Source: Neoconidiobolus thromboides FSU 785 (taxonomy: Eukaryota; Fungi; Entomophthoromycota). Taken from it: a stretch of DNA of 37,153 bases. The DNA is taken from assembly GCA_025603075.1 (NCBI GenBank), contig MU626447.1, positions 1 through 37,153 of the forward strand, written 5' to 3'. Below, piece by piece: positions 1 through 37,153 of the stretch. Each line of letters opens with the position of its first letter. The stretch's first letter is position 1. Made by a program: the position numbers and the translations under genes. The notes beneath the pieces are model-generated. The model was not told the DNA's origin. It ran no database searches and saw only the letters and a list, made by a program, of their open reading frames with translations.

Positions 1-328
1 TTACATTAGTATTGTCTATTATATTTGTCTTATATAGCTTGTAACCTATTACATGCTATTCTTCATAATCCAAGTCTATCTTAGTCACATAAACTAAGAC
101 CTTTTGACTTATAGTGTAGTCAACCCAGCAATAGCTGTTCTTGACTCCAAACCCTGAGTACCAGATTTCACACTGCTTATATAAATTAGTCTAAAAAAGT
201 CTTAATTTAGCTTAAATATTATTATTGATATAATAATATAATATAACATATTCATATTAATAATGAGATTTAGTTATAAAATTGCTAATTTTTAGAAATT
301 TAAATCTTATTTTTACAGTTTTGGATAT

Positions 329-426
329 GGGGATGTATTTTTGTATTTAAGAATTTTACTGACAATTTTTCCACATAAATAGTGCTTAAAAAATGGAAAA
401 ATAATGAAACTAAAAAAAACAGCCCC
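329..426 (+). mobile_element. MITE-like element copy 1 (98 bp), ATAT target-site duplication
   Basis: Starts GGGGATGTATTTTT and ends AAAAAAAACAGCCCC (imperfect ~14-bp TIR). Flanked by ATAT at 325-328 and 427-430. Shares its internal sequence with six other copies in the window. Confidence 0.85.
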
Positions 427-481
427 ATATGGTTTTCAAATTCAGATTATCAATTTTAGTATATATTTTTATTTAATATAT

Positions 482-579
482 GGGGATGTATTTTTATGTT
501 TAAGGATTTTACTAACAAATTTTCCGCTTAAATAGCGCTTAAAAATGGAAAAAATTGTGAAGTCAAAAAAAACATTCCC
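482..579 (+). mobile_element. MITE-like element copy 2 (98 bp)
   Basis: GGGGATGTATTTTT...AAAAAAAACATTCCC. ATAT at 478-481 and 580-583; the right ATAT is shared with copy 3. Confidence 0.85.
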
Positions 580-583
580 ATAT

Positions 584-681
584 GGGGATGTATTTATGTA
601 TTTAAGAATTTCCCTAATAATCTTTCCACTCAAGTAGTGCTCAAAAAATGGAAAAAGTGATGAAACTAAAAAAGCATCCTC
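584..681 (+). mobile_element. MITE-like element copy 3 (98 bp), abutting copy 2
   Basis: GGGGATGTATTT...AAAAAAGCATCCTC. ATAT at 580-583 and 682-685. Confidence 0.85.
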
Positions 682-776
682 ATATATTATTATTCAAATA
701 AAATATCTACTTTTAAAAGTCAAAACAAAAAATACGTAGAATAAATAAAATATTTTACTGTATATGTAGGTGATTT

Positions 777-850
777 GCTTCGGTAGTGTAGTTGGTTATC
801 ACGTCACCCTTACAAGGTGAAGGTCTCCAGTTCGAACCTGGGCTGAAGCA
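777..850 (+). tRNA. tRNA-Val (anticodon UAC), intronless
   Basis: Cloverleaf: acceptor GCTTCGG/CTGAAGC, D-arm GTGT-AGTTGGTTA-TCAC, anticodon arm TCACC-CTTACAA-GGTGA, T-arm TCCAG-TTCGAAC-CTGGG, discriminator A. A T5 run follows within ~12 bp (Pol III terminator). Confidence 0.95.
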
Positions 851-914
851 GTTATTATTTTTGACTAATTTTATGTATTTACCATTATTTTTTTTAAAGC
901 CAATAAATTTCATA

Positions 915-2237
915 TTAAAATAAAAACATTTGCTTTTTATTTTTAAACTTATTCTCACCATTATCAAACAATCCCTTTAAACTTCCAAGTTTCAATCTAT
1001 TGACATGGATGTTCTCAAATTGATTTGAAAATAATGGGTCCTTTCCCATAATTTCCAATAATTTGTTATACATATTCACCCTTTCTAACAAACTATTTTC
1101 TTTATACCATTTAGTCATCCAAAAACCAGTTAAATTAATTTGATGAAATATTAAATAACTAGAGGATAATAAAATAGGTTGTTTGGACATAGCTCCATAG
1201 GTTATAACGCTGCTTTTTTCTCCCATTTGTTTGAGCATATCATTGACCAATTTTCCTCCAACACAATTAAAGCCGAGTTTGATGTTATGCTCTTTAAACT
1301 TGGATTTCTTAAATTCGGAGTAAGTTAAGACAATGTCTGCCCCTAAAGTATGCAATTCTTGTTTTAAGGCTTCTGTTTCAGATTCGTTTTCCCTGATTGA
1401 AATATTAGTAAATTCATCATAATAATTTGCAATCAATTGTTACCTTTCCCTAATTAAATTAATGCTCTTAATTTTCCAATGCTTACATAATATAATAATT
1501 GCTTTGCCCACTTCAGAATTAGCGCCGTTTTGGAGGATATAATGACCTTCACTTAAATTTTGATAATCTTTTAATAATCGATAAGCTGTGGAGGGGTTGA
1601 CACTGATCGATGCTAATTGTTGGATGGTTACATTGGTAAATTTCGAAGGTAATTTTAATACTTTATTGCCATCAGTAATTACATGGGAGCGCCAAGTACC
1701 TATATACAGAATAATTAGAATTAAGATTAATATTAAGATTGATAGTTTCGAGTTTATTCTTCATTCTTCATTTTTTAATAGAGAGAATAAAATACTTACC
1801 AAATCCAGAACTTAGAGGCATAACTTTGTCCCCAATCTTTAAATCTTTAACATTCGAACCTACTTTCGTCACTTCGGCTACCCCTTCATTACCTGGGATG
1901 GAACCTAAATTTTCCACTTGTTTTGCAAGTATTGGATAAACACCTTCGATTTGATTGACATCACTTGGATTGATATTACTAGCGAGAAATTTTATTTCAA
2001 TCTCATCTGATTTTGGCGAGGTTAAGGAGTATTCTTTTAAGCTTTAAAAATAGGAGTTAGAGTTAAAAGTTTATGTTGATTATAAAGTGAGTAGATTATT
2101 TACTGCAATACTTCATTGATATTACCAGTTTCATTGAAGATGATGGCTCTTCCTGTGGTGTAAAAGTAAGTGCTTAGTATTGAAGAGTTGGTAAATGCTT
2201 TTGAAATTGTGATTGTAGTTTGTAAAAATTTTAACAT
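915..2237 (-). CDS. ETR1: Mitochondrial trans-2-enoyl-thioester (enoyl-ACP/CoA) reductase, MDR superfamily; 4 exons
   Basis: Spliced translation: MLKFLQTTITISKAF (presequence-like)...IKFLASNINPSDVNQIEGVYP...PGNEGVAEVTKVGSNVKDLKIGDKVMP...GTWRSH...SVNPSTAYRLL...ILQNGANSEVGKAII...GFNCVGGK...ITYGAMSKQP...INLTGFWMTKW. These are diagnostic ETR1/MECR motifs. Three GT-AG introns. Confidence 0.92.
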
Positions 2238-2400
2238 TGTTATAGAAATTAATAAGTGAATTTGTTATTGATTTTTAATTTTTGATGCTTACTTCATCCG
2301 AATTTTGACCAATAATAAACTCAATATAATATTTAAGTTTATTGGCTAATAACTAAGAATACTATTTTATTCAAAATAAGCTAAAATACAATCTCTTTCA

Positions 2401-2436
2401 ATATAAATATAAATATAAATATAAATATAAATATAA
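2401..2436 (+). repeat. (ATATAA)6 microsatellite directly abutting the ECD start codon
   Basis: Six exact ATATAA units, followed by ATG at 2437. Confidence 0.9.
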
Positions 2437-4578
2437 ATGGAAGAAGAAGGAGTAAATGTTATTAATGAAGATTGTATATTTTATAAAATATTCCTAAAAA
2501 AAGAAACTGAAATTCAAAGTATTAAAGAATCCTTCTTTAAATTAATCAATCAAATTCGATTCTTTAATAAAGTTCATTATATTTGGCATCAACAAGGGAT
2601 TGAATTTAATTTGTTAGAATTAGAAGGTAAGAGAATGTTACAATATTTGAAATAATAAATTTAATAAATTCAATAGATTATAACGTATTGTCTGGAAAAA
2701 CGACCTTTTCGGATAATATAATAGACGAATGGCTGATTACATGGGCTTTTTATGAGCTATCGAAGGAATATAAAGATATTTTTATAAGGTAGTAAAAATT
2801 CTATTTCATTTCATAAATAACTGAATAAGGATGATTAGCTTAACAGATAATGAAGGCCAATTTTTATTAATTGAAACGGCAGACTATTTGGAAAATTGGA
2901 TGTTACCAGAAATTATGGATAATAGAGTAAATTTAATAACATTCAATTTTAATAATAGTAAAATATTAACGACCCATTAAGGTGTATTTAAAGAATGGAA
3001 AAATGAATATAATTAATAGAAATAAAGGAGAAAAGATACTTGAAAAAGAAGGTATTTCTATGATAATGAAAGAAGAGTTTGTTGCCAATGAATTGATTCA
3101 ATTAGCTTTTAAACAAAGAATTAAAGAGTAAATTGAATAATTCAATGAAATACTAAAGATAGCTAATTGATTGTTTTTATTACTAGTTTCCCAAAATTAG
3201 CTCAACAACAAGAACATTTGGCTTATGCCTATTTACCATTAGCCATAGCAAAATTATTAACGATTGAACCACAGTTGATCTCCAAATGTCTAAATCAATA
3301 TTATTTAAGAGATCCTATTTTATTTAAAGTAAGTTCTATTATCTAATAGAGCCTAATAATGATATTGTTGCTGATATACTTTAATTTGATTAGAAATGTA
3401 ATGAGCTAAAATACTTTCAATTAAAAGATAAAGTATTGTATAAAGTCCCAATGACCAGGACGTTGTATGCTCAAACATTATTTCAAAAAGTACCTAATCC
3501 ATTACCAAAATCCTTCTTGAGTTGGGAGTTAGAAAATAAGAATGATAATGACAAAAAATGGTTTGAGTTAGGATTTAAAATAGTAAGTTTATATATATAA
3601 TATTATCATTATAATAATATAATGTAATTATTAGATTTGTGGCTTTGAAATGTTAAGTTATGATTTTCAATATCCAATAGAAAAAGATAGCAAATGGAAT
3701 TTGATCCTTAATGAATTAATTATTAGTAATTACTTTCAAGGGGAGCAAGAAGGAAGTGAAAAATATTTAATATTATTAAATCAAGCTAAAAATTATTATT
3801 CTTTATTAAATAATAATAGCAATAACAATAATAAATTAGATCTAAATCAATTTCAATTAGACAATATTAGTTTATTAAATATTAACTTAAAAGAATCGGA
3901 TATAGATTGGTTGAATATATCTAATGAAGAATTGGAAAAAATGTTATCGAATTATCAAAACCAATCAGTAGTTTTTATTATACTATTTATTTGATATTTA
4001 ATTAATAGTAAAACTTATAGGATAATAAAAACAATGACGATTTATTAAACAATACTTCCGATGAAGAAGAAGATACAAAAGATACCATGAATAAAGTAGA
4101 TGAGTTAATATCTAATTTAAATTTATTTTTAAATAGTGAATCGGGTATTAAAGGTATAGAGCGTCATGAGTAAGCTATATCAAATAACATTAATAATAAA
4201 TTAAAAATAACAAATTGTTATTCAGAGATTTAGATAATAATAATAATGAAGAGGATTCCGATGACGAAATTGAAATCGATTCCAATCTCTTTTTTAAATC
4301 TGTTAATGAATTGTTAGGTGAATTACACAATTCCGTTTTATTTTAACTTATATATTTAACCTTTACATATACTAGACAATGCGACAGAAACGAAGGATAT
4401 TGACAGCACTAACACCAACGACAATGAAGAAGAAGTAGACATAGTTAAACAAGAATTAAATGACACTAAAGTATTCGAAAATGAAAATGAAATAGACTTA
4501 GATTTGGGCATTGTTAATAGTTTATTAAAAGCTTATCAATTAGATCCCAATTCCAATCCAGTTAATGGGTTATTATAA
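2437..4578 (+). CDS. ECD: Ecdysoneless/hSGT1 (ECD) family protein; ~10 exons
   Basis: Spliced segments: YIWHQQGIEFNL, IDEWLITWAFYELSK, DNEGQFLLIETADYLENWMLPEIMDNRVYLKNGKMNII, YLRDPILFKKC, VPMTRTLYAQ, ELGFKIICGFEML, an acidic tract, and C-terminal IDLDLGIVNSLLKAY...NPVNGLL*. These match ECD motifs as I recall them. All introns GT-AG. Confidence 0.85.
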
Positions 4579-4865
4579 AAAAATTATTTATATAATAGAA
4601 ATAAAATATCTAATTTATAAAATTGAATATTTAATAGATTTTTTTATTAGTTAAATTCGATTCATAAATTAGTATAAAATAAATATTACTTGAGCATTTA
4701 GTAATTAAATTCTTATTTAAAATAAATTTCAACCATAGAAATCAAAATTTTCTTTATTGATTACTTTAAAATCCCCTTTACTATTCATTAATGTCCAATA
4801 TTACTATCTAAAATATAAGATCAAACTCTATAATTATATAATTTTGCCTAATTAACTATATAAAG

Positions 4866-4871
4866 GCGGCT

Positions 4872-4915
<44 letters not shown>

Positions 4916-4938
4916 GCGTTCAATCCGCGGTGGGCGCA
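4866..4938 (+). tRNA. tRNA-Phe (anticodon GAA), intronless, with a G4:G69 acceptor-stem mismatch
   Basis: GCGGCTA-TA-GCTCAGTTGGGAGAGC-G-TCAGA-CTGAAGA-TCTGA-AGGTC-CCGCG-TTCAATC-CGCGG-TGGGCGC-A. D and anticodon arms are near-identical to canonical fungal tRNA-Phe. Confidence 0.92.
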
Positions 4939-5147
4939 TACGAACAAACGTTCATATCTGATTTTGAATCAATCTTTTTTATTCTTTTTAAATTCTTACT
5001 AATAATTTATCAAACAATATCTTAATTTATCATTTTTTTATTCTAAAATTAATATCAAAATTTTAAATTGTGATAAACAAAATTACTTTGATAAAAATAA
5101 CCAAAAATTCATCAATTTTTATTCTTAATTTTAATAACTTCCTATTT

Positions 5148-5560
5148 CTAATATTTAGCACACCTTTTACACTTTCCCTCCTCTATACACTTTACGTGAC
5201 TCAAATGGCCACATGGAAATACTATTACTTTTTCCCTATCCTCATTCCCATCCTCTTGCTCTCCTCTCCTTTCCACAGTAACTTTGAACCCACATTTAAC
5301 ACATCTTGGAGCAAAAGCTCTCAAACCTTTAACTCGATTTTTAAATTCTAATTTCAATACTTTAAAACAATCTTTAGCTACAATTTGTTTGGTTATTTGT
5401 AACATCTTTTTTTCATTTGAACAAGTATTAATTACAGATATCAATAAATCTTGAAATTCATTTAAAATAGCATTAGAAGTAGAATTTGATAAAGTCTCAT
5501 TTTTTGGTATTGATTCCAATAATTTAGTTAATAATTTAGGTACTGATAATTTAGTATTGA

Positions 5561-5591
<31 letters not shown>

Positions 5592-8500
5592 TCCCATTGA
5601 TGGATTAATGATTATAGTAAATAGATCTTGTATTAATTGTTGAATTATCAATTTGCATTCTTCTTTCATTTGTTTTTCAAATTCCGTTATCTCTTGAGTT
5701 TCATATATCTTTTGATTAGCCATTAATAAACATGAAATTAATTGATAATTTAACTCTAAACTTAATTCCATATTATTATCATTGAGTAAATTCACTTGAG
5801 ATCGATCACATAATCCCATACCAATAGCTGTCATTGTTTGAATTTTCATTAACTCAGATTCTGTTTTGTTTTTGATTTCGAATTTGGATTGTTTTTCTAC
5901 TTTTAGAGTATCTTGTTTCTCTCTATTACTTTTCAATAAGATTTCAATTGATTCAAATGATAGCTTTATAACTTTTAATATTTCTTCCATTGCTTCCATT
6001 AACTTTCCTTGAAGTTCCAATAAATAAACAATTCCATTTATAATCTTATATTTCTTTACAATTTCCATCATCTCATTAATAATTTTTTCATTACAATTGA
6101 ATTTCAAATAATTAATTACTTGATTACTATTAAATTGACATAATAAATTTAAATAATTTAATTTCAATTCATTATTAAATTCATATTCTTCATTAACCAA
6201 TTCCTTTAAATAATTATATTGTAACTCAGGTTCTTTATCTAGTAAAGGAATGACTTCGAATTCATTATCTTTGTACCAAAGTTGAATAATATTTTTAGTT
6301 TGTTTAGGATCAATTTTAGTTAATTGAATAAAATTTAATTCAATTTGATATTTAAATTCCTTCCATTTTTCGTCTTTTAATAGTGCATATGCTTTAATTA
6401 AAATTTCAAATATATCTTTGAACAATTCTTTATCTAATAAACAAACTAAAAACATATTCTTATAATCTTCTTCTTTTTCATAAACCCATTTTAATACCTT
6501 AAAAAAGCTAGCATTCAATAATATCTCTTTATCTCTTGGTTGATATATTTTAATCAAATTTAACATAACTTGTTGTCTTTCAATAAATGTAATATTAAAA
6601 TCTCTATCATTGATATTAGTTAATTCCATAAATATTTTATCCAAAATATTGAATTCTAATTTGATCTTTTGATTTACCGCTAATTTAATAAAAAATTCCA
6701 TCAATTTATATCGATTTTTTCCTATTAATTGAATCTTTTCATTTTCCCATAAACATTGTAAAAAGGGGTTTGTTAATTCTTGAAATAAATTCACATTGAA
6801 TTTCAATTCTAAATTATTAACACTTTGTTCTAAATTATTTAATATGTCTAATAATCCTTTACTATCTAACCAACATAAAAATTTAAAATATGGATACTCG
6901 ACACTCTCCTCTTCCTTACATAGTCCGTCTACTTTTGGTAATTTTATCTCTTTATCATCACCCCAACACATTTTATTTTGACTTAGAATCCATTTAGATA
7001 TTTGTTGAACTGCCAATTCATGAGATTGAGGGGACAAAGGTAACAAGGTGGGAAAGGATTTACCTTTAGTAATTATAATTAAATAATCTAATAATTTATT
7101 AAATTGTAATTGATTTTGATTTAATTGAATATTATTATTTAATTCTTCATTCATTATAATTTCTAAATTAAACTTATTACTATTATTTGAATTGTTTTGT
7201 TGTTGTTGTACTTCTAATTGAACTAGTAATTCTTTGATTGGTGTAATAAAATCTAACATAGCTGTAGAATATAAAAATAATAAACCATCTAATAATTGAT
7301 ATTGTTTACAAATCTTGGTGCATAAATCTAAATCTAATTTTAATGGATTTAAATGAAATAATATAGATTCTATTCGACTTATGTAATTCTTTTCTTTAGA
7401 ATAACAAATCAACCATTCTTTAATAAAATCCATTGGTAATTCTTCCAGAAAATCTATAATTATTGGGGTTGGAAACATAACATAAGGTTCAATAGCTAAA
7501 TATAAATATAAATTTAAGTTCATTAATTTGAGCTTTTCATAAATATTAATGAATAATAAATCTAATTCTCCTAATTCAAAACATGCTTGTACTACTGCTT
7601 TACAAAAGGCATCGACTTCTAACAAGTAATCTTTTCCTTCTTGTCTATTGCTTCCCCATTTTAATGTAAGGTGATTTAATGAAGCTAATAATAATGCTGA
7701 TATTTTATTTTTCATGATTTTTTTCCTTAAATTGATATTCTCAGATAACATTGAAAAGTAATAAATGGAACCTTCTTTTAAATAATGAGATGCTAATAAA
7801 ATAGCTTCAATAGCTTCTCCTTTATTAATTAAATTCATTACATGATCTGACCAACTTAATGGTAATCCAATTGTAAAATTCAAATTTCCTAACAAAAATA
7901 ATTTATTTTTATAACTTGTTAACCCATATTTATAATCTGGAATTATTTCATAATAATGTTGATCATTGTTATTATTATTGTTATTTGAATTAGTTAAATT
8001 AAATTCCTTCTTAGGATAATTTAATATTGGCTGATATTGACTTAATGAACCAATTGTTGTTGAATTATTTTTATTTTGAATATCTAATAAATGTAAGATT
8101 TCTCTTTGATCTAGTATTAATAAATTTCGATGATTAATCCAATTTAAACTTAATATAGAATAGTCACAATGAATTTCATTTAATTTGATGATGTCGATTA
8201 AATTATTATTATTATTCTCATTATTTAAACTAACTTTTAATATTATTAATACATTATTAAAACTAACAGCTAACAATGGATCATGTAATATTCCATCTAC
8301 TTTACTACTTGAATAAAATTTAATCATCGCATTTAATTGATTATTATTATTCTCTAATTCCATATCCGTTAAATTATATTTAAATTTCAAACTGTTTATT
8401 ATTTCTTTCTTAGTAATTGTATAAATGATTTCCGTTTTAGGTTTTAATCTCATAACAATCACTTCTTTATAACTCAAAATGGCCACTAAATTCATATCTT

Positions 8501-9903
8501 CCATACTTTTATTCAATCCAGTATATGATAATGTTTGCATATCTACTAATACGTCCTCAATACTTTTACTTTTACTTTTATTAATATAAATTAACTTTGA
8601 TTTACTACTCATGCCCATAATACCAGTTGATATATGATGATAAAATACATTGCCCATTTCATCTGCTGATAGAAACCTTTTAGATTTTCCTAGAAATTGA
8701 ACATTTCTAATTTGATTTCCTTTAATATGTCCTAATTTCTTAATACTCAATAAACTTTTTTTCTTTTCCAATATTGGTAATATTGTTGTTATGATTTGTC
8801 CTTTAATTAAATCCCAAATCGCTATTAATCCTTGACTATAACCTACTAATAGCCAATCACCATCTTTGGAAATATCTAAACTGGTAATACTACCATGTTC
8901 TAAAGCTAATAAAGTAAATTAATAAAATATATTAAATTAAATTCTTTTTTTAAAATATTAATTAATTTCTTACCAACTGCTGTATTCCCCAAAACAAATT
9001 TTAATTTTTGATGGAAATCAAACACAACTAATAAACCTTTCGAAGTAGCAAATACAATCCATTTGTTGACATAAAATAATAATGGTCTACCTAAACTTTC
9101 AATTGTCTGTTCATTAAATAATTGTTTAGTAATATGTGTTAATTGAATCCATTGAATCATACTATCTTCTTCATTATCTAACATTAATTCTTTATTTAAT
9201 TCCAATAAACTTTGAATTATTAAATTTTCATTTTCATTCATTGAATAGTTTGTCATATCATCTCGAGTATAAGTCATCGTTGTCATTGTGGGCGATAAAG
9301 GACTTAAGATCTATTATTAAAATAATATTAAAAAAATTCAAAATAATTAGGATGATTTAACTCACCCCTTTAATTGATTGAGAATAGTTCGAATCTAAAT
9401 CCTCTTGATATTCTATATCAATATCAAATGCTTCTTCAGCATTTAATATAGTATCTAAAATTAAATCTTTACCTAAATAATAATAATAAACTCAATTTGT
9501 TAAATAACTTGAAATCAAAATTACCTCCTTTAACAAACTCTTGGTACAAACTAACTTCCATTTCAATCCTTTCCAGTAATTCCCATCCTTTTTGTCTTGT
9601 CACTTCATCAAATCCAAATTTCCCACTTTCATCTAATTTTAATCTCAAACTCCTCATTATCAATTCTAATTCCTTGATATGCTCTAATAATACGCTATCG
9701 GTTACATCTGCAAGAAACTCTTCTTTTATGCACCAATAATCAAATTTTTTTTTATATTGTAATAATAATTGAGAAGTTAATCGTTGATTAGATTCACTTT
9801 GTTGAGTGAAAAAGTGTAAATTCTTAGAAGAAGAAGGTTTAAGCCCATTAGAACGTGGATGGGGAGAGATAGAAGTGGCATTGGTATATATATTGTCAAG
9901 CAT
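5148..9903 (-). CDS. VPS8: Vacuolar protein sorting 8 (CORVET subunit); 4 exons (9903-9525, 9472-9366, 9310-8974, ~8905-5148)
   Basis: WD40-like N-terminal region (IVFATSKGLLVVFDFHQKLKFVLG, GSITSLDISKDGDWLLVGYSQGLIAIWDL, FLSADEMGNVFYH), Vps8 core (YLAIEPYV...IESILFHLNPLKLDLDLCTKICKQYQLLDGLLFLY...DFITPIKEL), alpha-solenoid, and C-terminal RING (CVKC...FPCGHLSHVKC...CKRC). Confidence 0.9.
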
Positions 9904-10737
9904 CAAATTTATGTTTTGCTTTTTAGATAAAATAAAATAAAATAAAATAAAAAATAATGTTGATCTAATTTTCAATAATTTTGTAATTTATTTTATTACT
10001 TACGTTTTTATTCTTTTTGGAAAGGTTTGTAAAAAATTTTAACTAAGTTTTGAGTCTGAATTTTCTTATTGATTTTATAATATGAGAAGTTTTCAACTTC
10101 ATTTTAATAATCTTATCAATTTGAAAATTGAAATAGAAATAATTAAAAAATAAAAGTTTAGAATATCAAACTAATAAAATCTATTAGTATTAAAAATCAA
10201 CTAACCTTCACCTTATTGACCCACCCTTCTTTTCAATTCAGTTAAATTAAATTCCCTTTCAAGGATTCATTTCAACCTAACTTCATAGCAAATTTTAATT
10301 TCCATTTTTAAAAAAAAGAAATTAGAATTCGAACCAATAATAACTTACAAGGTAATAGTCCAGCCTCACCATTTTCAGCAAAAGGATTGCAAAAGAACTG
10401 TTTTAGAGGAGACTAATTGCATAAATTGAAAATGAGCATTCAATGATGATGCTTTTTAGAAAGTAACTTATTAACTTAAGTTCCAAGGTTGAATTTTTAA
10501 TTAAGAGTATTGACACCAATTTTTAAAAAAAGTAGAAAATTCGTATTTTTATAATATAGGTACACTTTAATTATTTAATATTTTTTATTTCTTAACACTT
10601 TTAACATTGTAAAAACTTTTACTGAAAAAAAGTTCACTTTCTATTTTCTATTATCTTTTTTGCCTTCAACATTAATTAACTCCTAATTCTCAACACCTTT
10701 TTAGTAACTAAAAAAGAATTTGAAAGAATAAAATACA

Positions 10738-12044
10738 ATGTTTGAGTTATCTTCAGAATATAGTAATCTTGATGGTTGGATTGAGCAATTAACTGAGTGT
10801 AAACCGTTAGCTGAATCAGATGTTAAAAAATTATGTGAAATTGTAAATCTATTTTTTTCTATATTTTCTATTTTAAAATAATAACGACCAGCATCTTATT
10901 TACTTATCTTTTGATCTTAATTAATAGAACCTATTGACTAATCCCCTTCTTTTTTCGATTTTTTTAGGCGCGTGAAATATTAAGCCTTGAATCCAATGTG
11001 CAACCAGTTAAATGTCCCGTCACTGTGTGCGGTGATATCCATGGACAATTCCATGATTTAGCTGAGTTATTTAAAATTGGAGGTAATGCACCAGATACAA
11101 ATTACTTATTTATGGGGGATTATGTCGATCGTGGTTATCATAGTGTTGAAACAGTCACTTTATTGATGGCTTATAAATGCAGATATAAAGAAAGAATTAC
11201 TATATTAAGAGGGAATCATGAATCCAGACAAATTACTCAAGTTTATGGGTTTTATGATGAATGTTTGAGAAAATATGGTAACGCTAATGTATGGAAAATG
11301 TTTACTGATTTATTCGACTATTTACCTTTAACTGCTTTAATTGAAAATCAAGTAAGTTGTGTTAAATAATTTAATATTTAATTTAATTTAATATTATAAT
11401 TAGGTATTTTGTTTACATGGTGGATTATCACCAGTTATTGATAATTTAGATCAAATCCGATCTTTAGATCGTATTCAAGAAGTACCTCATGAAGGACCTA
11501 TGTGTGATTTATTATGGTCAGATCCAGAGGATCGTACTGGATGGGGTATTTCTCCCCGTGGTGCTGGTTATACTTTTGGTCAAGATATTTCAGAAGCGTT
11601 TAATCATACCAATGGTTTAACTTTAATTGCTAGAGCTCATCAATTGGTTATGGAAGTAAGTTAAGTTATTTTAGTTATAAAAAGAAGAAAGAAGAATATT
11701 ATTATGAAAATCAACTAAAGTTAGGACAAAATTTATTAATGTTTATTTATTTATTTATTTATTAGGGTTATAATTGGTCCCAAGAAGGTAATGTAGTGAC
11801 TATATTTTCAGCACCTAATTATTGTTATCGTTGCGGCAATCAAGCTGCAATTATGGAATTAGATGAAAATTTAAAACATTCTTTGTAAGTTTATTTTTAT
11901 TTTTTAAAACTTTTTCGAACTATATTATAAATTCCATGGTTATTAATTGTATACTTTAAATATTTAATTAGCCTCCAATATGACCCTGCTCCTCGTAAAG
12001 GCGAACCTCAAGTTACTCGTCGTACTCCCGATTATTTCTTATAA
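10738..12044 (+). CDS. PPH21: Serine/threonine protein phosphatase 2A catalytic subunit; 5 exons (10738-10842, 10968-11351, 11404-11655, 11766-11884, 11972-12044)
   Basis: PPP motifs GDIHGQ, GDYVDRG, RGNHE, HGGLSP and [11 protein letters not shown], plus the PP2A-specific C-terminus RRTPDYFL*. Confidence 0.97.
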
Positions 12045-12391
12045 TTGAAAGAGGAGTTCTATATGATTTTATTTTTTTTCTTGTAAGAAAGAAGTGGTGA
12101 TATTGTGGCCGATAAATTTTTTATTATCCAATTTTCAATGAAACTTACTTTATTGATTTTTTTATAGTTTTTATAATTTTTTTTTGAAATTGGAAATAAG
12201 ATGATTATTTCAAATTGAAGATTAATGATTTTATATTATTAAATAAATGAGTAAATAATATTATTAGAGAAATAGAAATTTATTATTAATTTTTATACAA
12301 GTTAATAAAACGAAATTCAAATCTAATATTAAAAAGCAATCAAAATTTTTTATTGTTTTCTGTTCTTCTCCTCGTCCTTCATTCATTATTA

Positions 12392-13298
12392 TTAAAACCA
12401 AAGTCTTTCAGCCATGGAAATAAAATATAAATCTAATAATAAAGTTTGTTTATCAGCCCCCAAAAAAGCAGCAATATTATTAATAGCTGAAATAGGTAAA
12501 TTAAGAAATTGATTTAATAAATCCCCATCTAAAAAACCTTTTAAGGGATTTCTTTTTAATCGATAGTTATTGGAAATTAATCTAATATAAAATTAAAATG
12601 TAAATAAAAATTGAATTAAGAAATATTGAATTAATTGATGAATTATTGTTATTACCTATAAGCTCTTGTATTTAAGCCAGCTAAATTTTGTATATTACTA
12701 ATTAAACTATTTTGTAATAATTGTAATCTTCGAAATCTTAATTCATCAATAGGTAATATCATTATGATGGATCCATCTAAAGAACCTATATAAAGATAAA
12801 ATTATTTTGTATTCTTATATTATATTAAGATATATTATTATACTATTATAGTAATAATCTATTCTATTATCATTATTATTTACCTCCTAAATTAAAATAA
12901 GTTTGTTGCTCTACATTAAATGGTAATATAATCCAATTATTAACTGATTTATGTAAATTAATATCACATTGATAAATTAATTTCTGTCCATTGAACGATT
13001 GTAAATCTAAATTAAACATCAAATATTATTAATAAAATTAATACATTAAAATATTACATATTATTATTATATTATGTATTATAAATTGTAACTATAAATT
13101 AATTAAAATAAAACTTACCATTTGGTGAATAAGTCATAATAAACGTATTACCCCCTTGATCATTTAGTAAAAATGATAAATTGTTTTGATAAATTAAAAA
13201 CTGTGTAGAAATGGATGGTACTGCATTAAAATCTTTGCCTAATAATTTTAAAATTGGAGGTTCTTCCTATTAAAATTAAAAAACATTAATATCATATA

Positions 13299-13345
<47 letters not shown>

Positions 13346-14811
13346 TATTTTATATTCTATTTTATATTCTATTTTACTTACTTGAAATCCAATAAACCAG
13401 ATGGATTTGTAAGCATCTCCAACCAATATGAAATTTTTAATAGTAGTAATTGTGTTCACATAAATTTGAACATCTAAAAACGCAACACCATCTAAAGAAT
13501 CCCCTTCTTTTAAAGATCGGATAATTACCTAAAATAAGTAAATAAAAAATAAATAAATAAATATATTATATTATATTATATTATATTATATTAACAAAAT
13601 AATTTTTTAATATTAAATATTACCTTACTTCCTATACAAGTAACTAAATATCCATTTAATCCATGAATAGCTGATACAGTACCTTTGACTTCTTCCATAA
13701 TTAATAATTTTAATTTATGATTAGTAAATGGATTATCAATCTCTGGTACTACTTCAATAATATCAAACAAATAAATCCTTCCTTTAATACTTGTTTCTTC
13801 TCCATGATAAAAAGAAGTAGTAATAGCAACAAATGTTTTTCTAGCTTGAAATTGAGTATCCATATCTACGATTTTACAATCTGTAACATGTTCATCTAAT
13901 TCAAATTTATAATTATCGATGAATTCCCATTTAACCGGCGAAATTAATTCTAAGCTAAACTGTTCTACTTTGGGCATAATTGGTGGAGGGAATAAAGAAT
14001 AAGGATTAGGTTCTTCATTTTCATTTAGAGATTTCAAATAATTTTCATAATCTTTTGTATAATCTCTTAAGTTGGATTGAATTAATACATATTGTTTTGA
14101 TATGGAATGATATTCTATAAAATGAGGTGTTGTTGATATTTCTTTTTTTATTAATCCCCATTCTAATTCAAAGTTATAATTTAAATCCATTTGATTTAGT
14201 TTCAATTCATTATTTTCATTAAAATAAATTAATCCATGTTCACAATCACGATGATGAAATGGTATTATACTTTGCAATTTATTATCTAATTCAATATTAT
14301 ATGTTTGTAAAATATTATGTTCATTATTAATCACCATTTTACTCTTTTCTCCTGAAATTAATATACCTGAATAATTATTAATATTCTCAAAATATCTTAA
14401 TTTAGAATAAATTGTATCTGCAATTTCATCATCATTTTCGATTTTCCTTCTCTTATTTTGATTATTTGTTTTCTTTTTTTCTTCTTTTTCTGATTGATTA
14501 TTATTGTTATTAGTCATTTGCTTATAACTAACATCCTTTAATAAAACTCTATTAAATTTAATAGCTAATCGATTGTTATTCAAATTTTCCTTATTATTAA
14601 TAATATTATAATCTAATAATATTTCATAAATTATAATTTCTTCAATGTCATTTAATAATACTAAATAAATATTATTAAATACTTTATCTTGTCCAAAATG
14701 ATAAATCCCAATTTCTTGAATTTTTGTCTCATAATTTTCAATTTCTTGTAAATTGTTATTATTGTTATTATTATCTTCTACTATTTCTTCAATAAATCCA
14801 TTTTGATATTG

Positions 14812-14853
<42 letters not shown>

Positions 14854-17800
14854 TTGATGTTGAATATTAATTTGATTTCTACCATGACTATTAATTAAAT
14901 TAAAATGTTTTTCTTCATCAGCTAAATCATCTGAAAACAACCAATTAAAATTATCCATTTTCTTAATAGAATAAACCATAGTTAATTTTGGTAATAAATA
15001 AATCTCCAAGTCACCCGAAACTCTTAATAATACTAATAGATATTTAGTTTCACTTTTTTTCTTTAACTTTTTAAATTTTAACTCATTTTCTCTCTCTTCT
15101 TTATCTTCTAAATTTAAATTTTCTTCTTGTAATAAGTCCTTTTCTTTTTCCCCATACAAATCTTCATCATTTTCAAAATTTTCGCTCACTTCTTCGATTG
15201 TTTCCATAATAACCTCTTTACTTTTATAAATTTCATTTAAATCTTCCATTTCATTGCCAAATTTAAATCCATTTCGTTCATCTTTATAAATAAAACTGCT
15301 TGCAATTTTAGCAATCTAAATAAAACAAAATTGTATTAAATAATTAACTCATAATTGCTTGATTATTATCTTAATGCTTACATTAATTTCTTCTTCATTA
15401 TCTTCAATTGAAATAATATCAATCTTATTTAATTGTTTTTGAATTTCAAATAAACTAATACTATCATCTCCTCTTCTTAATAATAAATAAGGTTCAGTAA
15501 CTAAAGCCCAAGTAACCCATTGAGATGTTCTTCTATTTGTTGCTAATGTTCGACTAAATAATTGTTTACCATCTAATAAAAGAAATATCGATTAATATTA
15601 ATACAATACATAGAGTATATATGTTATCATTATTATTGTTCTATTTGTTTTCTTACCTCCATCTACAATTCTAACACCAGTTTTGTAAACTTGAATATAA
15701 GCATTCAATTGTTTTAATGTACCAATATAAATTGTTGGTCCAGTTGTAAAAAAACTAGTATTTTCTACTTGCTGTAACTCATTTCCTGCTTTTAAAATCT
15801 AAATTAAATTAAATTAAATAAAGATGAGTAAAAAGGGCAAATATAAATATAGATAGTTTGATATTTATAATATTATATTAGCATTATGTTAATATTATGA
15901 TGAATTAAACTTACCAACGTTGAATTTTGTTTGGATATAATTAGAAATTGATCAAATAGATGCGAATTTAATTTTAAACTCCATAAATTATCACAATTTT
16001 CCATTGAATAGGTTAATAATTGTTTAAATCTTAAATTTTTCTATATAAAAAAAGAAATTAAAATAAAAAGAAACTAAAATAAATTAATAAAAATACATGA
16101 AGTATTGAAATAGAGCCATAAGGTTCATGTCCTGAACAAATTACTAAATCATTATGTTTTAATTTAGTAGTAGGATTATCTTGTTGCTAATAATTACACA
16201 AATAATTAATAAAATAAAAATAATAAATAGAATAAAATAATTTAATATTCAACTTACTTCATATTCCCAATTATATTCAGAAGAACCAAAGCATAGTTTA
16301 GTAATTGGTGATATATTAATAAAAGTATGTAATAATTCCATTTTATAATGTTGACTTTGTACATTAATTAATGGGTTTTTCTTTTTCAAATTTTTATTCT
16401 TCTTTTTCTTCTCATTCTCGTTTGAGTCCTCATTTTCAATTTCATTTTCCTCCTGCTGATAAAAATCAGGAATAATATCAAATACATCCGATTGATAAGG
16501 GGGTAACATATTTTCTTCTAAATTAACTTTAAGCAATATTGAATCATTAAACAAAGAACCAAGAAATAAAGTGTATTGATTTAATTTTGTAATATTATTA
16601 GTTAATATAGAATTCCCAATTAACATCAAATTAACAAAATTAATCCTCTTTCCATCTAATTTCCAATATAAAATAGCCAATTTCCCATTTTTTAAACTCA
16701 TTAATATTTCTTGAGAATTAATAAAACAATAATGACTTTTTTCTAATGTTATTAATAAACTCATATTTTTATGATATTCAATATCTGATACTCTTGACGA
16801 TAATGTATTAATACTTATATTATATTGATTACTTCCCTGATTTCCATAGATAATAGAAGTACTATTAATAATCAAAAACCCATATGTTGGTTTAGGTAAA
16901 CTTATCAAATATAAACTATCACTTGGTAAATTTTCCATTCGATAAATGATTGGATAAGTTTGATGACTTATATCTAAAGATAATACCATTATACTTATGT
17001 TATCTGGTTTATATGGATTTCTATAAAAGTCATCAATATTACAAATTATTCTATATTATTATTATTATTATTATTACCCGCTATAAGTTACACTTGATTC
17101 ATACAATACAGCTAACGTAGGTGAAAAATAACCATGTAAAAAAGTAGTGTCAATAACTGATTTTAATTTCGGCTCTACTTTAGCTAAATCTATAATAAAA
17201 CTTGGAAGATAAGGTTGTTGACTAAAGAATAATAGAATAATTAATATATTGATTAAAATAGCATTATAATATGTATAATATTATTAGCTTACATGTTTTG
17301 TTCCATTTCGGTTAAAAATAATTCTTCTTTTTGTCTCATTGGTAAGATGGCTAATTGTGTATCATAAAAATTTAAGGCTACACAACGTTGCCCTGGATCC
17401 ACCCGAATTACACTTTTATAATGATTGTTGATAAAATTTTTCTATGAAATTTAGTTAATTCTTATCTATATTTTTAATTTGTTAATAAAAACTTACCTTC
17501 AATTCATCACGTTCATAATAATGAATAGAAACAGTAATAAATTTATTATAATTTAAATGATATTCTAAAATGGATAACTAAATAATTATGTTATTATTTT
17601 TATTATTATTTTTATTATTTTTATTATTAAATATTACTTTAGCATCTTTGAAAGAAATTAATAAATAATCCAGATTATTGGAGTTAGTTGGTATTTTGAT
17701 TGTATCTATTGAGTCTACTTCACCAACTAATATAGTTTGATAGATTAACTTTACTTTTTCAATACCCTAATAAAATAAATAAAATAAAGAATAAAAATAT

Positions 17801-18029
17801 TAGTAATTATTAATAAATTATATAGAATTATAATATATAATAATATCATTCTATTTTAATATATTAAATAGTTAAGTCAACTTACCATTTCATTTTTCCT
17901 TACATTAAATAATTGTAAATAATTTTTACGAATCAAAACCAAATCATTACCATAAAATGCAGTAAATTTACCGCTACAACTATGAGTAACACAGCTTGGC
18001 TTTATTATTTCTTTCGTTATTGGATACAT
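12392..18029 (-). CDS. CFT1: Cleavage and polyadenylation specificity factor 160 kDa subunit (CPSF1/Cft1); ~16 exons
   Basis: Starts MYPITKEIIKPSCVTHSC. Internal beta-propeller segments: LFLGSLFNDSILL, LLHTFINISPIT, FSLELISPVKWEFID, GEETSIKGRIYLFDIIEVVPE, EEVKGTVSAIHGLNGYLVTCIGSK, GVAFLDVQIYVNTITTIKNFILVGDAYKSIWF. Ends RNPLKGFLDGDLLNQFLNL...AERLWF*. Internal exon boundaries are approximate. Confidence 0.92.
13300..13344. repeat. Intronic (ATT)15 microsatellite in CFT1
   Basis: 15 exact ATT units, followed by ~3 copies of CTATTTTATATT. Confidence 0.85.
14812..14853 (-). repeat. Coding (AAT)14 tract encoding poly-Asn in CFT1
   Basis: Translates as QHQ-N14-QYQ within ORF 13591-15249. Confidence 0.9.
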
Positions 18030-18157
18030 TTATTTTATTTTATAACTATTTAAAAGGTAATATTTACTTTTAATAAAAATAAAGTAGAAAATTAGATGAT
18101 TTGGTCTACTTTTTAACTATTAGAAGTAGCCAATAAGATAGCCAAGTTGAACAATAT

Positions 18158-18250
18158 GGGGACGTATTTTTGATTAAGAATTTTACCAACTATTCTACTC
18201 AAATAGCGCTTAAAAGATGGAAAAAGTGATGAAATCAAAAAAACATTCAC
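18158..18250 (+). mobile_element. MITE-like element copy 4 (93 bp), in the CFT1/NECAP divergent intergenic region
   Basis: GGGGACGTATTTTT...AAAAAAACATTCAC. ATAT at 18154-18157 and 18251-18254. Confidence 0.85.
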
Positions 18251-18394
18251 ATATGTATGACAAATGACAAATGACAAATGAAAGTTATTGCTGAGGTGTC
18301 AATTAAAAAAAGTAAAAATAGTAGGAAATCAAGTTACTTTTTTTAATAATATAACAATCCCATTTAAAATATACCAATATATTAATTCAAGAAA

Positions 18395-19532
18395 ATGGAA
18401 AATTATGAAACTGTATTATTAGTAATCTCCCAATGTTTTGGTAACTCGATACATTCTCAGTCTTACTATTTAATCCAAAAATTAACTATTTTATTATCAT
18501 AGTTTATCAAATCCCTCCATTGATCCGAAGTGAAGGACATCGGTAAAAAATCAATTTTCAATTCTCATAAATATTAACAAAAAACTAATCAAACTATTTA
18601 ATTACTAATAATATCTAGAGCCAGCAATTGGAATGTGGAAAATTTTTTATGGAAAGGACGATTAAGGATTTGTAATATCAATGAACAATTAACTATTAAA
18701 TTAGAAGATAGTATTACCGGTAAGTTTATACCCAATTTATTTAAATTTTGAAAAAAACGAACACAAAAAATAAACTATTAATATTAACACTCTATAATTT
18801 TCTAGGTGATCTATTTGCTGCATGTCCTTATGATGATAAAGGTTTAGCTGTTGAGCAAGTATTAGACTCCAGTCGATATTTTGTTATTCGAGTCGAAGAT
18901 CAAGGAAGACATGCTTATTTAGGTCTTGGATTTGAAGATCGATCTGAAGCTTTTGATTTTAATGTTACTTTACAAGATTTTATTAGGTAATATTATTTTG
19001 AATTTATTTCTTAAATATTTTTACAAGACTTATAAAAGTAAAAATTTAGAACAATAATGTTAACTAATTAATGATTTGTTTTTAGACATAAAACTAATGA
19101 GACTGAAGATAAAGCTTTAAATCTACCTGCTGTGGATTATTCTTTAAAAGAAGGGCAGACGATCTCGTTGAATTTATCAGGAAAGGTAAGTGCTATTTGT
19201 ATTAATAATAAGTCTATTTATTTATTTATTTGTTTATTTGTGTTTTTTATCTGCTAGTTAGCTAAAGGCAAACCGAGTACTACAAGTAAGTCCATATATA
19301 ACAAATAACCCACTATTTTTAATATAAAAATTTACTTTCACTTTTATTAGATAATGAAGGCTTTTGTAATGATAATACTAGTAATTTTATTATACCCCCA
19401 CCACCTAAGTCAACAGTAGTTAAACCTAACACAAACAATAATACTAATGAGGATTTTGGTAATTTTCAAGAAGCTGATGAGAATGAAAATGACTTAAAAC
19501 AAGATTCCTTTGAAGGTTGGGCTAAGTTTTAA
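18395..19532 (+). CDS. NECAP: Adaptin ear-binding coat-associated protein (NECAP); 7 exons (18395-18440, 18503-18542, 18619-18719, 18806-18986, 19086-19185, 19258-19285, 19351-19532)
   Basis: PHear-domain motifs VYQIPP...GHRASNW...WKGRLRI...GDLFAACP...[42 protein letters not shown], then [26 protein letters not shown] and C-terminal GWAKF*. Confidence 0.92.
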
Positions 19533-20186
19533 AACAGACTTGGAAGAGGTTATTTTTGATTATTAAAGTTCTAATTTAATATTGTATTATATTGAAGAAA
19601 CCGATTTTTGTTATTATTGAAAATTTTTAGTTGATAATAACAAAATCTACATTAATTCATTTATATTTAATTAGTAATTTTAATTGAGTTTTTATAAATT
19701 AGTTATAATATAGATTATAAGAAGTTTCATTTCATTCAATATAGCCTTTAAGTATCAATAAAAATTCAACTAAATTAATTTATATTTCTAAACACTGAGT
19801 TTTTATCACTACAATTGATACTATCTATTAATATTAGTTGATAAAAATTTCAACAGTTAGACTTGAGAATCAATAATTTATTGTATCATTGATTAATATA
19901 CATATCTATAATTTATTTTTATTTAGTAAAAATTTAGCCCATAATAAGATTAACTAGAAAAATTTGAAAAATAAATATTTAAGGAATTTAATTTATTAAT
20001 AAAATTTGAAAAGGAAAAACAAGTAAATTGAAGTTAAAAAATTTCGTATACTAAACTAAAACTGAACAAAATATTTAAAATTTTACTAAACCTTTAAGTT
20101 CTTGTAACATCAAAGAACAGAAGAAAAGTAACTTTAATGAAGCCTATACAAACAAATCAAATAAGTGAATAAATAAGGTCCCTTCA

Positions 20187-21168
20187 ATCATTCAATTGAC
20201 TACCTTTTCAATATTATCAATTCAAAGCTTGGTTCTTCAAACTAGAATTAAGGGAATAGTGATCAGTATTTGTTTGACACCACAAATAATCTTAATCAAA
20301 CTGGTTTTACTAAAAACTTAAAAGATAGCTGATAGTATCTATATAGACAAAAAGCTGTTCAATGGGCATTGGTTTTATACGTTCCAGTTTCAAGTTGAAC
20401 TTCAGAAAAGGTTAAAAAAGTGTATAAATTTATTGAAACGACATCTTTTGATTTTTTATTAAGTGATTAAAAGTGAATTTATTCTAAAAAGCAAATTCTA
20501 ATACACAAATTAAATTCCCATTAAAGAGCCTTTTTTACTGAAGGGATAAGATTCTGAACTTTGAGTGAAGTTAAAAAAGTAACTTATTCTAACATTTAGA
20601 GCTAACTAGAATAAACGAAGTTGAGTTCCTAATTTAAATGTTCATCAGTTAGAATATTTGGTTGAAAATAGCATTACTGATATTTGGATCCACTTTGGTT
20701 ATAGAAGGACAGTCGATACTTTATTATCAAAAGTTGGAATTAAGTTTAAAGCTTCATTAAAAAAGTAGAAGGATTTGAAAATCTTTATAAAGATCACTCT
20801 TTAAGTGATGCACTTGGTACATTAGCTTCGATCGAACCCAAAAAAGCTATTAATTTAAGCAAAGATAGAATCAAGTTATCCACTTAACGTGAGTCAAGAG
20901 TAGAAGATGTTACTTTTATCGAATTGTTTAATTCTTAGACATTGATAATATCTTGTGTTGTCAATAATAGAGATGTTTCACCACTATTTCCACTTTGTAG
21001 TTTTGGTCATTCTCAATATCCTAATTAAATACTTTTAAAAATGATATTACAACCATTTACAAAGCTAACACTTTAGAAGACCATAGCTGTCCTTTGTCTA
21101 ATAAATGCCTATTAAATTATTCTGATCACTCAACTTATTATAATGACGAAGTTAACATAATGTATTAA
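20187..21168 (+). pseudogene. Class 3 (fungal triacylglycerol) lipase pseudogene, paralog of the gene at 36357
   Basis: Three-frame translation aligns along the whole intact lipase. Examples: LSIQSLVLQ vs LLSQSLISQ; K*LILTFRAN*NKRS*V vs KQIIVSFRGSYNIQNWV; YLVENSITDIWIHFG vs YLVESGGTDIYIHTG; DHSLSDALGTLASIEPKKA...DRIKLST*RESRV...FNS*TL...VVNNRD vs GHSLGGAMATLASIELKKA...DRIELFTYGEPRV...FNSQTL...VVNDRD. Start ATG is ATC; there are multiple stops and frameshifts. Confidence 0.88.
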
Positions 21169-21555
21169 TTTATAATTAACTAGTCCAAAATATTTATTAT
21201 AGCATTATGTAAATTTATAGTCTAAATAAAGTGAAAAATTGTAGAATGTAAATCTTTTTATTTTTATCTATAAAGCCTGTTATTCGTTGATTTATTTTAA
21301 ATAAAAACATAGTTATATATATATGTTATATTATTGTATATTATTTAAACAGTAGAGTTAGATGTTTACTAGCTATAAAAATCAAAATTAAAAAGAACAT
21401 TAAAGTATAAAATTAAAACAAATTATTAGTAAATTATTTTTTATTCGGTGAATTGTGACAAGATATTATATATTATAGAATTCACAAAAAGTTTTATTAA
21501 TTGAATTTTAACAAATTAATAAAAATTGATATTTATATGGTATAATTAATTATAT

Positions 21556-21652
21556 GGGGATATCTTTTTTAATTAGAAAATTTAATATCATTTCTCCTTT
21601 CGATAACCTCGAAAAATGGAAAAAAGCGATCAAACTATAAAAAAATACTCTC
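21556..21652 (+). mobile_element. MITE-like element copy 5 (97 bp, most diverged)
   Basis: GGGGATATCTTTTTT...AAAAATGGAAAAAA...AAAAAAATACTCTC. ATAT at 21552-21555 and 21653-21656. Confidence 0.75.
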
Positions 21653-23999
21653 ATATGTTTTTTTCTCTTTATTTCCTTTTCTCAATATTCAAAGACTACA
21701 GAAGCTTTTTGTTTTTATTAATATACATTAGAGATCAAACAATGTAAAGAAATTTATTGAGACTTGAAGTCGATGAACGGATGTTATGCAGAAAAAGCAA
21801 TAACTTGTCCACCGTTGGATGTTTAAAATCAGATAATCCTAGGCCTAGGAGTATAATAAAGTTTGTTGTTATTGGTCATTCTGGATAAAGAGAACCTGGT
21901 TTTGGTAAGGACAAGGTTAAATCCTTTCTTTATTTTTGATATAAAAACGTTTATAAACTTAGCTCTAATTTTTAAAAATCATAACTTATTATTGCTTAAC
22001 TGAAATTAGCCATAAAAATTAAACTGATAGTTATTAGTACACCGTTAAAATACAAATGTTTAGTGATTAACTGCTCATTTTAAATTAGAATTTTAAGTAT
22101 TCAGTTGTAAATTACCATAACAGACAAATTATTGGTAATAAAAAGTACCACTAGTCACTACATGCTTGTAACAGTTATACTAACCGGACCTTTAGCTTTA
22201 CCCATATCAATTTTAAATGTTAATATTAATCAATGTTTTGTCAATATTTATCTAATAAAGCTATAATACGATACAATAGAACCTAAAACTTAAGACCTAA
22301 AATATTACACAAAGTAGTATTCTTATTCAATATTACTGAAGTTATAAAAAATAAACCAACTATCTTGTACTATTAAGTATAAAATTCAAATAGTAATGTA
22401 GCTGTTACACTTTTATTGCGACCTAATTAACTATTCACTTTAAAACAAACCTAATTTAAAATGTAAGATTATGTTTGAAAAAAACTAAACAGACAAATAG
22501 CTGGAACTAAAAATTATTACAAATTAAATCACAGTAGAACTATGTAGCATTTGAAATAAAATTAAGTTGCTTTAATCGAAATAGAGTTGTAGTTCTAATT
22601 ATTTTTATTTATAAATAGATTTGAAATAAAGAATAATTAGTTATTTAACTCGATCAAAATCTAAGAATATTTTTTTGTCCGGGGATGTAACCAGGGAACT
22701 TATGATAACATCACATCATGAATTATTAAGGTAAATAAAAGTGCCACCAGAATTTTATATAAAAATTGAAAATTCATTAAAAATTTGTTTTACAAAGTTA
22801 CTATTTTTAAAGTTAATGTTTTCAAAATTAATTTAAACTAAGGTGTTTACTGCTTTTTATGTTTAGATATTTGATTAAAAAAGTCCATAAGGTTTGTATA
22901 TTATTGACAAATTTCATTTACATTTATCCGAAAGAACTTTTCATTATATTGTACTAGATATTTAAAGTCTATTTTTATCTAATTCTATTCATTAATAATC
23001 ATAATTGTTAAAAATACAAGTGTCAAATTACCTCATTATTTATTATTACTTTAAAAAAAAGATAAAATAAAAATCAATTTGTTCATTCAAAAACAAAATC
23101 TTTATAGTATATGAAGAAATAAAGTTAAATACAAGTGACAGACTTAAAGTTAATTTTGTTTCATTTTATAGCTTTGTGTGTAGCCTTTCCTAAAAATGAA
23201 TTTATAACGTTGTTATGAGTATTGCTATCGTTATCAAAATTTTTCCTATTTGTGGTTGGTTGCAACAAGTGGAATAATTTCTACTATTTAATGGGTTGAG
23301 AACCCTGTTTTAAAAAATCCTTGCGTCTTAATTTTAGAACAATTTATTTAAATACTACTGTATAATGATTTATAAATATGATTTTATTATGAAAATTGGA
23401 AAAACAAAAGAATAAAATAAAATAATAAGAGTTAATGCTTTCAACCCTTACTATCTATTATAATATCACAAAGTAATTATTTATGGACAGATTTACTTGA
23501 TGAACCCATATTATCCTCTTATCTTATTAATTTTCATAACTGAAATATTATTGGATTGGAAAGAATTCTAGTAACACACAATTAATTAAAGCAGAGTCTC
23601 TTTGAACATTAATTAGCCCATATTTCCCATAAGTTCACGTGCAATAAGTTCAATTTTTCAGACCCTAATTTTAAAGAAAATTCCATAAGCAATATTCTGT
23701 GATTAATTTTGAGTTAAAATGATTAATATTAAAACAATTAATATTAAATTCAAATGATTAATATAAAGTTAGATTAAATAAATATATTAATCAATTTAAT
23801 ATATGAAAATATCAATGATTAATATTATATATTTTTTAATATGCTCATTTTATTCTTTTTATCGGTGATTTTAAGACTTAAATATTGATTAAGGAGTGGT
23901 TCGAAAGTTATGCACATCCTTCAAATTTCCATTTTCATCTTTTTATTTAGAATCTGAGCATACATTATTGGCTTAAAGCTTAAATCATGATTAAATTCT

Positions 24000-24018
24000 A
24001 ACCGAGCTTAAAAAATAA
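24000..24018 (+). promoter_or_regulatory. Candidate conserved upstream element AACCGAGCTT(R)AAAA(A)TAA of PH paralog 1
   Basis: A near-identical sequence lies at a similar distance upstream of paralog 2 (-211 vs -235 from ATG). Function is inferred, not shown. Confidence 0.4.
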
Positions 24019-24210
24019 TGGAATTACCCTCTATAGACATTTCTTGGTGCCCCATTTCTCCGCAGTTTGATTAGAATTTATTTGGCTTTATAAACCACAC
24101 CAAATAAACAAAAGTTTTCTTTTTTATCTTTCTTCAACTCATTAATTTGATCCATTTTCTATCTTTTAACTAATCCAGTAGAAACTAATTTTAATTTTAT
24201 TATTTAAGCG

Positions 24211-27136
24211 ATGTCATCTAATCAAGAAACCGCTCAACCTTCTGAGTCTACACTCGCTCCTGAGCCTATTACCATCTCTGAAGACTTAGAACAAACCCTA
24301 CCACAGGAACCTATTGTTGAAGCAGTAGAAAAAGAGTCAGAAGCTAAAGAAGCGCTAACTGAAGAAGCACCAGTTGAAGAAACCCAAGCTGAAGCCAAAC
24401 CAGAAGAAAAGGTAGAGCCTTCCATTATAGAAGAAGGTATTGTACATAAAAGGGGTCCTCTCCCTCTTCGTTTATGGCAGAAACGTATAATGACTTTTAC
24501 TGTTAGCAAGCAGAATTTTTCATTATATGATCTTCGTATTGTATATCGTAAAAACGTCAAGAAATCTCAAGCTCCTAAAGAAGAGTTTGAGAAGATTAAC
24601 AAACTCCTTTTTGAAACTATTGCTACCGCCACTGTAAACGCTAGTGATATTATTGTTTATTATAAACCAAATGTCAAAGATATTCCTCAAGGTTTAATCA
24701 ACCTTAAGCAAGTTCAATCTATAGAAGCAGCCCCAAAAGTCAAACCATTTGCTTTTTTGGTTAAAACTGAAGCCCGTGACTATATATTTAATGCACCTAA
24801 CAAGAAAGAGTTGGATTCTTGGATTCATACTATTTCTTCTAAGCTTGATAATGAAATTCCTGACTACTCTGATACCCAAGGTTATAAGTTCAGTTATGAG
24901 CATCTTGGTAAGTATATATTTTAAGTTAAGTTAAACTAATATATCTAATAATACTTTAGTTAACCGTAAAGGATTTACACCACCTGCTGCCTCAAACAAT
25001 CAAGATGAAGAAGTATTCTCTGCTTCTGAAGCCGAATTTGTAGGTGATGAAGTTGTACAAAAATCTAGCGAGGAGCCAGCACAGCCAGAGCAGGCTAATG
25101 CTGAGCCTCAACCCATCGCTACAGCTACTGAAGGATCTCAGCCTTCTGGAAAATCTTTCCTCAATGAAGTATTAGGAATCTTCTACCAAAAGAGTTCTGA
25201 GCATGATGCTGCCAATGGTGCTAAAGTAAATCCAGAAGCTGAGCCTAAAGTTGAAGAGGTAGTTGCAAAATCTGAAGCTGAATCCGCTCCCGTCACTGAA
25301 AATACTGAGGAAATAGCAGCTGAGAATGTTGAAGCTAAACCTGAAGCTGAAGCAGTAGTCGAATCAAATTCTAATCCGGTTGACCAAACTCCTAAGTCTC
25401 CTCGTACAAAGACATTCTCTTTCTCTGGTTTCCAAGGAAGTAAGTTCTTGTCCCTTTTCGGAAAATCCAAAGAAGAGCAAAAAGAAGAATCCAAAGTTGA
25501 ACCTGCTGCTGAAAATGCTGAACAAGAACCCGAAACAAAAGAGATTGTACCAGAAGTTGAGGTTAAACAAGAAACTGCTGAAACCGCAGAAAACACTGAA
25601 GCTCCAGTTGAAGCTGCCCAAGAAACTCCAGCTCATATAGAAGAGGAAGCCAGTGCTGCCGCTGCTCCAGCTGCAGAAGAAACCAAAGGAAAACCTGCCA
25701 ACTTTTTGAGCCGTGTATTTTCTTTAGCTAAACCTAAGAACGCAAATGCTGGCAAACCTGAAGAAGCCGCCGGAGCCAAATCTGAAGAAGCACCTAAAGA
25801 AGTCGAAACTGAAGCCCCTGTTGCTACTGAAGAAGCTCAAGTGGAAGCTATTCCAGAAGCTATTCCAGAAGCTATTCCAGAGACTGCTGAAACTGAAGAG
25901 ACTAAAGTCGAAACTGAAGAAATAGCTGCATCTGCACAACCTGAAGTTGTTGAATCTGTTGCTGAAAAGAAAGGAAACTTTTTTTCAAGAATCTTATCAA
26001 AGCGTAAACCTAATGGCGCTGCTCCAGCTCTAGTTGATGAAGTAAAGGAAACACCTATTCCAGAAGCTACTGAAGAAATTAGCGAACCTATCCCAGAAAT
26101 ACAAGCTACTGAGGAAAATAAAGAGGATTTACCTGAAATTGAGCCAGAAGCTAAAGAAGTAGTTGAAGAAACAATTGTCATTGCCGCTTCTGAACCGGTA
26201 CCAGAACTTGAACCAAAGACTGTTGAGGAAGTTCCTGCCATTGAAGCTCTTACTGAAGCACCTGTTGAAAGCAAACCAGAGGAGGTTGCTGAAGTAAAAG
26301 AAGAGGAAGTAGCCTTACCTGAAGCAGTTGAAAAAGTTGAAGCTCCTGTTTCAGAACTTCAAGAAGATACACGCCCATTTTTAGTCCGTGTTTTATCTGG
26401 AAAGCGCAAAGAAAAGCCAGTTCCAGAAACCAAGGAACCTGAAGTAACAGGGGAAGTACCAGTTGAAGTTGTTCCTGTAGAGGAAGTTAGAGAAGTTGAA
26501 GAGCCTGTTGCTGCTGAACCAATTAAAGAGGTTGAAGCTGAAGCCGAAGCCGAAGCTGCCTCAGCTACTGCTCAAGAAGCTACTCCAGCCCGTCAAGCTT
26601 CCTTAATTGCACGTATTGGAGGTTATGCTTACTCTGCAGTTTCGCCCACCTCTGGTGCTATCCCAGAAGAGTTAAATGAAGAAATCTCTGAACATTATAA
26701 AGCTCTTATTGAAGAAGTCGAAGCCGAACATTACGGATTTGTCTTTAAGCAATCTTACCTCTTACATTCTAATAATCACCGCTTTGCAATCCTTGGTAAA
26801 GAGGGTTTGTTTGTTTATTACCACGATGCCCAAGCCCCATCTGAAGGTAAAAAGATTGTAATCAACGATTCTGTCACTATATTGCCATATGGTGAAAATG
26901 CTTTCATCATCAAAACATCTAGCCAAAGCTATACTTTCTCCGCCCATACCGCTGAAGATGCTGAGAAATGGATCAAAGCACTTTCTAAGTTTGGAAAACA
27001 AGCTGATGTCGAAGTTGTTCCAGAAATTCAACCTGAAGTAGTTGCTGCAGTAACTGCTGAAGAAGAAGCACCAATTACGATTGCTACTGAAGAAGTTGCT
27101 ACTACCGAAGAATCCAAAGTCACTACTGAAGCCTAA
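24211..27136 (+). CDS. PH-domain protein, paralog 1 (~957 aa): N-terminal PH with insertion (Meu6/PH_6-like), Glu/Ala/Pro-rich disordered region, C-terminal PH; exons 24211-24907 and 24960-27136
   Basis: N-PH: EEGIVHKRG...LWQKRIMTF...PQGLINLKQV...AFLVKTEARDYIFNAPNKKELDSWIHTI. A 52-bp phase-1 intron; I translated exon 2 and it is open from 24960 into ORF 25448-27136. C-PH: GFVFKQSYLLHSNNHRFAIL...AFIIKTSSQSYTFSAHTAEDAEKWIKAL. Confidence 0.88.
25844..25879 (+). repeat. Coding 12-bp tandem repeat x3, (EAIP)3
   Basis: GAAGCTATTCCA, three exact copies. Confidence 0.85.
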
Positions 27137-27365
27137 TTTAGTTTGTTAATTCGATCAACCAGTTGATGTTTGGTTTTTAATTCATATCATCTTGATATTT
27201 TATTCTTATTTACCTCTTAATATTATATTCATCATTTTAATAAAGCTAATTACAATATATATATTTTGGAAATGGAGTTATCTATAGTTTTTTATAATAT
27301 GACTAATTAAAATTGGAGAGTTTTTAGGATTTAAGTTGAGATTTTGCGAAATTCCTTCACAATAT

Positions 27366-27462
27366 GGGGATGTATTTTTGTATTTGAGAATTTACTAATA
27401 ATTTTTCTATTCAAATAGCGCTTAAAAGATGGAAAAAATAATGAAGCCAAAAAAACCTCCCC
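27366..27462 (+). mobile_element. MITE-like element copy 6 (97 bp)
   Basis: GGGGATGTATTTTT...AAAAAAACCTCCCC. ATAT at 27362-27365 and 27463-27466. Confidence 0.87.
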
Positions 27463-27921
27463 ATATATAAGCTAACTGAATATTATAGGTTTTAATCAGT
27501 TAAATTTTTAAAATAATGTTTTTAAGATATTTAAAAATTAACAACTTTGAAATTTCATAATAGTTTTGAAACATTACTGATTAACTTTTTAAATTAGAAT
27601 TTATTTTTTAATTTAAATAATACAATAACTTTTGATTAAAATGGCATTAACAGACCATTTTAACTAAATATACTATAATGTATTTTAATATTAAAGAGCT
27701 ATAATTGTAATTCTAAAGTTATAGCATGTTAATTAATATTAATCTTTGTAATATAGAAATAATGCTAGAGAATAACTTTGAACAATCTCTTAAATGGCCA
27801 TAATATTTATAAGAAATTTATAAAATAAGCTAAATAAAAAGGGAAATAGTAAAAGTATGATGAAATCTTAACAAGAATCACATGTGTTTTGTTTCAAGCT
27901 GACAATTACCAAATTAATTTA

Positions 27922-27939
27922 AACCGAGCTTGAAAATAA
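27922..27939 (+). promoter_or_regulatory. Candidate conserved upstream element of PH paralog 2
   Basis: AACCGAGCTTGAAAATAA, matching 24000-24018. Confidence 0.4.
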
Positions 27940-28156
27940 GGCGTATTGAGAGAAATGGTTACTGGTATTCTTAGAAAGCTGTTCATATTAAAAATAAGAA
28001 CACAATTTCTTTATCGAATAATTGTTTCAACAAATAATATTCATTGATTTCGAAAAATTGCATTTTTAGCTTAAATAACTTGTTTTTAAATTGATAACCA
28101 AAAGGCACTAAATCCTACCTTTGTTTTTTTACTTAATAAACTTAATTTACTTTATT

Positions 28157-30302
28157 ATGGCTCTTACTAGCAACAAAGTAGTACCTTTAATTAATACAGA
28201 AAAGTCCGATATTTCCAATAATATTAGCCTTGAAGCTGCTAAAACTGCTGTTGTTCTTGATTCTGCTTTAGAAGGAAGATCTCCAGAAGTACCAGAGAAA
28301 GATGTAACTGAAGCGCCAGCTCTCCCAGTAAAGGATGACCTTAATATTTCAGCGAATCCAAATAGAACAAAAAGTGTAAATATAGCTTCAACGCAGAAGA
28401 TACTGAAATCTAAAGATGGTGCTATCTCTAAACGTGGTGGATTCCCCCTTTACTTGTGGCATAAGCGTTCTATTTCTCTCAGAGCAAGTAACAACCCATA
28501 TTCTCTATATGACCTTCGCACATTTTACAACAGTAAAGTTGTTAATATCCAAGGTTCCAAAGCTGCATTTGAAAAATCAAATGCTCAATTATTTGATACC
28601 ATTGCAACTGCTACTGTCGATCCTTCTAGAGTTATTTCTTATTTCAAACCTGAAGATAATAGCACTCCTCGTAGCTTGATTGATATCAAAGATATTGTAT
28701 CAATTGAACCAAAGTATAATATTAAGAAAGAAGCCTTTAGTATTATTACCAAGGATAAGAATGAGTTAATCTTTAGTACTAGATCCTTAGAAGAATCTAA
28801 GTCTTGGATTAATGAAATAAAAGAAAGGATGTCACATAAGCCTGTTGACCTATCCAAAAATGAGACATACAAAGCTAACTATCAACATTTAGGTAATTTA
28901 TTTATAACTAAACATTTAATAGCTAAAGTTTGTTTTTAGTTGGAAGAAAGGGATTCCAAAACCCAGTAGCAGTTAAAAAGGAAGCTAGCCCAGTACCAAA
29001 GATAGAAGTTGAAGCTATCAAAAACACCAAAATTGAAGTACTAAGCGATGATAAAAACAACCTAGTAGATAATGATGAACAACCTAGTGTTCCAAGAAAG
29101 TCGTTCTCACATGAGGTAATGGCCACTTTAAATTCAAAGCTTGGAAAGGAAGAGCCCAAAAGAGTACCAATTCCAGTTGATGCTGAGCCTCAGTCCAACC
29201 CTGCTAGTGCTAATTCTACTCAAATCGGAACTGGGACGGATCTTAATTTTCAAACGGCCCTTTCTCAACCAGAAGCTGTTGGCTCTACTAACTTGACTAA
29301 TACGGAGATTTTATTAGATGAACAGGCTGCTGTTCAGTCTACAGTTTTTGAGAATGAAGTAGAAACTAAACAGATTCAACAACAGGCTCCTAAATCTATT
29401 GAAGTAGAGGAAATTAAATCAGACATTGATAATCATTCTGGGATTCCGGCTGAGCCTCTAGTCTTAGGAAATGATTCTAATAAGGTTGTTTCAGAACACC
29501 AAGATGCTTCTATTTCTTCATTAAAGGCTAAAGATGAGATTGCTCATAAAGGTAAATAGTTATATATATTTGTATAGAGTTAATTAAAAATATAGAATCC
29601 GAAGTTAAGGAAGAACAATTAACTGATTCACCATTAAAAAATGAACATATCATAGAAACTATCAACAAATCTATCAGTGATGTACAAGGAGATGAACAGC
29701 CTAAGAACGACTCAGATTCTACAACATTACCTAGAACCCCTGAATCAAAAGATTTAGCGATTATTGAAACCGATACTATTGCTATCAATGAATTGGCTAA
29801 AACTGAAGAAATTAAACCTATTCAAGATTCTGTAAAAGAAGTTAGTAGTAATATTGAAGCTATTAAAGAGGAAGCTGTAAGTTCAAATCCAGACGTTGAT
29901 TCTCAGAAATTATCTGAACCTTTAATGGAAATCGAGGTTGTTGGCGATTCAAAAGTTAGTGAATATGCTCCAGAGACCCCAAAAAAGGAAGGTGAGACCC
30001 CAGAAGTCCCAGTAAAACAAGAAGAGGCCCCAGAAGTTCCAGTAAAACAAGAAGAGGCCCCAGAAGTTCCAGTAAAGCAAGAAGAGGCCCCAGAAGTTCC
30101 AGTAAAACAAGAAAAGACTCCAGAAGTTCCAGTAAAACAAGAAAAGGCTCCAGAAGTGCCTAAGAAGGAAGCTAATAACATTAAAGCATTAAAAGACCAT
30201 GAAAATTTAGAGGTAAAAAAGTCACTACCAAATCTAAAGGATGGTAAAGGTTCGGTAAGTTCTAGCAAGAGCAAGAAGAAAAAGAAGGGAAAGAAACATT
30301 AA
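28157..30302 (+). CDS. PH-domain protein, paralog 2 (~684 aa): N-terminal PH, acidic Pro-rich tail, polybasic C-terminus, no second PH; exons 28157-28892, 28940-29551, 29596-30302
   Basis: PH: DGAISKRGGFPLYLWHKR...YSLYDLR...IATATVD...SLIDIKDI...AFSII...FSTRSLEESKSWINEI. Intron 1 is at the same HLG|V position as in paralogs 1 and 3. Both introns (47 and 44 bp) join the ORF-track segments in frame. Ends SKSKKKKKGKKH*. Confidence 0.87.
30000..30167 (+). repeat. Coding 30-bp minisatellite, 5 full copies plus a partial copy, (PEVPVKQE[E/K][A/T])n
   Basis: Unit CCAGAAGTTCCAGTAAAACAAGAAGAGGCC, with 1-3 substitutions between copies. Confidence 0.92.
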
Positions 30303-30567
30303 TGTTGAATGCGGGCATTTCCTAATTTAGTAAATTACTACTTAATATTAAATTTTACCTTAATATCACAACTTAATTCTTCAATTAATATAATAAAAGC
30401 CCCCCCTCCTTAATTTTAAATATTTAAATATTTTAGTTTTAAGTAATTTGATATGTTTAAAGTCTTTAATAAAATATTTTCGCATTTTTGGATCAAAAGT
30501 TAAAAATAATGTTCACATAATTTATGGTTTATTTAGATAGGATACAATTGATAAAAACTGAAAATAT

Positions 30568-33090
30568 TTAATTAACTACAGCGATCTCCTCTACTCCTTC
30601 ATTTAATACTTCTACAGCCTTCTCTGGCTCTTTAGCTTCTTGCTTACTTTCAATCACATCTTGGATAACTTTTACCCAAAGATCCCTCTCCTCAGCAAGT
30701 TTAGTCAAGAAGGTATAGGCTTGCCCTTGAGATTTAATATTGAATGAAAGTTCATCCACAGCATCAATTTGAGAATCCTTATCAAGGATAATTTTCTTAC
30801 CTTCAGATACTACTGCACCTGAACGATAGTATATAAATTCTCCTTCTTTATTTAAGATAGCAAAGCGTTGGTTGTTAGAATGGAGTAAATAGGATTGCTT
30901 AGTAATATATCCAGATCTTATTGCTTCTTTGCTTAACTCTTGATAATGCTCATTCAACTCTTCTTCTTCTTCAATAGCGGCTGGGTATGCTGGAACAACA
31001 GCAGAATAAGCAAGCTCTCCAATACGAGATATCAAGGAGGGTTGACGAGCTGGGCCAGATGGAGCCTCTTCAGTGCTTTGAGGCTCTTTCTCAGTTTCAA
31101 CTTCAGTCACAGCCACAGCCTCAGGTTCTTCAGAAATTACTTCAGCTTCGAATGGAGCTTCAGTATTTTCTACATCAAGTACTGGTGGTTCATCATTATT
31201 TCCCTCTTCTACATTTTCCTCAGCAGGCAAAACGGGCTCTTCTTGAGGTTTAGGAGAAGTTGGTGAGCCAAATAAGGATTTACGCTTTCCTGATAAAACT
31301 CTAACGATAAATGGACGTTTGTCTGTTTCAGGCTCTTCAGGTTCAGAAGTTACTTCAACGGGCTCAGTTACTTCCTCTTTGGTTACCTCTTCTAATGGAG
31401 TTTCAACTGGCTCTTCAGCTTTTGGTGAGGTGGGCTCCATAGTAGACTTGCGTCTTCCAGATAAAATTCTTCTAATAAGGTTAGGTTCTTCCTTTGGTTC
31501 CTCTTTTGGGTCTTCTTTTATTTCAGAAGTTTCAGGCTCTTCAGTTTCTACAGGTGTTTCGGCTTCAGTTTCAACCTCAGGATCAGATTCTTTGCTTACA
31601 GGAACAGGCTCAATGGTTGATTTACGCTTTCCCGATAAAAGTCTAACCAAGAAAGGACGTGCTTCTGGCTCTTCAACTTGAGCTTCTTCAACAATATCTT
31701 CAGTAGCTTCTTCAACAGCTGTTTCAGCAAGTTGTTCTTGTTCAACTTCTAGTTCAGTTTCAATAGGGGCTACTTCAACAGGAGCTACCTCGATTTTTGA
31801 TTTACGCTTCCCAGAGAGAATCCTTGCTAAAAATGGACGTTTATCCTCTTCATCTTCGGTTTCTGGGATTACAGATTCAGGTACGTCTGATTGAGTCTCA
31901 CCTTCTACGGGCGCATCTGCTTGTGCTTCAGCTTCAACTGGGATTTCTGGTGCTATAAGGGCATTTGGAGTCTCAATTTTAGATTTACGGTTTCCAGATA
32001 AAAGTCTAACTAAGAAAGGACGTGTTTCTTCATTAGTAGGCTCTGGTTGAGATTCTGACTCTGGCTGTAAAGTGATTTCTTCTGCCTGTTCTTGAGCTTC
32101 TACTTCATTTACAGGAGAGGATTCTTCTGGATTATGAGCTTGTGCTTGTGTTTCCTCATCAGCTTTAGCTGTAGATTCTTTATTCTCATCTTTTCCAAAC
32201 ATAGCCAAAATACCGGTTTGAATCCCAAGAAGAGAAAATGCCTGAGACTTAGGTCTAGAAGGCTCTTCTTCAGTTGTTTCAGCCTGTGCTTCATGTTGGT
32301 CCTCTGCTTCAGGAACTTCACTTTCTTTAGCCTCTTCGGCTTCTTCGGTCTTTTCGATGTTTTCAACCGTATCGGATGTAGCTTCAGCTGAAGGCACTTC
32401 GTCAGAAACAAACTCTGCTTCAGAAGCAGAAAAAACTTCTTCCTCATTTTGATTACTAGCTGGGGGAAAGAAACCTTTACGATTAACTAAATAAAGTTAG
32501 ATATAATTGTATAAATGTATAAATAATGGTTTACCCAAATGGTCATATGAAAATTTAAAGGCTTCAGTATCATCATAGTCAAACATTTCACTGTTCAATC
32601 TATTTTGTATTGAAGTAACCCATAAATCAGTTTCATCTTTACTTGGAGCAGAAAAGACATAATCCCGATTTTTAGAATGGATGATGAAAGCGTTAGATTT
32701 TATACGAGGTGCTCTTTCGACTGATTTAACATGCTTTAAATTAATTAAGCCCTGGGGCAAGTCCTTTGCATTCACTTTATAATATGCTAAAATAGCGTTA
32801 GTATTGACAGTGGCGGTAGCTAAAGTTTCAAATAGGTCTTTATTAGCCTTTTCAAATTCAGCGCGATTAGACTGGGATTTCTTTACATTTTTCTTATATA
32901 CAGTTCTTAATTGGTAGAGAGAAAACCCTTGATGAGAGCTGGGAAAAGCTAAGTAGCGTTTTTGCCATAATCTTAATGGGAAAGGACCTCGTTTGGATAT
33001 GATACCTTCCTCGATCAAAGTAGGTTCAGGAATGGCCTCGATAGGAGCTTGGTTATGTGCTTCATTTGAAGTATCGTTATTTGATGACAT
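30568..33090 (-). CDS. PH-domain protein, paralog 3 (~824 aa): N-terminal PH, acidic region with five RPFLxRxLSGKRKS motifs, C-terminal PH; exons 33090-32535 and 32486-30568
   Basis: N-PH: EEGIISKRGPFPLRLWQKRYLAF...PQGLINLKHV...DYVFSAPSKDETDLWVTSI. A 48-bp phase-1 intron at HLG|V. C-PH: SGYITKQSYLLHSNNQRFAILNKEG...YTFLTKLAEERDLWVKVI. Closest to paralog 1. Confidence 0.88.
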
Positions 33091-34462
33091 TGTATTTTTA
33101 ACTATAAATAAGAAAATAAACAAAAATTCTAAGGTTTAAAAAAGTTCACGATATTAACAAAAGCTCAACTTTATAGTGATCCCAATATAAACTCCGGGGG
33201 TAGCAATTATGGTTGCTGAAAAGGAGGTGTATAAATGGCGAATTTAATAAAATGGGTTAGAAGTTTCCATTTTAAGATAGTAAATTAAGGCAAGTTACTA
33301 GGAATATTATTTTATTAACCCTTTTTAATTGTCCATTTTATGATATATATTCTATTCACATTCTTTTTTGTTAATTATTTCAGTTGAAAGGAGTTTTTTT
33401 CAACGGTCATTACCTTAATTTTTATTCCTGCTTTTTTTTTCCGGTAAGCTTAATTCTGAGCCACTTTTAAGGGCTATTTATTAAAATTCGATTACTTTTA
33501 TTACAAAAAAGTAATTAAAGTGAACTTTATATTAAAAATATTGGCTTTGGCATAAACCTTTGTAATTATGCACTAGTTTACTTGGATCACTTTGTTATGT
33601 TATTCTTTGTTTTATAAAACTGCTAAGCTATATTTTAAAGGCCTGTTTTTATTACGGTTAGCAATGAAATCTTCTGAAGCAAAATATACAATTAAGCGGT
33701 TACATTTTGTTACATTAAGCTATAAAAAGTATCTTATGCTTATAACCATTCTAAAGCGTGATGTTATTTAAGCATAAATGTTCAAGTCATTCATCAATAT
33801 TTAAGTATATTTGTCATCCATAAACATTTGGTTGTATGGTTTCGTAAACTGCAAAAAATAAAATTCAATTTTTAACTTGATTTTTTAAATTTAAAGTCAA
33901 AGTTCAATTTAGCATTTAAATGTTTGCAATTATAATAAAGTACTTTGAAAAACAAACAGCCCAAAACTTCGGAGTATACTGGTGAGTTATTGTCATTATA
34001 TAATATATGATTTATTTTTTATTTTTTATTTTGCGAACATTCTTTTATTGTGCTTTATTTCATTTAAAAAAGAGTCAATCAACTGTTGTTTATGCTATAA
34101 GATTATTTACTTTTATATTACAGCTAATATTTTGAGTACAAGTTAATACTATAGTTTAAACGAAAAGGAAATAGTATATAAGAGTTGAATAAAAACATAT
34201 ATGAGATTTGTTTTTTATGACATTTACTATTATCAATCAATATCTTATGCTAGTTTATAGACGATTACCTTTGCTTAATAAATATATAAAAAGTACTGTA
34301 ATTTCTAATACTTAATATTTATGTCTCCTATTATAGTTATTTAAAATTTGGGCTCTTGTATCAAATAAATACAGAAAACTGATGGTTGATTATTAAAAAT
34401 TTTGTAATTCAATAATAAATCGTAACAATTATCAAATATTCTTAACTTGAAAATGATTAAAT

Positions 34463-34561
34463 GGGGATGTTTTTTTCTGTTTAAGAATTTTACTAACAAT
34501 TTTTCCACTCAAATAGTGTTTAAAAAAATGGAAAAATAATGAAATCAAAAAAAACACCCCC
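34463..34561 (+). mobile_element. MITE-like element copy 7 (99 bp), AAAT target-site duplication
   Basis: GGGGATGTTTTTTT...AAAAAAAACACCCCC. AAAT at 34459-34462 and 34562-34565. Confidence 0.87.
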
Positions 34562-36356
34562 AAATGTTCAAATGGTAGTAAAGTAGACTGATCAAACACA
34601 TGTTATTTTAGTTTGTTAATAATTTGGCGCTCTGCAATTAACTTGCTTTCAATTATATCCTATAAGAAGCTTAATAAAGAATGGTATTGCTTTATGTTTT
34701 ACAATTTAATAGCCCTAGATAGCTTCTCATTATTTGAGATTTATAATTGCTACATTATCAATAGTTTTTCAAACCATATGATGCCAAGGGAGAACTTCTC
34801 AGGCTCAATTTAGTATCAAGATTAAAAGACAATCTTTTATTTAATCATTGGCAATAGCCTCTTATTTATACTGTACTGTTTGATATATGAATAGTCTGAT
34901 TGAATTTATACATACTCTTTAATAAACCGCATTTTTAAAAATAATATAATGATTCTTTTCTATTTTGAATAATGTATTTCCTAATAATACAAGTAGCAAA
35001 TATTTGAAATATAGTTTAGGATAAAACTTTATTTTAACTAAGATTGTGTTTAAAATAAGTTTTTTGAAACTAGATTTTAAGAGCAATATTAATACCTGTA
35101 AGCATAATAAATAAATTACTCAGTAGTTATAATGTGAAAAAGGAATTCTGTTTAAGAATCTAAGTGGTTTTTAATGACTTTTCCTAATAACAACACAATA
35201 CCTATGCTTTTTTATCATTAAGGTCTTCCATCTTGTAAGGCGTATTTAAAACTATTAGATAGGAATGTTTCTAGTTTATTATACAAAAGTATGATTACCT
35301 AATTAGTAATAAAGTTCTTTTTTCAAAAAGTAATATAAATATGATAGTTGATGTAGTTTTGTAACACTTAATCCAAGTAAAAAACACTAAACTTATGCTC
35401 TTTATGCTAGCTTTGAAACAATTCACTGCCATATTTGGTATATTGCCTATTATCTAGATTTAAATAAAACAACTTCTAGGATTCTTAATTAAAACAAATT
35501 TTGGAGATAATGCTTTATAAGATACTCCAAAAAATATATTTAATTAAAAAAGGTATCTATTTGATAAAAAGAAAGCTCAGCTCAAATTCAACCGAAAGTA
35601 AGAAACTAACTCTTTCTTAAGTTTATATCAAATACCAATATACTATTAAAAGTTAGATAAAAAGCGGCATTCATCAAAACTTCATTACTATTGATTTAAT
35701 ATAGAAACCAATTTTTAAATCAAGAGAATGAGCGCTAATAATATATTAAAGCTTTTATGGAATAAATATTTCATTTTAATAAAATTATTCAAATACCATG
35801 TATACGTTCGGTTTATGCCCATTAAATATCCTCTAAAAATAAACTGTCACCATGGTTGCTTTAATAAAAAGTTCAAAAAGTTCCCACAATCATCTTACTG
35901 ATTTATATTTACTAATGCTTAGTTTTTGAGCTTATAACTCACTATTATCACCTGATATTCATGATATAACCTAAGCTAGTATCAAAACTCTAAACCAGAT
36001 GCCTTAGCTATGTGTTTGGTTTAATATAAATACACATAGTCTTTTTATATACAAAATATTGGCCTATAATGAATTGACCTTTTCTAATAACTTTAGTAGA
36101 GTTAGAGACTCATGAGAGGCTCATTTACCAATAAAGTTTAAGAAAAATGAGTTTGACTTTATTCTTTTTAACCAAAATGATTTACTTTTAAATACCAAAT
36201 TTTCTCATTATATCTTATAAACAAAAGAATATACTTAAGCAAAAATTAGCGGAAAATGAACTAGAATATTAAATAACCGAGAAAAACGGTTGGAGTGAAA
36301 TCCATATAAATTAACCAAATAAATAAAATCAAGAAATAAAAACAACTTTTATTTAT

Positions 36357-37153
36357 ATGCTTCAATTTATCATCGTTACATTATTATTAAGCCAAAGCTT
36401 GATCAGTCAAGCTATAATTCAAGGCAATGATGAGCGCTTACCTAATGTTGCTAATGATCCTAACTTGGCCATTTTTATTGAAGGATTAAAAATAATTAAA
36501 TACACCTATGTAGATAAAAAACCACCCAACTTTTCTGGTTTCACAGGGTCAAATTTAAAGTCTAGTACTCCAGAAGAAGCTCAAAGAGTTTCTAGTTTTG
36601 CTGGTGCAGCTTATTGCTCTACTCATACATTAACAAGTTGGAAGTGTAATCATTGTGAAAGAATAGGAGCAGGTATCCAAGTTAAACATATTTTTGAAGA
36701 CCTTTTTACAGGAGGTAGAGGTTTCTTAGCTTTAGATGAAGCTAAGAAGCAGATTATTGTATCATTTAGAGGCAGTTATAATATACAAAATTGGGTCGGC
36801 AATGCCAGGCTCTTGCAATCACAATATTTGGTTGAAAGTGGTGGTACTGATATTTATATACATACTGGATTTAAAGATGGAATAAACGCTTTACTACCAA
36901 AATTTAAAAATGAGTTTGATACTTTATTAAAAGAGCATGGTGATTTTAAGGTCATTGTTACAGGCCACTCTTTAGGTGGTGCTATGGCTACTTTAGCTTC
37001 AATTGAACTTAAAAAAGCTTTTGGTTTAAACTGGGATAGAATTGAATTGTTTACTTATGGTGAGCCAAGGGTAGGAAACCTTGCTTTTGCTGAATGGTTT
37101 AACTCTCAAACGTTAACCGTATCTCGTGTTGTCAATGATAGAGATATTGTACC
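36357..37153 (+). CDS. Secreted class 3 lipase (Rhizomucor/Rhizopus-type alpha/beta hydrolase), 3'-truncated by the window end; absent from the ORF track because no stop codon is in the window
   Basis: Open frame: MLQFIIVTLLLSQSLISQA (signal-peptide-like)...AAYC...WKCNHC...IIVSFRGS...HTGF...VIVTGHSLGGAMATLAS...LFTYGEPRVGN...SRVVNDRDIV. The GHSLG nucleophile motif is at 36963-36977. Confidence 0.95.
   Translation, partial: MLQFIIVTLLLSQSLISQAIIQGNDERLPNVANDPNLAIFIEGLKIIKYTYVDKKPPNFSGFTGSNLKSSTPEEAQRVSSFAGAAYCSTHTLTSWKCNHCERIGAGIQVKHIFEDLFTGGRGFLALDEAKKQIIVSFRGSYNIQNWVGNARLLQSQYLVESGGTDIYIHTGFKDGINALLPKFKNEFDTLLKEHGDFKVIVTGHSLGGAMATLASIELKKAFGLNWDRIELFTYGEPRVGNLAFAEWFNSQTLTVSRVVNDRDIV

Follow-up and report, generated by a model that had tools for sequence, protein, structure and literature searches.

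The window, i.e. the whole stretch of 37,153 nucleotides that was analysed, represents the entire scaffold MU626447.1 of Neoconidiobolus thromboides FSU 785, an insect-pathogenic fungus. It contains three adjacent paralogs, G1 and G2 on the plus strand and G3 on the minus strand, the outcome of a tandem and partly inverted triplication of a gene related to Meu6 (Pfam PH_6). The sequence-derived products of G1 and G3 comprise 957 and 824 amino acids with net charges of -106 and -93, respectively, while the G2 product (identical to NCBI KAI9292454.1) has 684 amino acids and a net charge of -22; these sizes do not justify the word "giant" used in the original prediction. All three proteins are acidic and mostly disordered. 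In G1 and G3 the N-terminal PH domain is followed by a strongly acidic, poorly alignable linker of roughly 500–600 residues (net charge about -80) and by a second PH domain. The stored gene calls for these two genes are truncated, stopping at exon 1. The features of the locus are listed below.

24211–24907, plus strand: G1 exon 1, acidic N-terminal tail and Meu6-type PH domain (about 24418–24906); from ORF, donor site, Pfam and AF2.
24908–24959, plus strand: G1 intron, 52 nt, GT..AG, phase 1; from sequence, frame continuity and shared site.
24960–27136, plus strand: G1 exon 2, coding for the conserved acidic Ser motif, the acidic linker and its basic-hydrophobic motifs, the second PH domain and an acidic tail.
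25004–25053, plus strand: conserved acidic motif DEEVFSASEAEF of G1, just after the PH domain; 82% inverted DNA match to G3.
32396–32445, minus strand: G3 counterpart of DEEVFSASEAEF, from the same 82% inverted match.
25145–25198, plus strand: G1 motif M1, KSFLNEVLGIFYQK type; from alignment; corresponding motifs are present in Massospora, in the Logan proteins and in Dimargaritales.
25430–25471, plus strand: G1 basic-hydrophobic island M2, RTKTFSF..KFLSLFGKSK; from the island scan.
25682–25747, plus strand: G1 basic-hydrophobic island NFLSRVFSLAKPK.
25961–26020, plus strand: G1 basic-hydrophobic island NFFSRILSKRKPN.
26366–26425, plus strand: G1 basic-hydrophobic island RPFLVRVLSGKRKE; a copy in G3 matches it by 79% at the DNA level.
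26579–27061, plus strand: pre-PH motif of G1, RQASLIARIG..AYSAV, followed by the C-terminal PH domain (about 26729–26989); from Pfam PH (25.2 bits), alignment and AF2.
28157–28892, plus strand: G2 exon 1, coding for an N-terminal tail that bears two PxxPxK sites and for a divergent Meu6-type PH domain.
28893–28939, plus strand: G2 intron 1, 47 nt, phase 1, site as in G1 and G3; from an RNA joint.
28940–29551, plus strand: G2 exon 2, coding for a disordered stretch free of basic-hydrophobic islands.
29552–29595, plus strand: G2 intron 2, 44 nt; from RNA joints.
29596–30302, plus strand: G2 exon 3, PEVPVKQEE(A/T) array (29961–30170) and polylysine tail (about 30258–30299).
32535–33090, minus strand: G3 exon 1, Meu6-type PH domain (32536–33024); from Pfam and an RNA contig.
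32487–32534, minus strand: G3 intron, 48 nt, phase 1; from an RNA joint.
30568–32486, minus strand: G3 exon 2, coding for the acidic linker and its five motif units, the pre-PH motif and the second PH domain (about 30643–30933).
31264–32029, minus strand: five RPF(L/I)xR(L/V)LSGxRKS units of G3, 168–183 nt apart; from the DNA repeat family and protein alignment.

The presence of three paralogs with an N-terminal PH domain and a common phase-1 intron was confirmed, for the splices of G2 and G3 on RNA. The first intron (GT..AG) interrupts the same codon in all three genes, and, since the split codon (g/tt) encodes Val, the junction reads HL-V(N/G)RKGF; the Gly of the "HLG" previously placed before the intron is not encoded in the product. 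Contigs from RNA runs contained the exact joints 28892/28940 and 29551/29596 of G2 and 32535/32486 of G3 (0 mismatches in run X1), the latter reading CT..AC on the plus strand. The joints of G2 intron 1 and of the G3 intron were each found in three RNA runs, and one 2452-nt contig spanned positions 30585–33084 of G3 with the intron removed. The second intron of G2, which had not been noted before, showed an alternative acceptor 9 nt downstream in one run. The splice in G1 is based on frame continuity, yielding a single product, and on a site identical to that of the RNA-verified G2 and G3 introns and of Massospora, while the recovery of 97% of the sampled G1 words in an RNA run fits the loss of the intron. 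The genes were present in several RNA runs from two studies with no sign of sexual-stage restriction. Their contig depths were high, although expression is poorly gauged by contig word depth, and C-ending synonymous codons were several-fold commoner than in neighbouring genes; both properties fit abundant proteins. Altogether, the sequence models and RNA contigs support the three genes as real, paralogous and transcribed.

Pfam detected the N-terminal PH domain in all three proteins, at E values between 5e-9 and 5e-11, and in G1 and G3 also a C-terminal PH domain with a weaker score. The former had been likened to the PH_6/Meu6 type, which was supported by the PH_6 scores of 30.5 bits in G1 and 34.8 bits in G3, both passing the gathering score (PH at 4.5e-11 and 1.6e-10, respectively), and by a Swiss-Prot fold search with Schizosaccharomyces pombe Meu6 (O94356) as the best match over the whole domain (E 8.4e-9). 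In the AF2 model of the G1 N-terminal domain (pLDDT 94.8), strands 2 and 3 of the PH fold are separated by an insert of three helices. The second PH of G1 and G3 is canonical, and the C-terminal region of G1 was modelled as such (pLDDT 81.6, above 90 over the domain). Among solved structures the N-terminal fold came closest to phosphoinositide-binding PH domains, the best matches being those of PLEKHA7, TAPP1, PEPP1, Akt1 and DAPP1, several with bound inositol phosphates. At least 90% of 21 family members retain a Lys/Arg in strand 1 and an Arg in strand 2. Of the canonical phosphoinositide signature K-Xn-(K/R)-X-R only a part is found (W-Q-K-R in strand 2 versus W-R-P-R in Akt), which makes the lipid specificity, and even lipid binding, of either PH domain uncertain.

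The linkers of G1 and G3 contain short basic-hydrophobic motifs, in G3 five of the RPF(L/I)xR(L/V)LSGxRKS type with a spacing of 56–61 residues and a DNA identity of 62–87% between the units. Counting of such islands against 1000 shuffles showed that the predicted patches in an acidic disordered chain are statistically real: 4 islands in G1 versus 0.59 in shuffles (1 of 1000 reaching the observed number) and 5 in G3 versus 0.46 (none of 1000), with similar counts in Basidiobolus (4 versus 0.25), Dimargaris (4 versus 0.14) and Ambispora (6 versus 0.95). The motif order is kept in Basidiobolus, Dimargaritales and Entomophthorales. Most of the motifs contain, or follow, a basophilic-kinase consensus Ser/Thr (RRxS, RxKT, RQxS, RLLS, KRKS), and their helical hydrophobic moments, at 0.43–0.72 where the 95th percentile is about 0.47, are only moderately high, a point against the membrane-binding reading. 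The post-PH motif S-D-x-E-(V/L/M)-(F/L)-S-(G/A/S)-(S/G)-(E/D), preceded by an acidic tract, is conserved in relatives from Zoopagomycota and Mucoromycota.

The fast-evolving G2 has lost the second PH domain and the basic-hydrophobic motifs (0 islands versus 1.69 in shuffles) and has acquired a polybasic tail ending in KKKKKGKKH as well as a repeat array with class-II SH3-ligand consensus sites. Where 0.47 PxxPx[K/R] sites would be expected, ten are present, and their source is the array, identified by TRF as 5.5 copies of a 30-nt unit with 94% matches.

Judged by sequence, G1–G3 belong to an uncharacterised family spread over early-diverging fungi. Proteins with the PH_6-linker-PH order and 3–6 ordered basic-hydrophobic motifs in an acidic chain occur in Entomophthorales, Dimargaritales and Glomeromycotina, including Entomophthora muscae, Massospora cicadina, Dimargaris, Tieghemiomyces and Dispira (e.g., KAI0223911.1, RKP36678.1, CAG8599357.1), and share the post-PH acidic motif. 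The annotation of every relative goes no further than "hypothetical" or "PH domain-containing", and the literature search found neither a functional study of them nor a characterised family of this architecture. The original prediction of an undescribed three-gene system therefore stands in respect of the uncharacterised family, but not as a private system, since the layout is already present in Entomophthora and Massospora (Entomophthoraceae), Dimargaritales and Glomeromycotina. N. thromboides has three adjacent copies, with G2 remodelled; in the two relatives with flanks open to inspection, Massospora (22 kb) and Dimargaris (19 kb), the gene is single. The Massospora gene carries the intron at the identical site and phase, as does a second assembly, so the intron is older than the local duplication and ancestral in Entomophthorales. 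The shared intron alone, once taken as proof of local duplication, thus does not demonstrate it, while adjacency and the tree, with modest support, do favor it.

The ascomycete Meu6-like (PF15406) proteins, including S. pombe Meu6, share the helical insert of the N-terminal PH domain and likewise carry a long disordered tail, in which a few RRxS-FF..KK-type motifs occur. However, they are about 580–670 residues long with one PH domain and a nearly neutral tail (net -3 to -6), while G1 and G3 add the second PH, the highly acidic linker and amplified motifs. Sequence identity is low, and in the tree the branch that parts the two groups measures about 2 substitutions per site. The earlier notion that a single PH is usual for the Meu6 type is correct for the ascomycete members, but the double PH recurs in several early-diverging lineages.

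Three other systems offer analogies. The metazoan MARCKS is an acidic Ala/Glu/Pro-rich disordered chain with a short basic-aromatic segment, whose basophilic-kinase serines make it an electrostatic membrane switch. G1 and G3, with a chain of the same composition and with their FS..KK and LSG motifs, resemble it and the MARCKS-like proteins as a working analogy, not as family members: a single effector domain is replaced by several motifs, anchoring falls to PH domains, the sequences of G1–G3 lack an N-terminal Gly for myristoylation and Pfam gave no MARCKS match. AKAP12 (gravin, SSeCKS), a long acidic disordered scaffold with several polybasic membrane-binding patches, is likewise an analogy only, as G1–G3 had no match to its motif families in Pfam, no myristoylation site and no identified RII-binding helix. 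Pleckstrin, whose PH is among the fold neighbours, and fungal Opy1 also have two PH domains in one chain, close together or parted by a DEP domain; in G1 and G3 these are parted by 500–600 disordered residues, and apart from the PH fold no relation in sequence was seen.

Sequence, models and analogy led us to propose G1 and G3 as putative phospho-switchable, multivalent membrane scaffolds of the MARCKS-like kind, with G2 as a derived adaptor of the PH_6 gene triplication, a reading to which we give an even chance. The 13 phosphosites mapped in the Aspergillus nidulans Meu6 homologue AN3674 (PMC8399174) and the fungal precedent of a phospho-released basic-hydrophobic membrane anchor, Pom1 of fission yeast (PMC6555594), were counted in its favor. 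Of the original predictions, cortical location, lipid binding, phospho-regulation, membrane bridging, SH3 recruitment and a part in sporulation or tip growth are kept as hypotheses.

A less probable alternative, yet one to be taken seriously and compatible with the scaffold reading, is that the proteins are recruiting adaptors of the AKAP/IRS/Gab type, whose PH domains only position them, whose motifs each dock a specific partner such as calmodulin, 14-3-3, a kinase or a phosphatase (SH3 proteins in G2), and whose motif contact with the membrane is incidental. The motif identity and order kept across subphyla, such as SPI(K/Q)RTL(S/T).L(L/F), shared by Basidiobolus and Dimargaritales, or P-F-(L/I)-x-R-L-L-S-G, which recurs across Entomophthorales, point in this direction, as do Gab2 and SKAP among the PH fold neighbours and the ten consensus sites of G2; P-F-L/I-x-R-L/V-L-S-G is more constrained than a generic membrane patch needs, hinting at a specific protein partner. 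Against it, a Pfam search of the linkers gave no match to a known docking domain or motif family, and uniform basic-plus-hydrophobic motifs in a chain with a net charge near -80 are what membrane binding predicts.

It is improbable that G1 and G3 are two-ended contact-site tethers, holding different membranes by their two PH domains and binding VAP in a phospho-dependent manner through a FFAT-like post-PH motif, as PH-FFAT lipid-transfer proteins do. The FFAT consensus is E-F-F-D-A-x-E, with Ser at position 4 in phospho-FFAT. The post-PH motif fits it at positions 1, 3, 5 and 7, has the Ser and the upstream acidic tract, and the widely parted PH domains are conserved across phyla; but position 2, aromatic in known FFAT, is Val, Leu or Met, the proteins have no lipid-transfer or transmembrane domain, Basidiobolus and the ascomycete relatives are without the second PH, and nothing indicates differing lipid preferences of the two domains. 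Least credible is a nuclear or meiotic role, suggested by the only functional label in the family ("meiotic chromosome segregation protein" for S. pombe Meu6), by the late meiotic expression, lysine-rich composition and putative NLS of Meu6 (PMC1885245) and by the NLS-like KRKS and KKKKKGKK stretches here, given that the Meu6 NLS is a sequence-based guess in a review calling its function unclear (PMC1885245), that S. japonicus up-regulates meu6 in its hyphae (PMC8594269), that the RNA runs indicated no sexual-stage restriction and that PH domains and hydrophobic-basic motifs are atypical of chromatin proteins.

In the scaffold reading, G1 and G3 would be peripheral proteins of an anionic, phosphoinositide-rich membrane, attached at many weak points by two PH domains and four to six basic-hydrophobic helices, while the acidic loops between the anchors, repelled from the membrane, would form a brush or spacer. 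Phosphorylation of the basophilic-kinase sites may then release the motifs one by one, similar to the electrostatic switch of MARCKS and Pom1, and G2, keeping its PH anchor, would offer its proline motifs to SH3 proteins as a derived adaptor.

Gene models for the three neighbouring PH-domain paralogs, G1 to G3, were assembled from open reading frames and splice signals, and each gave a single open frame on translation:

24211-24907, 24960-27136 (+): G1, 957 aa
28157-28892, 28940-29551, 29596-30302 (+): G2, 684 aa
33090-32535, 32486-30568 (-): G3, 824 aa

The G2 product has the same sequence as KAI9292454.1 (NCBI; Neoconidiobolus thromboides FSU 785). The first intron (GT..AG, phase 1; 52, 47 and 48 nt in G1, G2 and G3, respectively) interrupted the same codon in all three genes. 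The codon is split g|tt and the product reads ..HL-V-(N/G)-R-K-G-F, so that the "G" placed ahead of the junction in the original prediction (HLG|V) is untranslated. Contigs from RNA runs covering 27700-33400 contained the joints 28892/28940, 29551/29596 and 32535/32486, each in three runs; in run X1, G2 was covered by a single 1605-nt contig and G3 by a single 2452-nt contig with zero mismatches and with word depths of about 700-945, a rough measure only. For G1, whose splice itself was read from sequence, 97% of the sampled words were present in an RNA run, which is the expected remainder after loss of the 52-nt intron. In the stored gene calls of assembly GCA_025603075.1, G1 and G3 are represented by exon 1 only (188 residues at 24358-24921 and 197 residues at 32497-33090), the stored G3 product runs past the donor site into the intron, and the second exons (2.2 kb in G1, 1.9 kb in G3) are absent from every called gene. 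Two gene models stored as exon-1 stubs are corrected here.

Two further variants were observed among the transcripts. A second acceptor of G2 intron 2 (window 29552-29604), located 9 nt downstream, appeared in one RNA run (X19; joint 29551/29605), deleting three codons and keeping the frame. The RNA runs labelled organism B contained window-identical contigs together with a second variant of about 88-94% identity (28255-28560, 29265-29923, 31006-31297 and 32037-32224, with 6-nt deletions at 31104 and 32146), which could be a second allele, a second strain or a paralogous copy of G2 and G3.

The N-terminal domain passed the Pfam gathering score for PF00169 (25.1 bits) in all three products, with 43.6, 36.9 and 41.9 bits for G1, G2 and G3, while a weaker C-terminal PH domain was detected in G1 and G3: the former barely exceeded the gathering score (25.2 bits), and the latter was under it (18.3 bits), having PH_3 as the top Pfam match (22.4 bits) and 48% identity to G1 across the segment. 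The gathering score of PF15406 (PH_6, the Meu6-type PH; 30 bits) was passed by the N-terminal domains of G1 (30.5 bits) and G3 (34.8 bits), relatives reaching 37-63 bits; G2 stayed below it at 20.8 bits and is, from its place in the Entomophthorales clade beside G1 and G3, a divergent PH_6 member by descent. An AlphaFold2 model of the G1 N-terminal PH, built from a 21-sequence family alignment (pLDDT 94.8), consisted of strands 1-7, the C-terminal helix and one extra helix, with three helices (residues 37-46, 54-60 and 62-73) inserted between strands 2 and 3. Its top Swiss-Prot structural match was Schizosaccharomyces pombe Meu6 (O94356; residues 104-273, E 8.4e-9), which spanned query residues 1-163, i.e. 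the whole domain including the helical insert, and this bears out the proposed PH_6/Meu6 type.

PDB structures gave 102 matches to the same model at E<=0.001; all 50 listed were PH domains, one of them within GRK2, and the best solved matches among those listed were the phosphoinositide-binding PH domains of PLEKHA7, TAPP1, PEPP1, Akt1 and DAPP1. The C-terminal domain of G1 was modelled as a canonical PH (pLDDT >90 over the domain) with generic PH domains as structural neighbours, and the G1 models contained the seven-stranded beta sandwich and C-terminal helix of the PH superfamily. The basic K-Xn-(K/R)-X-R signature of phosphoinositide-binding PH domains (strands 1-2) was recognisable only in part in the family consensus KRGPxPLRLWxKRYF, in which the strand-1 Lys/Arg and the last Arg were kept in at least 90% of the members and the first strand-2 basic position was Gln/Asn/Lys across the family. 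A feature-atlas search returned only PH or Meu6 PH labels, with scores <0.9. On the evidence of descent and domain tests, G1, G2 and G3 are members of a PH_6/Meu6-related family.

When the three N-terminal PH domains served as queries in an exhaustive profile search, 273 matches were obtained at E<=1e-3, and 12 cluster representatives, two of them the window's own products, matched the whole PH domain at E<1e-24. Close relatives were found in Massospora cicadina and Entomophthora muscae, in Basidiobolus meristosporus (two copies), and in Dimargaris, Tieghemiomyces and Dispira, while the distant ones belonged to Glomeromycotina (Ambispora, Geosiphon, Funneliformis, Diversispora, Acaulospora) and to Lunasporangiospora, Calcarisporiella and Jimgerdemannia; the named relatives were all labelled "hypothetical" or "PH domain-containing". 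The taxonomic survey suggested for the double-PH architecture located it in part of this range: PH_6-linker-PH was recognized by Pfam in two Logan proteins grouping with Massospora, in Dimargaritales and in Ambispora, and the second PH of Massospora was detected via sequence motifs and alignment, while Basidiobolus had the first PH only. The ascomycete PH_6 proteins (lichen-forming Teloschistales, 583-666 aa) had one PH and a near-neutral tail, and in the three checked a second-PH stretch was not found, the matches being confined to the N-terminal PH_6/PH; G1 and G3, having a C-terminal PH, do not fit this single-PH Meu6 architecture. A word-based search for homologues of the C-terminal part of G1 found nothing, likely because the stored calls lack the second exons of G1 and G3 and orthologues have few exact words in common. 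A relative in GCA_014839935.2 (L003:10001-14682), split by the gene caller into 264-aa and 1277-aa products, had the junction after ..YRQL as in the family and, besides a C-terminal PH, contained the sequence DEVFSASEMEF, three motifs of the basic-hydrophobic kind and an EQEPE-rich linker of greatly increased length; joined, it would reach about 1,480 aa, the truly large form of the family.

No paper was found describing the double-PH form, the function of Meu6 or a functional study of SPBC428.07, AN3674 or PF15406, and no characterised family of the same architecture came up among the publications searched. The double-PH form is already present in public databases across fungi as unnamed proteins and is not unique to the window. 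The three-gene cluster is real, but the PH_6-linker-PH relatives make it a local expansion of a family that has this layout elsewhere and not a new system.

The G1 and G3 proteins are strongly acidic (net charge -106 and -93), Glu-rich and also rich in Ala, Val, Pro, Ser and Thr. Their alignment (40% overall) had long gaps, and the well-aligned parts were the domains, the DEEVFSASEAEF motif after the first PH, the basic-hydrophobic motifs (short positively charged and hydrophobic segments of the acidic linker between the two PH domains) and RQxSLIxRIG..AYSAV before the second PH, in agreement with the earlier description of hardly alignable linkers with conserved domains and motifs. Five RPF(L/I)xR(L/V)LSGxRKS units are spaced by 56-61 residues in G3; their DNA copies are 62-87% identical, which indicates that the units are old. 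Three copies related to them are present in G1, together with two further motif types. When such islands were counted as 14-residue linker windows having four or more hydrophobic residues and a net charge of +3 or higher, and compared with 1000 shuffles, the G1 linker had 4 islands vs 0.59 in the shuffles (1 of 1000 reached the observed number) and the G3 linker 5 vs 0.46 (0 of 1000), while G2 had 0 vs 1.69. Hydrophobic-moment ranking failed to separate the motifs cleanly and argues for them only weakly. Pfam searches with linker pieces gave noise only, with no MARCKS, WH2 or AKAP families. A reading as the actin-binding WH2 motif was rejected: FLVRLLSG suits the amphipathic helix part but is followed by KRKS and not by LKK(T/V), and there was no Pfam WH2 match. 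The linkers of nearly all relatives contained 3-6 islands, well over the shuffles, and the island types recurred in constant order:

Island types in the linkers of relatives
Type 1: RRxS-(Y/V)(F/L)..F.K
Type 2: R(S/T)KTF..KFF.K
Type 3: (S)P(F/I)..R(L/T)L(S/T)
Type 4, the last: RQxS(L/F)..R(I/L/F)G, immediately before the second PH

The acidic Ser motif just after the N-terminal PH (window 25004-25053 in G1 and 32396-32445 in G3) contains CK2-type sites and partially resembles FFAT; in the Zoopagomycota and Mucoromycota relatives it reads S-D-x-E-(V/L/M)-(F/L)-S-(G/A/S)-(S/G)-(E/D). This motif was lost in G2, which carries ten PxxPx[K/R] sites (class II SH3 ligand consensus) where 0.47 would be expected and none of 1000 shuffles had more than 4, the respective numbers in G1 and G3 being 0 and 1. 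Seven of the ten originate from a 30-nt x 5.5 repeat at 29994-30157, and the C-terminal end is ..SKSKKKKKGKKH, matching the predicted layout of PH, PxxPxK array and polylysine tail.

The shared first intron had been taken as the mark of local duplication. However, a phase-1 intron of 32 nt lies at the identical place in the Massospora orthologue (..NQL|AERKGF), and the GCA_014839935.2 gene shows, by reading, the same junction, indicating that the intron is ancestral in Entomophthorales; the Dimargaris gene has no intron. In the maximum-likelihood tree of the N-terminal PH domain the Entomophthorales formed a clade (100/100), in which G1, G2, G3 and the GCA_014839935.2 fragment were placed together (80/79), without resolved internal order and with a long G2 branch (1.42), apart from Massospora and the Logan proteins (100/99). 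The tree and the adjacency of the genes support, with modest statistical backing, a local duplication followed by G2 remodelling. As to cluster synteny, no tandem copy was seen up to 10 kb from the Massospora gene, nor in the 6-10 kb that flank the Dimargaris gene on each side. Recent G1/G3 gene conversion was unsupported, since no long identical stretches were found between the two.

Outside 24-33 kb the window is strongly AT-rich, with a G+C content of about 22%. GC1 and GC2 of the cluster were 0.50-0.62 and 0.35-0.39 vs 0.28-0.34 and 0.18-0.25 in three neighbouring long ORFs, and GC3 was 0.22-0.24 vs 0.13-0.17; because the rise is mainly in GC1 and GC2 and little in GC3, it is mostly an amino-acid effect, and a foreign origin of the cluster is not indicated. 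The C-ending synonymous codons, several-fold commoner in the cluster than in neighbouring genes, fit high expression and not foreign origin. Three other features of the window appear to have no functional link to the PH cluster:

5148-8771 (-): 1207-aa ORF containing poly-Asn tracts; its C-terminus is Cys-rich, and by eye RING-like and Vps8/Vps41-like
10998-11369 (+): exon of a PP2A-type phosphatase catalytic subunit, by eye
36549-37151 (+): Lipase_3 gene at the scaffold end

Two PH folds are combined with a disordered acidic chain and with conserved basic-hydrophobic motifs, which come in a set order and either include R-x-x-S/T or K-R-K-S sites or follow them. This combination suggests, with about an even chance of being right, that the G1/G3-type proteins act as a multivalent scaffold of the peripheral membrane type. 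Anionic lipid would be bound both by the PH domains and by the motifs, the membrane would repel the acidic loops, and phosphorylation by basophilic kinases would release the motifs. MARCKS is a precedent for such a phospho-releasable membrane scaffold. In fungi, Pom1 attaches to the plasma membrane through a basic-hydrophobic region and an amphipathic helix, both of which are modulated by phosphorylation at multiple sites (PMC6555594), and 13 phosphosites have been mapped in AN3674/Meu6, a distant Aspergillus nidulans homologue (PMC8399174).

The tight sequence conservation of the individual motifs would also suit a protein-docking adaptor, a possible but rather doubtful role. A contact-site tether with an FFAT-like motif is unlikely: the FFAT core of VAP ligands, E-(F/Y)-(F/Y)-D-A-x-E, has an aromatic position 2 and an acidic tract upstream, and the post-PH motif, E-V-F-S-A-S-E, has the acidic upstream tract, yet position 2 is Val/Leu/Met in all relatives. 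That the proteins are nuclear or meiotic, as the label of Meu6 would suggest, is very improbable: the label goes back to a sequence guess, and the review in question describes the function as unclear (PMC1885245).

The membrane scaffold reading resembles MARCKS and AKAP12, both named in the original prediction, by analogy only. MARCKS has an N-terminal myristoylation signal (Met-Gly) and an effector domain; in contrast, G1, G2 and G3 start with MSSN, MALT and MSSN, respectively, none of them had a Pfam MARCKS match at E<=1, and Pfam AKAP was absent. As a tentative extension, the family might be the fungal counterpart of animal MARCKS/GAP43/BASP1, forming an abundant, multivalent, kinase-releasable acidic brush with PH anchors and no lipid modification at the phosphoinositide-rich membranes of coenocytic early-diverging fungi; in N. 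thromboides, G1 and G3 would then have become two-ended spacers and G2 an adaptor that recruits SH3 proteins, and Meu6 would be a reduced Dikarya descendant.

The outcome is a solid, correctable annotation and a family-wide testable hypothesis, and not a surprising new system. G2 offers a clean natural case of motif turnover after tandem duplication, with membrane-type motifs swapped for SH3-type ones. The family is conserved in Zoopagomycota and Mucoromycota, with insect pathogens and arbuscular mycorrhizal fungi among the species that have it, and appears to be well expressed, while every member is labelled hypothetical. Its common plan starts with a Meu6-type PH and a conserved acidic Ser motif, continues with an acidic chain in which basic-hydrophobic motifs bearing basophilic-kinase sites succeed one another in order, and closes with a second PH. 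This plan provides a concrete testable hypothesis for all of the family and for meu6 of S. pombe, itself an uncharacterised gene.

Follow-up and report, generated by a model that had tools for sequence, protein, structure and literature searches.

A recurrent basic-hydrophobic motif in the acidic linker between two PH domains of an uncharacterised fungal protein family

One gene in the window, by which we mean the whole 37,153-nucleotide stretch of Neoconidiobolus thromboides DNA analysed here, encodes the peptide RPFLxRxLSGKRKS five times at nearly even intervals, which raises the question of whether the copies, their spacing or both are maintained by selection and what such an array might do. 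The gene, referred to here as paralog 3, lies on the minus strand, consists of two exons and encodes 824 aa in the order N-terminal PH domain, long acidic disordered linker and C-terminal PH domain.

32535–33090, minus strand: exon 1 of paralog 3, opening with the ATG at 33090 and encoding the N-terminal PH domain (PH / PH_6 type); an RNA contig covers 32535–33084
32487–32534, minus strand: intron of paralog 3, 48 nt, GT..AG, phase 1; the joint of 32486 to 32535 occurs in contigs from three runs (X4, X5, X6)
30568–32486, minus strand: exon 2 of paralog 3, comprising the acidic disordered linker with its motif array and, after it, the C-terminal PH domain and stop codon

In an RNA-derived contig, 30585–32486 is spliced onto 32535–33084 with the 48-nt intron removed exactly; the poly(T) of a loose end at 30512 is consistent with a poly(A) site. 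Orthologues cross the intron site uninterrupted (...L-[VA]-[DE]-R-K-G-F... in alignment A1). Because RNA covers both exons and orthologues align through the array, the motif-bearing reading frame is the genuine coding sequence of an expressed gene. The gene calls of GCA_025603075.1 nevertheless end paralog 3 as a 197-aa exon-1 product, miss the motif array and place no gene over exon 2. This annotation gap leaves the linker and second PH domain out of public protein sets and, since the call is limited to exon 1, hides the motif from proteome-wide searches.

Translation from 32484 returned the five near-evenly spaced copies with the same peptides, positions and codon spacings that had been reported in the sequence-only reading, with starts at 32022, 31839, 31659, 31485 and 31317 and start-to-start distances of 61, 60, 58 and 56 codons. 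A repeat search recovered the same five as a 61-nt family at spacings of 183, 180, 174 and 168 nt.

31981–32022, minus strand: motif copy 1, RPFLVRLLSGNRKS, residues 341–354 of the full protein
31798–31839, minus strand: motif copy 2, RPFLARILSGKRKS, residues 402–415; AlphaFold2 helix at exon-2 residues 218–223
31618–31659, minus strand: motif copy 3, RPFLVRLLSGKRKS, residues 462–475; AlphaFold2 helix at exon-2 residues 279–284
31444–31485, minus strand: motif copy 4, PNLIRRILSGRRKS, residues 520–533; the most divergent of the five
31276–31317, minus strand: motif copy 5, RPFIVRVLSGKRKS, residues 576–589; AlphaFold2 helix at 392–397, block pLDDT 63

When a relaxed regular expression was run over all six frames of the window, only these five copies and three in paralog 1 matched, the latter being the ones named earlier from the sequence.

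25700–25738, plus strand: motif-like copy in paralog 1, NFLSRVFSLAKPK, from the six-frame search
25976–26008, plus strand: motif-like copy in paralog 1, NFFSRILSKRK, from the six-frame search
26372–26410, plus strand: canonical copy in paralog 1, RPFLVRVLSGKRK, positional orthologue of paralog 3 copy 5 (alignment A1)

The confinement of matches within 37 kb to paralogs 3 and 1 shows that the recurrence is not due to chance. Paralog 2 of the same cluster carries a recent 30-nt minisatellite.

The presence of two PH domains in paralog 3 was confirmed. The N-terminal domain scores over the Pfam cut-offs for both PF00169 (41.4 bits) and PF15406 (34.5 bits), aligns with P0001–P0004 at 51–52% identity and has the family's insertion after beta-2. 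PF15406 is PH_6, a family with a possible link to the yeast genes YHR131C / Meu6 on which no conclusion here is based. The C-terminal domain was assigned by its predicted fold, which matches the PH structure 7yis_A with a Z of 11.4 over 88 aligned residues (rmsd 2.5; pLDDT 82–91); its Pfam score falls under the cut-off in paralog 3 and slightly over it in paralog 1.

30643–30912, minus strand: C-terminal PH domain of paralog 3, predicted fold PH; Pfam PH_3 22.5 bits and PH 18.6 bits, both below cut-offs

With this architecture paralog 3 belongs to an uncharacterised fungal family of N-terminal PH domain, acidic linker and C-terminal PH domain, all of whose members are annotated as 'hypothetical' or 'PH domain-containing'. 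The family was recovered by a profile search, which gave 16 matches below 1e-30 among 1.84 billion representatives, all from Zoopagomycota and Mucoromycota and with no Dikarya among the named top matches; region-restricted protein searches yielded two extra relatives or none. Paralog 3 displays the family traits in its acidic disordered linker with an RKGF...EVFSASEAE opening and several basic-hydrophobic islands, and in an RQxSLxxRIGExAYSAV helix ahead of the C-terminal PH domain (A1, A2).

The sequence-only reading had named absence of the motif from orthologues as one observation that would count against it, and on this ground it is not refuted. The motif is present once or twice in the Entomophthorales orthologues (Entomophthora, Massospora and two more relatives) as [KR/Q]PF[LI]xRLLSG, and three times in paralog 1. 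Copy 5 aligns with a copy found in every Entomophthorales orthologue, [KR/Q]PFIKRLLSG (A1, columns 846–865), and degenerate homologous islands extend to Mucoromycota and to Kickxellomycotina and Basidiobolus, where SFLKRLGT and PIQRTLTKLL are examples. The conserved core is P-F-Φ-x-R-Φ-L-S-G followed by basic residues. Defining an island by our own criterion (not the BH-search algorithm) of net charge of at least +3 and at least three hydrophobic residues per 11 residues, we found 2–6 islands in the acidic linker of every full-length member, mostly three or more.

The five copies proved to be old and under purifying selection. Codons differ in 47 of the 102 codon pairs that encode identical residues, and the pooled values (pS 0.56, pN 0.19) give a dN/dS of 0.21, falling to 0.13 when copy 4 is left out; copy 3 is nearest to copy 1 (dS 0.34). 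That synonymous differences point to selection on the peptide, as had been argued from the sequence, is borne out by this dN/dS range of 0.13–0.21 at a pS of about 0.5. The description of the spacers as acidic and dissimilar also holds: they can hardly be aligned at all, with shuffles outscored at p<0.05 in just 3 of the 10 spacer pairs, and the similarity beyond shuffles stems mainly from the residues directly after the motif. One ancestral island type was amplified to five copies in paralog 3, after which the spacers decayed and purifying selection kept the copies. We infer that the route was tandem duplication of a unit of ~60 codons (~180 nt), on the grounds of even spacing and motif similarity and not of alignable spacers; Tandem Repeats Finder detected no period of ~180 nt in paralog 3, as the spacers are too diverged for it to see one. 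The copies might instead be a neutral leftover of internal duplication, repeats with no function of their own, given that disordered regions often hold internal repeats and that the minisatellite of paralog 2 is a recent example in the same cluster. This account is already contradicted by the low dN/dS among copies whose synonymous sites are near saturation and whose spacers have diverged past alignment, and by retention of the motif across genera whose proteins share only 37–52% overall identity, and we give it next to no credence.

Selection on the peptide does not extend in any evident way to the intervals between copies. The sequence-only reading had proposed the spacing as a ruler, in which selection would hold the interval at ~60 residues so as to fit a periodic lattice of septin, actin or microtubules or to keep anchors a fixed distance apart. 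The spacing CV in paralog 3 is 0.03, where random placement gives 0.59 on average, and several further family members have CVs of at most 0.11; such values would suit a ruler. The mean period, however, ranges from 57 to 118 residues between members, which carry 1 to 5 canonical motif copies and 2 to 6 islands; islands are unevenly spaced in paralog 1 and in the nearest orthologues (164/72, 107/43 and 139/49); and disordered acidic spacers set no fixed distance. A permutation test of within-protein spacer-length uniformity across the family was not significant (p = 0.29–0.57), and for this reason we make no claim that regularity is selected. In paralog 3 the even spacing is accounted for by tandem duplication, whose expected product is a near-constant period of ~180 nt. 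The ruler proposal is thus unsupported, and we regard it as very improbable; the spacing is best read, from the sequences compared, as a by-product of tandem duplication.

A broader conjecture would also invoke selected spacing, here for the family as a whole. The family, all of whose members in this analysis come from early-diverging fungi, would be an undescribed kind of scaffold at the cortex or membrane, in which an acidic 'brush' bridging the two PH domains is pinned at evenly spaced, phospho-switchable basic-hydrophobic anchors. The spacing itself would be under selection because it fixes the size of the loops and, through them, the steric pressure or the lattice geometry at the membrane. 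Even spacings do recur within proteins: paralog 3 has 59 residues, two Basidiobolus paralogues have 90/91/91 and 78/76/81, and three Mucoromycota-like members have ~57–64. We consider this conjecture quite unlikely.

What the copies might do was approached through the physical character of the linker, which in paralog 3 is an acidic stretch of 475 residues (24% Glu). The 638 aa of exon 2 have a net charge of -96, and the only 11-residue windows in them with a net charge of at least +3 are the five motif copies, which are separated by about 45 acidic residues. The earlier description of a hydrophobic helix followed by a basic patch stands in its layout, a hydrophobic stretch with Pro before and Gly after and then basic residues, and finds low-confidence support in AlphaFold2, which places six-residue helices at copies 2, 3 and 5 within a linker of pLDDT<50; confidence at the motifs is low (45–63), and copies 1 and 4 are modelled as non-helical. 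The helical hydrophobic moment of the copies is moderate, at 0.23–0.46 over 14 residues and 0.39–0.69 over the 9-residue core.

On this basis we tentatively favour, at a little under an even chance, a MARCKS-like array of basic-hydrophobic membrane anchors that would be switchable by phosphorylation and would add avidity to the PH domains. Each copy would form a two-turn hydrophobic helix (P-FLxRLLS-G) with a basic tail of +3 to +4, and the peptide would enter the interfacial region of an acidic-lipid membrane, where five such copies would add avidity to PH domains that would bind phosphoinositides. The acidic spacers would be repelled by the membrane or would shield the basic islands in solution, and phosphorylation of the invariant serine (Φ-x-R-x-x-S), together with the KRKS serine in those copies that have it, would loosen the binding. 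This switch follows the MARCKS effector domain and basic-hydrophobic (BH) sites in its logic. The effector domain binds acidic lipids in a manner undone by phosphorylation or calmodulin, an electrostatic switch (PMC4602126, PMC10881156), and BH sites are short unstructured basic and hydrophobic segments whose binding to acidic lipids is non-specific and which act together with PH domains (PMC6960411).

The candidate phosphorylation sites are of two kinds, which fared differently. The predicted basophilic-kinase pattern Φ-x-R-x-x-S (CaMK/AMPK/PKD-type), pointed out in the sequence-only reading as CaMK/AMPK-type, occurs in all five copies, and the related Φ-x-[RK]-x-x-[ST] is enriched family-wide, being found in 44 of 75 islands where shuffling within islands predicts 13. 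The PKA-type [KR]-R-x-S site named with it is present in four of the five copies, the exception being copy 1 with N at -3, but most orthologous copies and the last copy of paralog 1 lack the KRKS serine, so that this part of the claim does not extend to the conserved core. The conserved serine could also be a structural helix cap and no phospho-acceptor at all.

Protein docking would be an equally fitting role for a short helix with a ΦxxΦL core between Pro and Gly. The copies might accordingly be short linear motifs, each a helix docking into a grooved partner, for instance calmodulin, or, once phosphorylated, a ligand of a 14-3-3 dimer, with five copies serving multivalent recruitment. The invariant Pro and Gly and the ΦxxΦL core do resemble helix-in-groove motifs, calmodulin commonly binds basic amphiphilic peptides that include the MARCKS effector domain (PMC4602126), and an invariant Ser with Arg at -3 is the minimal basophilic-kinase / 14-3-3-type context. 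Yet no Pfam peptide-motif repeat family (IQ, WH2, RPEL) matches at E<=1, and a 28-aa motif peptide, searched against the PDB by sequence, had no similar counterpart in a solved structure. The family islands, moreover, vary widely and keep only their basic-hydrophobic character, a pattern more in keeping with a physicochemical target than with a shaped groove. We judge docking to be somewhat unlikely. Several specific identities were rejected: IQ, whose Q/RG pattern is also absent; 14-3-3 mode I (R-S-x-pS-x-P), since the +2 position is never Pro in any of the ten serine contexts, being N/K/R after the first Ser and I/I/I/M/F after the second; and a classical NLS, on pattern or profile evidence. 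An ESM Atlas search with the motif array gave no usable match.

The strong segregation of charge, with islands of +4 to +6 set among acidic spacers in a linker so rich in Glu, also suggests that the islands might act as 'stickers' of a blocky polyampholyte, pairing with acidic spacers of their own or neighbouring molecules to give compaction, auto-inhibition or cortical condensates tuned by phosphorylation. The fairly regular island spacings that several distant members show (90/91/91, 78/76/81 and 56/64/63/52/51 among them) would agree with this, but the regularity is not general, as the irregular nearest orthologues and the permutation test indicate, and homotypic condensation is improbable for molecules that each carry a net charge of -93, unless a polycationic partner is present. 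We hold such pairing to be unlikely.

The favoured membrane-anchor array is best judged against the systems that it resembles. Like MARCKS, paralog 3 has an acidic, natively unfolded chain rich in Ala/Glu/Pro with basic-hydrophobic segments and serines in a basophilic-kinase context, and the family's 'island B' (RxKTFxxPKFEGKxFSKxFKK; TKTFSFSGFQGSKF in paralog 1) resembles the Phe/Ser/Lys pattern of the effector domain.

32191–32259, minus strand: degenerate 'island B' of paralog 3, SRPKSQAFSLLGIQTGILAMFGK, matching the RxKTFxxPKFEGKxFSKxFKK block of the orthologues (A1); AlphaFold2 helix at exon-2 residues 85–97

Unlike MARCKS, paralog 3 starts with MSSNND and so has no N-terminal Gly for myristoylation, its linker is flanked by two PH domains, and it comes from a fungal host, with no Pfam MARCKS match at E<=1 and no detectable homology. 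MARCKS has one effector domain of ~25 residues with ~13 basic residues, five Phe and four Ser, in contrast to the several islands of +4 to +6 in paralog 3. A motif copy of +4 to +5 with one Phe and no aromatic cluster compares poorly with the +13 and five Phe of that domain, which counts against the MARCKS-like reading, in that a lone copy would bind weakly. BH sites (Brzeska/Korn; Dictyostelium myosin-1 tails) are usually single, whereas paralog 3 has an array within an acidic linker. Fungal polarity proteins such as S. pombe Pom1 are similar in having a disordered basic-hydrophobic region that is reported to attach to the plasma membrane until multisite phosphorylation releases it (PMC6555594). 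Pom1-type polarity proteins belong to a different family from paralog 3, with neither PH domains nor a repeated discrete motif.

Pleckstrin has basophilic-kinase Ser/Thr sites (RKST-type) within a basic stretch between its PH domains, and phosphorylation there controls its activity; paralog 3 likewise has two PH domains with putative basophilic-kinase sites between them. Pleckstrin, however, has a DEP domain and a short linker there, with neither an acidic 475-residue linker nor a repeated motif, while paralog 3 gave no DEP match in Pfam at E<=1 and its inter-PH linker is predicted to be disordered. The array also recalls WH2 and RPEL repeats as tandem short helix-plus-basic peptides, the 'RP...L' start being superficially RPEL-like and the helix-Gly-basic order superficially WH2-like. 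Both identities were rejected, with no Pfam match at E<=1 and the LKK[TV] and RPxxxEL cores absent from all five copies; no other actin-motif family matched paralog 3 in Pfam at E<=1 either. WH2 arrays have linkers much shorter than ~45 residues.

The motif offers a testable way into an uncharacterised Zoopagomycota/Mucoromycota protein family. If the MARCKS-like reading is true, fungi would have reached independently a multivalent electrostatic switch coupled to PH domains, and the array would be a natural system for the study of avidity, charge patterning and phosphorylation in membrane binding by disordered proteins.

Two further conserved blocks lie at the ends of the linker.

32410–32484, minus strand: acidic segment NRKGFFPPASNQNEEEVFSASEAEF at the linker start; in Entomophthorales and paralog 1 its EVFSASE core is conserved better than any other block of the linker
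30997–31050, minus strand: helix ARQPSLISRIGELAYSAV just ahead of the C-terminal PH domain, conserved in A1 and A2; AlphaFold2 helix at 484–496

Within the first of these blocks F18, S19, A20, S21, E22 and E24 are invariant in alignment A2, and EVFSASE variants occur in Kickxellomycotina, Basidiobolus and Mucoromycota members.

Paralog 3, the minus-strand gene of the three-gene PH cluster, comprises two exons that together encode an 824-aa product:

33090-32535, minus strand: exon 1, encoding a PH domain (PF00169, 41.4 bits; PF15406, 34.5 bits)
32534-32487, minus strand: 48-nt GT..AG intron, absent from the run X4 contig
32486-30568, minus strand: exon 2, encoding the acidic linker and second PH domain

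The gene is expressed, as seen in spliced RNA-type contigs. A 2452-nt contig from run X4, whose RNA label is only a guess, maps to 30585-32486 and 32535-33084 and lacks precisely the 48 intron nucleotides; the 32486/32535 joint is also found in two runs of another study, reading continues through the exon junction in the orthologues, and a poly(T) loose end at 30512 is compatible with a poly(A) site. The gene calls for GCA_025603075.1 (MU626447.1) represent paralog 3 solely by an unspliced 197-aa exon-1 product (P0005), with none over exon 2 (30568-32486; L001 about 4605-6523), and a protein search with exon 2 returned no self-match. The linker, motif array and second PH domain all fall in this uncalled exon despite the spliced contigs, and correcting the annotation is part of the value of the finding. 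Over 31006-31297 and 32007-32254, two contig forms were present in each of runs X5 and X6 (organism C): one is identical to the window, and the other carries 18 substitutions and a 6-nt deletion (at 31104 and 32146), a pattern suggestive of two alleles or haplotypes. The contigs shown for the motif array differ from the window at only two positions, both in spacers (31368, 31695).

The sequence-only reading had listed five peptides of an RPFLxRxLSGKRKS motif, and translation reproduced all of them exactly, 61, 60, 58 and 56 codons apart:

30568-32397, extended in frame upstream to 32484, minus strand: ORF with the five peptides
32022, minus strand: start of copy 1
31839, minus strand: start of copy 2
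31659, minus strand: start of copy 3
31485, minus strand: start of copy 4, the divergent copy
31317, minus strand: start of copy 5

An independent repeat search grouped the 61-nt cores into one five-member family with start-to-start distances of 183, 180, 174 and 168 nt. A relaxed regular expression, applied in six frames across the 37-kb window, matched only these five sites and three in the plus-strand neighbor paralog 1 (25700, 25976 and 26372), where copies had also been proposed, which shows the motif to be genuine rather than a chance match.

Selection on the peptide, suggested earlier from differing synonymous sites, was borne out. Different codons were used in 47 of 102 identical-residue codon pairs among the copies (15-codon block), and the 14 motif codons, pooled over copies, gave pS 0.56, pN 0.19 and a dN/dS of 0.21, or 0.13 without copy 4; the closest pair, copies 1 and 3, had a dS of 0.34. 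The spacers are, as described, acidic and dissimilar to the point of being almost unalignable, with three of ten pairs aligning better than composition-preserving shuffles (p<0.05), chiefly via residues right after the motif. The divergence at synonymous sites, the low dN/dS in motif codons and the near-unalignable spacers mark the copies as old duplicates, each under purifying selection.

Word-based searches returned only Entomophthorales proteins (from Entomophthora muscae, Massospora cicadina and two more sequences), and conservation of the motif in orthologues, on which the earlier proposal depended, held in all of these, each carrying [KR/Q]PF[LI]xRLLSG one or two times. Of their copies, the one closest to the C-terminal PH domain lines up with copy 5 here and with paralog 1's RPFLVRVLSGKRK. 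That the array is a neutral remnant is hardly credible, being contradicted by this conservation in the orthologue alignment and by dN/dS of 0.13-0.21 among copies.

When 1.84 billion representatives were searched with a profile, only 16 proteins fell below 1e-30. Named members belong to the Zoopagomycota (Basidiobolus, Dimargaris, Tieghemiomyces, Dispira) and Mucoromycota (Ambispora, Diversispora, Calcarisporiella, Geosiphon, Rhizophagus, Lunasporangiospora), with no Dikarya among the named top matches, and all are annotated as 'hypothetical' or 'PH domain-containing'. The paralog 3 protein is a member of this uncharacterised PH-linker-PH family, in which every full-length protein has PH domains at its N- and C-terminal ends, joined by an acidic linker that bears 2-6 basic-hydrophobic islands (at least three in most; net charge at least +3 and at least three hydrophobic residues per 11). 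Four island types recur among the Zoopagomycota members: A, [KR][KR]K[ST]ΦF; B, RxKTFxxPKFEGKxFSKxFKK; and C and D, e.g. PIQRTLTKLL and SFLKRLGT in Kickxellomycotina. The RPFLxRxLSGKRKS motif is the form that islands C and D take in Entomophthoromycotina, and paralog 3 has it in amplified number. The array offers a clean, testable system in an unstudied family seen only in early-diverging fungi, with a mechanism that is not surprising.

Island spacings (residues) in family members
Paralog 3: 62/58/58/56
Paralog 1: 86/92/135
Nearest orthologues P0001, P0002, P0004: 164/72, 107/43, 139/49
Basidiobolus meristosporus paralogues P0010, P0011: 90/91/91, 78/76/81
Ambispora P0016: 56/64/63/52/51
Calcarisporiella P0020: 69/58/62/67
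P0036: 60/53/70/67/57

The spacing had been interpreted as a ruler, and in paralog 3 its coefficient of variation is 0.03 versus a random-placement mean of 0.59. A true ruler is nevertheless very improbable: members differ in mean spacing, from 57 to 118 residues, the nearest orthologues are uneven, and within-protein uniformity did not exceed chance when spacer lengths were shuffled among proteins family-wide (p = 0.29-0.57). Tandem duplication would be expected to leave just such a near-constant ~180-nt unit between decayed spacers, and we therefore read the even spacing as history and not function. Near-equal spacing was also seen within P0010, P0011, P0016, P0020 and P0036 though their island sequences differ; all three spacers differ between P0010 and P0011 by similar amounts, and the Basidiobolus regularity is unexplained.

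The 638 residues of exon 2 include 159 Asp+Glu and 63 Lys+Arg, for a net charge of -96, and the only 11-residue windows of net charge at least +3 among them are the five copies. The linker is 24% Glu and 11% Pro. That islands and spacers form a sticker-spacer polyampholyte strikes us as improbable. An AlphaFold2 model of exon 2, built with a seven-sequence alignment, placed the linker at pLDDT<50, with six-residue helices (FLxRLL) at copies 2, 3 and 5 (local pLDDT 63 at copy 5), and returned a confident C-terminal PH domain that matches solved PH domains (Z about 11). The proposed amphipathic helix with basic patch thus stands as to the charge islands and these helices; its amphipathicity is only moderate (hydrophobic moment 0.39-0.69 over the nine-residue core), and the most fitting description of the peptide is a two-turn hydrophobic helix, bounded by Pro and Gly, with a basic tail of +3 to +4 behind it. 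In paralog 3, the disordered acidic linker that joins the two PH-fold domains carries five copies of this basic-hydrophobic motif, which is conserved, under selection and prone to form a helix.

Both kinase-type sites noted earlier were compared across species. All canonical RPF-type copies of all species examined have the first serine (R-Φ-L-S-G). Of the family's 75 islands, 44 contain Φ-x-[RK]-x-x-[ST], where shuffling within islands predicts 13; these counts are not phylogenetically independent. The second (KRKS) is missing from most orthologous copies and the last copy of paralog 1. Thus the CaMK/AMPK-type site is the conserved one, and the PKA-type site appears to be lineage-specific.

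We tentatively favor a model in which the copies act as weak, additive anchors to acidic-lipid membranes in cooperation with the PH domains, phosphorylation of the invariant serine would release them, and the acidic spacers would be kept off the membrane or cover the islands in solution. Docking of the helix onto a partner (calmodulin or 14-3-3) seems rather unlikely; a canonical 14-3-3 mode I site is absent from the protein. Phospho-released anchoring would work on the same principle as the MARCKS effector domain (PMC4602126, PMC10881156) and as basic-hydrophobic sites adjoining PH domains (PMC6960411). The likeness to MARCKS is one of functional analogy alone: the paralog 3 protein is not a MARCKS protein, having no myristoylation signal, no +13 effector domain and no match to the profile. 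Nor is it pleckstrin, whose DEP domain it lacks, or a WH2 or RPEL repeat protein.

Two further linker elements were observed:

32410-32484, minus strand (paralog 3) and 24962-25040, plus strand (paralog 1): acidic block [DE][DE]-Φ-F-S-[AG]-S-E-[AG]-E
30997-31050, minus strand (paralog 3) and about 26578-26640 (paralog 1): RQxSLxxRIGExAYSAV segment

In Entomophthorales and in both paralogs the acidic block (here EVFSASEAEF) comes after the first PH domain, and most other members have looser versions of it; it may resemble a VAP-binding motif of the FFAT-like or phospho-FFAT kind, or else an acidic CK2 cluster. Across the Entomophthoromycotina members and P0014, no linker element is better conserved than the RQxSLxxRIGExAYSAV segment that precedes the second PH domain; it is predicted helical (pLDDT about 56) and holds an R-Q-x-S basophilic site. 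Paralog 2 (P0006, 684 aa; 28157-30302, plus strand) keeps the N-terminal PH domain, lacks the RPFL-type motif and C-terminal PH domain, ends in KKKKKGKKH and contains a 30-nt minisatellite (29994-30157; 5.5 copies, 94% matches) encoding PEVPVKQEEA repeats. G+C is 34-43% across the cluster (24000-33000) versus 20-28% in its surroundings, at least partly because the linkers are Glu/Ala/Pro/Val-rich. Three other ORFs, judged by eye, are presumably housekeeping-like:

5148-8771, minus strand: large RING-ended protein
10998-11369, plus strand: PP2A-type phosphatase fragment
13591-16989, minus strand: large beta-propeller-like protein with long Asn runs
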